IMG/VR virus record: IMGVR_UViG_3300045988_121535
Strand: one strand, 5' to 3'
Origin: a virus
DNA: 54,879 nucleotides
Shown: piece by piece, positions 1 to 54,879 of the stretch
Layout: each line of letters starts with the position of its first letter
Position numbering within the stretch: the stretch's first letter is position 1
Made by a program: the position numbers and the translations under genes
The notes under the pieces: generated by a model
The model's database searches: none
Seen by the model: the letters and a program-made list of their open reading frames with translations, nothing else
What the model was told of the DNA's origin: nothing

Positions 1-110
1 AGGCGGAAACGGGGCTACACTGGCAGGCGGATACGGGGCTAAACTGGCAGGCGGAAACGGGGCTAAACTGGCAGGCGGAAACGGGGCTACACTGGCAGGC
101 GGAAAACATT
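1..110 (+). repeat. 24-nt tandem repeat (aaactggcaggcggaaacggggct-like), about 4.5 copies
   Basis: Direct inspection; same unit as the array at the window end. Confidence 0.9.
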
Positions 111-292
111 CTATCATGGTTTCTGAAAACGGTGGCAGAGCTAAAGGCGGCATGGGTAGTGTGATTGTTATGGTGGAGCGAAACGATGAAGGAGAAATCG
201 TCAATTACAAAGCAATCCAGATTGATGGGGATAAATACAAAGAAGATACATGGTATCGGTTGGAAGATGGAGAAATTAAGGAAGTGGAGTGA
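2..292 (+). CDS. C-terminal part of tandem-repeat protein (8-aa repeats A[KT]LAGG[NDY][GNW]); 5'-truncated at window start, same frame and repeat as the CDS at the window 3' end
   Basis: Frame 2 is open from base 2 and reads GGNGATLAGGYGAKLAGG... then a non-repeat tail ending TGA 290-292. No start codon. The repeat matches the array at 54530-54879. Confidence 0.6.
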   Translation, partial: GGNGATLAGGYGAKLAGGNGAKLAGGNGATLAGGKHSIMVSENGGRAKGGMGSVIVMVERNDEGEIVNYKAIQIDGDKYKEDTWYRLEDGEIKEVE

Positions 293-298
293 TGCAGA

Positions 299-670
299 AT
301 GGCAGAAATGAAGGCGTTAGAGTTTTTGAGAGAATGGCATAGAATGTGTCAAAAGTATCCGTTTTGTAGTGATTGCCCAATGGAAGATTCTTCATCTCGC
401 AGTTGTATGCCTTGTAAGTGGGTTTTTAATGATATAGAAAAAGTAATCGCTACCGTGAAAAAATGGTCTAAAGAACATCCGAGAAAAACGATTTTGCAGG
501 ATTTCTTGGAGAAGTATCCGAAAGCTGAACTGATACGTAACAAATTTCCAGAAATTTGCCCTCATTCGTTGGGATATGCGACAAATAAAGAGTGCTTTTT
601 AGATACGGACGAACAATTTGTTTCAGAAGAATGCGAAGAATGTTGGAACAGACCGTTGGAGGAGGAATGA
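299..670 (+). CDS. hypothetical Cys-rich protein
   Basis: 123-aa ORF with several CxxC/CP pairs; sits directly after the preceding gene. Confidence 0.45.
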   Translation: MAEMKALEFLREWHRMCQKYPFCSDCPMEDSSSRSCMPCKWVFNDIEKVIATVKKWSKEHPRKTILQDFLEKYPKAELIRNKFPEICPHSLGYATNKECFLDTDEQFVSEECEECWNRPLEEE

Positions 671-674
671 AATA

Positions 675-1673
675 ATGGCTGAAAATACACAGTTGACAGA
701 AAAGAAGGAATTTACAACAGCATTAAGCCGGTGGTCTAACGAAATCACAGGACTAATTGCCAAAGATTATGAGGCTTGCGGCGTTATTTTTGACGAGTAT
801 TCCAGAAAATGCGCTATGGAGGCGGTCGGGAGCATTTACAATCTTGTAAAGAACGATGGCAAAGCAAACATGAACTCTCTTGATACAAGTAACTTGAGGG
901 GCATCGTTGAAAACTGTGCAGGGCTGAAATTGAACCCTGCGGCATATCCGAGGGAGTGTTATTTCCAGCTTAGAAATGTCAAGCGTGGTAATGAATGGGT
1001 GAAGGTTGTTGAAATGGGTATTGAGGGTGCAGGATATGATTCCCTTCTTTCTCATTATGGCAAAGACGTTGAACAGGTTTATCCGTACTGGGTGGTTAAG
1101 GAAGGGGACGTTTATATCCCACCCAAACATAAGGGATTGGAGCTGACACCGCCAGAATGGGAAGAAAAAGGGTTGTCCGATAAAGCGGTTAGGGTGGTGT
1201 ATCCTGTCAAATTGAAAGACGGCACAGTGACGTATCTGACAGCCGATAGGGCAAGCGTAAAGGTCAATTTGTTGGCTCACGTTAAGCAAAATATGATGAA
1301 CGCCACATTCGGCATCTGCGAGGACAGATACAAGGCTACGGACAAGCAGAAAAAGGAAATCAAGGCAAAGAAGGATGAAATTCTGAACGCATTGAGAGCG
1401 TGCAGCACAGTTGATGATATGTTGGAATGTGAAGTCGCAAGACCTTTTATCAGCGGTGCATGGTTGGATACGCCAGAGAGCATGATTCAGAGGAAAATGT
1501 GCAACAATGCCACGAGGAAGTATCCGAAGGATTATGACCAGATGGCGAGACAGGCACAAATTGAATTGGACGATACATACCGTCAGACGCAGGATGATGT
1601 TGTGGAAAGTGCAAATTCGGTTGATTTTGACGAGGAAAACATCATTGATGGGGAAATTGTACAGGAGGTGTAA
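675..1673 (+). CDS. putative RecT/Bet-like single-strand annealing protein
   Basis: ATG 675 with GGAGGA RBS 8 nt upstream. Internal pattern NCAGLKLNP...GIEGAGYDSLLSHYG resembles the RecT core. Lies in a module with MBL-fold, SSB and an SMC-like ATPase. Confidence 0.4.
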   Translation: MAENTQLTEKKEFTTALSRWSNEITGLIAKDYEACGVIFDEYSRKCAMEAVGSIYNLVKNDGKANMNSLDTSNLRGIVENCAGLKLNPAAYPRECYFQLRNVKRGNEWVKVVEMGIEGAGYDSLLSHYGKDVEQVYPYWVVKEGDVYIPPKHKGLELTPPEWEEKGLSDKAVRVVYPVKLKDGTVTYLTADRASVKVNLLAHVKQNMMNATFGICEDRYKATDKQKKEIKAKKDEILNALRACSTVDDMLECEVARPFISGAWLDTPESMIQRKMCNNATRKYPKDYDQMARQAQIELDDTYRQTQDDVVESANSVDFDEENIIDGEIVQEV

Positions 1674-1676
1674 GCG

Positions 1677-1898
1677 GTGATTATTGTGAAGTTGACGATT
1701 GCTCTTTGGATGATTGCTATCGTGTCTTTCGAGAGAATCTTTTGGTTGTCTCGTAAAGATGAAAAAATTGGGCTATATAGAGCTTTCATCTGTTATGTAG
1801 TGGAAAATAAAATCACGGCGGGATGCTTGGCGGTTTCTGTATTTTCCGCTTCTATTTTGACAGTGGCGAGCGCAATTTGGCTTTTGGTAAGGGGGTAA
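1677..1898 (+). CDS. small hydrophobic protein (GTG start)
   Basis: 73-aa ORF with two hydrophobic segments; start uncertain. Confidence 0.25.
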   Translation: MIIVKLTIALWMIAIVSFERIFWLSRKDEKIGLYRAFICYVVENKITAGCLAVSVFSASILTVASAIWLLVRG

Positions 1899-1902
1899 AA
1901 AT

Positions 1903-2268
1903 ATGAGAGTTATTAGTCAGGACGGCAGAGTTGATTTTCCTTATGAGCAGTTTGTAGTTGCGATTGATGCCACAACCGAAACAACGATTCTTTCCTTTCC
2001 GACAGGCCTTGCTGATGATACCCATTTCAATTTAGCCGAATATTCAACAAAAGAAAAAGCCGCAAAGGCTATGGAAATGTTGAGAGGAACATATATCGGT
2101 ATGCCTATCGTAATGCAGAATGTTGATGTTTCAGAAGATATGGCGAAGGCATTTGAAAGATTAAAGAAATGCAGCGTGGTGGTGCGAGCAGATAATCAGC
2201 CGTCAAAAGTAGAGTACATTAACAATGTTATCTTTAAGTTTCCCAAGGATGATGAAATCGAGGTGTGA
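1903..2268 (+). CDS. hypothetical protein
   Basis: 121-aa ORF packed between neighbours. Confidence 0.45.
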   Translation: MRVISQDGRVDFPYEQFVVAIDATTETTILSFPTGLADDTHFNLAEYSTKEKAAKAMEMLRGTYIGMPIVMQNVDVSEDMAKAFERLKKCSVVVRADNQPSKVEYINNVIFKFPKDDEIEV

Positions 2269-2984
2269 GTATGAGATTAAAATGCTTAGGCTCATCGTCA
2301 GCCGGAAATTGCTATCTGCTAACTTCCGACAATGGAGAAACACTTATCCTTGATTGCGGAATACCGATTAAGGAGATTAAAAAAGGCTTAGATTGGAACA
2401 TTAAAGATGTTGTGGGTGTGTTATGCACCCATAAACACCTTGACCACAGCAATTCGGTAAAAGATTTTAGGCAAATGGGAATACCTGTTTTCAAGCCGTA
2501 TGAAAATACAGAAACTTTCGTAAAAAAGTATTCTGGTTTCAAAATACAGGCGTTTGACCTTACAACGATTGACGGCAGATGGACACACACAGATGCAGAC
2601 GGAGAGCCTTGTGCTTGTTATGGTTTCCTTATTGAACACAAGGAAATGGGGAGAATGATTTATATAACGGATACAGCCATTGTTAAATGGCGGTTCAAAA
2701 ATATCAACCACATTCTTCTCGGTGTGAATTATGACAAGGATATGATTCATCCCGATAACGAGGGGAAAAAGAATCATATTTTTGGCGGTCACATGGAGAT
2801 TGGAACAGCTTGCGAGTTTGTAAAGGCGAATAATTCTGATTGCTTGCACAATGTCATAATGTGCCATTTGTCAGCCGATAATGCCGATTCCGATAAATTC
2901 ATCGAGCGTATGAAAAAAGCGTGTCCTGCGGCGAATGTGTACGTTGCTGGGCGTAATGATTGGTGGTGGTTAAGGAATGGCTAA
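2265..2984 (+). CDS. metallo-beta-lactamase-fold hydrolase
   Basis: HxHxDH motif (CTHKHLDHSN); 4-nt overlap with the upstream gene. Confidence 0.8.
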   Translation: MSMRLKCLGSSSAGNCYLLTSDNGETLILDCGIPIKEIKKGLDWNIKDVVGVLCTHKHLDHSNSVKDFRQMGIPVFKPYENTETFVKKYSGFKIQAFDLTTIDGRWTHTDADGEPCACYGFLIEHKEMGRMIYITDTAIVKWRFKNINHILLGVNYDKDMIHPDNEGKKNHIFGGHMEIGTACEFVKANNSDCLHNVIMCHLSADNADSDKFIERMKKACPAANVYVAGRNDWWWLRNG

Positions 2985-3228
2985 AGTTTGTTTTTGTTTG
3001 AACGCAGACATTAAAGGAAAGGATGGCATTTGTCCTTGCTATCAGTGCGAAGAAAGGGCTGTCGGGTGCCATTCTTCCTGTGAAAAATTTGGTTTTTGGA
3101 GTGAAAACCATAAGAAAAACAAAAGGGAGATTCAAAAGAAAGTATACATAGAACGGCAAGCTGATTATAGGAGAAAAGACTATCTGCAAAAACGCAGAGC
3201 GGAAAGAAAGAGAGGGAACTATGAATAA
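2977..3228 (+). CDS. small Cys-rich basic protein
   Basis: 83 aa with CxxC pairs and a K/R-rich C-terminus; ATG overlaps the MBL stop. Confidence 0.4.
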   Translation: MAKVCFCLNADIKGKDGICPCYQCEERAVGCHSSCEKFGFWSENHKKNKREIQKKVYIERQADYRRKDYLQKRRAERKRGNYE

Positions 3229-3643
3229 GTGCATTTTCATTGGGCGAACCACGAGGGACATAGAGCTGCGGTATACGCAAAGCGCAAATCCGTTGGCGGT
3301 CGGGAACACGAGCCTTGCTGTAGAATCTGGATACGGAGAAAAGAAGAAAACGTATTTTTTCAACATAACAGCTTTCGGCAAAACGGCAGAAACAATGGGG
3401 CAGTTTGTAAAGAAGGGTACGAAAATTGCGGTCGAGTGCGAAGCCAAAGAGGATGAATACACAAACAGGGAAGGAAACAAGGTCAGACAGGCTTCTTTCA
3501 TTGTCAAATCCTTTGAGTTTATGGAGAAAAAAGCCGCAAACGGAAACGCGCAGCAGCAAGGGAAAAATGAAATGCCGCAGGATAACGGAAACGGTTTTTA
3601 CCCTGTGAACGAAAGCATTGAGGACGACGATTTGCCGTTTTAA
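3221..3643 (+). CDS. ssb: single-stranded DNA-binding protein
   Basis: OB-fold SSB N-terminus (MNKCIFIGRTTRDIELRYT), Gln/Gly-rich linker and acidic tail DDDLPF. Confidence 0.9.
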   Translation: MNKCIFIGRTTRDIELRYTQSANPLAVGNTSLAVESGYGEKKKTYFFNITAFGKTAETMGQFVKKGTKIAVECEAKEDEYTNREGNKVRQASFIVKSFEFMEKKAANGNAQQQGKNEMPQDNGNGFYPVNESIEDDDLPF

Positions 3644-3820
3644 AAAATAAGAAAGGCGGAGACTGATTTTGAGAATAGAAAATTTAATCGGTTTTTTGAA
3701 AGAGAATTTTGAAAAAGGGATACAAATGTTCGATACTCCGAATATTGTAGGCGATTTTATGGTGCCTATTTATAAGAAGGACAATATATTGGTGTTGTTC
3801 GCACCAGTATATGACTATTA

Positions 3821-4075
3821 TTGAGATATTCGGAATATCTGATGAAGAATTTGAAAGAGTTGAAAAAGAGGTTAATCGGAAAAGGTGGTAAGATTTATAT
3901 ATCAAATTCTCTAGTATGGGAATATAACGGAGAAAAACTCCGTGTTGTTGAATGGGCAGAAAGATTAGGGGTTACTCCTCATTGTCTATTACACAGAAAG
4001 GAGTTGGGGTGGGACCTCGAAAGAATATTAACCACTCCAGTAAAAGGTGACAATAATGGGAAAGCCAAATTATAA
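3821..4075 (+). CDS. small HTH protein resembling homing-endonuclease DNA-binding (NUMOD-like) module
   Basis: Segment VVEWAERLGVTPHCLLHRKELGWDLERILTTPV; weak RBS; overlaps the next gene in another frame. Confidence 0.3.
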   Translation: MRYSEYLMKNLKELKKRLIGKGGKIYISNSLVWEYNGEKLRVVEWAERLGVTPHCLLHRKELGWDLERILTTPVKGDNNGKAKL

Positions 4076-4637
4076 ACAGATATATGCAATTAAGGCAGAA
4101 CGAGAGGGCAGAATTAAAAAAATCTGCCCGAACATTCCGTATTCAAGCGGTATCTATGTGTTTTATAGGACTGATGAGGCGCAAATTCGTCGGGCGTATT
4201 GCGGTCAAGCAATCAATTTGTGCGAGAGGTGCGCTTCTCATTTGGGTGAATACGACCATATCGCATTAAGTCTTAAAAAGCATGGATTTTACAGTGGCGA
4301 AAATCCGTATGGTTGGAAACTGGCATTTAAAACTTGCCCTAAGAGCGAGTTAGACGAAAGAGAGGTTGCAACGATTAAGTCATTCGCAGATGACGGATTT
4401 CAAATGTATAACGTGACCGCAGGTAGCCAATCAATAGGAAAGCTTGTGACAGGGCAATATAAGCAGCCTAAAACCTATTCACAAGGCGTACAGCAGGGCA
4501 GAAAGAATCTTGCGAAAGAATTATCGCATATTGCAGAAAAGCACCTCACAATCGAAATTAGGGCGGATAAGAGGGGCAATAAGATTTCAGAACGGCAGTA
4601 TGAGAAATTTATGGAGTTGATGAAAGGTGGCGAATAA
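4056..4637 (+). CDS. GIY-YIG family nuclease (homing-endonuclease-like)
   Basis: GIYVFYR...AYCGQAINLCERCASH...E...N pattern; ATG 4056 with AAAAGG RBS. Confidence 0.7.
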   Translation: MGKPNYKQIYAIKAEREGRIKKICPNIPYSSGIYVFYRTDEAQIRRAYCGQAINLCERCASHLGEYDHIALSLKKHGFYSGENPYGWKLAFKTCPKSELDEREVATIKSFADDGFQMYNVTAGSQSIGKLVTGQYKQPKTYSQGVQQGRKNLAKELSHIAEKHLTIEIRADKRGNKISERQYEKFMELMKGGE

Positions 4638-4639
4638 CA

Positions 4640-4948
4640 ATGAGCGGCGGAAGTTGGAGTTATCTATACTCAAAGGAAGTTGACGAGCTTGTGCAGTATG
4701 GAAGTATTAGATTGTTAGAAGAAATGGCTGACTACCTTAATTCGAGTGGATATGAAGATGTGGCAAAGGATGTGAGGAGATTAGTCGAGTATATCAAATC
4801 AGCCAGAATCAGAATTGAAACGCTTCACGAAATGCTCAGTCCTGTTTTTAAGGCGGTTGAGTGGTACGATAGCAGCGATTGCGGGAAAGATTCAGTTATC
4901 AGGGCAATAGAAGATTACAGAAATGGAAGGGCGGCGATTGATGATTGA
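4640..4948 (+). CDS. hypothetical protein
   Basis: 102-aa ORF; 4-nt overlap with the next gene. Confidence 0.45.
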   Translation: MSGGSWSYLYSKEVDELVQYGSIRLLEEMADYLNSSGYEDVAKDVRRLVEYIKSARIRIETLHEMLSPVFKAVEWYDSSDCGKDSVIRAIEDYRNGRAAIDD

Positions 4949-5910
4949 GATATGGGTTGCCATACCAGGGAAGTAAAAACTCTATTGCAAAATGGCTAAT
5001 ATCGAATTTGCCTTCTGCGGATACGTTTGTAGATTTATTTTGCGGTGGCGGTGCTGTTACGCATTGTGCAATGTTAAGTGGAAAATGGAACAACTTTATT
5101 ATGAATGACATAGACGCAAGGCTGCCTATTCTATTCAAGGATTGCGTATACGGAAAGTATACAGTTGAAAACAGGAGAGAATGGGTTGATAGGGAAACAT
5201 TTAACAGGATGAAAGACAAAGATGCTTACATCGCTCTTGTCTGGTCGTTTGGGAACAACGGAAAGAATTACATATACGGCTCTGATATAGAAAAATTTAA
5301 AAAAGACTATCACAGAGCGGTTTATTCAAACGATACAAGTATTTTGGAAAAGTATGGATACAAAATAAATCCTTCAAAATTAAACGATGTGTATGGGCGT
5401 TATCTTGAGTTTAACAGGCAGATAAAGAAGTTTGCAAGAAATGATTTGGGCATCCTTTCAAGACAAATAGAAATAGAACGCCTGCAAAGCCTGCAAAGCC
5501 TGCAAAGCCTGCAAAGCCTGCAAAGCCTGCAAAGCCTGCAAAGCCTGCAAAGCCTGCAAAGCCTTGGCGTTGATTACAGAAGCGTTAAAATTCCGAATGA
5601 CGCAGTGATATATTGCGATATTCCATACGCAGGAACAAATTGTGGAAAATATCAAGGATTTAATCACGGAGAATTTTGCGAATGGGCTGAATGGCAAGAT
5701 AACATTTTTATATCAGAATATCAAATGCCAGAAGCATTTATCCCGATAGCAAAAACAACAAAAAGAGTCTTGTCTGCGGCAAATGGCAATAGCAAGGTAG
5801 CAACAGAATACTTGTTTACCAACCGAAAAACATACAACAGATTTTCAAAGGAGAGAAAAGAAAAAATAGGTCTTGAAATGGCAAGCCAATTAAGTTTGTG
5901 CAATTTGTAG
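4945..5910 (+). CDS. N6-adenine DNA methyltransferase, Dam-like (D12 class)
   Basis: N-terminal YQGSK...FCGGGAV (FxGxG AdoMet motif) and C-terminal DIPY (DPPY variant). Contains an in-frame (SLQ)9 repeat in the TRD region. Confidence 0.8.
   Translation: MRYGLPYQGSKNSIAKWLISNLPSADTFVDLFCGGGAVTHCAMLSGKWNNFIMNDIDARLPILFKDCVYGKYTVENRREWVDRETFNRMKDKDAYIALVWSFGNNGKNYIYGSDIEKFKKDYHRAVYSNDTSILEKYGYKINPSKLNDVYGRYLEFNRQIKKFARNDLGILSRQIEIERLQSLQSLQSLQSLQSLQSLQSLQSLQSLGVDYRSVKIPNDAVIYCDIPYAGTNCGKYQGFNHGEFCEWAEWQDNIFISEYQMPEAFIPIAKTTKRVLSAANGNSKVATEYLFTNRKTYNRFSKERKEKIGLEMASQLSLCNL
5481..5561 (+). repeat. perfect 9-nt microsatellite (cctgcaaag)x9 inside the Dam-like MTase ORF, encoding (LQS)9
   Basis: Direct inspection: 81 nt of uninterrupted 9-mer repeats. 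Confidence 0.95.
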
Positions 5911-5931
5911 AGGTTGAAAGGAGGCGAGTAA

Positions 5932-6246
5932 TTGAGAATTTACATAAGCGGTGCTATTACTGGCACAGAGGATTTCAGAGAAAGATTCCTTGAGGCGGAA
6001 AAGGAACTGATTGCAGCAGGACATGATACGGTAAATCCTGCGAGGTTGAATGACATTATGCCAAAAGATGCGACACATGAGGAATACATGAGAATGTCTT
6101 TTGAGTTGCTCGATATTTGTGATGCAATTTATATGTTGGATGGATGGGAAAGCAGCAAAGGGGCAAATCAAGAATACGGTTTCGCCAAAGGAAAGGGAAT
6201 TGAAATTTATGGTTGTATAGAGAGGTGGAGGAATGAAATTCGTTGA
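5932..6246 (+). CDS. DUF4406 (nucleoside 2-deoxyribosyltransferase-like) protein
   Basis: TTG start with GGAGG RBS; MRIYISGAITG...NP...CDAIYMLDGWESSKGA signature. Confidence 0.6.
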   Translation: MRIYISGAITGTEDFRERFLEAEKELIAAGHDTVNPARLNDIMPKDATHEEYMRMSFELLDICDAIYMLDGWESSKGANQEYGFAKGKGIEIYGCIERWRNEIR

Positions 6247-7669
6247 CTTCTTCTCTGGGATTGGCGGATTCCGCAGAGGGACGGAGTTGGCGGGGCATGA
6301 ATGTGTGGGATTTTGTGAATTTGATAAATTTGCAGTAGCCAGCTACACCGCCATGCACACCATGACTGGAATCCAACGAGATTATTTAGATATGCTGCCA
6401 AAAAATAAAAGAGTGGCAGAGGCAGGAAAGGAGGAGTACAGGCATGGAGAATGGTACGCAAATGATATTAGACGGATTTTCGCCGAGGACATCCCAAAAG
6501 CAGACTGCTGGTGTTTCGGATTCCCGTGTCAAGATATCAGCGTTGCCGGAAAGCAGCTTGGCTTTAACGGAGCAAGAAGCAGCTTATTTTTCAGAGTTAT
6601 CAGACTTGTGCAAGACCTCGAAGAAAAGGATAGACCTACATACCTATTCATTGAGAACGTTAAAAACTTACTTAGCGTTAATGGGGGAACGGACTTCCTT
6701 AAACTTCTCATTGCGCTGGACGAAAGCGGGTACGATGCAGAATGGAAAATTATCAACTCTGCCGAGTACATCCCACAAAACAGAGAGCGTGTTTTCGTTA
6801 TCGGACATCTTAGAGGGAGAAGTACCGCAAAAGTATTTCCTATCGAAAGAGCAGACAGAGAAAATAGTGTTCAAATAATCGGACACAGAGAAGGATTCCG
6901 CAGGAATATGCAAGTGTTCTCTCCGGATGGAATAACAGAAGCGTTAGACACAGGTCAGGGCGGCGGTATAGGTCATTATACAGCATTCCCTATTTTCTGC
7001 GATATGTCAAAAAGTGCAGGAATACAAACCTATGATAAGGCGTTTTGTTTGCAAGCGAGATATAACAAAGGTGTTTGCAACAGAAAAGAAGAAGTAAGCG
7101 GTGTATGCGTTCCTGTGTTAACGCCTGACAGGGCGGAAAAAAGACAGAACGGCAGAAGGTTTAAAGACAACGGAGAGCCGATGTTTACGCTTACAGGGCA
7201 GGACAGACACGGAATCGGAATTGAAATTGCGGGGATTTTGCGGAATGTTAGGACGGAATACGGAAAGAAAATTCGGAAAGATTATGAAGCAGGAAAAATC
7301 GATATTTCCAGACATAAATTTCTTGAAAGCGAGATAAGAGAAGATGGGATAGTTAACACCCTATCGACCGTCCAGAAAGATAATTTGCTTGCTGTTAAAG
7401 TGAGAGAGGGCAAAGAAAAAGATGGTTTGTTTGTAAAAATATCTGATGTTCTTACCGTGTATGCCGTTTGGTACGAAAAATATCAGTGCTATATTGCTAT
7501 CCGCAAACTGACACCGAGAGAATGTTTTCGGCTGCAAGGATGGTCGGATGAATATTTCGATAGGGCTAAATTGATAAACAGTGACAGTCAGTTGTATAAA
7601 CAGGCAGGAAACGGCGTGACGGTGCCTGTGATATACGAAATTGCAAAAAGGATGAGGGCGGAGAAATGA
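6233..7669 (+). CDS. DNA cytosine-5 methyltransferase
   Basis: Motif I FSGIGG, motif IV PCQDIS, motif VI ENVKNL, motif X QAGNGV; long variable TRD. Confidence 0.92.
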   Translation: MKFVDFFSGIGGFRRGTELAGHECVGFCEFDKFAVASYTAMHTMTGIQRDYLDMLPKNKRVAEAGKEEYRHGEWYANDIRRIFAEDIPKADCWCFGFPCQDISVAGKQLGFNGARSSLFFRVIRLVQDLEEKDRPTYLFIENVKNLLSVNGGTDFLKLLIALDESGYDAEWKIINSAEYIPQNRERVFVIGHLRGRSTAKVFPIERADRENSVQIIGHREGFRRNMQVFSPDGITEALDTGQGGGIGHYTAFPIFCDMSKSAGIQTYDKAFCLQARYNKGVCNRKEEVSGVCVPVLTPDRAEKRQNGRRFKDNGEPMFTLTGQDRHGIGIEIAGILRNVRTEYGKKIRKDYEAGKIDISRHKFLESEIREDGIVNTLSTVQKDNLLAVKVREGKEKDGLFVKISDVLTVYAVWYEKYQCYIAIRKLTPRECFRLQGWSDEYFDRAKLINSDSQLYKQAGNGVTVPVIYEIAKRMRAEK

Positions 7670-8148
7670 AACAGAAATATGAGGACGATTTAACAAAGGC
7701 ATTACGTTGCCTTGGCAGCCAAAACGGAGAAGGATTCTGCTATGAGGATTCGGAAAATATGATGAGATGGAAATCTGGAGAAAAGCTTATTATGTGTATG
7801 GAAAATCCAGTTTCAGTGGGTAAAGAGCAATGCCCATATTACCAAAAAATATACGACCATTGTTTTGAGAATGGAGAATGTATGGATTGGCTCGGAAAGG
7901 CTGCGGATGAGATTGTTTTTTTGCGAAAGGAACTGGAAGAATTGCGGGAATACAAGGCAAGAATGGAGATGCAATATCTGAATGATATAAGCAATCCGTT
8001 AGATCCGCTCAAATTGCAAAGTGCATTGGAAAGCGAGATTTTCAAGTATAACTATAGAAAAGAGCATAAGCCGCAGGACATCAATATTTTAGATTACACG
8101 GTAATGGCTGCGTTAAAGGACTGCTTGGAAAGACAGGTGGAGAAATGA
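7666..8148 (+). CDS. hypothetical Cys-rich protein
   Basis: 160-aa ORF overlapping the neighbours by 4 nt. Confidence 0.45.
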   Translation: MKQKYEDDLTKALRCLGSQNGEGFCYEDSENMMRWKSGEKLIMCMENPVSVGKEQCPYYQKIYDHCFENGECMDWLGKAADEIVFLRKELEELREYKARMEMQYLNDISNPLDPLKLQSALESEIFKYNYRKEHKPQDINILDYTVMAALKDCLERQVEK

Positions 8149-8327
8149 TTGAGAAAAACAAAGAAACCAACAAATACCATGCCGTCTGCGACTGCTGTTA
8201 TGAATTTTCGGATGAATATGACAGTTTTAAAGAATGTCAGCATGGTATCAAATATAACGGATGGAAAATGCACTATGACAAAGATGAGGGAGAATGGGAA
8301 CATTTCTGCCCGAGTTGTAAGGAGTGA
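8145..8327 (+). CDS. small zinc-ribbon-like protein
   Basis: 60 aa with CDCC...CQHG...CPSC. Confidence 0.35.
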   Translation: MIEKNKETNKYHAVCDCCYEFSDEYDSFKECQHGIKYNGWKMHYDKDEGEWEHFCPSCKE

Positions 8328-8332
8328 GAAAA

Positions 8333-8740
8333 ATGAGAGCGATACTTGAAGAAAAGATTAACCAGTTAAGAGCGGCAGAAAAACGGCTCCGGAAACATCT
8401 GTCGGAGGATGAATTTGGAGTGGTCAGAAGAACTGCGGAGGGATTTGGACAGGAAGCTGACTTGCTGGAGGAACTAAAACGCTACAGGGACTTGGAAGAA
8501 CAGGGGCGGTTGTTGGTGCTGCCCTGCAACGTAGGAAAATATGAAAAAAGATTAGTCGATTTAGAGAAAGCCATGGACGAGAGTACTTTATATGATTGGT
8601 ATGTCACTTCTGTAGTGCAGAAAGATACGCCTGTTTGGACCGAGGAGCATATCGAAGAATTATTGAATGATTTTTATGTTATTCCAAAAGAAGCGGAAAC
8701 GGAATTGGAGAAAAGGGGGTGTGAAGCGGATGGCGATTAA
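8333..8740 (+). CDS. hypothetical protein
   Basis: ATG 8333 with GGAG RBS 8 nt upstream. Confidence 0.45.
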   Translation: MRAILEEKINQLRAAEKRLRKHLSEDEFGVVRRTAEGFGQEADLLEELKRYRDLEEQGRLLVLPCNVGKYEKRLVDLEKAMDESTLYDWYVTSVVQKDTPVWTEEHIEELLNDFYVIPKEAETELEKRGCEADGD

Positions 8741-9389
8741 ACCAATTTTATTTAACACCGAAATGGTACGAGCGATTCTGGATGGGAGGAAGACTTGCAC
8801 CAGACGGGTTGCAAAAAATGTTCCAGACCACATACATAGGATTGAGCCTGTTTATGAAAATGGCCGCTTTCAATTTGATTGTTTTTATTCTTCGTATGTA
8901 GTTGCACTTGATGCTTATGCCGACTTTTGTATGCCATGCTTGCCGCCGTACCAGCAGGGGGATATTCTGTATGTTCGGGAAACATGGAGTCATCCTATTG
9001 TTCCGTCTGATAAAAATAGATATGTGTATCGGGCAGACGAAGTTGCAGAAGATGGATTTAAGAATGAAGCGCATATATGGCATCCATACATCCACATGCC
9101 GAAAGAAGCTGCGAGAATATGGCTGAAGGTTACGGATGTACGGGTGGAGCGGTTGCAGGAATGCGGAGAAGGATGGTGTATTGATATTGAAAAAGAGGGC
9201 ATTGCAACCCCGCAGGACCCTATATTATACATAAGTGATGACGCTTTCCATGACGCATTAAGAATGGAATTTCAAAAAATTTGGGACAGCACCATCAAAA
9301 AATCTGACCTTGACCGTTACGGATGGGACGCTAATCCTTGGGTTTGGGTGGTTGAATTTGAACGGTGCGAGAAGCCGAAGGAGGAATGA
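8730..9389 (+). CDS. conserved phage protein with ASCH-like N-terminal motif
   Basis: MAIKPILFNTEMVRAILDGRKTCTRR (GxKTxTRR) after an AAGGGGG RBS. Confidence 0.4.
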   Translation: MAIKPILFNTEMVRAILDGRKTCTRRVAKNVPDHIHRIEPVYENGRFQFDCFYSSYVVALDAYADFCMPCLPPYQQGDILYVRETWSHPIVPSDKNRYVYRADEVAEDGFKNEAHIWHPYIHMPKEAARIWLKVTDVRVERLQECGEGWCIDIEKEGIATPQDPILYISDDAFHDALRMEFQKIWDSTIKKSDLDRYGWDANPWVWVVEFERCEKPKEE

Positions 9390-9392
9390 TAA

Positions 9393-9698
9393 ATGAGACT
9401 GATTGATGCAGATGCCTTGAAAGAGGTATTGATAAAAGAGAAGGGGTTTTATCCAGCAATGGTCGCAAGTGCGATTGACAATGCACCTACTATTCAAATG
9501 ACAAGTGTCGAAACGAAAACAGGGGAGAAAGAGGAAAGAGGTCTGCAAGATAACGTCAGCATAAAAGAGGCAAGGGATATGATTGAAGCAGTATCCGCTT
9601 TGTATAAAACACTTTCTTTTACACGCTTGGAATCATTAAAGATTGCTCGTGTGTGCAAAGACTGCCTCGAAAGAATAGAAGAAGAAAATCAACAATAA
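9393..9698 (+). CDS. hypothetical protein
   Basis: 101-aa ORF. Confidence 0.4.
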   Translation: MRLIDADALKEVLIKEKGFYPAMVASAIDNAPTIQMTSVETKTGEKEERGLQDNVSIKEARDMIEAVSALYKTLSFTRLESLKIARVCKDCLERIEEENQQ

Positions 9699-9718
9699 AT
9701 AAAAGTGTGGTGGTGTTT

Positions 9719-10456
9719 ATGGCAATATACAGGAATTTACACATATCGTTTTGGACGGACAATAAGGTCGAGGATGATTTCACGCCAGAGGATAAGTATT
9801 TCTATGCTTATCTTCTGACAAACCCACAGACGAATATCTGCGGCTGCTATGAGGTAAGTTTTAATCAAATGTCGCACCATACAGGGTACACGAAGGATAC
9901 AATTTCAAGGCTGATAAGGCGTTTTGAAAATGTGCATGGTGTGATTCGGTACTGTGCGGAAACAAAGGAAGTCTTGATTCTCAAATGGTACAAGTATAAT
10001 TGGAGCAGGTCAGAGAAAACGCTTGCAGGAGTTGAGAATGTTGCAAAGCATATTAAGTCTGATGATTTTAGGCGGTACGTTATGGATACGGTAAATAAGG
10101 TTAGAGGCAGTGCGGACGATTGCCAGACCGAAGAAGAACCGAAAAGTATTCCTTCCGTTTCTGTAAAGAAAGTATCTTCTGCGGATATGCTGAATGAAAT
10201 GGTTTCCGAGTTTGCTATTTCCGATTACTTGTTGGAATCAGTACAGGATTGGATTGCATACAAGGGAGAGAGAAATTTCAAGTACAAAGAAAGAGGTCTG
10301 CGGACACTTTTAAAAACCGTATCGGAAAAGTCAACACAGTACGGAGATACGGCGGTGTCAACGGCAATAAACGAGAGTATTTCAAGCGGATATCAAGGTA
10401 TTGTTTGGGAGAAAATCGGGAAGGCTTCCAGTAGCGATATAAACTGGAATTTTTAG
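9719..10456 (+). CDS. phage replisome organiser / DnaD-like replication protein (N-terminal domain)
   Basis: IYRNLHISFWTDNKV...FYAYLLTNPQTNICGCYEVS...GYTKDTISRLIRRFE resembles the phage_rep_org_N pattern. Confidence 0.45.
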   Translation: MAIYRNLHISFWTDNKVEDDFTPEDKYFYAYLLTNPQTNICGCYEVSFNQMSHHTGYTKDTISRLIRRFENVHGVIRYCAETKEVLILKWYKYNWSRSEKTLAGVENVAKHIKSDDFRRYVMDTVNKVRGSADDCQTEEEPKSIPSVSVKKVSSADMLNEMVSEFAISDYLLESVQDWIAYKGERNFKYKERGLRTLLKTVSEKSTQYGDTAVSTAINESISSGYQGIVWEKIGKASSSDINWNF

Positions 10457-10468
10457 GGGGTGTGTTTT

Positions 10469-11146
10469 GTGCTGACAAAAGAGGAAATGAAGAAAATCCT
10501 GCGTATCATGTATAACTGTTTTCAGAATTTCAGACCAAAGAATATCGAAGAAACAACGGAGGTTTGGGGAATGATGCTTTCAGATTATACATATCAGCAG
10601 ATTTCGGTTGCGTTGAAATCCTATATCCTGTCCGATACAAGCGGATTTGCACCGACAATCGGGCAGTTGGTTGATATGGTTCATTCCGTTAGCAAACCGC
10701 AGGAATTGAACGAAATGGAGGCGTGGTCGTTAGTCAGTATGGCGATTAGAAACAGCGGATACCGATATACCGAGGAATTTTTGAAACTGCCTGCCATCAT
10801 CCAGAGTGCAATCGGAACGCCGGAGCAGTTACATATTTGGGCTACGGATGAAGAATATAATGAGACAGTAGTTATGAGCAATTTTCAGCGGTCATACCGG
10901 CTTGTGCTGATGCAGAAAGACGAAAGCGCAAAACTACCAACAGAAGTGCGGAATTTGCTTTCTAATAATGAAAATCCTGCCAGAATAGAAATGCAGGATA
11001 GAATTAAGCAGCTTTCTAATGCGTTTGACGAAAAGAGCAAGTTGTTGATTGAGGGCAGCGAGAAGAAAGAAAGAGTAGTGGATGATTCTGTTATGGACAC
11101 CGTTCATGCAGAATTAGAGAAAATAAAAGCAATGAGTATCAGATAA
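10469..11146 (+). CDS. putative replicative-helicase loader (SPP1 G39P-like)
   Basis: Pattern FRPKNIEETTEVWGMMLSDY...FAPTIGQL parallels the G39P N-domain; no Walker A; start uncertain (GTG 10469 or ATG 10487). Confidence 0.35.
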   Translation: MLTKEEMKKILRIMYNCFQNFRPKNIEETTEVWGMMLSDYTYQQISVALKSYILSDTSGFAPTIGQLVDMVHSVSKPQELNEMEAWSLVSMAIRNSGYRYTEEFLKLPAIIQSAIGTPEQLHIWATDEEYNETVVMSNFQRSYRLVLMQKDESAKLPTEVRNLLSNNENPARIEMQDRIKQLSNAFDEKSKLLIEGSEKKERVVDDSVMDTVHAELEKIKAMSIR

Positions 11147-11168
11147 AAACCAGAACGGAGGAAGATTT

Positions 11169-11597
11169 ATGAAAACGCCAATCGTAAAATCTGATGAAGG
11201 AAAACCGCAGCTTAACCTTGTGCCATTGGAACTTTTAGAACCATTGGCAAGGGTTCGTGAATTTGCTGTTGAGAAATACGGTCTTGAAGGTATCGAATCA
11301 TGGCGCAATATTTCCGATGATAGATTGTTAGCTGCTCTGCTGCGGCATACGATTACTTACCAAAAAGACCATGACGCGCGTGACGAGGAAAGCGGATTGC
11401 CTGCTGCGTATCATGTAGCTATCAACGGTGCATTTCTTGCCATCAAGGCTATGGAGAGAATGAAAGAAAGATGTGGATACCAAGTCAAAGAAATTAGCTT
11501 TTACGAAAATCTGCCGCCGGAAGCGCAGAAAAGGGTGGACAAATTTCCTTCTGTGGCTTGCGAAGGTGGTGTAAAAGATGAATCTGAATCAGATTGA
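11169..11597 (+). CDS. DUF5664-like (dATP/dGTP diphosphohydrolase N-terminal domain-like) protein
   Basis: DEGKPQLNLVP...EKYG...WRN...LLAALLRHT...DEESGLPAAYHVAINGAFLAIKA. Confidence 0.5.
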   Translation: MKTPIVKSDEGKPQLNLVPLELLEPLARVREFAVEKYGLEGIESWRNISDDRLLAALLRHTITYQKDHDARDEESGLPAAYHVAINGAFLAIKAMERMKERCGYQVKEISFYENLPPEAQKRVDKFPSVACEGGVKDESESD

Positions 11598-11940
11598 AAA
11601 GAAAAAACGGTATCAGAAGCAAAAAAGAATCATTGAAGAAGCAAAGACAGAAGCTATTGAAAATATGCAGAAAATCATTGATAGAGGGCTTTCTTCTCAA
11701 ATGGAACTGGTTATGCTGTTGGTTCTGCATGATAAATTTGGTTTCGGTCCGGAGCGGTGCGCAAAGGCATTGGTTGCTTTTGAACAGTTATGGGCTGATG
11801 TTGGGGATAAGCACCTTTGTCTTGATGATATTGAGGAAGTGGTAAAGGCTGAAATTGGAATCGAAATGACTGAGGATACTATTTTTCAGACCGACAAGAA
11901 AGGGAATAAGAAATTGCTTTGGTCTAATGAGGATACATAA
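11578..11940 (+). CDS. hypothetical protein
   Basis: 120-aa ORF. Confidence 0.4.
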   Translation: MNLNQIEKKKRYQKQKRIIEEAKTEAIENMQKIIDRGLSSQMELVMLLVLHDKFGFGPERCAKALVAFEQLWADVGDKHLCLDDIEEVVKAEIGIEMTEDTIFQTDKKGNKKLLWSNEDT

Positions 11941-11955
11941 AGGAGGTATTCCTAA

Positions 11956-12357
11956 GTGGCTTTGCGAGATTTGACAAAGCCAGAATTGCGAAAAATTATC
12001 GAGAACGCCAATTTTACCGAGGATGAGATGATGGTATTTCAACTGTCCAGTAACGGTTCTCCCATTGACTATATAGCGGACACGATGAAAATATCATCAT
12101 CTACGGTGAATCGCATTTTGAGGAAGATTTATAAGAAAATAGAAAGGATTGAGGATATGTCGAAACCAGAGGTGCCGATTTGGCAGAAAGTTACAATGAC
12201 GATTGATGAAGCGTCCGCCTATAGCAATATCGGAACGGCAACGCTCAGAAAACTTGCGAATAACCCAAGATGCACTTTTGCTCTTACAAACGGTAACAGG
12301 AAACTCATTAAGCGAAAGGAATTTGACAAGTTTATTGAAAATACTGTTGAGATATAG
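11956..12357 (+). CDS. DNA-binding protein with sigma-70 region-4-like HTH plus excisionase-type HTH; putative Xis/RDF
   Basis: FTEDEMMVFQL...IADTMKISSSTVNRILRKI, then MTIDEASAYSNIGTATLRKL...KLIKRKEFDKFIE; lies immediately upstream of the integrase. Confidence 0.45.
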   Translation: MALRDLTKPELRKIIENANFTEDEMMVFQLSSNGSPIDYIADTMKISSSTVNRILRKIYKKIERIEDMSKPEVPIWQKVTMTIDEASAYSNIGTATLRKLANNPRCTFALTNGNRKLIKRKEFDKFIENTVEI

Positions 12358-12429
12358 ACAGAAATTAGCCCTGTATGGTAATATGACGCTGTATGGGGCT
12401 TTTCTCAAAATGAAAGGGTGTGTAATAGA

Positions 12430-13554
12430 ATGGGAAAAGACCTTAGAGGTAAAGAATTAGGCATTGGTATCAGCCAACGGAAAGACGGAATGTACACAGG
12501 ACGATTTACAACAAAATCCGGAAAACGGAAACAGAAATACTTTCATAAGTTGCAGGAGTGCAGGGCGTGGATGGCAGATGCACAATTTGAGGATGAGCAT
12601 GGGGATGTTTTCTTTTCAGATTCTCCAACTGTTAATGCGTGGTTCGACTATTGGCTTGAAGAAGTAAAAGGGAATGGAATTAGAATTTCAACAAAAAATA
12701 ACTACGAAAACCAATGGAAAAATTCAGCTTATTCAGCGATAGGAGAAATGGAATTAAAGGACGTAAAACCTATTCATTGCCAAAAAATATTAAACGATTT
12801 AGCCGCAAATCATAAGAGCAGCACGGTTAAGGTATACAGGACTTTGATGTGGTCTGTTTTCGAGTGTGCTGTTGAAAATGATTTCATCCAAAAGAATCCT
12901 GTCGAAAGAACAAAAGTTACAGGCGGAGAAAGAACAGAAGGGAAGCAGGCTCTTACGTTGGACGAGCAGAAGCTTTTTCTTCAAGAATCAAAGAGGTATG
13001 CTTATCACAACGGGTTGGCTTTTGTTTTGCAGACAGGGATTCGGGTTGGAGAATTGATTGCGTTAAAGTGGTCTGATGTAGATTTTAAAAATCGAAAAAT
13101 AAAAATACAGAGAAGTGCATCGGAGGTCGCGAAACAAGGATTTGTAATCGGAGAACCTAAAACAAAAAGCGGGTGCAGGGAAATACCACTCACAAAAGAA
13201 GCTATCAATATTTTATATAATCAAAAAGAGAAGGATTCTCAAAACAAAATCATTCCAATCCAGTATGCAGATTATATCTTTCTGAACAAAAACGGAAATT
13301 TAATTCAAAAGTCAGCGTATAATCAAGGAATATATGCTATTTGTAATAGATTGGGAATGAGAAAGTTCTCAATCCACTTGCTAAGGCACACATTCGCTAC
13401 GAGATGTATAGAAAGTGGTATGCGCCCTAAAACACTGCAAGCGATCCTAGGTCATAGCAAAATTGAAATGACGATGAATTTGTATGTTCATGTAACGGAT
13501 GAATCCAAACTGGAAGAAATCGAAGCAATAGAGAAAAATTTAAAATTGGTGTAG
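12430..13554 (+). CDS. int: tyrosine site-specific integrase
   Basis: C-terminal catalytic box HLLRHTFATRCIESGMRPKTLQAILGHSKIEMTMNLYVHV (R...HxxR...Y). Confidence 0.95.
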   Translation: MGKDLRGKELGIGISQRKDGMYTGRFTTKSGKRKQKYFHKLQECRAWMADAQFEDEHGDVFFSDSPTVNAWFDYWLEEVKGNGIRISTKNNYENQWKNSAYSAIGEMELKDVKPIHCQKILNDLAANHKSSTVKVYRTLMWSVFECAVENDFIQKNPVERTKVTGGERTEGKQALTLDEQKLFLQESKRYAYHNGLAFVLQTGIRVGELIALKWSDVDFKNRKIKIQRSASEVAKQGFVIGEPKTKSGCREIPLTKEAINILYNQKEKDSQNKIIPIQYADYIFLNKNGNLIQKSAYNQGIYAICNRLGMRKFSIHLLRHTFATRCIESGMRPKTLQAILGHSKIEMTMNLYVHVTDESKLEEIEAIEKNLKLV

Positions 13555-13811
13555 AAATTGGTGTAGAAATAAAAAAAACATACCTAGGATGCCTTGAATT
13601 ATCAGTTTTTTTAATAAATGTATACATTTTCTGCTGAAAGTGATATGTGAAATTTTATTCAAATAAAAATAACTTGTTATAACTTTATTTTCAAGGGTTT
13701 TAAGCAATTCATACAAAAATGATAAACATTGAATAACTTTTCAAAACCAATGAATAACTTTCAGAAAAATGGTGTAGAATTGGTGTAGTGGTGTAGAATT
13801 GGTGTAGAAAA
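13546..13811. promoter_or_regulatory. attP-like region: six GGTGTAGAA direct repeats (two at 13548-13565, four at 13771-13807) flanking an AT-rich core with TGAATAACTTT repeats
   Basis: Direct inspection; lies immediately 3' of int. Confidence 0.45.
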
Positions 13812-13908
13812 GTCCCATACAAAACAAAAAAATATATGACAGAAAGTTGAGCGAAAGATGACACTTTTGGCTCTTTTTTTATGCGAAAATATATTTATAG
13901 AGAGGATG

Positions 13909-14073
13909 ATGGAAATGTTTTCAGACGAAGTATTAGAAAAAATTTTCAGTAGGGAAGATGTAATGAAGATACCTCTGACGTATCAGTCCGTTATGGTTCG
14001 GGCGGTGCAAGAGGTATTGGAAAAGGAGGGAATTGACTATGCAACCAAATCCTTATCAGAGCATGAACTATAA
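13909..14073 (+). CDS. small hypothetical protein
   Basis: ORF after the AGAGAGGA RBS; exact start uncertain (13906, 13909 or 13915). Confidence 0.35.
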   Translation: MEMFSDEVLEKIFSREDVMKIPLTYQSVMVRAVQEVLEKEGIDYATKSLSEHEL

Positions 14074-14548
14074 TATCCAACCAGCATATCAGCAGTATGG
14101 GTATAATCCGTACTTCCAACAACCGAGGATGCAGCAACCACAGATAGAGCCATTGCAGACCGCAAATCAGTTTCAGCAGCAGTTACAGAGCGGCATAAAC
14201 GGTCGAGTAGTACAGTCTGTGGAAATGATAACAGCAAATGACGTACCTATGGATGGTTCGGCGGCGTTCTTTCCAATGCAGGATATGAGTGCAATATTGG
14301 CTAAGTCATGGAATGCTGACGGCACAATCAAAACCGTAATTTTCAAGCCGATAAATGAGACAGTTCCTCAAAATGAAATCCAAAACAAAGAAAATTTGAA
14401 AATTGACTTGTCGGACGGTACGGTTTCGGCTTTTATGGATAGATTTGATGAACTGTCGGAAAGATTAGAGCAGTTGGAAGTTTCCATAAATAAAACTGCG
14501 CCAAAATCAAGCGCACAATCGACAAAGAGAAAGGCTGATGCAGAATGA
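14039..14548 (+). CDS. Q/N/Y-rich low-complexity N-terminus protein
   Basis: ATG 14039 with AAAAGGAGGG RBS; N-terminus QPNPYQSMNYNIQPAYQQYGYNPYFQQ. Confidence 0.5.
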   Translation: MQPNPYQSMNYNIQPAYQQYGYNPYFQQPRMQQPQIEPLQTANQFQQQLQSGINGRVVQSVEMITANDVPMDGSAAFFPMQDMSAILAKSWNADGTIKTVIFKPINETVPQNEIQNKENLKIDLSDGTVSAFMDRFDELSERLEQLEVSINKTAPKSSAQSTKRKADAE

Positions 14549-14775
14549 AAAACTTGTTTCAATTATTTAGCGGCATAAAGAATCCGCAACAGTTTTTACA
14601 AAGCATGATGAACAATAGTCAAGTGATGGGAAACCCTATGGCGAAAAATGCCATTGACATGATGCAGAATGGGGATGTCAAAGGCGTAGAGCAGATGGCA
14701 AGAAACCTCTGCAAAGAGAAAGGGGTAAACCCTGACGAAATAATGCAACAAATGAAAGATAAGTTTGGAATGTAA
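14545..14775 (+). CDS. small Q/M-rich protein
   Basis: 76-aa ORF overlapping the upstream stop by 4 nt. Confidence 0.45.
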   Translation: MKNLFQLFSGIKNPQQFLQSMMNNSQVMGNPMAKNAIDMMQNGDVKGVEQMARNLCKEKGVNPDEIMQQMKDKFGM

Positions 14776-14853
14776 GACATATTAGAGGTTGCGCGCAAAA
14801 ACCTTGGTGCCTCTTTATGAATAAAAATAATCAATCAAAAGGAGGAATCTAAT

Positions 14854-15642
14854 ATGTTCAACTCTACAAACAATACACCTTTTACTATGCCTGTAATGCC
14901 GGCAACTGGCGGTTATGGCAATGACGGTGCGTTCAACGATGGCGGCTGGCTGTGGATAATCGTAGTTTTTGCTTTGCTTTTTGGATGGGGCAATAACGGT
15001 TTCGGCGGTTTCGGCGGTAATGGCGGCGGCTATGTAGCAACAGCAGCTACACAGGCAGATATCCAGAGAGGCTTTGATACACAGTCTATCATTGGCAAAC
15101 TGGATGGTATCTCCAACGGTATGTGTGATGGTTTCTATGCACAGAACACAACCCTGATGAATGGTTTCCATAGTGTTGATAACGCTATCTGCAATCTTGG
15201 CTACCAGACACAGCAGGGGTTCAACACAACCAATGTTGCACTGATGCAGGGTCAGAACGCATTGCAGGCACAGCTTGCCGATTGCTGTTGCCAGAACAGA
15301 GAAGCAATCGCTCAGGTAAGATACGATATGGCGCAGGATACTTGTGCATTGCAGAACACGATGAACACAAATACCCGTGACATTATCGACAACCAGAACG
15401 CAGGAACAAGAGCAATCCTTGACTATCTGTGTGCTAAGGAAAATGCGGATTTGAGAGACAAGGTTCAGAAGCTGGAACTGGCTGCTTCTCAGTCAGCGCA
15501 GAACGCTTATATCGCGGCAAATCAGGACGCGCAGACAGCGGAATTGATTAGAAGAATCAACCCTATGCCTGTACCTGCGTATAACGTTCCTGCCCCTTAT
15601 CCTTATTCTGGATATGGTAACGGTTGCGGTTGTGGTTGCTAA
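14854..15642 (+). CDS. Gly/Cys/Tyr-rich membrane protein with YjcZ-like Gly-rich TM segment
   Basis: AAAAGGAGG RBS; GGWLWIIVVFALLFGWGNNGFGGFGGNGGGY; C-terminus PYPYSGYGNGCGCGC; CCC cluster. Confidence 0.5.
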   Translation: MFNSTNNTPFTMPVMPATGGYGNDGAFNDGGWLWIIVVFALLFGWGNNGFGGFGGNGGGYVATAATQADIQRGFDTQSIIGKLDGISNGMCDGFYAQNTTLMNGFHSVDNAICNLGYQTQQGFNTTNVALMQGQNALQAQLADCCCQNREAIAQVRYDMAQDTCALQNTMNTNTRDIIDNQNAGTRAILDYLCAKENADLRDKVQKLELAASQSAQNAYIAANQDAQTAELIRRINPMPVPAYNVPAPYPYSGYGNGCGCGC

Positions 15643-15860
15643 TGGCAGACAACCAAAATAAAGGGTTATCTTATTTAGATATGCTTACCATCCTGTCTGT
15701 GTTTTTACAGTTTGTAACGTGTCAGCAAGTATCGAACGATACACTACTGAAAGAATTGCATAGGCAGGATGGGTATTATCTGGATAAGATAATGAAAGAC
15801 CAGAAGGAAATACTAAAAATGCTATCTGATATTAAATCAGACTTCGCCCGCAGTGGTTGA
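15642..15860 (+). CDS. small single-TM protein
   Basis: ATG overlaps the upstream TAA (TAATG). Confidence 0.4.
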   Translation: MADNQNKGLSYLDMLTILSVFLQFVTCQQVSNDTLLKELHRQDGYYLDKIMKDQKEILKMLSDIKSDFARSG

Positions 15861-15868
15861 TACAAAGA

Positions 15869-15899
15869 GGGTAGGCAGAAGTCTACCCTTATTTTTTTA
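15869..15899 (+). terminator. rho-independent terminator
   Basis: GGGTAG-gcagaagt-CTACCC followed by TTATTTTTTT. Confidence 0.7.
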
Positions 15900-15913
15900 G
15901 GAGGTGTTATTTT

Positions 15914-16318
15914 ATGGCTTGCAAGAACGCGTGCCGACTTTGCGACAATTTCATTATATCGCAGTCAGTGAATTTTACAGGTGGGAATCTGATTATAGAT
16001 TTACCTGCTGGCAGTTATGCAGACTGCCGAAAAGTTTGTATTGTGGTGGCTCAAAAAATCCCCGATACCACTACAATCAATGCTCCTGTTTTTATTACGA
16101 TTGGCGGTGGGGCTGTGCAGTATCCGCTTATGAAGCGTAATTGCAGACAGGTTGTAGCATCTGGCTTGAGAACAAGAACCAGATACAAAACCATAGTTGA
16201 GACAACGAACAATTCTGGATTTTTCAGAATGATAGGGGAGCCTTGCTGTACGCCAGATAACAGATTATCTGCTATCAACGGAGAAAGTGTCCCTGCAACA
16301 ACAGGCGGAGGTGAATAA
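15914..16318 (+). CDS. Cys-rich protein, tentatively CotZ/CotY/ExsY-like spore-coat protein
   Basis: N-terminal CxxxC-xxC; PVFITIGG then about 34 aa to the GFFRMIGEPCCTPDN block, paralleling the CotZ PFAIF...VFFRVERVHGSC arrangement. Confidence 0.35.
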   Translation: MACKNACRLCDNFIISQSVNFTGGNLIIDLPAGSYADCRKVCIVVAQKIPDTTTINAPVFITIGGGAVQYPLMKRNCRQVVASGLRTRTRYKTIVETTNNSGFFRMIGEPCCTPDNRLSAINGESVPATTGGGE

Positions 16319-16321
16319 TTT

Positions 16322-16984
16322 ATGCACATTGAGAGAATGCACAAAATGATTGAGTGTCTTTGCGAAAAGGCATGGTCCGAAATGGAAAAAGGTCTGGAAT
16401 GTGTTGATACCGCCGAAATGGGACAGGTTGTCGATATGATTAAAGACTTAAACGATGCCGAATACAAAGCGGTCATTACAAAAGCTATGCAGAAGGCAGA
16501 AAAAGAGGACGAAGAAGAAGATAAGGAAATCCTCAGACGGTTGAAATCCGAATACTACGATGGCGTAGAAAGGCGTTTCTACGACCATTATAGATACGCT
16601 GACGGTAGATTTGCACCAAAGGGCAGAGGAACACGCAGAAGCTACACAGAACCGCCTTATTACTTCCAGACACCCGATATGTATCACGAATGGGATAGCA
16701 AGAGTGACGCAGAGCGTGGCAGAGATTTAGACCGTATGGGTGGCAGGATGTATTACACCGAACCCATGATGAGCGGCTACGATAAAGCGAAACGCCATTA
16801 CACAGAAAGCAAGGAAATGCACAAGGGCAATTCTCAGGCTGATAAAGAGCAAAAGATGCGCGACCTTGAAGCATACATGAAAGAACTTTCTGGTGATGTG
16901 ACAGAGATTCTTTCGGATATGACACCAGAAGAACGTACTCTGTTGAAAGCCAAAATGACAACACTGTTGCAGAAAATCGGCTGA
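16322..16984 (+). CDS. Tyr/Met-rich charged protein
   Basis: 220 aa with repeated YYTEP/MYY motifs and a CLCEK...ECVD N-terminus. Confidence 0.5.
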   Translation: MHIERMHKMIECLCEKAWSEMEKGLECVDTAEMGQVVDMIKDLNDAEYKAVITKAMQKAEKEDEEEDKEILRRLKSEYYDGVERRFYDHYRYADGRFAPKGRGTRRSYTEPPYYFQTPDMYHEWDSKSDAERGRDLDRMGGRMYYTEPMMSGYDKAKRHYTESKEMHKGNSQADKEQKMRDLEAYMKELSGDVTEILSDMTPEERTLLKAKMTTLLQKIG

Positions 16985-16994
16985 TGCAAAATAG

Positions 16995-17026
16995 GATAGG
17001 GGTTATCTTGCCCCTATCTTTTTTAA
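16995..17026 (+). terminator. rho-independent terminator
   Basis: GATAGGGG-ttatcttg-CCCCTATC then TTTTTT. Confidence 0.75.
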
Positions 17027-17040
17027 TCGGGGGTGATGGA

Positions 17041-17361
17041 ATGGTATTCGAGATAAACGGTGTGAAATGGAGTGTTGTTTCGGTTGCGCCATCCTCGGAC
17101 TGCCTGCGCCGCTCTAACGGTAGTTTTACAGTTGGCGTGACGGATAACACTACTCACTGTATTTGCCTTTCTAATCGGCTTGTAGGCGGCTTTAAGAGGA
17201 AGGTGCTTATACACGAATTATGCCACGCAGTCTGTATGTCCTATAACATACATATCCCATTGGAACAGGAGGAATTTTTATGTGACTTTGTGGCTACTTA
17301 TGGGGATGAAGTTTTCGATATGGTAGATATGATAGTCGGGGAAATTCGGAAAACGGCATAA
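17041..17361 (+). CDS. HExxH zinc metallopeptidase-like (SprT/ImmA-like) protein
   Basis: KVLIHELCHAVCM motif; GGGGGTGATGG RBS before the ATG. Confidence 0.5.
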   Translation: MVFEINGVKWSVVSVAPSSDCLRRSNGSFTVGVTDNTTHCICLSNRLVGGFKRKVLIHELCHAVCMSYNIHIPLEQEEFLCDFVATYGDEVFDMVDMIVGEIRKTA

Positions 17362-17366
17362 AAAAA

Positions 17367-17403
17367 GGGAGTATACCGAAATTGATATACTCCCGATTTT
17401 TGT
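17367..17403. terminator. bidirectional rho-independent terminator between convergent genes
   Basis: AAAAAA-GGGAGTATA...TATACTCCC-GATTTTT. Confidence 0.7.
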
Positions 17404-17475
17404 GTAGCTTAGGATTGCAGCTTTTACGAAAGGGCGTATTGTTATTATACCATTTTGTTGAGGTCAACGCAATGG

Positions 17476-18108
17476 TTATTTTTTCGTCAGCACCGCAATG
17501 TTCCCCTTGCTTGTGATGTTGTAGCCGGTGGCATCCGCCACGTCACGAATTTTGATGTAGTTTATTCCGTTTTTCAGAATACGTTCTGTTTCGTGTTCCT
17601 TTCCATCAATGATAATCTTGCACTTCTCTACCACTTCTTCATCCTCCGTTCCGTAGTCGAAAACATCATTTACAAGCAACCAATGCGTGAATTTATTGCA
17701 CCGCAGGGGGACTTCTCGCACGCCGTAAGCAGAGCCGTCAGCAGCTATGTAGTAGGGGTAGCCGTTCTTTATGCCAGTGTAAACCCCGATATGCCCCTGC
17801 ATCCAGACTAACGCCCCGATGGGTGCTTTCTCAATGGAGGATATGGGGTTTACGCTTTTCGCTCGTTCTTTCCATTGGGTACTGCCGAGTTTTACGCCAC
17901 ACGCCCATGAAATCAGACCAGAGCAGTCTACACAAACCTTGCCGATTTTCTTTCGGTCACTGTTCCATACCATCTTCCCGTATTTGTTTTTCAGATAGTT
18001 GTAGTTGGCTTCGGTCATTACAGAGCCTTTCATACCGTAAACATACGGTGTGCCGATTTTGGAACGGCAGAAGGCTACCAGTTCTTTTCCTGTCATTTTT
18101 TTCGCCAT
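17476..18108 (-). CDS. endolysin: NlpC/P60 endopeptidase plus copper-amine-oxidase-N-like cell-wall-binding domain
   Basis: Catalytic Cys motif VCVDCSGLISWA...H; C-terminal IIIDGKEHETE...KIRDVADATGY. Confidence 0.85.
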   Translation of the reverse strand: MAKKMTGKELVAFCRSKIGTPYVYGMKGSVMTEANYNYLKNKYGKMVWNSDRKKIGKVCVDCSGLISWACGVKLGSTQWKERAKSVNPISSIEKAPIGALVWMQGHIGVYTGIKNGYPYYIAADGSAYGVREVPLRCNKFTHWLLVNDVFDYGTEDEEVVEKCKIIIDGKEHETERILKNGINYIKIRDVADATGYNITSKGNIAVLTKK

Positions 18109-18112
18109 GTAA

Positions 18113-18466
18113 TCATCCCTTTACAATTTCCTTGACCGCCTTGTTTTCTTTCAGCATTTTTCGCATTTCTTCCAGTGCTTCATCCACCCACGCAGAGAAG
18201 GTGTCGAATGATACCGCTATAGCAATAGCAGGGAATCTCTGCACAAACAAATCATAGGCGCGGCGCAGTTTCAATTTTCCAGTGCCGCCGCCCAATTCCT
18301 TTTCCGCCTGCATAACCGCCCATAACAGCCATTGTTTCACTTTGACGCGCTGTGTTTCGGTGGGCATATTCAGAAATCTGCCGATACACATACCAATCAC
18401 GCAGGCAACCGCCAGAAGTGCCACCACTAAGTACCAGTTTTCCATTAAGAATGTAATCTGTCTCAT
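18113..18466 (-). CDS. holin (LL-H-like), putative
   Basis: Single TM (LVVALLAVACVIGMCI), immediately upstream of the lysin. Confidence 0.5.
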   Translation of the reverse strand: MRQITFLMENWYLVVALLAVACVIGMCIGRFLNMPTETQRVKVKQWLLWAVMQAEKELGGGTGKLKLRRAYDLFVQRFPAIAIAVSFDTFSAWVDEALEEMRKMLKENKAVKEIVKG

Positions 18467-18481
18467 TTCATCAAGCCTCCT

Positions 18482-18916
18482 TTATGCTTCTACCTTTTCC
18501 CATCCGCTAGGGTATTCTGTCGGGCTCCATGTATTATTATCGATAAGAGAACGATACACCGCGCCATCCTCCGTGCAGCAATTTCCCTTCATGTAAGGGG
18601 ACGTTGCGAGCGCGATAAACGGCTTCGCCTTTTCGGGGTTGTCACTCCATACGAACCCCCACTGTGCAGGCAGTTCCTCTGGCTCAGCGGTATAAATACT
18701 GCTGTCATAGACCTGTAACAGCTTTACCACGCGCTCTGCGGTACTCTTACAGATAAACCCGACAGGGCGATTGAGCATATTTTCTTTTTCTTTCGCTGTC
18801 TGAAAATCAGGAATAAACCTGTCCTCAGCGTTTAATTCCGTTCCTGTCATAGTGTCCGCTTTCTCCTGCACCGCCTGCGCCGCCAGCTTCGCCATGTGCT
18901 TAATCGTTTCCATCAT
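18482..18916 (-). CDS. hypothetical late protein
   Basis: 144-aa ORF in the late operon. Confidence 0.45.
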   Translation of the reverse strand: MMETIKHMAKLAAQAVQEKADTMTGTELNAEDRFIPDFQTAKEKENMLNRPVGFICKSTAERVVKLLQVYDSSIYTAEPEELPAQWGFVWSDNPEKAKPFIALATSPYMKGNCCTEDGAVYRSLIDNNTWSPTEYPSGWEKVEA

Positions 18917-19233
18917 ACCTCATTCACCCCTTCACTGATTGCCGCATTTAATTTCTCTATTGTCACGCTGTCCGCAGTAAGGGCGTTTAACTGCTCCTCA
19001 ATGCGGTCAAGCTGGGTTGGTTGTGGTTCTGGCATGGGTTCTGGTTCGGGTGGTGTGTATTCCGAAAACGTACCTGTTTCTGGGTCATAAATCATGCCAA
19101 GCGTAACTGTATCGTCACAAGGAATGGCAGTCACAGGATTGCCCGATGGGTCAGGTGGATAGTAGGGTTCTGTTTCCCTGTCTTTCAGAACGCCAATCAC
19201 TCTGTTTTGTAAAATCATTGCATAAGTTTTCAT
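18913..19233 (-). CDS. small tail-fibre-associated protein (Pro/Glu-rich)
   Basis: YTPPEPEPMPEPQPTQLDRIEEQL; position next to the fibre genes. Confidence 0.4.
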   Translation of the reverse strand: MKTYAMILQNRVIGVLKDRETEPYYPPDPSGNPVTAIPCDDTVTLGMIYDPETGTFSEYTPPEPEPMPEPQPTQLDRIEEQLNALTADSVTIEKLNAAISEGVNEV

Positions 19234-19242
19234 ATTCTCACC

Positions 19243-19950
19243 TCACCATTCGATAATAACAATGCCGTCTCCGCCGTTTCGCACTTTTTCTTGCTCAGGT
19301 TCGCCATATGGTGTATACGCACCTCCGCCACCATAACCAGCTGGTATACCGTAACAATCGGTGTAACTAAGATTACCGGGAACTGCACCATCACCCAATG
19401 AACCGCCACCTCCGCCATGATTATTCTCTGATAACGCGTTTGTATGCCCGCCTTTTCCAATAAGTCCATCCGAGCCAAAAGAACCCGCAGATGCTACGCC
19501 ACCCCATCCGCCTATACCTCCGCCATCTACATGTGTACGAGAAGGAACACTAGCATATGGAGTACTGCCACGTGCACCGCCGGGTAGCGTTACAAGGTTA
19601 CCCACAACAGTAGAATTACCCGCTACACCTCCTGTTGTGCTTTCATAAATACCTCCCCTGCCAATTGTAATTGGAATTTTTTGTCCAGGAGTTACCTTAA
19701 ATGCTTTTTTGAAAATACAAGCACCGCCCTGACCGCCCGCAGCTGCGTTTGAACTGCTACCTCGATTGCAACTTGCACCGCCGCCGCAAGCAGTAATCCA
19801 AATCTTTGTCACACCAACAGGAACAGTAAATGTACCATCCTCGGTAAAGGTCTGCGTACCATGCGCCTGTATCATCTTATCCAAAGATAAAAAATCGCTT
19901 GTTCCCAACGTGCTATTTAATGCGTACTTTACCGCCGCCCAAATTCCCAT
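19243..19950 (-). CDS. tail fibre protein with glycine-rich domain
   Basis: ATG 19950 with AAGGAGGG RBS; ITACGGGAS..., multiple GGxGG runs. Confidence 0.6.
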   Translation of the reverse strand: MGIWAAVKYALNSTLGTSDFLSLDKMIQAHGTQTFTEDGTFTVPVGVTKIWITACGGGASCNRGSSSNAAAGGQGGACIFKKAFKVTPGQKIPITIGRGGIYESTTGGVAGNSTVVGNLVTLPGGARGSTPYASVPSRTHVDGGGIGGWGGVASAGSFGSDGLIGKGGHTNALSENNHGGGGGSLGDGAVPGNLSYTDCYGIPAGYGGGGAYTPYGEPEQEKVRNGGDGIVIIEW

Positions 19951-19963
19951 AATTTTTCCCTCC

Positions 19964-20323
19964 TTATGCTGTGAAATTGATAGGGTCTCCCGAAATCGAA
20001 CCATCTGGATTGAATTTTGTCTTTATTCCGATTTTCAGTCCGTCCTTATTTGTAAAAGTTTCGTCAATCGTTCCGTCTGAATTGAAAACGGTGTCCAGCG
20101 GTTCATTCAGTGCATTTGTTTCGGTAATAGAGCCGTCATCGTTAAAAGCAACATGAAACGCCTCAAACCCCTGCAACGCCATAAACGCCGCCCGATTCAG
20201 CGGTGTGCCGACAACAGTTGGGTTATCAGCCATTTCAACCGTTACATATTCACTTGTTCCGTCTGCATGCGTGATTTTTCTCCGCCCTGCCTGTGTTGGG
20301 ATTCTATCTAAAAAATCCTTCAT
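19964..20323 (-). CDS. tail fibre/baseplate small protein
   Basis: N-terminal MKDFLDRIPTQAGRRKITHADGT, typical of Firmicutes prophage fibre genes. Confidence 0.45.
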   Translation of the reverse strand: MKDFLDRIPTQAGRRKITHADGTSEYVTVEMADNPTVVGTPLNRAAFMALQGFEAFHVAFNDDGSITETNALNEPLDTVFNSDGTIDETFTNKDGLKIGIKTKFNPDGSISGDPINFTA

Positions 20324-20793
20324 AGCAACCGTTCACCTCCGCTATTTATCGTTCCGCAGGGGATATATTCCTGCTTCATGTTTTCTGTCATTTCCTTTCC
20401 GACTGCGGCAACTCGTTCCCAATCATTTACTTCCTGCCAATCCAGGTAATCACTTTCCGCAAATACAGGTAACCCCAAGCCAACCAAAAACAACCGCACC
20501 AGAGCGGTATAATTCGCTCGAATACGGTTGATTTCAGATAGCCAAGGTATGTTTTCTTCCTGCCAATCGGTGTACGTTTTGCCGTTAAATTCTTTGTAGT
20601 CCCTGTATGAACGAGGAAGATAATAGCCGCTACTTTTGAGCCATTTCATCAATTCCTTATGATTTCCCTCAATGCGGTTCAAGTCTTGGTAGTTTAATGC
20701 ACCTTTGTTGTTTTCTGCATTTCCTTGATTTATTCTTGCACTCTCGGTATCCTCAACGATTCTGTCAAAGACAGGTGTTATCCAAGCCATCAT
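20320..20793 (-). CDS. tail-associated protein
   Basis: ATG overlaps the upstream TGA (ATGA); Trp/Tyr-rich. Confidence 0.4.
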   Translation of the reverse strand: MMAWITPVFDRIVEDTESARINQGNAENNKGALNYQDLNRIEGNHKELMKWLKSSGYYLPRSYRDYKEFNGKTYTDWQEENIPWLSEINRIRANYTALVRLFLVGLGLPVFAESDYLDWQEVNDWERVAAVGKEMTENMKQEYIPCGTINSGGERLL

Positions 20794-22568
20794 CCACCAC
20801 CCCCAATAATATATTGGCACTCGCCCTTAATTGAGCCATTATAGGACAATTTCTGCTGAACCATAGTGACAGGCGTTTGGTTCGCAAAGTTGCTTGTAAG
20901 GCTTACTGTGTCCCCAACATCCAACTCTGGATAGCCCCTGTCCTGTGCGGTGTAAGTGTTCCTGCGTAGCGTTACCGCCGCCACCCAGTTTGCGTATGCA
21001 ACAGCGTCATCCCTATTGTCAATCAGAGAGTTGCTCACTCCGCTCAAATCCTCGCCCACATCACTGTATTTCGCCTTGTATTCGATTTTGTTTTCGGTTA
21101 GGCTATTTCCGTTGACCGTTACCGTACCGTTCCCCTTAAGCGTTACTACGGTTTTGTAGGCATAGTATTTCGGCGTGCCGACAATAGACAAGCCGCCGCT
21201 TACTTCCACCTTCTGATTTGTAAAGGCTTGGTGAGTAAAGGTATACTCATGTGCGGTAGGGGCTGATATTTCAACAGCATTGACCGCCGCCGTCAATTCG
21301 GGATTTACCTTGATGGAGTTATACTCGACTGATAGGTTGCGAAGTGGCGGTATCTTTGTTGTTGTTGGCGTATCCGTCATTTTGTCGAAGTTCATTTCAA
21401 ACCCAGTTGTTTCCGCGTTTTCTCTAAGGATTTGAATATAGCCGCCTCTACTGTGGCTCATAATGCAACGCCCTGCATTTGCTATCAGCTGCAAGCACTC
21501 ATTCACTTTGGAGGAGGGCAGGGGATTATGCGTATAAATATTCTTCAATGCGTTATCAAGCTGAATTGTATTTTCAAATCCCGCAAACCTCATAACATCG
21601 GTTGCAAGGTCAAACAAACTGCGACCAGAAGGGGAATAAACGCCCTCATCATAGGTCATTGTCAAATGGTCTGCCAAACCTACGCACTTTATGCTGACCT
21701 CTGCAACAATACCTTGCTTGGATACTTCAAAGTCACCAGAGGAATAGGACAGTCCCCAAGGTATCCACTCAACAGAGCCGTCAGACAATTCATAGCCGTA
21801 CTGGTAATTGACAGGCTGTCTGCTTTCCAGATATTCCCATAAGCCCGATGGGTTTTCGGGGTCATATCTTCTTTGCGTATCAATCAGCGTAAATTCAAAT
21901 TCCTGTTTTGGAATCTTGGACGAAAGCAAGTCAATCTCCTTTGTAGAAGAACAACTTGCAATATCATCCGAGCCTAATCGGCTAACAAGACCGTATGTCA
22001 AGGAAAGTAACCTCGCCCTGCGGTGCGGTATATTTGAGTTCAGCCAATAGAAGGACAGTTCATTGCATAACGGGATTTGGTCTGTCATTTCCCAATATGT
22101 AGTATCAGGCGAGTAGGTTTTATCGAATACAGATACAGAATCTTTCTTTGCCAGAATCCGAAAGCTGTTCGGGTAATCACCCATGCTGTCATCAAACTGG
22201 AAGGTCAAACCGGGAAACTGCACATAATCGCCGAATGAAATTTTCACAAGCGGCTTTGTAGTGTATGCCCCTGCATCACCGCTGATTGTCAATCCTGCAT
22301 ATCCCTGATAGATGGGGTTGCTCTCCGGCGGCAGAGGGTTCTTTCCGTCCAGAATAAATCTGTTTCGCTCCAGCGTCTGATAGGTGGATGGGGCGGTTGT
22401 GCCGACATCCACGCTGTCAACATCGCTGTACGGCAAATGACCGTTATCTGTTTGTGTACTCAAGCCGGGTGCGTCTGGGTCTGTCACGCCAAATACAATT
22501 CTCACATAAGAAGGATTGCGGAGCGTTTGCTCTGTTTCCTCTTTCCATTTTGCTGTTACCGGATACAT
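20790..22568 (-). CDS. tail tip/baseplate protein (Tal-like minor structural protein)
   Basis: 592 aa, downstream of the TMP and a small tail component. Confidence 0.5.
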   Translation of the reverse strand: MYPVTAKWKEETEQTLRNPSYVRIVFGVTDPDAPGLSTQTDNGHLPYSDVDSVDVGTTAPSTYQTLERNRFILDGKNPLPPESNPIYQGYAGLTISGDAGAYTTKPLVKISFGDYVQFPGLTFQFDDSMGDYPNSFRILAKKDSVSVFDKTYSPDTTYWEMTDQIPLCNELSFYWLNSNIPHRRARLLSLTYGLVSRLGSDDIASCSSTKEIDLLSSKIPKQEFEFTLIDTQRRYDPENPSGLWEYLESRQPVNYQYGYELSDGSVEWIPWGLSYSSGDFEVSKQGIVAEVSIKCVGLADHLTMTYDEGVYSPSGRSLFDLATDVMRFAGFENTIQLDNALKNIYTHNPLPSSKVNECLQLIANAGRCIMSHSRGGYIQILRENAETTGFEMNFDKMTDTPTTTKIPPLRNLSVEYNSIKVNPELTAAVNAVEISAPTAHEYTFTHQAFTNQKVEVSGGLSIVGTPKYYAYKTVVTLKGNGTVTVNGNSLTENKIEYKAKYSDVGEDLSGVSNSLIDNRDDAVAYANWVAAVTLRRNTYTAQDRGYPELDVGDTVSLTSNFANQTPVTMVQQKLSYNGSIKGECQYIIGGGG

Positions 22569-22580
22569 AAAACCACCGCC

Positions 22581-22955
22581 TTACTTCCCTGTATCTATAA
22601 GCGAGGCTTTCAGACCTGTAAACATTTTCGGTGTGCCATTCTCGGACACCCAATATGTAGAAACGGAATAATCTCCCCAATACATTTCCCTTGTGATGAA
22701 TTTCCCTTCCTTCGGGTCATAATAGGTCACTTCGCCTATGAAAGTTTCGACCAGCTGCAAAATCTTCTGCAATTCCTTTGGATAAATAACCTTCCACTCC
22801 AATGTCAATTTCACTTGGCGGCGGTTTATCTTTTGAGCTACCACAACGCCATTTGCATTTCTGCCGCTGTCAACCAACTGTTGACCTTCGTATTCCTGCA
22901 CAGAAGGGCAGGTAATTTCTGTGCCGTTATATTTAATTACTGCCACAAAAACCAC
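22581..22955 (-). CDS. tail component (distal-tail-like small protein)
   Basis: 124 aa immediately after the TMP. Confidence 0.4.
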   Translation of the reverse strand: MVFVAVIKYNGTEITCPSVQEYEGQQLVDSGRNANGVVVAQKINRRQVKLTLEWKVIYPKELQKILQLVETFIGEVTYYDPKEGKFITREMYWGDYSVSTYWVSENGTPKMFTGLKASLIDTGK

Positions 22956-25900
22956 CTACCTTTGAAATGCACCAAGACCAAAGTTTATCCCTCGTCTTGC
23001 GGATACTTTCTGCTGATTGTTATAAATAACGTCTCCATCTAGTTCAATCTTCTGGTTCAGTTCGATTGGCTGACTGCTACCGTTCGCCATTGCCTGTGAC
23101 ATAGCCGTTAAAACAGCATTAAAAATTGCACGTTCTATCTGGTCATTGCCGCCAACGGCTGTTTTGCCGCCAATACTTCCGACCAGTTCCGGTCCTGCCT
23201 CTCTTGCAATAAACAGTTCGCCAGACCGAGGAAAACCGCCATTCGCAAACATTTCTATATTGAAACGCTGCGCCTGTTGCATGGTGTAGCCGCCGACATG
23301 ACTGTATTTCTTTCCTGTCAGTCCTGCCAGTGAGTTTGCGTCCGAAACCATCTGGTTCAGCATCCTTGTGACCTCATCAGATACTTGCTGCAAGGTCTGT
23401 CTGATAGCATCAAACGTGTTGTAAATACCGTCATAGGTCTTGTTAAGGTATTCGCTCATGCTTGTCTTGAACGTGTTCCCGAAAACCAGCGACATAGCGT
23501 TTATCTGTGTGTAGAAGTTCTGCATTTCAGATGTGATAGCGGCTTTCGTTTCGCTAAATTTTGCACGAGCAATGTCCCACACTTCGTTCCACTGTGAAAT
23601 GTCTGGTGCTTCTAAGGACACAACAGGGGTAAGACTGTCACTGCCAGAAACCTTGTTTACAACAGCGTTTATGACATTACCGACACCGCTTAAAGATTCC
23701 TCCATACCATCAACGATACCTGCGCCAATCCAAACGCCTGTTTCACGCTTAAACAATCTGGAAGGGGAGTGAATTTCAGCTTCTTTGTTTACTTTACTGA
23801 GCAATTTTTGCACAAAACCTCCGACCTTATTTCCGAAATTACTTGCACCTTCCAAAATGCCATCAAGTATAAAGCCGCCGATACTCTTAATGCTTTCTAT
23901 GGTTTTTTTCAATTCTCCCATGATTTTTTCAGGGAGTTTTCCGAACCATTCAGCAACCTTGTCCAAGATTTTTGGTATTTCTGTGTTTACCTTTTCGATT
24001 GACTTATCTTTCCAAAGAGTAATTTTCTCAAGGAATAGAATTATTTTTTCGTAAATCTTCTGTGGAAGTTGAGCGAACCAAGTGGCAACACTGGTAACGA
24101 TGTTATTTACCTTCTCACTGAATGTGTTGTATGTGCTTGTAGCCCAATTCGGCAGAGTTTCCGTAAAGAATATTGAGATTGCAGCACCAACTTTGCTTGG
24201 CATTTCAGAGAACCATTTGACAATATCACTTACAATCTGTGGTATTGTTTTTGTGAAGAAGTCTTTAATTGCAGTCCATTTTTCAGAAATAGTTGTTTTG
24301 ACAGATTCCCACAATTCAGCGGTTGAAGTTTTTACCTCATTCCATTTCTCTGGATAGTAGTTTACAATTTCATCCCATGTTGTTTTGAAGAAATTTTTAA
24401 TAGAGTTCCATACTTCAACAGCTTTCGTCTTGATGGATTCCCACGTTTCATCACTTACTCCGCCTAATGCACGCAAAGCAACAGATATTCCCTCAAAAGC
24501 TAACAACGCACCGCCGAACAACTGACCGCCAGGAATAAACAGAAGGGCAAGTCCTGCAATAGTGATTCCTAAGTCTCCGAAATCTATATCAAGCTTTCCG
24601 AGCCAATCCTTTATCATTCTGAAAAAATTTGCAAATTCTTCTTCGATTCTGGATGTATCAATTCCAATAAATTCAAGGAACGGCTTAATCAAATAATTCC
24701 ATATTCCAGAACCAATATCATAAAGAACCTTTCCAACCGCCTTGAATACATCTCCGACAACTGTCAAAATACCCTTAAATATTTCCTTCGTTCTTTCAAG
24801 ACCTTTCCTAAACGATTCTGACGTTTGGTATAGGTACACAAACCGCCCAACGATAATGCCGATAACAATAGACCATCCAAGGATTGTAGGTGCAACCTTC
24901 ATTAAATTGGATAGGATAAGCCCAACATTCGCTAAGACTGTACCAAGTCCATTCATCGCAACATTTAGTTTGCTCAATACTTGCAATTCCTGTAATTTCT
25001 TTTTCAGTTCTGCAAGTTGTTTGAACAATCCCATTGCAATTTTCCAAGCCGCCAACCCTGCCGCAATAGATGTAATCAACGGCAGCAGCTCTTTGAACCG
25101 TTTTGCTAAATCCTGTATCTTGGAATCAATCTCGACAGTTTCAAACATATCGGTAGGGAGAAGGTCTCCTGCACCGCCGCCTGCACCTCCATCCGCACCG
25201 CCGCTATCGTTCTGCTTGGTGTCTATGATGTGCAATTCATCAAATCCAAGCGTATAGTCCTGCATTTCCTTTAATGCCTTAGCCGCTTTTCCTGCGCCGC
25301 TTGCCGTATCTTTCAGGCTTTTGGCGTAGTCCATCTGCACTTTTTTAGCCTGTACCGCATACCCTTTGCCTGTAAGTGCCGCAATGAATTGCCCCAACAT
25401 ATTGATTGCCTTCGCAAGCCAACTAATGAAAGTAGCAAGGTAGGGTGCGACAACAGAAAGAATAGGCTCAAACGCCGCCGCAAATGCGTTTCTCAACTGC
25501 ATTAAAGCGGACATCATAGAGGAAATGTTTGCATTTACCGATTGACTGTACTGTGCTAAACTCTGCATACCCTCTGCAAATGCAGATTGTATGGTTGAAA
25601 TCAGCTGAAATACAGTGGAGTACAGCACAGACATACCAACCATTTTTGGAATCGAAACACCAAAACCTTTGTTATTTGAGCGTTTCCTTTGTCCTTCTCG
25701 TTGCGTTTTTTTACTCTGTTTTTCCTGCAATCCTTCTTGAATATTTGGTATTTTAGAACGTGCAAGTGCAATAGTATCTTTCAGATTAAGATTTGCTATT
25801 TTTGATTTTTGGCTTATTCTCTCCAACTGCTTTTCAAGCGGTTTCATCTGTTTGGCGTTTCCACCAGACGCTTTTAATTCTTCTATGGTTTCGGTCAGAA

Positions 25901-26630
25901 CTCTAACCGTATTTTCCATATTTTTGAATTCTCGTTCTGCCTTTTCGACTTCTGGAAACTTAATTTCACTAAGTCCGAGTTTTTCTAAGTCAACTCTAAA
26001 TCCATTGATAAGGCTTTTCGATTCCTCGATAGTTTCAGCGAACTTTCCGTTATCAATATCCAGAACGCCTGTCATGCCAAGATTTTTTGAAATCTCTTTT
26101 TCTATTCCAGAAAATCTATCTGTTTTTGCGGCGTTTTCAGAAACACGTCCCATTGCGGCGGCAAGCTGTCCTGCAACGGAAACAGCACCACTTGTTTCGC
26201 TCGTTAAATCAGACATGGATTTTGCGGCATCCTGTATCGGCTCACCGTTAATCTGCTTGCCCATGTCAAAAATAGGGATATCCTTCAAATGACTATAATC
26301 CTCAACAGGCGCAGATTCTTTTTTTGTCTTTTTTGTGAGTTGTCCGAGATTCACGCCTTTTAACGAAGAGCCGATTTCCTTTGCGCTTTTTGCGGCTTTT
26401 GAAAAGTTGTGTGCTATGATTCTTGCTTGTTTCGCAAATTCTTTTATGCCGTTAATCTCTATTTCTGGTGTTTTAATGCTCTCCAAAACAGATTTAATTT
26501 CACGAATCTGTTTTGTGGAATCTCCTGTTTTCCCAATACCCTCAATAGACTTGCTCAACTTTTTGACAGACTTTTCCGCATCGGCGGCATCCGCCACAAT
26601 CTTTATCTCAAGTTTATCTATTTCACTCAT
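22956..26630 (-). CDS. tail tape measure protein
   Basis: About 1220 aa, coiled-coil and Gly-rich, with TM-like segments; follows the G/GT chaperones. Confidence 0.9.
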   Translation of the reverse strand: MSEIDKLEIKIVADAADAEKSVKKLSKSIEGIGKTGDSTKQIREIKSVLESIKTPEIEINGIKEFAKQARIIAHNFSKAAKSAKEIGSSLKGVNLGQLTKKTKKESAPVEDYSHLKDIPIFDMGKQINGEPIQDAAKSMSDLTSETSGAVSVAGQLAAAMGRVSENAAKTDRFSGIEKEISKNLGMTGVLDIDNGKFAETIEESKSLINGFRVDLEKLGLSEIKFPEVEKAEREFKNMENTVRVLTETIEELKASGGNAKQMKPLEKQLERISQKSKIANLNLKDTIALARSKIPNIQEGLQEKQSKKTQREGQRKRSNNKGFGVSIPKMVGMSVLYSTVFQLISTIQSAFAEGMQSLAQYSQSVNANISSMMSALMQLRNAFAAAFEPILSVVAPYLATFISWLAKAINMLGQFIAALTGKGYAVQAKKVQMDYAKSLKDTASGAGKAAKALKEMQDYTLGFDELHIIDTKQNDSGGADGGAGGGAGDLLPTDMFETVEIDSKIQDLAKRFKELLPLITSIAAGLAAWKIAMGLFKQLAELKKKLQELQVLSKLNVAMNGLGTVLANVGLILSNLMKVAPTILGWSIVIGIIVGRFVYLYQTSESFRKGLERTKEIFKGILTVVGDVFKAVGKVLYDIGSGIWNYLIKPFLEFIGIDTSRIEEEFANFFRMIKDWLGKLDIDFGDLGITIAGLALLFIPGGQLFGGALLAFEGISVALRALGGVSDETWESIKTKAVEVWNSIKNFFKTTWDEIVNYYPEKWNEVKTSTAELWESVKTTISEKWTAIKDFFTKTIPQIVSDIVKWFSEMPSKVGAAISIFFTETLPNWATSTYNTFSEKVNNIVTSVATWFAQLPQKIYEKIILFLEKITLWKDKSIEKVNTEIPKILDKVAEWFGKLPEKIMGELKKTIESIKSIGGFILDGILEGASNFGNKVGGFVQKLLSKVNKEAEIHSPSRLFKRETGVWIGAGIVDGMEESLSGVGNVINAVVNKVSGSDSLTPVVSLEAPDISQWNEVWDIARAKFSETKAAITSEMQNFYTQINAMSLVFGNTFKTSMSEYLNKTYDGIYNTFDAIRQTLQQVSDEVTRMLNQMVSDANSLAGLTGKKYSHVGGYTMQQAQRFNIEMFANGGFPRSGELFIAREAGPELVGSIGGKTAVGGNDQIERAIFNAVLTAMSQAMANGSSQPIELNQKIELDGDVIYNNQQKVSARRGINFGLGAFQR

Positions 26631-26699
26631 TGTCCATTTCCACCACCTTCCCATAGCGTTAAATAGGTGGTAATAGACTTAACCATTACCACCTAAATA

Positions 26700-27146
26700 C
26701 TATTTCGGACTTTCTGGCAAACCAGATTCACGAAGTGCCATTATCCTTTTTTTCATTTCAAAAACTGCAATCTCTTCATTTGATTCAGTATTCCGTTTTT
26801 CTTCGCTAACAGAAAGGATGGGTCCTTTGATATACTCATTTTTCGCCTTATTTCCTGCCAAATTTTTCTCTACACCGACAATTACAGCAGAAAGCATATA
26901 CTGACCGTTTATCCAATTCATGTAATCTTCGTTTCTGACACGTCGGTTGTACCCCTCTGCAATCGCATACAATATCCTTGGATTCATTCTCCAAAATTCA
27001 TCCCACGAAACTCCAATAGCGTATGCCCGTGGGAACCATTCAGCAGTCAACAACTCACGAAACGATTTGTAGTTTTTTCTTATTCCGCTTCGCTCTGATT
27101 TTCCGTAGTTTCCGCTTCCGCTGTCTTGTTGGCAGCCAGAAAAAAA
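26700..27146 (-). CDS. T-portion of tail assembly chaperone, reached by -1 frameshift from the G ORF (GT fusion)
   Basis: Frame is open from the slippery T7 at 27140-27146 through the annotated 26700-27053 ORF; no independent RBS. Confidence 0.45.
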   Translation of the reverse strand, partial: FFSGCQQDSGSGNYGKSERSGIRKNYKSFRELLTAEWFPRAYAIGVSWDEFWRMNPRILYAIAEGYNRRVRNEDYMNWINGQYMLSAVIVGVEKNLAGNKAKNEYIKGPILSVSEEKRNTESNEEIAVFEMKKRIMALRESGLPESPK

Positions 27147-27409
27147 TCAGACTGTTCCATAGCGTCAGACATAGCTTCTGCCATTTCCTCAAAACTTCCT
27201 CCAGAAACAATGTGTTTCTGCATTTCTTCCCCAGCTGCATTTCTTCCAATGCCGGCACAGATACCGAAATACGCCCTCATCATAGACATAGGTTTATCCT
27301 GCATGACCTCAAGAGAAATACCTTCATCCTCCAAGTCGCAAACAAGGTTAAAATCAAATTCTTTTGCCTTATACACTTTTCTGTTAATGGTAAAGTTTTT
27401 CATTTGCAT
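27080..27409 (-). CDS. tail assembly chaperone G
   Basis: 109 aa with acidic C-terminus, directly upstream of the TMP; contains the slippery run near its 3' end. Confidence 0.6.
   Translation of the reverse strand: MQMKNFTINRKVYKAKEFDFNLVCDLEDEGISLEVMQDKPMSMMRAYFGICAGIGRNAAGEEMQKHIVSGGSFEEMAEAMSDAMEQSDFFLAANKTAEAETTENQSEAE
27140..27146 (-). other. slippery heptamer T TTT TTT for -1 programmed frameshift
   Basis: Minus-strand codons gaT TTT TTT Ctg. Confidence 0.5.
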
Positions 27410-27495
27410 ATCTCCTTTTCTCTTAATTTACTGTATTTCGGCTATGGACTTATCATAGTCAGCCATGTTAGCCGATTCCATATTCAATGACTGAC

Positions 27496-28002
27496 TTAAG
27501 ATTTTTTTGACAGTGTAATTGTAGTTGGATAGCCATTCTCATCCTCTGTTACCGCAACATCATAATCATTCTCAATCCACTTAGGAACTGTTTTCACAGC
27601 TACGGTTGCAGTTCCTGTCAAATGGTCATCTGTTGCTTCATCAGGAGCGAAAGATTCCTGACCGATAAAAGCGCAGATTCCTTCTGAACCCTTGCCATCT
27701 GTCCCATATAAGATACAAAAATCCAGTTCCTTTCCCTCGTTTGAAACCATGTCATCTTTGTATTTCTTTTCAAATGCGCCAGAAATCTCCATTGAGCCAG
27801 CCGCACGTCTTCCCATTTCCTGTGTTTCTACAAGGTCTTCCAGCGTGGATGTATCCACCATGTTCTGAGAACCAAATGGGCTTGGAATGGCTTTCGCTCT
27901 CAACAAAAGTTTATAAGTTCCTGCCCAATAAGAACCTTCTGTTTGACTTGATGTTTTTTCTCTATAAATAATTCTGGATTTCAAACCTGTTGCCATATTC
28001 AT
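27496..28002 (-). CDS. major tail protein
   Basis: 168 aa, in the position upstream of the G/GT chaperones. Confidence 0.6.
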   Translation of the reverse strand: MNMATGLKSRIIYREKTSSQTEGSYWAGTYKLLLRAKAIPSPFGSQNMVDTSTLEDLVETQEMGRRAAGSMEISGAFEKKYKDDMVSNEGKELDFCILYGTDGKGSEGICAFIGQESFAPDEATDDHLTGTATVAVKTVPKWIENDYDVAVTEDENGYPTTITLSKKS

Positions 28003-28045
28003 TCCTCCTTTTTTGCATAAAAAAATAAAGCCCTAAATGGCTTTA

Positions 28046-28456
28046 TCACGTTAAACTGTCATTTGCTCCGATTACTCTTTGGAATCTTGCGGTACTTCTG
28101 TATGTATCCCCCTCATTAAATTCTGGAAGGGCAATAACCTTGAACCGCATTTCTTTGAATACGTCTGTTACAACAGACATTATTCTGCCTACATCCGATT
28201 GGCTTGTGTTTGTGAATACATCCACTTGGAAAGTTTCCAAGGTTGCGTTTATGGAAAGTCCCTCAAGGTCTGCTCCACATTCCGCCGCCGCCATACGATG
28301 AATATAAACGGTAGGGAAGATGGCATCGCTTAACTTCTTTCCGTTGCTTGTGAAGTATATGGTCGGATATTTCGATTCCAATTTTGGTTTGGCTTTCGCC
28401 TTCACGATTGAGAACACAACCGTTCCAATATCATAAGCCCATGAATTATCACTCAA
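28046..28456 (-). CDS. tail terminator/tail completion protein
   Basis: Position between the gp10-like gene and the major tail protein. Confidence 0.45.
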   Translation of the reverse strand: MSDNSWAYDIGTVVFSIVKAKAKPKLESKYPTIYFTSNGKKLSDAIFPTVYIHRMAAAECGADLEGLSINATLETFQVDVFTNTSQSDVGRIMSVVTDVFKEMRFKVIALPEFNEGDTYRSTARFQRVIGANDSLT

Positions 28457-28953
28457 CCAAACACCTCCTTTGCAACCTTCGCAATCTTTTCTGCTAATTC
28501 TATGGAGGTTTCATACATGAATGGGCGAGAGGGCATACCTTTTGTCCAGTGCCATTCGCCGTCACGAAAATAAAACCATCCTTTTTCTCCGTGATTATTT
28601 ACGTCATACTTCCAACCAACAATGCCAATATCTGGATGCGGATTTTCCTTCCCGACAACGGCTGTACCGAATTCAATAAATTTTGCCCAAACGCATCCAG
28701 TGTACACAATCCATGTTGCACCTTTTTTAATAACTGCCCCTTGCTCATAATTGATACTGCTAAGAAGTTCTCCTGTATAAACAGCATCGTATTGAGCAAC
28801 CTTCATTTTGGCGGTCTGTACGCCGATTTGAGCGAGTTTTTTCGCAAACTCGTTACATTTATCGGTCAAACTATATGCGTAGTTCTCAACCTCTTTTACG
28901 GCGTTCTGGATGGACTTATTGGACATGATGTTGATTGATATTTTCTTAGACAT
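28453..28953 (-). CDS. HK97 gp10-family neck/tail protein
   Basis: TGELLSSI motif typical of the gp10 family. Confidence 0.6.
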   Translation of the reverse strand: MSKKISINIMSNKSIQNAVKEVENYAYSLTDKCNEFAKKLAQIGVQTAKMKVAQYDAVYTGELLSSINYEQGAVIKKGATWIVYTGCVWAKFIEFGTAVVGKENPHPDIGIVGWKYDVNNHGEKGWFYFRDGEWHWTKGMPSRPFMYETSIELAEKIAKVAKEVFG

Positions 28954-28961
28954 AGAACCAC

Positions 28962-29384
28962 CTACTTTACATTCTTTTGCAAAAGAAACAAATCAACCGT
29001 CAGACCTTCATCCGCAACGCCTTTTACAATGTAATCGCAACTTGTCTTATCGACCATTGCTGCTTTATACTGCACCGCTGATTTCTTCCACACCAAGTCC
29101 CCGACAGACAAAGGAAGTTTTCCCTTGTCATCGACAATCTGAACGAAATTTGTTGAATTATCAACGCCAAACTCCTTAATAAGAGATTCGCTCAATTTGT
29201 TACTGATTGAAGAATAGAAGGGTACTGGCACATCATATCCAGTTGTGTATTCCCCTGTTTCTATCGGTACTTTGTTTCCGTCCACAGTGATGTATTTCAA
29301 ATTGCCTTCCTCGTCAGTATCATAGACAGGGACTTGACCGATTTGCTTTGCGTAGAACATCTTTTGTCTGTTAATATCGAGCAT
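28962..29384 (-). CDS. head-tail joining (head closure) protein, putative
   Basis: Position and size. Confidence 0.35.
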   Translation of the reverse strand: MLDINRQKMFYAKQIGQVPVYDTDEEGNLKYITVDGNKVPIETGEYTTGYDVPVPFYSSISNKLSESLIKEFGVDNSTNFVQIVDDKGKLPLSVGDLVWKKSAVQYKAAMVDKTSCDYIVKGVADEGLTVDLFLLQKNVK

Positions 29385-29395
29385 TTGAAAACCAC

Positions 29396-29695
29396 CTACT
29401 CATGATTCATTCGTTCCTCAAGAGTATCAAGTCGATGGTGTGCAGATTTAAGGCTCTGCTCCAACTTGATAATCTTGTCATTATGACTATTGATTTCTTC
29501 TCTCATCGTGGATATTTCCGACTTTATTTCCTGTGTTGTTCCTGCGATAGCATCCAGTTTCATATTGATTCTGGTGTTATCCTTCACACGTTCCTCAATA
29601 TCCTTTGTGTCTGTATGCTTGCTGCTTTTCAACCCGAAAAAGACGGAAAATGCCAAAGATACTATGCTTATGATATACGCTATTTCAACCTGCAT
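29396..29695 (-). CDS. membrane-anchored coiled-coil protein
   Basis: N-terminal TM then a heptad-rich region. Confidence 0.4.
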   Translation of the reverse strand: MQVEIAYIISIVSLAFSVFFGLKSSKHTDTKDIEERVKDNTRINMKLDAIAGTTQEIKSEISTMREEINSHNDKIIKLEQSLKSAHHRLDTLEERMNHE

Positions 29696-29930
29696 TTCTG
29701 TACCGCCTTTCTACTTAATAATTGTGCATTAGCCCACCGCCACATAGTAAAATGCACCCCTGCTGCCATTTCGTTAAGATAATAAAATCTATCGAATTAA
29801 TTGAAAATTAAGTAGAAAATTTAATGAAATTTCATTTGTTTTCTATTAAATTTCAAAAATTCGATAAATTTATCGAAACTTCCAACGGCAACGCACTAAA
29901 AACGACTAAAGCTGGTTTGCTTTAACCAAT

Positions 29931-30293
29931 TTAAAGAACCTTTACAAACGGGTATACGCCAAAGAACAAATCCTCTCGATTCTTCCAAGAACGGCTAACT
30001 CCGTTTTCAGAATAGCTTGCCATATAGGCTTCTCCCGCCTGTGAGCGGTCATACACTGCCAAGTCAACGATATTGTTCTCAAATCTTTTCAAATCCTTGG
30101 CAATATCATCCTCTGTGTATGTATCTGGATACATACGCTTTATGGCAATCTCCTTTTTCGCCTGCTCTATCAGTTGGTTCAAAAGTGGATTTTCCTCCTT
30201 GTTGTCGAATACCACAGTATCATCATCTTCAACGTGAAACTGCCGCAGTCTGATTTTTACTTGCTCCAAAATGCTGTAATCAGCCATAAGCAA
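29931..30293 (-). CDS. gp6-like head-tail connector protein
   Basis: LEQVKIRLRQFHVEDDDTVVFDNKEENPLLNQLIEQAKKEI matches the gp6-like connector N-terminal pattern. Confidence 0.55.
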   Translation of the reverse strand: MLMADYSILEQVKIRLRQFHVEDDDTVVFDNKEENPLLNQLIEQAKKEIAIKRMYPDTYTEDDIAKDLKRFENNIVDLAVYDRSQAGEAYMASYSENGVSRSWKNREDLFFGVYPFVKVL

Positions 30294-30301
30294 TCACTCC
30301 T

Positions 30302-30520
30302 TTACAGTCCGAATACGGACAAGAGATAATGTTTCAGTTCTGTGCCGTTCATTTCAGCCGCGCCATCAATGCCAACCTTCAACGCCAACTGTCGCAGTTC
30401 ATCGACAGGCATGCGCGCGATTTCGCTTTTTGTATAGGCTTTCTTGCCGTTAGAATCTGGAACTTCCTCGAACGGCTCATACCAGATGCCGTTATGCTTT
30501 ACTTTATGGTCGAATTTCAT
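30302..30520 (-). CDS. small protein with SAP/Rho-N-like motif
   Basis: KSEIARMPVDELRQLALKVGI. Confidence 0.35.
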   Translation of the reverse strand: MKFDHKVKHNGIWYEPFEEVPDSNGKKAYTKSEIARMPVDELRQLALKVGIDGAAEMNGTELKHYLLSVFGL

Positions 30521-30536
30521 TTAACCGACCTCCTTT

Positions 30537-31604
30537 TTAGTAGCATTTAATAACATAGGTGCTGTCCATTCTCTCATAAGAGGGCAGTACGATTTCGGAT
30601 GCAGTTGTTTTTGTCTGCACAGGGTCATTAGAAACCGTTACCGCAACCGCAACGCCTGTATTGACAATGGATACATCCGCATCTTTGCTGCCCATCAGCG
30701 TTCTTTCTTCTGGTGTAGTACCGTACCATGTGTTGCCCAGTGCGCCGTTAGGAATCAGTGTTGCGAAACCATCGGGATAGAACTGAGCGGCAGTACCATC
30801 CTCTTTTTTGTACTGCTTGGAATAAACAACAATGTTAATTCCAAGTTCGTTAGAAAATATTTCTTTCACACGATTATCATCCATGAAGATATTTGCTGTT
30901 GCGTTCTGTGCCAAAATTGCGGATTTGATTTGCTTATTCTGTTTCAGATAGCCCATGGTCTGTCTGGAAACAATCATAGCAAAAGGTCTTTCTCCTGTTT
31001 TGGCTTCTACGGAATCCATTGCTTTCGCAATATCTCCCATAGGGTCAGAATTTTCAACGTCAGACCATTTATCAGTTGTTCCGCTCAACTCTGCAAAGTT
31101 GTTTGTTTTGTAGTCGCCGTTAGGGTCGTAATTGAATGCATGCGCAACGCCGTTTGCCTCAATAGAAATCTTAGGAGAACCATCAGCAGGGGAGAACAAC
31201 TGCATAATCATTCTCTCGGGAACAACCATCGCACCTTCAATCAGAGTGTTTGCATCGTCAAAGATTCTACTCAAAACATCCGCTGCGTAAGGGTCTGAAG
31301 AATCCTGCACACGCATGATTTCCTGCTCATCAATTTCCTTCACAATCATGGATTCACGGAAGAACGGCATTTCAGTTTCTTTAACAATAAATCCCCCTCT
31401 ACTTCTGATTGTAGAGTTTGCATCAAAATTGGAAGGAGCCAAGGAAACAGGCAGTCCTTTAGATGTTTTAACCCATTTCAAATCCAGTCCCATTTTCTTT
31501 CTTGCAGGGAACAACCCAGCACCAAGATATTCTTTTGCATTGCTTGCAACCTCTGTCTGCACAAGGGCAATCGCCTTTGCGTTATATACATCTCTAATGT
31601 TCAT
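30537..31604 (-). CDS. major capsid protein, lambda gpE family
   Basis: IRSRGG block and VVYSKQY...FYPD...LGNT...YG closely parallel lambda gpE; AAGGAGGTG RBS. Confidence 0.88.
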   Translation of the reverse strand: MNIRDVYNAKAIALVQTEVASNAKEYLGAGLFPARKKMGLDLKWVKTSKGLPVSLAPSNFDANSTIRSRGGFIVKETEMPFFRESMIVKEIDEQEIMRVQDSSDPYAADVLSRIFDDANTLIEGAMVVPERMIMQLFSPADGSPKISIEANGVAHAFNYDPNGDYKTNNFAELSGTTDKWSDVENSDPMGDIAKAMDSVEAKTGERPFAMIVSRQTMGYLKQNKQIKSAILAQNATANIFMDDNRVKEIFSNELGINIVVYSKQYKKEDGTAAQFYPDGFATLIPNGALGNTWYGTTPEERTLMGSKDADVSIVNTGVAVAVTVSNDPVQTKTTASEIVLPSYERMDSTYVIKCY

Positions 31605-31618
31605 TACTTTACACCTCC

Positions 31619-31957
31619 TTATTCAAATACAATCAGTGGCAGTGCCGTCTTTACCGCCTCTGCAATCGTAATTCCTGCGTTCGCATTCGCATTTGTTTCG
31701 TTTACACAAGCAAAAGCCTTGATGATAGTTCCGTTAGTGTTAGAATCATACACGTCATAAAGCAGAATACCGACTGCCGCCGAATCACCGCTTCCACCAT
31801 TTACCTTCTTTCCCTCTGCGGAAATAGGATTCCCAGCCTTACAAACGCCTTCCGTAAAAGCCGATGCATCCAGTTTTATAGGAACGAACAATTCTCCACC
31901 AAGTTTTCTTTTCAGAATTTCTTTCTGTGTAGTTACATTTGTTTCAGTGAATTTCAT
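31619..31957 (-). CDS. head decoration protein (gpD-like)
   Basis: GSGDSAAVGILLYDV...GTIIKA resembles gpD DGAAVGILA...; lies upstream of an E-type capsid gene. Confidence 0.55.
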   Translation of the reverse strand: MKFTETNVTTQKEILKRKLGGELFVPIKLDASAFTEGVCKAGNPISAEGKKVNGGSGDSAAVGILLYDVYDSNTNGTIIKAFACVNETNANANAGITIAEAVKTALPLIVFE

Positions 31958-31969
31958 TTTCATACCTCC

Positions 31970-32527
31970 TTACATATAACTTTTTAAGACAGATTCAGCC
32001 GTTTTATTTGCATCGGACCATTTACTTCCGATTTCTTTTGCAATTTTTTCAGCCTCCGTCTGCGTTTCTCCACCGCCATTACTGCCGTTAGGGTTATGGG
32101 AATTGTTTGCAATCTCCTCCTCTTTCGCTTTGGCAGCAGCCGTTTCTTTATCAGAGATAATCTGTCCGAGAACGTCATAATCGAAAGAGCCGTCATCTTT
32201 TACAATCTGCGCCGCCTGTTCAGCAGTTACTTTGAATTTCGCAGCCGCAGTGCTTCTCTGCGTAGCCAATGTCTGTGCCTTCTCAAGTTCTGCGATTCTT
32301 GCATTTGCTGTTTCCAACGCTTTATTGGCTTTTTCAGTTTCAGACAAACCGTTTGATTCCAATTCGTCAATCTTTGCCTGTAATTCGTCTGCCTTATCGG
32401 CTTTTTCTTTGTACTGTGCGATTTTGTTTTTTTCGTTCAACACTTCCTTGTTACTTTGATTCAGCAAATTGGTAATCTGCTCATCAGTTGCCTCTGGGAA
32501 AAGTTTCAGCACATCTTCTCGTTTCAT
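31970..32527 (-). CDS. scaffolding protein
   Basis: Coiled-coil, acidic; sits between the Mu-F-like gene and the capsid gene. Confidence 0.6.
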   Translation of the reverse strand: MKREDVLKLFPEATDEQITNLLNQSNKEVLNEKNKIAQYKEKADKADELQAKIDELESNGLSETEKANKALETANARIAELEKAQTLATQRSTAAAKFKVTAEQAAQIVKDDGSFDYDVLGQIISDKETAAAKAKEEEIANNSHNPNGSNGGGETQTEAEKIAKEIGSKWSDANKTAESVLKSYM

Positions 32528-32614
32528 GGTTATTACCTCCTGTTCTTTTACTCACGCTTTTGTTACCGCAGGTCGCGCCTGCTGAGTTTTGCTATTTACC
32601 GCATAGCTGCTTAT

Positions 32615-32650
32615 TTTTTGCAAACAAAAAACAGCCCATAAGGACTGTTT
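32615..32650 (-). terminator. weak intrinsic terminator after the Mu-F-like gene
   Basis: AAACAG...CTGTTT hairpin plus a T-rich tail on the minus strand. Confidence 0.35.
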
Positions 32651-33269
32651 AAGTTTTCGTGTATTTAAGACTGCATCTGCAATTTACAATTTCCTCTGCA
32701 CCTGCCCCCAAAGAGTAGTCACGAGGGAAGGACATTTCAGATGCCCCAATATGAAAAGAATCGAATATCCCGACTTTATACCCATTCGCTTCGGCGTGTG
32801 TATGCCGCACCTTATCATCAAGCATGGTTATCCATGTTTTGTATTTATAACCTTGCTTAACCATTCTGGTGTATTCTCGGTAGTTGCCAATGGTATTCGC
32901 TTCATTTGCCGCAATATTCATGGCACGCTCAACAGATGTAAAGTAGGGCGTATCCTTATTTTCAATCGTTGTTCGGATAATATCTTCTGTGATTTTCTCC
33001 GAGTATTCTTTTATGTATGCTGGTGGTTCTCTGACCTTTAGAAACTTCAACGCCGCCTTTTCGTATTCTGCCGAAATACCTTGAATGAAATCTCCTTCGC
33101 TTTCTCCTTGTTCCAAAAAAGCATAAAAAAAAGAAATAAAAATCGGCTCAAGTTCTTTCGCTAACTCAAGCCGTTCTTTCTTTTCTTCGTCAGATATTTC
33201 CATTTCGCCGAAATAGGTTTCATATACAATTTTCTCTGTATGCAATTCGTCATTCGGGATTCTTGACAT
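32649..33269 (-). CDS. head morphogenesis protein, SPP1 gp7/Mu F family
   Basis: TWITMLDDKVRHTHAEANGYKV motif. Confidence 0.8.
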   Translation of the reverse strand: MSRIPNDELHTEKIVYETYFGEMEISDEEKKERLELAKELEPIFISFFYAFLEQGESEGDFIQGISAEYEKAALKFLKVREPPAYIKEYSEKITEDIIRTTIENKDTPYFTSVERAMNIAANEANTIGNYREYTRMVKQGYKYKTWITMLDDKVRHTHAEANGYKVGIFDSFHIGASEMSFPRDYSLGAGAEEIVNCRCSLKYTKT

Positions 33270-33281
33270 GAAACCACCTCT

Positions 33282-34709
33282 TTATTCTTCTGCAACTGTT
33301 TGAGATTGTTTTGCAATCTCAGCCGCCCTGCGTTCCTGTTCTTCCTTTTCCTCTGCTGTCTGCCACAAAGCATCCATATAAGGCTTTGAAAGAAGGAAGG
33401 TTTTTTCGGAATCTCCCCATAATCCAACAGTCTTAACTGCGATAAGAGGGTGTATTCCTGCCTGCAAAAGCTGATAGAGTGTCTGCGATTTTGTGTACAT
33501 ATTGTCCTGCGGACTATGATTTATCTGCACATCAAAATCCCTTGTAGTAATGCCTAAATCCTCATGCTTAATACGAATGATATTTAGCACGATTTTTGCA
33601 AGGCGTTTCTCCGCCGCTTTTACAATGGGGTCTTTCAGCTTTGCTCTCGTCTTTGAGAAATCCCAACCGTTACGAAGTTGCACCGCCCCTTGCGTATCTC
33701 CACCAGAGTTGTTGTTGTTTTTATTCGGTATTGCAAGGATGGAAAGAGCATTGTCCCATAGGTCATCCTTTGCAACCTGTGATTCCGTCTGGTTCAACTC
33801 CTGTGTCATGATATCGACATCAGCTTTGTTTTCGCCGTTATTTGATTTAACAACCAACGCACCCTGCATTTTCATTTTCCCAAATTCTTCCGAATCGATA
33901 TCGCAGTTTACAAATTTTATCCACGATTGCACAAACTGTTCAATGGAATCCATGCGGTTTGACTGCATATTGTTAATGGAATCCAGAATGTCAATGACAA
34001 GTTCAATATCAGATAACCGCTCATGGTTATTAGGGTATTCCACAATCGGTATGCCGCCGAAAGCATGAAGTTTCCAATTCGTAACCTCCGAATTATGTAT
34101 TTCGCAGGAATGCGTTTCGGTGAAGCACATTTTATACCATTCGCCATTCTTATTTTTCAATTCCTGTACAGCCAGTATCGGTTCTTCTGTGCTACGGTTG
34201 TAAATGACAAAGGTGTTCAGTGGAGTGGGGGAGACAATGCGAAATTTTATATCTCCATCCGCGAACTGAGCTGCCTTAAAGGAAGTGCCGGTTGCTGACT
34301 GCCACTCTCCAGACTTAATATCCTTTGACTGCTTATCAACATCAACCATGTAATCATTCAGAATATCTACAGCCTTGTTTATCCGCTCATCATCCTTGCG
34401 GCTAACAAACTGTACAGGTTCGCCGTAGGTCTGACCGACCTTGAACTGTACAATCTCATAGGCGTGGTTTTCAACAACCTTATTCACGATATCGTCTCTA
34501 ACAACCTTTTTTCGATAACGTATCGGCTGGTCTCCCTTGTAGTAATTCCAAAGGTATTCGATAACGGTTTTATTGAAATTGAAAACTCCGATACACTTTC
34601 CGATTACAGAAACGATATTTTCTGGCGTTATTTTCTCCACGTTTGTGTATGCAATTTTTCTGCCGTAATTCCCACGAACAATCTCTTGGAGTGTCATTCT
34701 ATTACTCAT
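33282..34709 (-). CDS. portal protein (SPP1 Gp6-like)
   Basis: ATG 34709 with GGGAGGTG RBS; size and position after terL. Confidence 0.88.
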   Translation of the reverse strand: MSNRMTLQEIVRGNYGRKIAYTNVEKITPENIVSVIGKCIGVFNFNKTVIEYLWNYYKGDQPIRYRKKVVRDDIVNKVVENHAYEIVQFKVGQTYGEPVQFVSRKDDERINKAVDILNDYMVDVDKQSKDIKSGEWQSATGTSFKAAQFADGDIKFRIVSPTPLNTFVIYNRSTEEPILAVQELKNKNGEWYKMCFTETHSCEIHNSEVTNWKLHAFGGIPIVEYPNNHERLSDIELVIDILDSINNMQSNRMDSIEQFVQSWIKFVNCDIDSEEFGKMKMQGALVVKSNNGENKADVDIMTQELNQTESQVAKDDLWDNALSILAIPNKNNNNSGGDTQGAVQLRNGWDFSKTRAKLKDPIVKAAEKRLAKIVLNIIRIKHEDLGITTRDFDVQINHSPQDNMYTKSQTLYQLLQAGIHPLIAVKTVGLWGDSEKTFLLSKPYMDALWQTAEEKEEQERRAAEIAKQSQTVAEE

Positions 34710-34827
34710 GCGGCACCTCCCGATAAAAAACAAAACAAAAAACACCGACAAGAATCGGTGTTCGTCTGCTTGCATATTTCTTTATTCTAAATATACCACA
34801 CTTTTTCGGGACATTTAGGACAACTTT

Positions 34828-35256
34828 CTAATTTTCGAGAAAACGATAAAACATTTTCTTTACACTATCCTCAGTATTGCCTCCAACCCTTCTTGCAACA
34901 TCAGACCAAGAAAGACCATCAATAAATCTAAGACGGATAATTCGCCTCATGTGGCTATCGTTTATATCTGCTATAAACGCTTCAACTTTGTTTATCGTTT
35001 CCAACAACTCTAATTCAAGTTCGCATAATGTTGCTTTCCTTGAGTAAAGCAACGCTTTCTTTCTGTTATATTCTGGATAGGGGAAGCCCTCAATGACAAA
35101 TGTTTCCAATCCGCCAACTCCGCCAGATACTTTGTCAAGAACCGTTCCTTCCTGCTCTATTTTTATAATCTGCTGTTCAAGAGTTGATATCTTTTCTCTT
35201 ACCTCATCACATTCTTGTTGAAGGTCTGTGTATTGCTTTAGAATTTCCTTTGTCAA
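34828..35256 (-). CDS. sigma-70 region-4-like HTH protein (possible late regulator)
   Basis: RRIIRLRFIDGLSWSDVARRVGGNTEDSVKKMFYRF; N-terminal coiled coil; TTG start. Confidence 0.4.
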   Translation of the reverse strand: MTKEILKQYTDLQQECDEVREKISTLEQQIIKIEQEGTVLDKVSGGVGGLETFVIEGFPYPEYNRKKALLYSRKATLCELELELLETINKVEAFIADINDSHMRRIIRLRFIDGLSWSDVARRVGGNTEDSVKKMFYRFLEN

Positions 35257-37427
35257 TAATATACGCCCCCTCTAAACGGATTTATGGTTGCCTCTACCTT
35301 CGCAATCCTATTTCCCTTTGTGATTCTTACCGCAAAGTTAGAAAATACGTCTGGAACGTCATCAAGCTGTTTCTTGCTACTTACAGAATACCGTTTCAAA
35401 AGTGACATCATCACGCCGTATGGCTCTTTCGGGGAATACATGGATTCATCCTTGAAAATAACGTGCTGCAATATCCAGTTGGAACACTGGAATATCCTTG
35501 CCTCTTTGTTCGTTTCGGTAGGCGTATCTGTAATATTGCAAATCCAACCCTTAGCCTCTACACGTTTATTCACTTCCATAGCAACCCTGTCTCCGCCTGC
35601 GTTTCGCTCAAATTCGCACTCCTGTACTCCATTATTAACAATAGCATTTGCGGCGTTTTCGTACTGCATTTCATAGTCTGCGGTATTATCGCAAACGCAA
35701 TCCACGCAGTAGTAGTCATCACCGTATTTTTGCAGGATTGGCAGGACAAAATAGTCCGTTCCTTTTCCTTTCGTGTCGCACTGTGCAGTGATAATATCCG
35801 GCTCTCCGTGTGGAAGATTGAGGTATCGGCGTATCTTGTCTTCAGGGAAAACCAATCCCTCACGCTCAATAGGCTCCTGCTTATACAGACAACGATAAGA
35901 AATATCGTCCATCAGCAACTGTTGGTCTTCAAAAAATTCTTTTGTAAACCCAGAAAATTCATAATCGAAATTGCTTTCTTGCGTAATCGGGTCAATATCT
36001 GGTACTGCTATGGTTTTAACCCTCGGATTTCCTTCATACATATTTTGAATACGCCCGATAACATCATGCACAGACCATCGTGTAGCAATATGTATTTCCT
36101 TGCAGTTTTTGCCTTCGGAATCCTGTATTTTCCTCTGTCTCGCATCGACTGCGTATTTATTCCACAGTTTATCAAGTATCATAGGGTTCATTGCTTCTTC
36201 GATACCGCCTATCATATCGTCAACAAGCAGAAATTTAGATGCCCTTACTTTACCGGCATTTTTGCTGCCTACGGATGTGCATTGAACAGAAGGGAAGGGT
36301 TTATATTTTCCTACGTTAAACTGCTCCATCTTTGCGTTTGTACTGGTAACGTGTAGGTTTGGAAATATCTCGTTCCATGCGTAATCGTCTATGTTCGTGA
36401 CAATATCGTATACGCCATCATAATACATCCTCGTAATATCCCCACTATGAGAATAAAAGAGGTTAAAGTCTTTCGGAAACCAACCAATGACCGCAGCGTT
36501 GAAAAACTTCTCAATCGTTGTGTTGTGCGTGACAATATAATCATCGGTGATATATAAGTGGCACGGATTATCAATCATGATACACTGACACTCTTCTTCT
36601 CCTTTATACTGAATCGCTCCAACTCTCAGATAAAATCTATTATTTAATGATTTTGTTGTTACAGGAATAAGGTATTTGTATGGATTTACAAGCATCTCTT
36701 TTGTTTCTATTACTTTTTCAGTTGTTTTATTTCCAAAATAGTTGTATCTGACATTCCACAAGTGATTATCCGAACATCTGCATTTTGAACCATCTTCAAG
36801 CGTAATTTCGTATATTTTTCTTTTCCCTTGTGGGTATATGCCTATGATATTTGCAGTTTCTCCATTTCCTGCGATTATTTTAGTTCCGACTTTCGCATCG
36901 CCCATTTGAATGAATCCATCTGGTGTAAGAATTTTTGAATACAATGGCTGCGCTTTCCCAGCGCCAGGAATTAGGCTGATGCACAAAATATCATACCTAT
37001 CATCAATCATCCCTTGTAGTGCATCCATTAGCCCGATTTTCAAAAATTGTTTTCTTCTCGGCATATAAAACCGTTCTTTCGGCTCTCTTTTGTGTTCGAT
37101 ATAACGAAAGAAACTATCGACAACCTTATTCTGTGCTTCTATCAGTAAGACGGAATAAAATTTCTCTATAATTTCATAGCTTACTTTTTCTTTGAAAGCG
37201 TATTTTTCCAAATCCCAAATTGTACCGCCAGAAGAATTAAGGCAGTAGGCTTCAATGATTTCCTTGCACCGCGCGGACAGTTCTAAGCCATAGGCAATAT
37301 CTTTTTCGTTTGCGAACGCCGTATTTGCAGCTTCGCAGTAGGCATCTATAACCTGTTCATTGATTCCATTTGTTTCTATGTATTTTTCGTAGTCCTGTAC
37401 GGCACTTATCAACTCAAAACTTGCCAT
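35253..37427 (-). CDS. terL: terminase large subunit containing a mini-intein in the Walker A loop
   Basis: P-loop split as ISLIPGAGK | intein | TTIEKF; Walker B FLLVDDMIGG; C-terminal nuclease domain. Confidence 0.9.
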   Translation of the reverse strand: MASFELISAVQDYEKYIETNGINEQVIDAYCEAANTAFANEKDIAYGLELSARCKEIIEAYCLNSSGGTIWDLEKYAFKEKVSYEIIEKFYSVLLIEAQNKVVDSFFRYIEHKREPKERFYMPRRKQFLKIGLMDALQGMIDDRYDILCISLIPGAGKAQPLYSKILTPDGFIQMGDAKVGTKIIAGNGETANIIGIYPQGKRKIYEITLEDGSKCRCSDNHLWNVRYNYFGNKTTEKVIETKEMLVNPYKYLIPVTTKSLNNRFYLRVGAIQYKGEEECQCIMIDNPCHLYITDDYIVTHNTTIEKFFNAAVIGWFPKDFNLFYSHSGDITRMYYDGVYDIVTNIDDYAWNEIFPNLHVTSTNAKMEQFNVGKYKPFPSVQCTSVGSKNAGKVRASKFLLVDDMIGGIEEAMNPMILDKLWNKYAVDARQRKIQDSEGKNCKEIHIATRWSVHDVIGRIQNMYEGNPRVKTIAVPDIDPITQESNFDYEFSGFTKEFFEDQQLLMDDISYRCLYKQEPIEREGLVFPEDKIRRYLNLPHGEPDIITAQCDTKGKGTDYFVLPILQKYGDDYYCVDCVCDNTADYEMQYENAANAIVNNGVQECEFERNAGGDRVAMEVNKRVEAKGWICNITDTPTETNKEARIFQCSNWILQHVIFKDESMYSPKEPYGVMMSLLKRYSVSSKKQLDDVPDVFSNFAVRITKGNRIAKVEATINPFRGGVYY
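36522..36953 (-). other. mini-intein (about 144 aa) inserted after GAGK of the terL P-loop
   Basis: Block B CSDNHLWN (TxxH); C-terminal blocks F/G IDNPCHLYITDDYIVTHN followed by +1 Thr. Confidence 0.7.
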
Positions 37428-37531
37428 TAAAAAAAGCACCTCCGCTCAAATAAGCAAAGGTGCAAAAATCCTTTGCCCTCAGATGTTTAGGGTTAGCGGC
37501 TAACTTCCAAATTGTTAGTCGGTAATTGTTT

Positions 37532-37813
37532 TTAGTTTATGTCTGCAATGGTTTCCACAAAGCAGTTGTAGTAAATATATCTTTTTCCGTCAAAATCAAA
37601 TTTAACATAACCGCCGTCGTTTGTATCAATATCGATTTTCCCTTCATAATTTGCTATTTTCTTTCCATCTGCTGTATACACAGTAATGGTTCTATGAACC
37701 ACTCCTTTTGTAGCGTTTCTAGTATTTGCAATCATTTTGCCAATAGTTGCAGCACCAGTCATTCCGCAAACTAAAGCGAAACCTATTGCTACCAAGTAAC
37801 AAATTTTTTTCAT
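37532..37813 (-). CDS. small secreted/lipoprotein-like protein
   Basis: Signal peptide MKKICYLVAIGFALVCGMTGAAT. Confidence 0.5.
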   Translation of the reverse strand: MKKICYLVAIGFALVCGMTGAATIGKMIANTRNATKGVVHRTITVYTADGKKIANYEGKIDIDTNDGGYVKFDFDGKRYIYYNCFVETIADIN

Positions 37814-37832
37814 ATCATTTTCTCCTTCTATT

Positions 37833-38093
37833 TCAAATTCCCAAAACTTCTTTTGAAAAAGTTACACACCCCTTGCGGGTTTCATCGTCTATGCAGTTTC
37901 CGCACTTGTTATATATACAAATGGATAAATTGCATTTCGTATTTTCGTTGGCGTTCCCGAATTTTTCAACAAACTGTCTGAAGTGAACGCCGCTAATTTC
38001 AATGTTCTTCAGTGCATTATCAACAGCTTCTTCTGCCAATTCTTCAAGTGTTTTGCTTTTCATTACCGCACATACCTTTCTTTTCTTCTCCAC
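37833..38093 (-). CDS. hypothetical Cys-containing protein
   Basis: 86-aa ORF. Confidence 0.4.
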   Translation of the reverse strand: MEKKRKVCAVMKSKTLEELAEEAVDNALKNIEISGVHFRQFVEKFGNANENTKCNLSICIYNKCGNCIDDETRKGCVTFSKEVLGI

Positions 38094-38311
38094 GCATCAT
38101 CATTGTACTTCTCAAGCCATTTGCACCGTTTAGCAATACATTTATGCTTGTAAGCAAGCTCCTTGTTCAACGCACCAGTATGAGCCTTGCAGTGGCAATA
38201 TCCGATTGCGTTCCCTATGTATTTACCCGTTATTGATTTCTCTCTCATAGGCAAAATCCTTGCATAATACCATTTTTGCAATTTTAACACATTCTTTTCG
38301 GTTGTCAGCAT
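38063..38311 (-). CDS. small Cys/His-rich protein
   Basis: YCHCKAH...HKC...KRCK. Confidence 0.35.
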   Translation of the reverse strand: MLTTEKNVLKLQKWYYARILPMREKSITGKYIGNAIGYCHCKAHTGALNKELAYKHKCIAKRCKWLEKYNDDAWRRKERYVR

Positions 38312-38362
38312 CAGTACATTTGCCGTCTTTGTTGTATCTGCAAGTTCTTAAATCGCAATCAC

Positions 38363-38605
38363 TCATTTTCGCAACTCCTCTTTAAATTTGAGAAATTTCT
38401 CCAGTTGTTCTTGGTCTTCGTCAGTCCCGAACAGCGTATCTGGGAATGGCTCACCTTTTATGTACATGTTGAAGTACTTTGATGCAGTAGGAACGCTAAT
38501 ACCGATATATCTTGCAGCTTTGGACAGTGTCATCCGACCGCTACAGAACGATTCAAATGCTTCAAAGAATTTTTTCTTGCTTATGGTTTTTACGCCTTGC
38601 GCCAT
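38363..38605 (-). CDS. small HTH DNA-binding protein
   Basis: MTLSKAARYIGISVPTASKYF; ATG 38605 with AAAGGCGGTG RBS. Confidence 0.5.
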   Translation of the reverse strand: MAQGVKTISKKKFFEAFESFCSGRMTLSKAARYIGISVPTASKYFNMYIKGEPFPDTLFGTDEDQEQLEKFLKFKEELRK

Positions 38606-39041
38606 TGCAAACACCGCCTTTCGTTTTCAATCAAATAATCGGGATAACGTGTGCGTCTCCGATAGGCAGAAAGGGTGACATCCAATCTGCCATCGGCATT
38701 TTTTTAATTCAAGTGGGATTCACGCAACCAACACTCTATTCTGGTGCGACCAGACCTCTTAGATGGGCGTGGATTTGCACCACGCATGAAAGACTTATCT
38801 CCCTGTGTCCCTTTGAGAGTGCTTTCTGGGCATTATTATTCATAATGGGAACTCCCAGCGTATACCTATTCCGCCACCATCTACCATAATTCAATTTTGA
38901 ATTATCCTACGCCTACTCGCAGGCTAATAACCCGGGGCAAGTCCGCTTTATCGCAGACCTAAAAGACTGCTTTCGGCACACGCATTTTTACAACGATTTT
39001 AACCCATAAGGTTGCGAGTAAGGTTTTCATCGTGAACCCTA

Positions 39042-39133
39042 ACGCCAACAGAGGGATTTGAACCCCCATGTCGGATTCTAACCGACACAATGGTTTTCAA
39101 GACCACGCCGTTATAACCGTTTCGGTATGTTGG
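39042..39133 (-). tRNA. tRNA-Ser (anticodon TGA)
   Basis: Acceptor GCCAACA/TGTTGGC, anticodon loop CTTGAAA, long variable arm, T-loop GGTTCAAATCC; no encoded CCA. Confidence 0.8.
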
Positions 39134-39289
39134 CAAATCCCTGATTTTTCAGTTTTGAGTTTAATGTCAGTCACGAAACCAGAAAAACGGACTGACAGGG
39201 GTTTGTCGATTTTTGAAGGGTAGGTTTTATATACGGTCAGTCAGCAGAATCAATGATTGCGATAAACCACGATACCGAAAGACCGCAAA

Positions 39290-39363
39290 TGGATTCTCTC
39301 GGACTTGAACCGAGGACCGTCCGGTTATGAGCCGGATGCTCTAACCAACTGAGCTAAGAATCC
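39290..39363 (-). tRNA. tRNA-Met (anticodon CAT; elongator type, or Ile2 if lysidinylated)
   Basis: GGATTCTTAGCTCAGTTGGTTAGAGC...CTCATAA...GGTTCAAGTCC; discriminator A. Confidence 0.8.
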
Positions 39364-39546
39364 AGAGTGGGGCGTGATGCCGTTAAAACGCCCCAAATAT
39401 GAAGTTGGTGTTTGGTCTTGTTGCCAGTCCCCATCGGCATACAAGCCAAAAACCCACCGAGCCGTGCGATGGCTCTTAACAGGATTCCCCTAGTGGGTGA
39501 AAGGTTGTGTTATCCATCGGGAAAAATGTCCAAAAACCCGATGAAA

Positions 39547-39617
39547 AGCACCAGACGGGAATCGAACCCGTTTCCGCAGTTTGGAAAACTTCTGTTCTGC
39601 CATTAAACTACTGGTGC
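39547..39617 (-). tRNA. tRNA-Gly (anticodon TCC)
   Basis: Acceptor GCACCAG/CTGGTGC, T-arm ACGGGTTCGATTCCCGT, loop TTTCCAA, discriminator U; one A:G mismatch in the anticodon stem. Confidence 0.65.
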
Positions 39618-39741
39618 ATATATAAGACCCTGCGTCCGAAAATCAGCGTCTATAGCCGCCTTGTTTCTTGCCATAATCGCCGTACAGTCATGAACTAAAC
39701 CGCTCAAAGGCAAGCGCAACAAACAGGGTACATATCAGAGT

Positions 39742-39978
39742 TTAATATCTCGGCATATAGAAAAAGTCACCACAATTCGGAATGTCTTTCCTTATGACAA
39801 GGCATAATTTTTGGAATATTTCATAAGACCGCTCTGTTTTCGTATAGCGACCAAGTAGTATTCGCTCCCTATCTTTTTCTGCAATGATTTCTTTCCCGTG
39901 TCTAAAAATATCTATTCTATGAAATTTATCCTTGCCAACAGAATGCTTTCTATCTTGACTAATAATCGTTATCATCAT
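39742..39978 (-). CDS. small protein, paralog A of a tandem pair
   Basis: IISQDR...LG.Y...FYMPRY; AAAGGAG RBS. Confidence 0.5.
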   Translation of the reverse strand: MMITIISQDRKHSVGKDKFHRIDIFRHGKEIIAEKDRERILLGRYTKTERSYEIFQKLCLVIRKDIPNCGDFFYMPRY

Positions 39979-39980
39979 GC

Positions 39981-40211
39981 TCACTCCTTTGGCATATAAA
40001 AAACTGTACTGCCAGAGAAGGGGAGTTCTTCATACAGAGCGTGAATCTCTGCAAGCACTTCCATTGCTCGATCTTCGTTCCTATATTCTCCGAGAACAAT
40101 AGACTTGAGTGTTATATCGTTAAGGATGGCCTTGACATAATTTTTAACTACTAACAGTGATACTCCACTTTCATCAATGGAAGCTGTTCTATCTTGGCTT
40201 AAAATTCTCAT
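39981..40211 (-). CDS. small protein, paralog B of a tandem pair
   Basis: ILSQDR...LGEY...FYMPKE; AAGGAG RBS 9 nt upstream. Confidence 0.5.
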   Translation of the reverse strand: MRILSQDRTASIDESGVSLLVVKNYVKAILNDITLKSIVLGEYRNEDRAMEVLAEIHALYEELPFSGSTVFYMPKE

Positions 40212-40217
40212 TCTGTT

Positions 40218-40366
40218 CACTCCTTCGGTTCAAAATAATCACAGCCATAATCATATTCCGTGTAATCAGTGTAATATTCACTATCCTCGTTATTGCAAGT
40301 AAAAAGCAGCTCATGGTCTATACTGGCATATTTGCACTTACCGCAACATTCTTTTTCATCGTACAT
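40218..40366 (-). CDS. 49-aa Cys-rich mini-protein
   Basis: MYDEKECCGKCKYASIDHELLFTCNNE...; below the ORF-track length cutoff; stop overlaps the next start region. Confidence 0.3.
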
Positions 40367-40631
40367 ATGTAACACCGCCTACTTGCTCTTTCAAAGTGTA
40401 ATCTTCGCAGTTATTATTGAGTCTGCAATAATAGCCTTTACAAACTACGTTTCCGTAGTCCTCAACAATGAAATATTCGCAGTCAGTACAGGTTACATTT
40501 GGATGATACTTTGGTCTTGTAGGAGATTTTAATTCCTCAATCTCCTTTTTCAGATTTTCGATTGTACGGTCTCGCACATCGACATCGAATTCCAAATCCT
40601 TAATTCTTCTAAATGGGTTTATGCGAAACAT
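40356..40631 (-). CDS. small Cys-rich protein
   Basis: ATG 40631 with AAAGGAG RBS; CTDCEY...CKGYYCRLNNNCEDY. Confidence 0.45.
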   Translation of the reverse strand: MFRINPFRRIKDLEFDVDVRDRTIENLKKEIEELKSPTRPKYHPNVTCTDCEYFIVEDYGNVVCKGYYCRLNNNCEDYTLKEQVGGVTYVR

Positions 40632-40884
40632 CTTTGTCACTCCTTTATGCAGATAGGGGCTTTTTGTTTTTGCGGATATTTGTGGGACTAAGTAGGGGCT
40701 TTTTCTGAACCCCTTCAGACCCCCACCCCCGTCTATTTTCAACGGCGGAATCATCCAAGCCGCAACAACCGCTGTTCATCCGAATTGGCTATAATTTTCT
40801 GTATTTATTCGCAAAATGATAGTTATGCGAATAGTTTTAAATCAATATCTTGTGTCAAGCATTTATTTTCAACTAGATATTGAT

Positions 40885-41508
40885 TTATTCGTTGGCGCTG
40901 TCCGTCAATCTGTCTGTACCTTGTACAATTTCAACAGTTTTAACCTCGTTCAGCCTCGGAAGTTCGGCAGCGGATAGGGCGGCTGCGTGTCTATTGGCAT
41001 CCGCTGTATACGGGCTGCTCCAGCCGTAGAAGTGGTTAAGAATCGCAATCACGCCGACAGGATTCTGTTTGCCTGTTGCCAGCTTTCCCGATAAACTTTC
41101 TAGTCTTGTATCTACCAGCTTTTTGTAAATAGGAAAGGCTTTATTACTTAATTTTTTATTATTATGACCCCATTCTTCTATGGTATCTCTGTTAATACCA
41201 GTTAAATAACTAAAACCATTGATAGATACTTCTTTGTCATTCATCAGGGATAAATAAATATATATATCGCAAATATGGTCTACAAGTTCATAGTTATAGG
41301 CATTACAATTACTCATTGCTCCTATACCATTTTTGAATAGGGTATTTGATTTTAACTGTTTAACATCCGGGAATACAATTTTTTTAATATACATCAGGGC
41401 GGCGTTCCAGACGCTTTGTGATTCCTTTGAAATATTCGTGATTCCCTTTTCAGCGCAAAATGAATCTAGGCACGCCTCGATTTCTGAATCATAAATTTTA
41501 TTTTCCAT
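40885..41508 (-). CDS. terS: putative terminase small subunit
   Basis: HTH-like GFSYLTGINRDTIEEWG and C-terminal NPVGVIAILNHFYGW motif reminiscent of TerS families; first substantial gene of the packaging region. Confidence 0.4.
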   Translation of the reverse strand: MENKIYDSEIEACLDSFCAEKGITNISKESQSVWNAALMYIKKIVFPDVKQLKSNTLFKNGIGAMSNCNAYNYELVDHICDIYIYLSLMNDKEVSINGFSYLTGINRDTIEEWGHNNKKLSNKAFPIYKKLVDTRLESLSGKLATGKQNPVGVIAILNHFYGWSSPYTADANRHAAALSAAELPRLNEVKTVEIVQGTDRLTDSANE

Positions 41509-41754
41509 GCTCCGCGCCTCCTTTCTTCGTCCCGCTCCGGTAAATTAAAAAAGCCACAGAAAAAGATTTTACTCTCATTCTGTGGCGTGTTGGTATCTTC
41601 GTGAAAAACTGGGGTGCCGTCCTTACCTGCCGAATCATTGACCGCAACGGCAGCAGGTCAACATCCGTTAAATTGTTTTTTTGATTTAAAACAATCATAC
41701 AAAAAATTATTCTGATTGTCAATATAAAATTTAAAAACTGGTTTTTCTGTTTTT

Positions 41755-41860
41755 AGATTAAATTTACTAGTTGTATTATAAATTACTAGTTAGATTTAAT
41801 TACAACTATGAATTTTAAATTTACTAGTTTTGTTTTTTAATTACTAGTAAGATTCAATTT
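41755..41860. promoter_or_regulatory. four spaced TTACTAGT(T/A) palindromic repeats (one perfect TTACTAGTAA)
   Basis: Direct inspection: about 25-30 bp spacing, between the XRE gene and the putative terS. Confidence 0.45.
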
Positions 41861-41936
41861 TAATAAACCAGTATACAGATGCTTACATGGGGTATCTGTA
41901 TCTAAAATTAGCTATACATTTTCAGATATACAGTTG

Positions 41937-42158
41937 TCAATTATCGTCTGGAACATATTCTATCAGATGTTCTGGCTGCATATTCAACACCTTGCAAATA
42001 TTGTTTAATGTTTTCATAGAAATATTAGTATCGTTTTTCTTGATTTTACGCCATGTTTCTTGTGAAAACACACCAGATTTAATGGCAGTATATGACGTAA
42101 TCCCAGCCGTTTCCAATGCTTCATAAACCGAAAATTTGAATCTAATCATGTTTATCAA
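41937..42158 (-). CDS. XRE-family HTH transcriptional regulator (Cro/C1-type)
   Basis: ISMKTLNNICKVLNMQPEHLIEY. Confidence 0.75.
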   Translation of the reverse strand: MINMIRFKFSVYEALETAGITSYTAIKSGVFSQETWRKIKKNDTNISMKTLNNICKVLNMQPEHLIEYVPDDN

Positions 42159-42300
42159 TCTCCTTTCTTTTTTTCATATTATCATACTATTTTTGAATAA
42201 TAAGGTCAATAGGATATAACTTTTTTTAGACATAAAAATGTATCTTAAAAAAGATAGAAAATTGTCAATTAAAATAGCCGCCATTTCTGGCGGCTATAAA

Positions 42301-42840
42301 TTAAATTGTTTCCAGTCTTGCCCTTGTAAGAGTTTCGGCTCGTTTCTTTTCCTTCTCTGCGGTCTCCATTGCCATAAGCTGGGCGTATGTGGCGGCGTAT
42401 TCTGGATTAGCTAGCAGCTCGCGCCGTTCCTGCTCCTCCTGTTCTTTCCGCTCCTGTCTTTCTTCCTCCTGTCTGATTTCGTCTGTTTTCCTGTTATCGA
42501 ACATAGCTTGAATATCCTCAATAGTCAGCGGTTTCAAGCCGTTTTCGGGCGTGCTGTCGGGTGTTTTCGCATCGGGTAGGGGATTGAACGATTCTGACGT
42601 TTCCGGCTCTGCGGGGGTAATCTCCGCCGCTTCTGTATCTGGTGTAGTGTCTGCTACTTTTGTAGATTCTTCACCGTTCAGATTGTCTAATACGCATTTA
42701 ACAATAAATCCGTTCAGACTGTCCCCTGCGGCGTTCCTGATTCGTTCTTCGTCCTCCTTTTTGAATCTGACAAGGGTTTTAAAATAGTTGTTCTTTTCAT
42801 ATTTTGCGGTTGCCCTTATGTGGGCTTTACTTGTAGCCAT
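42301..42840 (-). CDS. ribbon-helix-helix-like DNA-binding protein with acidic/PT-rich linker and E/R-rich tail
   Basis: KTLVRFKKEDEERIRNAAGDSLNGFIVKCV (beta-strand plus helices); first gene of the minus-strand operon. Confidence 0.4.
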   Translation of the reverse strand: MATSKAHIRATAKYEKNNYFKTLVRFKKEDEERIRNAAGDSLNGFIVKCVLDNLNGEESTKVADTTPDTEAAEITPAEPETSESFNPLPDAKTPDSTPENGLKPLTIEDIQAMFDNRKTDEIRQEEERQERKEQEEQERRELLANPEYAATYAQLMAMETAEKEKKRAETLTRARLETI

Positions 42841-42849
42841 CTCGTAACC

Positions 42850-43010
42850 TCCTTTATTGTTATCGTGTTATTTATTATAACGATATCATAATGATGCTAT
42901 CGTGTCAATATATTCATGTTATCGTGTTAATGCTATCGTTATAAATATATAGTGTTATCGGTATATAATTTGCACAATGAATATATATCGTTATCGTGTT
43001 ATTTTTGGCT
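42850..43010. repeat. iteron array: at least five copies of GTTATCGTGTTA-like 11-12-mers plus ATCGTTAT variants
   Basis: Direct inspection of the divergent intergenic region. Confidence 0.6.
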
Positions 43011-43097
43011 ACTATTCCGTATCGAAATTATAACACGTTAGCGTTATAATATACTCAAGAAGTTAAGAAAACAGCAAAACAAAAGGAGGAAATTAAA

Positions 43098-43700
43098 ATG
43101 AAAAGCCAAAAAGAGTTAAAAGAAATCTACATGAATATCATTAAAAAGGAAGTCTGGACAAGTAGCACATCAATGCAGGAATATGCAAGAAAAATGGTTG
43201 CATACGTTGTAGAACTGCCAGACGGAACGATTATTGACTTTGATAAACCTAAAATTCAAAAAGATTTCTGCTTTGGTGCAGGGATGTATGCAAGGGCAAC
43301 CGATGAAGAAATGGAGGAAACTCAAAGCATGGTTGAACATGCCAGAACATCAGAAAACTTTTTTAAAAGAAAAAATCTGGAAGAGATTAACAGTCAGATT
43401 GAAAATCTTTATCAGGCTCTTGAAGGGGAATATGAAGTTTATACTTCACTTCATTACTACGGGCAGGAAATCGGATCACGATTAAAAAGCTATAGCATTT
43501 GCCGAATTTCGCAAAATCCGGAATATGCGCCGGGATATTGGAGTAACTGTCGTGATTTGAAAAAGTGCGGAAAAGATGAAATTGAAATTATTATTTCAGG
43601 GCTTGAGCAAGTTAGAAAAGCATTTGCAAAACGCATTGACACATATTTAAAGAAATACGGAACAAGCAAAGTAAACGCATGGTCGTATATCCGTGACTAA
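43098..43700 (+). CDS. hypothetical protein
   Basis: AAAAGGAGG RBS; 200 aa. Confidence 0.5.
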   Translation: MKSQKELKEIYMNIIKKEVWTSSTSMQEYARKMVAYVVELPDGTIIDFDKPKIQKDFCFGAGMYARATDEEMEETQSMVEHARTSENFFKRKNLEEINSQIENLYQALEGEYEVYTSLHYYGQEIGSRLKSYSICRISQNPEYAPGYWSNCRDLKKCGKDEIEIIISGLEQVRKAFAKRIDTYLKKYGTSKVNAWSYIRD

Positions 43701-43772
43701 AAAGTCGAAACCGCCTTCGGGCGGTCTTGGGTAGGGTGGCAACCGTCCAACTGATGAGACAAGCCAAGGAAA

Positions 43773-44171
43773 ATGGAACATGAGAAAAAGAAAGTAAAGA
43801 AAAGAATGAAAAAATTTGAATTGTTTATGGGACATTTGGGTAACGATATTACTATTTGCAACAAGGCAGTAGAGGAAAACGGAGATTATAAAAGTGTTGC
43901 CCATATTGCCAATTGCGGAAAAATTACATGGTATGTCAATCCCGAAAGATACATACCATCCGATGCGCTATTAAAAATTGAGCATACGGCTAATGTACAG
44001 CATGAAAAATGGGAACAGTGGTTAAACTCTATGCCGGAGATAAAACAGCATGAAAAACTGTTAAATGCTGTTCCGTTGAATGTAATGCTTTATGCAATGG
44101 ACTTAGGCGGCGGATTGGAAAGAAAAATTCATTACCTAAAGAAAGTGTGTTATGAAAAGGCGTACTTTTAA
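43773..44171 (+). CDS. hypothetical protein
   Basis: 132-aa ORF. Confidence 0.45.
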   Translation: MEHEKKKVKKRMKKFELFMGHLGNDITICNKAVEENGDYKSVAHIANCGKITWYVNPERYIPSDALLKIEHTANVQHEKWEQWLNSMPEIKQHEKLLNAVPLNVMLYAMDLGGGLERKIHYLKKVCYEKAYF

Positions 44172-44175
44172 CAAA

Positions 44176-44213
44176 AAGGAATCCGCAGGGCTTGACGTTC
44201 TGCGGATTGGCTG
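44176..44213 (+). terminator. stable hairpin (possible terminator)
   Basis: AATCCGCAG-ggcttgacgtt-CTGCGGATT; no clear U-tract. Confidence 0.35.
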
Positions 44214-44236
44214 TGTAGAAAAGGAGAGATAACCGA

Positions 44237-44527
44237 ATGAAAAAAGAAAAGTTTTTCGCAGTCCGTCAGCTTGCAGGGCAAAAAAAGGAGCGTGTGCTTG
44301 CGGAAGGGTACAGGGTGGAGCGCGGAGAATTTGTTTTTTATATCTGCGGCTCTGGTGGCTCTTGGAGCGTGACAGAAGCAAAAAGCGGTATGTTAATAGG
44401 TGTTTACGGAAAAACCCGAAAAGAATGTATAGAAAAATTACAGGCGTTCGACCTGTCAAGGCTTGAAAAATTCGACCTTGAGAAGCTGAATAAGGAAATG
44501 CTTTCTCTGCCCCTCTGCGGCTTGTGA
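44237..44527 (+). CDS. hypothetical protein
   Basis: AAGGAGAG RBS; 96 aa. Confidence 0.45.
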   Translation: MKKEKFFAVRQLAGQKKERVLAEGYRVERGEFVFYICGSGGSWSVTEAKSGMLIGVYGKTRKECIEKLQAFDLSRLEKFDLEKLNKEMLSLPLCGL

Positions 44528-44799
44528 GAGGGCGTTTTCTTTTTTTTGGCGGTTAATCGGTCAAGTGAAATAAAAAGGCGGCTTATAGGGGCGAATATAG
44601 GGCGAAAATGCATATTGAAAATGTTTTCTGTTTTTGGTATTATAAAAATGATTAAGATTTCCCAGTGGATAAAAGTGAGAAATGGCACTGCTTTATGCGG
44701 TGCTTTTTTCTTTGCCAAAAATAGGGCGAAAAATTTTTTGAAAGCAGAACCCCAAAAACCCACCAAAAAGGCAAAATATTCACAAAAAGACAAAAAATA

Positions 44800-44828
44800 T
44801 TGCAAAAAAATTGTTAGTGTTATATGAT
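44800..44828 (+). promoter_or_regulatory. sigma-A-type promoter TTGCAA-17-TATGAT
   Basis: Spacing and consensus match; upstream ATAGGG(G)CGAA repeats at 44585-44608 and 44721-44733. Confidence 0.5.
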
Positions 44829-44858
44829 GGAAGGACAAAACAAAAAGGAGGGTTTTAT

Positions 44859-45704
44859 ATGAAATTTCAAAGATTAAAAGACATGGTTTGCGGTGCTGTG
44901 ATTGCATCAATGGTCTTGTGTTCTGGTACGGTGGCATTTGCGAAGGTGGCAAATATGAACATCCCCGTATCATTCAGCAACATCAAGATCATTGTCGATG
45001 GGAAACAGCTTTCCACAAGCAAAGAGCCGTTTACATACAACGGCACAACGTATCTGCCAGTCAGAGCAGTAGCAGAAGCAGTTGGTAAAGATGTTACATG
45101 GGATGGTACAACAAAAACGGTTTATCTTGGTGAAAAGCCGCAGAATACCGCGCCAACAACAAGCAATCAGACAACAGAATTAAGCGCAAAAGAATACTAC
45201 TATGAGAAATACGGTTCTTTTTATTACGACCTTCTGGTAACAAATCATTCTTCTGATTCGCTGAGGGTTGAAAGCAATGTAGTTGCAAAGGACGCGGCAG
45301 GAAATTCTATCGGGGCAAAGTCTGATTCTGCTCTTGTTGTCGGTAGTGGAGAAACAGTAGTTTTGGAGCATATTTTTGATAGTGTTCCTGCGAAAACAAC
45401 ATACACGTTAAAAACGAAAAAAGAAACAGATTTCAAATCTGCGAATGATGACTTGAAAATAGCTTCTTCCAAAGCAGGAAACAAGGTTCTTGTTACTGCT
45501 ACAAATTTAGGAAACTATGACATGGAAGCGGTAAAAGCGACCGTATTTTTCTTCAAAAACGGAAAAGTAGTTGATTCTGATTACAAATATTTAGACGATA
45601 ATAGCTACAAACTGAGCGCAGGCGGTACAGTTACGGAAGAATTTGCACCATTTCCCGAAAAGGAATTTGACAAGTATGAGGTATACGTTGAAGCGAGAAA
45701 ATAA
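44859..45704 (+). CDS. secreted protein: signal peptide plus copper-amine-oxidase-N1 (stalk) domain plus beta-rich C-terminal domain
   Basis: Signal peptide MKFQRLKDMVCGAVIASMVLCSGTVAFA; IIVDGKQLS...YNGTTYLPVRAVAEAVGKDVTWDGTTKTVYL. Confidence 0.65.
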   Translation: MKFQRLKDMVCGAVIASMVLCSGTVAFAKVANMNIPVSFSNIKIIVDGKQLSTSKEPFTYNGTTYLPVRAVAEAVGKDVTWDGTTKTVYLGEKPQNTAPTTSNQTTELSAKEYYYEKYGSFYYDLLVTNHSSDSLRVESNVVAKDAAGNSIGAKSDSALVVGSGETVVLEHIFDSVPAKTTYTLKTKKETDFKSANDDLKIASSKAGNKVLVTATNLGNYDMEAVKATVFFFKNGKVVDSDYKYLDDNSYKLSAGGTVTEEFAPFPEKEFDKYEVYVEARK

Positions 45705-45724
45705 TATTGAAAAGGAGTTTAACC

Positions 45725-46243
45725 ATGGAAAACAAAGAAAATGAAGTAAAAAAGTGCAAACATTGTCAGTCAGATATTCCGAAAAAAGCCAAGATTTGCC
45801 CTAATTGCAGGAAAAAGCAAGGCGGTAAGTTGAAATGGATTATTGCATGGATTTTTTTAATTATTATTGCGATTGCTTTAATTGGCGGTGGAGACGATTC
45901 CAGCAAAAAGGAAGAAAAGGACATTGAATACAACAAGGTTGATATTCAAGCAATGTATGATGATTTGGAAAACAATCCTGCTGCTGCGGCTGAAAAGTAC
46001 AAAGATACATACATTGAGTTTAGCGGTTCTATGGATGTCATTGACAGTGATTTAGCCTACATCGGCGTTATGCCAACGGAAGGATTACACATCGTTTCCG
46101 TAAGCTGCAAACTCAAAGACGATACACAGAAGGATTTCGTAAAAAGTGCCGCAAAGGGAGATATTGTTACTGTAAAAGGCAAGTGTACGGAAGTCGGGGA
46201 AATCATGGGATATACCGTTGAGGTGAAAGAGTTGACAAAATGA
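45725..46243 (+). CDS. membrane protein: N-terminal zinc ribbon, TM, OB-fold (tRNA_anti-like) ectodomain
   Basis: CKHC...CPNC; TM WIIAWIFLIIIAIALIGG; YKDTYIEFSGSMDVID...VTVKGKCTEVGEIMGYTVEV. Confidence 0.55.
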   Translation: MENKENEVKKCKHCQSDIPKKAKICPNCRKKQGGKLKWIIAWIFLIIIAIALIGGGDDSSKKEEKDIEYNKVDIQAMYDDLENNPAAAAEKYKDTYIEFSGSMDVIDSDLAYIGVMPTEGLHIVSVSCKLKDDTQKDFVKSAAKGDIVTVKGKCTEVGEIMGYTVEVKELTK

Positions 46244-46386
46244 ACAAAAAAATGAAAATTCTTCTTTTCATCGTCATTGTAATTATCTGCGTTGCAAGGT
46301 TTTCTTTTCTCAAAGAAAATTCAGGGAGTTTCAACAAGGGACTGGAACGAACAGAGGAAATTGTGGATATCGTAAAAGGCAATTAA
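46240..46386 (+). CDS. 48-aa single-TM peptide
   Basis: ATGA overlap with the upstream stop; followed by a strong terminator. Confidence 0.4.
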   Translation: MNKKMKILLFIVIVIICVARFSFLKENSGSFNKGLERTEEIVDIVKGN

Positions 46387-46393
46387 AAGCAGA

Positions 46394-46422
46394 AAAAGCA
46401 CCTTCGGGTGCTTTTTCTTTTG
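46394..46422 (+). terminator. rho-independent terminator
   Basis: AAAAAGCACC-ttcg-GGTGCTTTTTCTTTT. Confidence 0.85.
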
Positions 46423-46439
46423 GAATTTTTAAAAATCTA

Positions 46440-46480
46440 TTGACTTTTTGTGCGTACTATTATATATTAAATGTGCGTAC
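46440..46480 (+). promoter_or_regulatory. promoter TTGACT-17-TATATT flanked by TGTGCGTAC direct repeats (putative RHH operator)
   Basis: Direct inspection. Confidence 0.5.
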
Positions 46481-46499
46481 AGAAAGTGAGGTGATGAAA

Positions 46500-46673
46500 A
46501 TGTCTCCACGCACAGGAAGACCAAAGGTTGAAAATCCAATGAATGATAGGATCTATGTAAGAGTGACTAGAGAGGAAAAGGAAAAAATCATGAAATTTTC
46601 TTCTGAAAGCGGATACTCGATATTAGAGTTGATAAGATTCGGGATTGAAAAACTGAAAGGTCAAAAAAAATAA
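46500..46673 (+). CDS. ribbon-helix-helix DNA-binding protein
   Basis: RTGRPKV...RIYVRVTREEKEKIMKFS...SILELIRFGI. Confidence 0.5.
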   Translation: MSPRTGRPKVENPMNDRIYVRVTREEKEKIMKFSSESGYSILELIRFGIEKLKGQKK

Positions 46674-46789
46674 CGGTTACGCCCCGACCAAAGTTTGTAA
46701 CCGTTAATCCACTCGAGATTTCTCTCTATGGAATATTTTAACATAAAGGGAAATCTCTTTCAAGTTAAGATTGAAGGAGGTTATCGAAA

Positions 46790-47464
46790 TTGAATGACGT
46801 TATCACAATCGAAAACACCGAAATGCAGATTAGAGAGTATGACGGCGAAAGAGTTGTAACATTCAAGGACATTGACACGGTGCATCAGAGACCAGCAGGA
46901 ACAGCAAGAAAGGCGTTTTATAGAAACAAAAAAAGATTTGAAGAAAACAAACACTATATCAGTTTAAAGCCTAAGGAAAATCCTAATGTCCGTTTAACGG
47001 ACAATAGAAATATTTCCATTCCTAACAAGGGCATTACGCTGATAACCGAAAGAGGGTATCTCCTGCTTGTAAAGGCATTTACAGACGATTTATCTTGGAA
47101 AGTGCAGGATATGCTTGTAGACGTATATTTCAAGGTCAGAGAGGTGCAGAAAGAGCCATATTACAAAGAACCGCTCGCAGAGGATTTCACGCCCAGAGTG
47201 CCGATTGTATCTGACTGGTACGAGAGGAACAAGGGTAGGATGTATCGACTTTGCAGAGACAGCGGAAACAGCCGCAGCTATCTTTATCATTGTATCTTGA
47301 ATCGACTTTCCGAACGATACGATTTGAACGCCGCAAGGGAGATTTACAGGAACGAGGTCGGGAAGTATCCAGAATACCCGATTGATATTGTAAAATATTT
47401 CCCAGAGTTAGAACAGGATGCGGACAGATTTCTTGACCGTATCGAGCGAATGACCTACAGGTAA
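46790..47464 (+). CDS. ORF6N/Bro-N-type antirepressor-like protein
   Basis: N-terminal domain EYDGERVVTFKDIDTVHQRPAGTARKAFYRNK...ITLITERGYLLLVKAF; paralog at 49604. Confidence 0.6.
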   Translation: MNDVITIENTEMQIREYDGERVVTFKDIDTVHQRPAGTARKAFYRNKKRFEENKHYISLKPKENPNVRLTDNRNISIPNKGITLITERGYLLLVKAFTDDLSWKVQDMLVDVYFKVREVQKEPYYKEPLAEDFTPRVPIVSDWYERNKGRMYRLCRDSGNSRSYLYHCILNRLSERYDLNAAREIYRNEVGKYPEYPIDIVKYFPELEQDADRFLDRIERMTYR

Positions 47465-47497
47465 AAAGGAAAGGGGGCTAATAAAAGCCCCTCAATC

Positions 47498-47812
47498 CTA
47501 AAATATTCGTTTCAATATGTAACGATTGCCGCCACAAGTGATGAGAGCCTTAGAAAGACCATCGTCAATAATTTCCGAATTGGAAATTTCCAGAACCTTT
47601 ACCAGAGATATACCGACATTGTCGCAGATTCTAACGAACGTGGAAAGCCGCATATCTTCCGTTTCCTCATTGATGATATTATACATCGCTTTGTATGATA
47701 AATCACATTGGATGGAAAGCTGCGCGATGCTCCACCCCTTTAGAAACATCTCACGGCATAGCTCGGTTTTGAGATTTGATATACATTGCCCCGGGTTTAC
47801 CCCATAATTCAC
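47498..47812 (-). CDS. XRE-family HTH protein
   Basis: LSIQCDLSYKAMYNIINEE...LSTFVRICDNVGISLVKVLE; start may be the internal Met. Confidence 0.6.
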   Translation of the reverse strand: MNYGVNPGQCISNLKTELCREMFLKGWSIAQLSIQCDLSYKAMYNIINEETEDMRLSTFVRICDNVGISLVKVLEISNSEIIDDGLSKALITCGGNRYILKRIF

Positions 47813-48050
47813 ACACCTTTCTATTTTGTAGTTGAATGGAAAGTTTTGCTGAATGTTTGGTAGTCAACTGCAATGGAATCCTTCTCCCTTCTGGTATAAT
47901 TAGCTTGTACCTAAAAAACAGGTACACCGCAGTTCTGGTTATTGGGCGGCGTTTGGATTGGCGTTCTCGCCGCCTAATATCTATTGTAAACCTTGAAAAT
48001 AAAAAGTCTATAGCTAAAAATGTCGAAAATGTAGAAAGGGCGTATAAATT

Positions 48051-48182
48051 ATGTTAAGAAATGAAGAATGTACGGATAAAATGAGCCAATTTCGTGAAGA
48101 AATTATCGATTTAATATCTAAATTTGATGATGTGCGCCGCCTGAGGGCGATTCGTGCATATCTTATGGCGTTGTTAGGATGA
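48051..48182 (+). CDS. 43-aa small protein
   Basis: Weak RBS; ends at a bidirectional terminator. Confidence 0.25.
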   Translation: MLRNEECTDKMSQFREEIIDLISKFDDVRRLRAIRAYLMALLG

Positions 48183-48196
48183 TAAAAAAGAGAAAG

Positions 48197-48232
48197 TCAA
48201 TGGATTGCGCATTTCCATTGACTTTTTTTATT
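48197..48232. terminator. bidirectional rho-independent terminator
   Basis: AGTCAATGGA-ttgcgca-TCCATTGACT with a T-run on both strands. Confidence 0.65.
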
Positions 48233-48611
48233 ACTCTTTTCCGATAGAATCAACAAGCTTTTCCAACACTTCCCAATCTGATTCATTCAGCTTAGCCAGA
48301 GCCGTTACGAGCCTGCGCTTGAAACTATCTTTTCCGTTTCTTTGGATTTCGCCAAGCATTTCAGAAATCTGCTCATCTTTAGATTTTACAAACATTTCGT
48401 CAATCCCATCTCTGAGCCAATCCTCATTTACAAACTTTCCGTTCCAAGATTCCAAACAAATTATTTTGAAAATCTTATCTGTTACTGGTCTATCTCCTTT
48501 TTCAATTTGAGATAAATAAGTCTGTGCTACTCCTATTTTCTTACCGAAATCACTTTGATTCATTTCAAGGAATAGCCTTAATTTTTTCACGCGCTCATTT
48601 ACACCATTCAA
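48231..48611 (-). CDS. CI-like repressor (HTH_3 N-domain plus C-terminal domain), TTG start
   Basis: AAAGGAGGTG RBS 6 nt before TTG; VNERVKKLRLFLEMNQSDFGKKIGVAQTYLSQIEKGDRP. Confidence 0.7.
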   Translation of the reverse strand: MNGVNERVKKLRLFLEMNQSDFGKKIGVAQTYLSQIEKGDRPVTDKIFKIICLESWNGKFVNEDWLRDGIDEMFVKSKDEQISEMLGEIQRNGKDSFKRRLVTALAKLNESDWEVLEKLVDSIGKE

Positions 48612-48635
48612 TGTAGACACCTCCTTTCTTGTAAT

Positions 48636-48719
48636 ATAATAACACAAGAATATTGCAAATGCAATATTCTTTTCTTGACTTCATAACGCATTTGCGTTAT
48701 TATGATATTGCAAACGAAA
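48636..48719. promoter_or_regulatory. immunity switch: divergent promoters (minus: TTGCAT-17-TATTAT; plus: TTGACT-17-TATTAT) with 22-bp palindromic operator GAATATTGCA-aa-TGCAATATTC, extra half-site ATATTGCAAA at +1, and a second palindrome TAACGCA-tt-TGCGTTA in the plus spacer
   Basis: Direct inspection of sequence and spacings. Confidence 0.55.
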
Positions 48720-48734
48720 TAAGGAGGTGGTGGG

Positions 48735-48818
48735 ATGAAAAAAGTATTTTACTTTTCTTTGGTTGCATTAGCGGTTTCTATTGTAGCCTTCATGATTTCA
48801 ATATCAAGGGTAATATGA
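48735..48818 (+). CDS. 27-aa hydrophobic peptide (Fst/Ldr-like type I toxin candidate)
   Basis: AAGGAGGTGGTGGG RBS plus a strong upstream promoter; MKKVFYFSLVALAVSIVAFMISISRVI; 3' end overlaps the convergent gene 48790-49149. Confidence 0.3.
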   Translation: MKKVFYFSLVALAVSIVAFMISISRVI

Positions 48819-49149
48819 TGGCTGCGATACTAATTGTGATGGAAACAATGGATGTTATGACAGAAATGTTGGAATATTTTCTGGACGATTCCGCCGTTTC
48901 CTTCGCTAATTTGGATTGTTCGATGGCTGCATCAGCTTGAATTTTTGAACTGTCCGCGACTGCTTTGGCAGATTCAGCTTGAGATTTTGCAGAATCAGCA
49001 AGATTGCGGAGTTCATGAGATGTTTTCTCAAGAAAAGCCGTCTGGTGTTCCATCATTTCAAGAGGGCTTTTACCTTCTTCATAATCTGGGGACATGGCAT
49101 CTAAGTTGCTCTGCATTATTTTATTGATTCTATCGTAATCATGAAACAT
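48790..49149 (-). CDS. coiled-coil protein with C-terminal TM anchor
   Basis: ATG 49149 with AAAGGAG RBS; ...SVITSIVSITISIAAIILPLILKS. Confidence 0.5.
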   Translation of the reverse strand: MFHDYDRINKIMQSNLDAMSPDYEEGKSPLEMMEHQTAFLEKTSHELRNLADSAKSQAESAKAVADSSKIQADAAIEQSKLAKETAESSRKYSNISVITSIVSITISIAAIILPLILKS

Positions 49150-49206
49150 TTTGAAAATCTCCTTTTTAAAGGGATTATACCACAAAACAGGGAAGGAGGT
49201 GAAACG

Positions 49207-49401
49207 ATGGAAGAAAGAAAATTCGGAAAAACCATAGTGGATTTTACTTCTAAAGGCTCTATTCAGTGTATCGCTATAGCGCATACAGAAAAAGATAGAA
49301 ACGACTTACTGAAAAGAGCCTACAGGGAAATATTCACGCCAGGTACGGAAGGAATCAACTGTTGGGTTTTGTTTCGGGAAAAATCGGAGGTCGGTCTTTA
49401 G
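49207..49401 (+). CDS. small hypothetical protein
   Basis: GGAAGGAGGTG RBS. Confidence 0.45.
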   Translation: MEERKFGKTIVDFTSKGSIQCIAIAHTEKDRNDLLKRAYREIFTPGTEGINCWVLFREKSEVGL

Positions 49402-49546
49402 ACCACTCTAAATGAATCCATTGATATCCCGGCGGAAATCCTTCTGAAATACCGATAAATCGCCAACCGCATTTTTCATAATCTGAAATGATTTGGCTTA
49501 TCTTGGATTCCGAAAGGTTATCACATTTGATGATTCGTTTTTCCAT
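49355..49546 (-). CDS. small hypothetical protein
   Basis: AGGAGGTG RBS; convergent with the previous gene. Confidence 0.4.
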   Translation of the reverse strand: MEKRIIKCDNLSESKISQIISDYEKCGWRFIGISEGFPPGYQWIHLEWSKDRPPIFPETKPNS

Positions 49547-49603
49547 AGAATTCACCTCCTTATCATTTGATAAGGAAATTATAACACAGAAAGGAATGGT
49601 GCG

Positions 49604-50413
49604 ATGAACGATTTGGTTCATATCCAAAATACTGATATTTCGGTAAAGGAATATCGAGGACAGAGAGTTGTGACATTGAAAGATGTTGATATGGTCCATG
49701 AAAGACCTGATGGAACGGCGAGAAGAAATTTTAATTCTAACAGAAATAGATTTATTGATGGAGAAGATTATTTCGTTGTTAGTGCAGACGAAATTCGTAC
49801 AAGCCGCATGTTTCCTATATCTGACAATGATTTTACAAACAAAATTCTGCTAACAGAACAGGGATATTTGATGTTAGTCAAGTCATTTACGGACGATTTG
49901 GCATGGACGGTTCAAAGACAACTTGTGAACGGATATTTTAAGACAAGGCGGCTTGTCAATGAGGAATTATCTCCGGAAACACAGCTTATCTTAAAACTGG
50001 CTCAAAGCATCGCCAATAAAGAATTGGAAGATAAAGAGCGAGACAGGCAGATTGCCCTTGCGAATGAAACAGCGAAAAAGGCGGTTGAAACTACAGAAAC
50101 AATTAAGGAAGCTGTTAAACCTGTACTGGATAATTGGCGGATTGAGATTAACAGAAAAATTAAACGTGTTCAGTTTAGTTCCAAAATTGATTTTCAAACA
50201 TTGAATACCCAACTGTATTCAGAATTGGAACAAAGAGCCGGATGCGACTTAGGCACAAGGCTTAGAAACATGAAGCAGAGAATGGTAAATTCTGGTGCGA
50301 CCAAAACCGCAATCAATAGCATTAGAAAAATTGATGTGATTGAGGGAGATAAGAAGCTTCGGGAGATTTTTTCAAAAATTGTTTCCGAGTACGAAATTAA
50401 ATATTGCGCATAG
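49604..50413 (+). CDS. ORF6N/Bro-N-type antirepressor-like protein (paralog)
   Basis: EYRGQRVVTLKDVDMVHERPDGTARRNFNSNR...ILLTEQGYLMLVKSF. Confidence 0.6.
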   Translation: MNDLVHIQNTDISVKEYRGQRVVTLKDVDMVHERPDGTARRNFNSNRNRFIDGEDYFVVSADEIRTSRMFPISDNDFTNKILLTEQGYLMLVKSFTDDLAWTVQRQLVNGYFKTRRLVNEELSPETQLILKLAQSIANKELEDKERDRQIALANETAKKAVETTETIKEAVKPVLDNWRIEINRKIKRVQFSSKIDFQTLNTQLYSELEQRAGCDLGTRLRNMKQRMVNSGATKTAINSIRKIDVIEGDKKLREIFSKIVSEYEIKYCA

Positions 50414-50428
50414 AAGGGAGAAAGAAAG

Positions 50429-50647
50429 ATGACCATTGATAAATTAAATGAATTTGATGTTTTAACAGGATTTCGGTTTGTAGAAGCTCATGAGCAAACA
50501 GCGGAATGTAGTGATGGAGGAACCGCAAATGTTATCACGCTGCACTTTGAAAACGATAATCATGTTGCTGTGGATGTAGATTTTATTGACGGAGAACCTC
50601 ATATTAGCGAGTTTTATGCGGTTGACGATAACGGAAAGAAAATTTAA
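50429..50647 (+). CDS. hypothetical protein
   Basis: AAGGGAGAAAG RBS; 72 aa. Confidence 0.4.
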   Translation: MTIDKLNEFDVLTGFRFVEAHEQTAECSDGGTANVITLHFENDNHVAVDVDFIDGEPHISEFYAVDDNGKKI

Positions 50648-50664
50648 GGAAGGAGGTGCAGGAA

Positions 50665-50805
50665 ATGAGCGAAAAGGAAAAACAGGTAGTAGAAAAGCTG
50701 AAAGAAGCAATTCCACAGATGTCCGATTTTGACAAGGGTTATATCCTTGGAAAAGTTGAGAGCATGGCAGAGCAGAAAAAAGAAGATACGGATGAAAAGG
50801 AATGA
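50665..50805 (+). CDS. 46-aa acidic small protein
   Basis: AAGGAAGGAGGTG RBS. Confidence 0.45.
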   Translation: MSEKEKQVVEKLKEAIPQMSDFDKGYILGKVESMAEQKKEDTDEKE

Positions 50806-50963
50806 TTGTAATAAAAATCATTACAATTGCATTGCAATTTTCGCTTTTTGTAATGTGTACATTAAGTTGCATTGAAGACGAAAGCAAAGCCTTGGGATTT
50901 TGTGCTGCTTTATGGCTTATTTGCGCAATTCTGAACTTATGCAGTCTGTTAGCGAGGTGTTGA
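50802..50963 (+). CDS. 53-aa two-TM membrane peptide
   Basis: ATGA overlap with the upstream stop; hydrophobic. Confidence 0.3.
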   Translation: MIVIKIITIALQFSLFVMCTLSCIEDESKALGFCAALWLICAILNLCSLLARC

Positions 50964-51079
50964 AGATGTATGTAAATCCATTTGTAGCAGGCGTTTTCGT
51001 GACAATCGCATCGGAAATGATTCTGATTTTCCTGTATGCCTTTTTTAACCAGAAGAAGTAAGAAGGGCAGGGATAGGAA

Positions 51080-51280
51080 ATGTCAATCGGGTTGCCGCGT
51101 AGAACGCCAACAAATAAAAGAGTAGTAGCCTGCAATATCTGCGGTAAGGTTTGGAACGTTGCCACAACGCAGGATACCAGGAAGGGCTATCATTGCCCGG
51201 AGTGTAGCAAAGGTAGGGGTGCAAAACATGAAAATCGAACAAATCAGAGAAGCAGCGGAAAAGAAACTGTTTGTAGGTAA
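51080..51280 (+). CDS. zinc-ribbon protein
   Basis: CNICGK...CPECSKG. Confidence 0.4.
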   Translation: MSIGLPRRTPTNKRVVACNICGKVWNVATTQDTRKGYHCPECSKGRGAKHENRTNQRSSGKETVCR

Positions 51281-51464
51281 GAAGATTAAGGTAATTGAGT
51301 TTGGCAAGGACAGTCACGGAGCGAACGTCCTGCGGAAAAGAAGAACAGGAACGGTAACAGGATTGTATCCGTTCATCTTCACCGCCATTTTTGCAGGAGG
51401 ATACACAGAGAGTTTCCGCTATAGCCAGTTTTTTGAAAGCGATGGGGAAGTGGTGAGGTTATGA
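51228..51464 (+). CDS. small hypothetical protein
   Basis: ATG 51228 after AAAGGTAGGGG. Confidence 0.35.
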   Translation: MKIEQIREAAEKKLFVGKKIKVIEFGKDSHGANVLRKRRTGTVTGLYPFIFTAIFAGGYTESFRYSQFFESDGEVVRL

Positions 51465-51883
51465 GAAATTGGAAACGGACTGCGTTCTACATCCGCCGTG
51501 GTCTGCTGCGGTGGGCAGCTATGTTTCTAGGAACGTTTCTTTCTCTTTGTGTTATGGTGCTTGTTCTGGAAAATCCAGACGGCAGGATGCTGTTTTATCT
51601 GGTTTTCGGCATTGCGGTTTCGCTGATGATTGGAAATCGGTTTTACGGAAGGGGGAAAGATGATGATAACCATAAAGCAAGAATTAAAATTGTTGTTACT
51701 GAAAAGAACTGTAATTTTAAAACGAGCGGAGGCACGGCTGACATTCTGGCGGCATTGATGTTGGTTATTGCGGAAACTTTAGAAAAAACAAGAAAATGTG
51801 ACGTGACAGATGCCGAAGTAGAAGATTCGATTTTGGCAACTTATAGGAAAGCGGTTTCGTTTATCAGAAAACACGAAAAATAA
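51461..51883 (+). CDS. membrane protein (two TM)
   Basis: WAAMFLGTFLSLCVMVLVL...LFYLVFGIAVSLMI. Confidence 0.5.
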   Translation: MRNWKRTAFYIRRGLLRWAAMFLGTFLSLCVMVLVLENPDGRMLFYLVFGIAVSLMIGNRFYGRGKDDDNHKARIKIVVTEKNCNFKTSGGTADILAALMLVIAETLEKTRKCDVTDAEVEDSILATYRKAVSFIRKHEK

Positions 51884-51922
51884 AACACGCAACCAAGATA
51901 CCAGAAAGCGAGGGAAAAATCA

Positions 51923-52102
51923 ATGGGAAAAATGACTTTAACACCAGAAAACGATTTACAGGAATTGTGGGAGATGAACGGCAGGGTTAAGGCTGTTATT
52001 GCATATCTGAAAACAGATACATACATCAAACCGAAAGAAATTTTGTCTATGTTAGGAGTGGTTGACAGTGGCTTACCCATGCAGGATAGGGATAAAGACT
52101 GA
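51923..52102 (+). CDS. 59-aa small protein
   Basis: ORF below the track cutoff. Confidence 0.3.
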   Translation: MGKMTLTPENDLQELWEMNGRVKAVIAYLKTDTYIKPKEILSMLGVVDSGLPMQDRDKD

Positions 52103-52244
52103 ATGTGATGGTTGCGGATACTGTGAAAAAGAGCAGGAAGAATGTCCGCACTGCCAAGAAACGCAATATGAATACCTTTATAAACGGGATGATGGAGAAA
52201 TCGTAGGTTGTAGCGAATGTATTAAAAGGATGTGGAGCGATTGA
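52068..52244 (+). CDS. zinc-ribbon mini-protein (four Cys pairs)
   Basis: GTG start after AGGAGTG RBS; CDGCGYC...CPHC...CSEC. Confidence 0.4.
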   Translation: MAYPCRIGIKTECDGCGYCEKEQEECPHCQETQYEYLYKRDDGEIVGCSECIKRMWSD

Positions 52245-54175
52245 CGGAAGTATTATTGAAAAAAATCAGCCTTAAAAACTACATGGGGGCTGAAAATGTG
52301 GAGGTTGACTTTTCCGAAAAAACGGAAATCAGAGGTAAAAACAGATGTGGAAAAACCACTTTGATGAACGCCTATTTCGATGTTATGACAGGTAAATTTG
52401 CGAATGGTGCAGCACCGACTAATATTTGTCCTGTGGATGAAAACGGAGAAGAAAAGCCTGTAAAGGAAATCGAAAGAGCGGTTACTTTGGAAATCAATGG
52501 AATTGAACACGAAATCAGAAAAGTGACTAAAAGAAAGTATCGCAAGGGCGTTTTTGTCGGAAACGAAACTGTTTATATGCTTGATGGCGTTTCTGTAAAA
52601 TCTGCGGAAGTAAACGATTTTTTAGCTGGTATCGCACCGCCAGAAACGGTTGCAATGTGTTCTAATGCATCGGTATTCTTTTCAGCTTTGAAAAAATCTA
52701 CTGCGGATGCCAGAAAAGCTATTGAAGGTCTTTCTGGATTCGATGTGGAGCGTTTTTGCAAAGAAAATGCAGAATACCAGAGCGTTTCCGAACTGACCGC
52801 AGGAAAGAAAACAGAGGATGTATTGAAACAACTGAAAAAACGCCTTTCTACTGAGAACAGAGAATTGGATAGGCTAAATGTAGAATTGGACTACGAACAG
52901 CGCAGACTTGACAGGTCGGATGATTCCGAATTGCAGAAATTAGAATCCGAAAAAGTAACCATTATCGGAAACATCGAAAGTATGAAGAACCTGAAAGAGG
53001 CACTGAATGTTTCAATCGACAGGTACAGCTTTCTGCTTTCTCATATTGAAAAACTCAAAGGCGAATTGTCCGAAATCGAAAAGGAGCAGACAAAAACGCA
53101 AAGGGAAAGAATCAGTGCTATCAATGAAGAATTGGCTGTTTTGGACAAAGAAATTTCGGAAAAATCAACAGAGTTGACCGAAAGAAACGCAAAATTGCAG
53201 AATAACAAATTCTATCTTGCCTTTAAAAATAAAGAGTTGATGGACTTGGTAAAAGAACGTCTGCGGCTGAAAAATGCTGATTTTATCGCAAGCGGAGTGT
53301 GTCATGTTTGCGGACAACCTTTGCCGGAAGAAAGAACAGAGGAAGATAGAGAAAGATTTGAGAAAGAAAGAGAAGAAAATATTGGGCTTACGGAAAGTGC
53401 CATTTCCTCTGCCGAATCCAAGATTGGGGAGGTTGTAGAAAAAATCAGTCTTCATTCCAAGAAAATCGAAGAAATTACGGCTTTTATTTCAGAGAAAAAG
53501 AAACGAGTAGAGGAAATTTCCTCCGAAAAAGAAAAAATCCTTTCTGATATGAAATTTTCTGTAACGGATGAATACAAGAGAATTTCAGAGGAATTGAAAA
53601 AATCCGAAGCGGAGGCAGCGGAAATTTTTGAGTCAACTTATTTGTGTCGCGAAGTAACAGACCGAATCAACATTTTGTCTGTGGAATTATCACAAAAGCA
53701 GTCCGAAATTGACGGTATCGTTAAGGATAGGGAAGAAACAGAAAAGAGAATTTTCGATTTGAAAGAATCCGTCAAGGAACAAGCGCAGAAAGCGGCAGAT
53801 GTCGAACGCCAGATTGATATGTTGCAGGATTTCAGCATTGCCAAAAATGCAGCTTTGGAAGATATGGTAAACAGCAGATTTGAGTTTATCAAAATCAAAA
53901 TGAGCGAAGAAACATTGAGCGGAGATATCAAGGAAACGTTGAAAATCAATGTGAATGGCGTTGATTATTTTAACGGATTGAACCACGGAGACAGAATCCT
54001 TGCGGAAATCTTCCTATTAAAAGGATTGCAGGACATGAATAGTATTCGCCTACCAATTTGGATTGATGATACAGAATCATTGGACGAAAACAGGATTCCA
54101 GATGTAAGCCGCCAGTTAATTGTTATTCGCAGGACAGATGATGAAACTTTGAAAGTATGCAATGGGGAGGAATAA
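52232..54175 (+). CDS. Rad50/SbcC/SMC-like ATPase with central CxxC zinc hook
   Basis: Walker A GKNRCGKTTL, long coiled coils, CHVCGQPLP hook near the mid-point, C-terminal LPIWIDDTESLDE (Walker B/D-loop). Confidence 0.8.
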   Translation: MERLTEVLLKKISLKNYMGAENVEVDFSEKTEIRGKNRCGKTTLMNAYFDVMTGKFANGAAPTNICPVDENGEEKPVKEIERAVTLEINGIEHEIRKVTKRKYRKGVFVGNETVYMLDGVSVKSAEVNDFLAGIAPPETVAMCSNASVFFSALKKSTADARKAIEGLSGFDVERFCKENAEYQSVSELTAGKKTEDVLKQLKKRLSTENRELDRLNVELDYEQRRLDRSDDSELQKLESEKVTIIGNIESMKNLKEALNVSIDRYSFLLSHIEKLKGELSEIEKEQTKTQRERISAINEELAVLDKEISEKSTELTERNAKLQNNKFYLAFKNKELMDLVKERLRLKNADFIASGVCHVCGQPLPEERTEEDRERFEKEREENIGLTESAISSAESKIGEVVEKISLHSKKIEEITAFISEKKKRVEEISSEKEKILSDMKFSVTDEYKRISEELKKSEAEAAEIFESTYLCREVTDRINILSVELSQKQSEIDGIVKDREETEKRIFDLKESVKEQAQKAADVERQIDMLQDFSIAKNAALEDMVNSRFEFIKIKMSEETLSGDIKETLKINVNGVDYFNGLNHGDRILAEIFLLKGLQDMNSIRLPIWIDDTESLDENRIPDVSRQLIVIRRTDDETLKVCNGEE

Positions 54176-54177
54176 AA

Positions 54178-54879
54178 ATGGGAATGAAAGGATATAAAGG
54201 TTTTCGCAAGGGGCTTATTTGCAAAAGCAAGCAGTACGCAGAGAACACGATTTTTGAAGAAAGCGAAGCTAATATTTGCGTGTTCTGCAAAAATCCTATG
54301 GACGTACTTGACTATTATCCGTTAATTGATAATAACGGCGAAATGTGCGAATTTTCGGAAGTAGAAGCAATGGACGAAACTCTTACAAATGACGAGAAGA
54401 AATATTGCACAAAGAAACTAAAAATCGGCGCAAGGCTGTCTTTAGTAGAATTTATTAAGGCAAGTTTTGACGTAACCTATCGGCAGATTAAAGAAGAAGT
54501 TGATAATGTTTCAGAAAAAGAAAATGTCGTAGACAACGCTAAACTGGCAGGCGGAGACAACGCTAAACTGGCAGGCGGAAACGGGGCTAAACTGGCAGGC
54601 GGAAACTGGGCTAAACTGGCAGGCGGAGACAACGCTAAACTGGCAGGCGGAGACTGGGCTACACTGGCAGGCGGATACGGGGCTAAACTGGCAGGCGGAA
54701 ACGGGGCTACACTGGCAGGCGGATACGGGGCTAAACTGGCAGGCGGAAACGGGGCTAAACTGGCAGGCGGAGACAACGCTACACTGGCAGGCGGAAACGG
54801 GGCTACACTGGCAGGCGGATACGGGGCTAAACTGGCAGGCGGAAACGGGGCTACACTGGCAGGCGGATACGGGGCTAAA
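54178..54879 (+). CDS. tandem-repeat protein, N-terminal Cys-containing domain plus 8-aa A[KT]LAGG[NDY][GNW] repeats; 3'-truncated at window end (continues at 2..292)
   Basis: ATG 54178 after GGGGAGG RBS; open to the last base of the window (234 codons). Confidence 0.65.
   Translation, partial: MGMKGYKGFRKGLICKSKQYAENTIFEESEANICVFCKNPMDVLDYYPLIDNNGEMCEFSEVEAMDETLTNDEKKYCTKKLKIGARLSLVEFIKASFDVTYRQIKEEVDNVSEKENVVDNAKLAGGDNAKLAGGNGAKLAGGNWAKLAGGDNAKLAGGDWATLAGGYGAKLAGGNGATLAGGYGAKLAGGNGAKLAGGDNATLAGGNGATLAGGYGAKLAGGNGATLAGGYGAK
54530..54879 (+). repeat. 24-nt tandem repeat array, at least 14 copies (same unit as at 1-110)
   Basis: Direct inspection. Confidence 0.95.

Follow-up and report, generated by a model that had tools for sequence, protein, structure and literature searches.

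A perfect in-frame 9-nt repeat in a phage adenine methyltransferase gene lies in a conserved leucine-rich tract of variable length

The stretch of viral DNA analysed here (54,879 nt, IMG/VR record IMGVR_UViG_3300045988_121535; hereafter the window) carries, inside a gene for a D12-class adenine methyltransferase, a perfect tandem array of a 9-nt unit that encodes nine consecutive Leu-Gln-Ser triplets. This array is most likely a recently expanded and homogenised allele of an L-[Q/E]-[S/R] tract, a tract that is a previously undescribed hallmark of a large, mostly phage-borne D12-class subfamily. We favour, with a probability of roughly 0.6, the reading that slippage drives a polymorphism in the length of a helix or linker, that the enzyme largely tolerates it, and that the last unit forms strand beta3 of the catalytic core.

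The array and the gene that contains it

Read directly from the letters, positions 5481-5561 are exactly (cctgcaaag)9, and Tandem Repeats Finder (TRF) reported a period of 9 with 9.4 copies, 100% matches, zero indels, and a score of 170 for the slightly longer interval given in Table 1. In codon phase the unit is CTGCAAAGC, the nine copies of which in the window all lie head to tail (0.65 expected); none of 100 shuffled sequences reached nine copies, and the unit has no occurrence elsewhere in the window. The count of nine is that of the assembled contig, in which the perfect array measures 81 bp. Its translation is (LQS)9, residues 180-206, followed by L207. A minus-strand ORF over the same region (5458..5697; ALQALQ...) was dismissed as a mere shadow of the repeat.

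Table 1. Features of the methyltransferase gene and of its neighbours, in window coordinates
Feature	Position	Strand	Basis or remark
D12-class (alpha-group) N6-adenine DNA methyltransferase ORF	4945..5910	+	321 aa; ORF list, Pfam, phrog_56, Foldseek
Motif I, FCGGG, aa 32-36, part of the AdoMet-binding loop	5038..5052	+	sequence reading; aligns to FCGG of T4 Dam
Perfect 9-nt array, CTGCAAAGC x9 in codon phase (5482-5562)	5480..5564	+	TRF, pattern search
Last LQS unit and L207 (aa 204-207), modelled as strand beta3	5554..5565	+	AlphaFold; profile alignment
Motif IV, DIPY, aa 225-228, catalytic loop	5617..5628	+	sequence reading; aligns to DPPY of T4 Dam
196-aa protein, PHROG 19106 (function unassigned)	4047-4637		two genes upstream of the methyltransferase
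DUF4406 / nucleoside 2-deoxyribosyltransferase-like gene	5932-6246		directly after the adenine methyltransferase
C5 cytosine methyltransferase, 478 aa	6233-7669		Pfam match in three separate stretches

The methyltransferase ORF starts with TTG, which overlaps the stop codon of the upstream gene, and its homologues begin MRYGLPY. The product matched Pfam PF02086 (MethyltransfD12) over aa 7-243 with 49.9 bits against a cutoff of 22 (E 4.6e-13), and it also matched PHROG 56, annotated as DNA methyltransferase. Across 67 homologues, F32, G34, and G35 of motif I showed no variation and D225, P227, and Y228 of motif IV were invariant, the second position of motif IV being Ile and not Pro. The array is placed between these two motifs, with 18 residues from the end of the tract to motif IV, and the order of motif I, variable region, and motif IV is the alpha-group arrangement. 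These observations bear out an earlier note on this DNA, made from its letters alone, in what it had described: a perfect ninefold 9-nt array that encodes (LQS)9 in frame between an FxGxG and a DPPY-like motif of a D12-class enzyme, the last point being supported both by the Pfam score and by structural matches to Dam enzymes (see below). The NCBIfam model of the canonical Dam (TIGR00571) was matched with 41.9 bits, below its cutoff of 114.85, and over aa 5-69 only; by this score the window enzyme, although Dam-like in fold, does not belong to the canonical Dam enzymes that target GATC.

Conservation of the tract and differences in its length

A tract of the form (LQ[S/R])n was found at the equivalent place in 120 of the 120 best matches, down to 55% identity. 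An exhaustive HMMER search of 1.84 billion representatives returned 2642 clusters (50% identity) at E <=0.001. Tract statistics were taken from the best 150 of these 2642 clusters, which are 37-59% identical to the query and 146 of which have motif IV, and units were counted as in-phase hydrophobic-x-x triplets of the L-[Q/E]-[S/R] type. At least four in-phase units were present in 139 of the 146 motif-IV representatives. Across the 146, the unit number had a median of 9 (interquartile range 7-11, maximum 28) and the distance from the end of the tract to motif IV had a median of 18 aa, the same as in the window. The first position of the unit is Leu in 82% of cases, while the second is Q (38%) or E (37%) and the third S (32%) or R (29%). 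Since nine units is the family median, only the perfection of the DNA units is special in the window, and the word "unusual", which the earlier note had applied, does not fit a Leu-x-x tract that characterises the whole subfamily.

At the DNA level, the 27-mer (CTGCAAAGC)3 was found at 19 IMG/VR loci, 18 of which lie at the same position of D12 methyltransferase ORFs. The longest pure CTGCAAAGC runs inside IMG/VR contigs have 7 units, and 10 or more perfect units stand at the very start of contig L059 (IMGVR_UViG_3300001478_000122, positions 1-90), which opens within the array of a homologous methyltransferase gene; phages other than this one thus have long perfect arrays of the unit, and an assembly can stop at them. 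In further lineages the pure arrays use different codons or double units of 18 nt, e.g., CTACAGAGC x5-6 and TTACAGAGTTTAGAGGGC x4, and the same tract residues are written with different codons by lineage (Ser as AGC, AGT, TCC, or TCG; Leu as CTG, CTA, TTA, or TTG). Distant homologues from cultivated phages, namely Lactobacillus phage Lc-Nu, a Cylindrospermopsis virus, Lactococcus and Leuconostoc phages, and the marine podophage Lau218, have 6-14 in-phase units, and identity between their DNA units is only 51-76%. Members of the family occur in 220 records of Lactococcus phages. Such varied codons and diverged DNA units, with the residues kept, indicate that the period-3 leucine pattern is selected at the protein level, as judged from these sequence comparisons.

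A nucleotide search of 50,697 deposited phage genomes with the methyltransferase gene gave no match, the only matches being distant ones at the protein level, and a scan of one genome per bacterial species gave no close relative. A full-text search of the literature for the peptide strings and for in-frame repeats in phage adenine methyltransferases returned no description of the tract.

Among close relatives, tract length differs on otherwise nearly identical backgrounds. Contig L001 (Logan, ERR10077706) has 3 units where the window has 9, on flanks that are 100% identical over 1704 bp upstream and have 2 mismatches in 1297 bp downstream (99.85%). L002 (JGI 3300056157, 54 kb), an independent contig, also has 3 units against the window's 9, with flanks 99.8-99.9% identical. 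The protein that they encode, P0002, matches that of the window apart from one residue and the six absent units. Within clusters of at least 90% identity, the unit number ranged from 2 to 11 in length steps that were multiples of 3 residues, and five proteins that are 100% identical outside the tract (P0004, P0288, P0291, P0293, and P0296) have 5-8 L-Q-x units; the counting script, which took in the in-phase IES unit before them, gave 6-9. Many pairs at least 99% identical outside the tract differ in unit number; the protein collection merges identical sequences, so that the fraction of such pairs shows many alleles per background and not a rate. A search of metagenome contigs with exact 32-nt flanks gave 3 loci, too few for a copy-number distribution.

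Some alleles contain higher-order blocks, e.g., (LQSLQSLQSIQS)n, as slippage or unequal exchange would leave if it moved several units together. With 3 units in the majority of the proteins that cluster with the window's, an expansion from 3 to 9 units in the lineage of the window would be the simplest history. On these comparisons, copy number clearly changes faster than the remainder of the protein. The earlier note had proposed that the copy number is labile and that its changes, in steps divisible by three, would not switch the gene off, and on both points the relatives agree with it: 9 and 3 units stand on flanks of 99.8-100% identity, 5-8 units on one protein background, and all alleles seen are in frame and differ by multiples of 3 codons. 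The polymorphism observed is one between samples.

Besides the methyltransferase repeat, this region departs from L002 chiefly through an indel or duplication (window 3212-3520, L002 3274-3440) within a 140-aa ORF (3221-3643) that we read as putatively SSB-like; its counterpart in L002 has 173 aa.

Structural position and possible consequences of tract length

The AlphaFold model of the window protein (pLDDT 82, pTM 0.79) has a Dam-type fold. Its top Foldseek matches were T4 Dam, Mcbe1 (7m6b), and EcoDam, with E values of 3e-6 to 5e-5, probability 1.0, and target-normalised TM-scores of 0.5-0.59. A sequence search of the PDB gave weak Dam matches only, and no solved member of the subfamily. 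In the model, residues 182-203 are helical at low confidence (pLDDT 54-69), whereas L204-L207 form a strand directly before the conserved D210-Y211 (pLDDT ~88 for residues 201-210). The 2-unit allele P0012 was again modelled with its last unit as a strand (183-186), preceded by a linker (165-179) with a pLDDT below 50; across both modelled alleles, the pLDDT of the tract or linker was 38-69. In the family profile, the segment QSLQSLQSLGVDY...DIPY aligned to residues 145-174 of T4 Dam, QNCDKIIFSSLHF...DPPY, with LQSLG paired to IIFSS, which equates the end of the tract with the final part of a helix and the strand before motif IV. The DNA-reading beta-hairpin of T4 Dam and EcoDam reportedly lies N-terminal of the helix that precedes beta3. 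The models and the T4 Dam alignment thus place the tract at what would be the junction of the DNA-binding region and the catalytic core, outside the DNA-reading element. The earlier note had put the array inside the target-recognition region, which is right only in the linear scheme of motifs; the last unit models as beta3 and the other units align with the helix before beta3 in T4 Dam. The window protein has the Pfam family, the fold, and the motif order in common with T4 Dam and E. coli Dam (1q0s, 1yf3, 2g1p, 4rtq), but these enzymes have a single ordinary helix where its subfamily has 3-28 Leu-x-x units, and it differs from them further in having DIPY instead of DPPY as motif IV and an extra helical segment (aa 113-178) before the tract.

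On the favoured reading, in which we infer the slippage mechanism, the structural role of the tract, and the absence of an effect on specificity, the identical 9-bp units would misalign during replication or recombination (slipped-strand mispairing), so that units are gained or lost in steps of three codons while the reading frame and both junction sequences stay unchanged. The junctions are IER-LQS at one end and LQS-LGVDY at the other; since all units are identical, gain or loss would keep both, and slippage would be tolerated. The last unit would supply beta3, the earlier units would replace the helix that leads from the DNA-binding region back to the core, and extra units would lengthen a solvent-exposed, poorly ordered helix or linker. 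With every unit the same, nearly any number above ~2-3 may be tolerated by the enzyme, and the effect of a change would be at most quantitative, with neither an on/off switch nor a changed recognition sequence. One aspect speaks against a merely tolerated linker: the median tract of 27 aa far exceeds what one helix and one strand need, and it is kept despite the decay of the DNA repeats. This suggests that the long tract has a function of its own, which the favoured reading leaves unexplained. The strict period of 3 matches no standard amphipathic helix, and the tract is modelled with low confidence.

The sole experimental clue as to whether tract length affects specificity comes from Skunavirus, in the study of Murphy et al. 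2014. In Lactococcus 936-type phages, M.Phi15I has been linked tentatively, by association and alignment and not by direct proof, to CC(6mA)G, and M.Phi93II and M.Phi145II have been linked in the same tentative manner to CY(6mA)G (PMC4190342). By our own alignment, M.Phi15I (300 aa) has ~8 units and M.Phi145II (337 aa) has ~19, the two being 85% identical, and the set of M.Phi15I, M.Phi93II, and M.Phi145II has ~8, 12, and 19 units at 84-85% identity. The legend to Figure 3 of that study states that 55 and 15 residues were taken out of the alignment, and the tract is passed over without comment (PMC4190342); the removed residues are probably the tract, because the 40-residue gap matches the difference in tract length. 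These enzymes belong to the same subfamily as the window protein (~31-35% identity by tblastn); they too are phage-borne orphan alpha-group enzymes encoded in the replication module, with a Leu-x-x tract at the same place and large length differences among close relatives, but their units are mostly L-Q/E-Q/R and their DNA units have diverged. A change of specificity, which the earlier note had considered possible, finds no support here. The comparison of 8 with 19 units, tentatively assigned CCAG and CYAG, points to little effect of tract length on the core motif as far as these assignments go, and a difference of 11 units with a nearly unchanged 4-bp core argues against a change of specificity of the kind known from the spacer of EcoR124I/II. 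The slightly relaxed motif of the longer allele, CYAG against CCAG, leaves room for a modest effect of length.

That spacer is the best-known precedent for an in-frame repeat in a methyltransferase system. In the HsdS subunits of EcoR124I/II, one extra TAEL unit turns GAAN6RTCG into GAAN7RTCG (PMC7383803), and LEAT repeats have a similar role in Neisseria gonorrhoeae (NgoAV) (PMC6789123). As in the window, the amino acid repeat is in frame and its unit number varies between alleles, a variation ascribed to slippage or unequal crossing-over. The HsdS repeat, however, is a coiled-coil spacer of 4-residue units between two recognition domains, and it alters the spacer of a bipartite target, whereas the window enzyme is a single-chain, Type II-like protein with one DNA-binding region and a 3-residue unit, its tract lying between that region and beta3 and not between two target-recognition domains. 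Phase-variable Type III mod and Type I hsd genes (phasevarions) also have a repeat within a methyltransferase gene that is polymorphic between strains, and the window gene indeed contains such a simple sequence repeat (9 nt x 9.4, perfect). Phasevarion repeats, in contrast, shift the frame with their units of 1, 4, or 5 nt and so turn bacterial chromosomal genes on and off, while a 9-nt unit can never shift the frame and the gene in question is a phage orphan methyltransferase.

Tract length might nevertheless matter to the enzyme in a graded manner, as the earlier note had proposed. If the number of units set the geometry between the DNA-binding region and the core, alleles could differ in efficiency, stringency, or sequence preference, and slippage would supply a phage population with a series of methyltransferase variants against changing host restriction. 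No other part of the protein varies as much as the tract, which has several alleles on identical backgrounds, and long tracts are conserved across the family; the tract also lies directly before beta3 and D210-Y211, at the T4 Dam position just before motif IV. The more relaxed CYAG of the longer Skunavirus allele and the TAEL (PMC7383803) and LEAT (PMC6789123) precedents would fit such tuning as well. We consider it unlikely all the same, given that 8- and 19-unit enzymes have, on the tentative assignments, essentially one 4-bp core motif, that 3 to 28 units coexist with conserved catalytic motifs, that extra units are without fixed structure in the models, and that the DNA-binding region is also anchored N-terminally, so that a one-sided spacer cannot simply shift it. 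Broader still, and in our view doubtful, is the proposal that the tract is an evolvable module of thousands of phage orphan adenine methyltransferases, its length, reset by slippage, tuning stringency, processivity, or the spacing or pairing of protomers, and its variants standing as bet-hedging against host restriction. The pairing of protomers is itself the core of another proposal, in which a leucine-rich helix pairs with a second protomer or a partner and its length, as a ruler, sets the spacing of active sites. A period-3 Leu pattern kept over up to 28 units, even without DNA repeats, does speak for a defined structure; a monomer would not readily accommodate so many exposed leucines, and low confidence in a monomer model is often seen for interface segments. 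Yet known coiled coils have periods of 3.5-3.67, well away from a strict 3.0, and the tentative motifs of the relatives are short and contiguous, not bipartite, and we regard a ruler of this kind as improbable.

Two further readings deny the length difference or its coding significance. Tandem arrays longer than the k-mer of an assembler may resolve to a wrong copy number, and the nine copies in the window might then be a mis-assembly with no real length difference in this phage. It fits this suspicion that an array of at least 10 units is cut off by the end of contig L059 and that the exact window protein was absent from a collection of 15 billion proteins. Independent 9-unit alleles with variant units (L004/L071 and L058) would be much harder to mis-assemble, however, collapse errors would not inflate a true 3 to 9, and finished genomes of cultivated Skunavirus phages differ by 11 units. 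The presence of the tract in cultivated phages with diverged DNA units likewise shows that its length differences are not artefacts of metagenome assembly, and an artefact in the window is quite improbable. As for the DNA itself, a perfect direct repeat with the palindrome TGCA in each unit could serve as iterons or protein-binding sites, the LQS coding being incidental. A purely DNA-level role was ruled out by the persistence of the amino acid pattern across codon changes and in unrelated phages with diverged DNA units; with 18 of the 19 IMG/VR loci at one methyltransferase position and no further unit anywhere in the window, any such role is hardly credible.

Whichever holds, natural alleles that differ solely in unit number form a series in which the question of length is directly testable. 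If tract length is functional, phage orphan methyltransferases would possess a built-in, frame-safe mutational dial, and if tuning is true, this would be a graded, never-off counterpart to bacterial phasevarions. Even if length is irrelevant, the tract is the hallmark of a large subfamily, with a period-3 leucine pattern that has no obvious standard structure. In practice it is a trap, since assemblies are broken or distorted by it and relatives look less alike than they are, a protein that differs by one residue and the repeat scoring merely 94%; the unit number could also serve as a typing marker for closely related phages.

Phage setting and other repeats in the window

The window belongs to a temperate siphophage and encodes an integrase, RecT, a tape measure protein, a major head protein, a portal, and a large terminase, and related contigs measure 54-56 kb. 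Together with the two genes that follow it, the adenine methyltransferase gene is part of a DNA-modification cluster (Table 1), the gene order of which is identical in L001 and L002. The split Pfam match of the C5 methyltransferase suggests a large insertion in that predicted protein. From the Pfam and NCBIfam matches of the adjacent genes, no cognate restriction nuclease was recognisable next to the adenine methyltransferase, and the label of a phage-borne orphan, which the earlier note had used, is therefore reasonable for a gene that sits among those of a temperate phage. [quoted passage not shown] In the early region upstream of the cluster, L002 encodes a metallo-beta-lactamase-fold protein (2186-2899; window ~2265-2984) with a weak precomputed match to the anti-Pycsar Apyc1 family, a possible anti-defence gene.

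A second in-frame array, with a 24-nt unit, is split over the ends of the window (1-105 and 54538-54879; 4.4 and 14.2 copies, 88-95% identity). It codes for octapeptides of the form (A/T)(K/T)LAGG(N/D/Y)(G/N), and the protein runs on into the start of the window. The 54-kb contig L002 begins at window position 86, within this array. This array seems to interrupt assemblies, and a circular or circularly permuted genome is probable. Short direct repeats at 13543-13570 (AAATTGGTGTAG x2.3) and 13770-13809 (TGGTGTAGAATTGGTGTAG x2) lie just downstream of the integrase gene (12418-13554); they may be arm-type or attachment-site repeats of the integrase. Lastly, an AT-rich degenerate tandem repeat at 41753-41848 (period 37 x2.1 or period 19 x4.7), apparently between ORFs of at least 150 aa, could be an origin or a regulatory region.

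Follow-up and report, generated by a model that had tools for sequence, protein, structure and literature searches.

A reading frame for the large subunit of terminase (TerL), encoded by a phage sequence of 54,879 nucleotides analysed here in its entirety (IMG/VR record IMGVR_UViG_3300045988_121535, hereafter the window), carries 144 additional residues in the middle of its putative ATP-binding loop, raising the question of what these residues are and by what route, if any, they would be removed from the protein. On the evidence presented below, positions 36522..36953 (minus strand) very probably represent a class 3 mini-intein within the Walker A motif of TerL that excises itself by the class 3 route.

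The Interrupted Terminase Gene and its Phage Context

The relevant open reading frame extends uninterrupted from 35253 to 37439 on the minus strand, and comprises 728 codons when counted from a GTG. That figure had been adopted in the first-pass annotation as the length of unspliced TerL, but the likely start codon, the ATG at 37427 used in the gene calls of public assemblies, gives a product of 724 residues. This product was an exact match to cluster P0160 (84 member sequences, 50 contigs listed), and was present on at least 13 contigs of 20–200 kb. The intein-bearing terL DNA was identical in two retrieved contigs with differing flanks, and the identical gene recurs across many samples on phage-sized contigs. 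Public copies of the precursor are named simply 'Terminase' or 'hypothetical protein', and by analogy with characterised inteins the mature enzyme would be a protein of 580 rather than 724 residues. The principal features of the locus are as follows.

35253..37427, minus strand: terL precursor gene, terminase large subunit (open reading frame, identity to P0160, PF22530/PF17289, phrog_38)
36954..37427, minus strand: N-extein, 158 residues, ending ...ISLIPGAGK (sequence and empty-site alleles)
36954..36968, minus strand: PGAGK codons, the last 15 nucleotides of the N-extein and first half of the putative Walker A motif
36522..36953, minus strand: very probable class 3 mini-intein, 144 residues, Ala1 to Asn144 (homology, profile and fold model)
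35253..36521, minus strand: C-extein, 422 residues plus stop codon, the remaining ATPase domain and the RNase H-like nuclease domain
36216..36230, minus strand: candidate Walker B motif, LLVDD, inside the C-extein (assigned from the motif)

The protein with the insertion removed matched phrog_38 (terminase large subunit) at E = 4e-42 over residues 133–567, a span covering the ATPase region, and the C-terminal half of TerL matched the RNase H-like nuclease domains PF22530 and PF17289 of Pfam. V406, D407 and D408 were invariant in the TerL alignment (A3). Downstream of terL are genes for the portal, a Mu F-like protein and the major head protein, and the combination by which a terminase large subunit is recognised, namely a P-loop ATPase, an RNase H-like nuclease and a neighbouring portal gene, was found in full. 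An integrase and a tape-measure protein are also encoded in the window; the phage is temperate, siphovirus-like and of gut origin, its host is probably a member of the Lachnospiraceae, and a prophage relative of the phage lineage was found in Lachnospira intestinalis. A phmmer search of PDB with the spliced TerL returned no significant solved-structure match for the ATPase domain, and the assignment of GAGKTT as a probable Walker A motif draws on the motif itself, the PHROG match and the site preference of the intein family.

Borders of the Insertion and Empty-Site Alleles

Translation of 36522..36953 (minus strand) yields 144 residues reading AQPLYSK...CSDNHLWN...CHLYITDDYIVTHN, the successive pieces being AQPLYSKILTPDGF...KCRCSDNHLWNV...EEECQCIMIDNPCHLYITDDYIVTHN. 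The insertion lies in frame between the Lys and Thr of PGAGK/TT (a slash marks the insertion site here and below), with the flanking sequences ...ISLIPGAGK and TTIEKF. The claim that these residues split the TerL Walker A motif at precisely these coordinates was borne out by the exact translation, by the phrog_38 match, and by uninterrupted homologues of two kinds. The first is the empty allele P0216, a 580-residue TerL on a 54-kb contig, which differed from the spliced window protein at one residue out of 580 (identities 158/158 in the N-extein, 421/422 in the C-extein). The second is the more distant TerL of Dulem virus 39 (PP511791.1), which reads ...SLIPGAGKTTIEKF... and includes GAGKTTIEKF, its BLASTP identity being 77% across the aligned C-extein and 70% across the aligned N-extein. 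At the DNA level, the Dulem virus 39 junction GGAAAG/ACCACA is continuous, GGAGCTGGAAAG/ACCACAATCGAA corresponding to GGCGCTGGGAAA/432 nucleotides/ACAACGATTGAG in the window, and the site in the empty allele L005 reads GGTGCAGGGAAA/ACGACAATCGAG.

Removal of the insertion restores GAGKTT, as had been proposed, and the same motif is present in both Dulem virus 39 and P0216. A shifted splice junction was considered and ruled out, the GAGKTT of the empty alleles being regained solely by excision of Ala1 to Asn144. An in-frame insertion, a conserved site and homologues that are precisely empty at that site, the three features expected of an intein, were each observed.

A search with the whole TerL returned 7872 homologues at E ≤ 1e-30. 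Among the best 120 clusters, 56 carried a mini-intein (140–144 residues), 53 were empty and at least seven carried a full-length intein, every intein being located at the same GK/TT site.

Homology and Predicted Fold of the Insertion

When compared by phmmer with all PDB chains, the 144 residues matched inteins alone at significant E-values, the top match being the gp41-1 intein (9.6e-12), with the class 3 DnaB inteins of Mycobacterium chimaera and M. smegmatis at 1.3e-7 to 2.8e-6. A word-indexed search with the intein alone produced just nine partial matches, and an exhaustive HMMER search of 1.84 billion representatives was therefore required to reveal the family (9395 matches at E ≤ 1e-3, 5813 at E ≤ 1e-10). 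An alignment of 27 mini-intein sequences (A2) then served both as a profile and as AlphaFold input. As a profile it gave an E-value of 6.5e-21 with gp41-1 and values from 2e-14 to 4.9e-13 with the class 3 DnaB inteins; it contains 12 invariant and 10 near-invariant columns, all of which are intact in the window intein.

The AlphaFold 2 model generated from A2 (pLDDT 92.7, pTM 0.87) was all-beta, and superseded a single-sequence prediction that was unusable (pLDDT 39). The best Foldseek matches to the model in PDB were 6riz (gp41-1 with a grafted WCT triplet, vide infra), 6riy and 6rix (the M. chimaera intein MchDnaB1), and 6bs8, described as a 'class 3 DnaB intein' from M. smegmatis; the top 50 were without exception inteins, BIL domains or hedgehog HINT domains, each with a probability of 1.00. 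The predicted structure is accordingly that of a HINT fold.

By way of comparison, the curated domain models gave sub-threshold scores, both Pfam Intein_splicing PF14890 (E 0.02; 15.1 bits, cut-off 35.8) and NCBIfam intein_Nterm TIGR01445 (E 0.022; 15.7 bits, cut-off 24.5), and were excluded from the evidence. Because both direct and profile-based homology to solved inteins was strong, these models appear to be poor representatives of this subfamily. The Hint similarity anticipated in the first-pass annotation was thus evident with solved inteins by phmmer, profile and Foldseek, but not with the Pfam and NCBIfam intein models. With sequence homology, a confident HINT-fold model, a conserved in-frame site and empty alleles in agreement, the suggestion that the insertion is an intein was upheld: it is a HINT-fold intein. 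A tblastn search with the intein found no second example in the rest of the window.

Class 3 Signature Residues

Class 3 inteins are defined by the lack of an N-terminal nucleophile, by a non-contiguous Trp(B:12)-Cys(F:4)-Thr(G:5) triplet (WCT), and by Thr or Ser at position +1 (Tori et al., PMC2807308). The corresponding positions in the window intein are listed below.

36954..36956, minus strand: Lys(-1)
36951..36953, minus strand: Ala1 (GCG), a non-nucleophile, read from the sequence
36756..36773, minus strand: block B core S61-D-N-H64-L-W66, from alignments
36762..36764, minus strand: His64, position B:10
36756..36758, minus strand: Trp66, position B:12, the W of the WCT triplet
36582..36584, minus strand: Cys124, position F:4, the C of the triplet and predicted initiating nucleophile, aligned with the MchDnaB1 Cys
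36522..36530, minus strand: Thr142 (G:5, the T of the triplet), His143 and Asn144 (terminal, predicted to cyclise), from the sequence
36516..36521, minus strand: Thr+1 and Thr+2, first residues of the C-extein and second half of the putative Walker A motif (GK/TT)

Block B is the CSDNHLWN originally described, but the 'TxxH' attributed to it actually reads S-x-x-H (Ser61...His64). Cys124 aligns with the Cys in the sequence 'pvrCvevdnpahlyl' of MchDnaB1, and its column in A2 is invariant. The C-terminus of the intein is that expected, His143-Asn144 followed by Thr at +1.

Residue tallies compiled from 196 related inteins, extracted from the 150 proteins best matched by HMMER, confirmed that these positions are highly conserved: His at B:10 (196/196), Trp at B:12 (190/196), Cys at F:4 (195/196), Thr at G:5 (196/196), a penultimate His (192/196) and a terminal Asn (196/196). 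Residue 1 was Ala in 137 and Pro in 25, while the +1 residue was Thr in 148, Ser in 43 and Cys in five; the insertion site was GK/[ST] in 131 of the 196. The window intein has the majority residue at A1, H64, W66, C124, T142, H143, N144 and T+1.

A non-nucleophilic first residue (Ala1), the WCT triplet and Thr+1 are consequently all present. Class 1, which has Cys or Ser at position 1, is excluded because residue 1 is Ala; class 2, typified by KlbA, is excluded because its members have no WCT triplet and use Cys+1, whereas here the triplet is present and +1 is Thr. The earlier suggestion that Ala1 implies a non-canonical, 'class 2/3-like' mechanism can therefore be narrowed to class 3.

Proposed Splicing Route and Alternative Explanations

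The class 3 prototype depends absolutely on its block F Cys, for which neither Ser nor Ala is a substitute; in the scheme proposed by Tori et al., attack of this Cys on the N-terminal junction gives rise to a first branched intermediate, followed by transfer to the +1 residue (PMC2807308). The crystal structure of MchDnaB1 places Cys124, His65 and Thr143, together with Trp67, in an arrangement resembling a protease triad with Cys124 as the catalytic nucleophile (Beyer et al., PMC7664689). Since all of the class 3 hallmarks are present in the window intein, its splicing is expected to begin with attack by Cys124 on the Lys(-1) bond. By analogy with these experimentally studied class 3 inteins, the order of events would be as follows. 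The precursor would be translated as a single 724-residue chain with a disrupted ATP-binding loop, in which the intein would fold into a HINT domain and remove itself. With the help of His64, Trp66 (both block B) and Thr142 (block G), Cys124 (F:4) would attack the Lys(-1)-Ala1 bond to give a thioester-linked branched intermediate, from which the N-extein would be transferred to the side chain of Thr+1 as acceptor nucleophile. Cyclisation of Asn144 would then free the intein, and an O-to-N acyl shift would generate a 580-residue TerL with an intact GAGKTT P-loop. A caveat is provided by the related gp41-1 intein, onto which W, C and T were grafted with no productive splicing as a result (PMC7664689), so the triplet alone is insufficient as proof of activity.

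Of the alternatives, the one that survives best accepts class 3 splicing but regards the intein as retained for conditional use rather than as a purely selfish remnant, with a redox- or zinc-sensitive Cys124 gating DNA packaging. Four cysteines accompany Cys124 in the window intein, two in block B (C58-x-C60) and two in block F (C122, C131), and the likely Lachnospiraceae hosts are strict anaerobes. Moreover, N-cleavage by MchDnaB1 is inhibited by hydrogen peroxide (PMC7664689), and the class 3 DnaB intein 1 of M. smegmatis (Msm) is described as reversibly inhibited under oxidative stress (PMC6195587). However, near-identical phages exist that have no intein, one of the 53 empty clusters among the best 120 being listed with 191 contigs, so any benefit conferred by the intein must be dispensable, and such a regulatory role is considered improbable.

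A second alternative is an active intein that follows a class 2-like route, Thr+1 attacking the N-terminal junction directly with no block F thioester. Ala1 is common to the class 2 KlbA inteins (PMC2807308), and the class 3 chemistry set out above is argued by analogy. Set against this, W66, C124 and T142 coexist with Thr+1 in the window intein, a combination foreign to class 2 with its Cys+1 and lack of a triplet, and the block F Cys that such a route would leave unused is both essential in the class 3 prototype (PMC2807308) and kept in all but one of the 196 relatives; a class 2-like route is accordingly very improbable.

Equally improbable is the proposal that the intein is a splicing-dead relic or a tolerated insertion, TerL being either non-functional, as in a defective prophage, or able to work with the insertion in place. 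Mini-inteins stand at the end of the homing cycle and may decay, and splicing of the window intein is itself predicted from characterised homologues. Nevertheless, the reading frame is open, every invariant and near-invariant family column is intact, and the identical gene occurs on many phage-sized contigs from different samples. The mini-intein is also under purifying selection: comparison with the 90% identical intein of P0164 gave dN 0.051 and dS 0.39, a dN/dS of about 0.13, and comparison with the 142-residue intein of P0176 a dN/dS of 0.19. In P-loop NTPases, a 144-residue domain placed between the P-loop Lys and Thr precludes nucleotide binding, and a TerL retaining the insertion would be incompatible with that function. 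The same incompatibility has been argued for TerL pentamers (Kelley 2016, PMC5050341). Excision by the class 3 route consequently remains the preferred interpretation.

Comparison with Known Inteins

A class 3 intein interrupting the P-loop of a terminase is a well-documented combination. As early as 2009–2010, such inteins had been reported from P-loops in phage helicases as well as in terminase large subunits, the latter being listed among the class 3 hosts at that time (PMC2807308). The class 3 prototype, the DnaB intein of mycobacteriophage Bethlehem (MP-Be; Tori et al. 2010, PMC2807308), resembles the window intein in its non-nucleophilic first residue, WCT positions, His-Asn terminus and Thr+1, and likewise interrupts the P-loop of a phage motor ATPase that acts on nucleic acid. 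It differs in having Pro1 and 341 residues inclusive of an endonuclease domain, whereas the window intein has Ala1 and 144 residues, contains no such domain, and resides in a Bacillota-type gut phage.

Two relatives of known structure, Msm DnaBi1 (6bs8) and MchDnaB1 (6rix, 6riy), are likewise class 3 mini-inteins of 139–145 residues, His65, Trp67, Cys124 and Thr143 of MchDnaB1 corresponding to His64, Trp66, Cys124 and Thr142 of the window intein. Block F in these mycobacterial DnaB intein 1 sequences shares the pattern xxC(I/V)xxDNPxHLY with the window intein, and E-values between them ranged from 1e-7 to 2e-14 (phmmer and profile). However, the protein they interrupt is a helicase of bacteria and not a phage terminase, identity in structure-based alignments is approximately 20%, and the central linker is different.

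With respect to the host protein and insertion site, the nearest counterpart is the mycobacteriophage intein TerL1-a which, by published description, shares both the TerL host and the invariant Lys/Thr site (PMC5050341) but interrupts an actinophage terminase of the terminase_1 family in phages of another host phylum. TerL is the commonest intein host in mycobacteriophages, and the Lys/Thr position of Walker A is the 'classic' P-loop insertion; the TerL inteins assayed spliced efficiently in a reporter, TerL1-a falling outside the five representatives (Kelley et al. 2016, PMC5050341). A 2025 survey recorded 287 class 3 inteins in actinophages, mostly in TerL and Cas4 (bioRxiv 10.1101/2025.01.02.630785).

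The best solved-intein match in both sequence and structure was gp41-1 (6qaz; WCT-grafted form 6riz), with a target-normalised TM-score of 0.87 and a THN C-terminus in common, yet gp41-1 belongs to class 1, is split in nature, and has Cys1 together with Phe and Asp at positions B:12 and F:4, respectively. The class 2 KlbA inteins share Ala1, but differ in their archaeal hosts, their use of Cys+1 and their lack of a WCT triplet. Within the phage collection, the nearest relatives of the window intein were less than 60% identical.

The current understanding of inteins is thus unchanged by the window intein, which adds a class 3 mini-intein from a gut Bacillota phage to a family studied chiefly in actinophages and mycobacteria. 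Class 3 inteins that combine a compact size with a THN C-terminus have attracted interest for protein engineering (PMC12245125), and the window intein is a candidate tool for that purpose.

Endonuclease-Bearing Alleles and Population History

The description of the insertion as a mini-intein devoid of a homing endonuclease was confirmed: its 144 residues gave no match to LAGLIDADG, HNH or any other endonuclease at E ≤ 1, and in the AlphaFold 2 model the 50-residue stretch between blocks B and F consists of strands and one short helix within a single domain. By way of contrast, the same-site alleles P0033, P0048 and P0162 contain inteins of 352–354 residues, with approximately 210 extra residues between blocks B and F at the position of the window linker. 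These extra residues include two LAGLIDADG motifs (e.g. HPYLLGCLLGDGG and LLRGLLDTDGY) and match Pfam PF14528. A recent origin of the mini-intein by deletion from the full-length intein of the near-identical TerL P0162 was considered and rejected because the DNA identity of the ends was just 69% (N-terminal) and 85% (C-terminal).

Empty, mini-intein and full-length alleles co-circulate in TerLs with 97–100% identical C-exteins. Near-identical phages therefore exhibit the empty, endonuclease-bearing and mini states of the homing cycle, and offer a convenient natural system in which to follow how inteins are gained, lost and possibly moved in trans. Comparison of individual alleles further indicated that the history of the intein conflicts with that of its host gene, as judged from sequence identities. 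P0164 has an intein 90% identical to that of the window (130/144) alongside an N-extein that is 59% identical (94/158) and a C-extein matching at 351/416 residues, while P0161 shows the reverse, the intein being 74% identical (106/144), the N-extein 89% (141/158) and the C-extein 97% (408/422). The three-state allele series, together with this discordance between intein and exteins, is the more interesting outcome of the analysis and its most useful by-product.

The DNA flanking the site exhibited a corresponding discontinuity. Relative to the empty allele L005, the N-extein of the window differs by two nucleotides, both within 10 nucleotides of the site, and the C-extein by 65 of 1269 nucleotides, nearly all synonymous, with six in the first 27. 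Synonymous differences are thus concentrated in about 40 nucleotides across the insertion site, where the divergence shifts sharply. This pattern is consistent with a homing-cycle model accompanied by recombination or co-conversion at the site.

It is conceivable, although on balance doubtful, that the mini-intein is still mobile in trans and spreads between divergent TerL alleles when gut phages co-infect a host: the LAGLIDADG endonuclease of a same-site full-length intein would cut an empty allele, and a mini-intein allele would serve as template for repair of the break. The co-circulation of the three allele types, the intein-extein discordance and the clustering of synonymous differences at the site all lend support to this idea, but an identical pattern would be expected from ordinary homologous recombination between mosaic phages.

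The intein was also found to be AT-rich, its GC content of 34.5% comparing with 41.0% for the host gene, and its GC3 of 0.30 with 0.40–0.44; this places it within the lowest 4% of 432-nucleotide windows. Such AT-richness is a pattern that a horizontally moving element would be expected to show, and a similar GC content, 35.1%, was recorded for the intein of the full-length allele.

Divergence at the Insertion Site

Comparison of the mini-intein allele in the window (36954..36968 and 36495..36521) with the corresponding positions of L005, a DNA record whose empty allele is 99.8% identical, demonstrated that the synonymous differences separating the two alleles were concentrated at the insertion site, with two in the last 10 nt upstream and six in the first 27 nt downstream. 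The overall level of divergence also changed abruptly at the same point, from 2/474 nt upstream to 65/1269 nt downstream. These data suggest either that recombination or co-conversion had its boundary here, or that the target site of the endonuclease has changed.

Variant, Paired and Apparently Split Inteins in Other Proteins

Examination of inteins occupying the orthologous TerL site in two related proteins, P0002 and P0214, indicated that the first residue there is not Ala but Cys (PPGTQK/CQPLYSK, intein boundaries being marked here and below by a slash) or Ser (SQPMYSKV), while the conserved N-terminal sequence of the family is still retained. These variants have a bearing on the relation between class 1 and class 3 inteins.

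Many relatives outside the window (P0040, P0050, P0062, P0068, P0069, P0078 and P0138) contain two or three class 3 inteins, and in several of these a pair of inteins is arranged around a single P-loop and separated by only a few residues, as exemplified by ...THN/SGTGK/A... and ...THN/CGK/AQP....

Five further proteins from outside the window (P0004, P0006, P0007, P0008 and P0009) are metagenomic sequences of ~240 aa. Each starts at its N-terminus with a class 3-type C-intein half (...HKCIVVSDPSHLYxTSNNIVTHN/S) and ends at its C-terminus with an N-intein half (...LLGN/AQPLYSKIM...SDNHLWK). They resemble the central fragment of a gene that has been broken up by two class 3-like inteins, both naturally split; AceL NrdHF (6zgq) is a known class 3 split intein.

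Probable Host and Genome Organisation

The contig L013 (485,898 nt), from the cultured isolate Lachnospira intestinalis CLA-AA-H89B, includes a prophage whose TerL shows 87% identity and lacks an insertion at the site, and further relatives were located in MAGs of Lachnospiraceae, Agathobacter and Faecalimonas, which together point to Lachnospiraceae as the phage hosts.

Both ends of the window (1..60 and 54820..54879) lie within a tandem repeat of ~24 nt (…CTGGCAGGCGGAAACGGGGCTACA…), and have in common an exact terminal direct repeat of 43 nt, an arrangement consistent with a phage genome that was assembled as a circle and opened within a repeat array.

Two further features were recorded:

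39042..39617, (-) strand, three clustered tRNA genes, Ser(tga), Met(cat) and Gly(tcc), situated upstream of the packaging module
34828..35256, (-) strand, 142-aa ORF between terL and the portal gene, with a match to phrog_36

The ORF shares a 4-nt overlap with the terL stop, and its match to phrog_36, 'transcriptional regulator', was recorded at 8.8e-15; the location of a regulator-like ORF between terL and the portal gene is an unusual placement.
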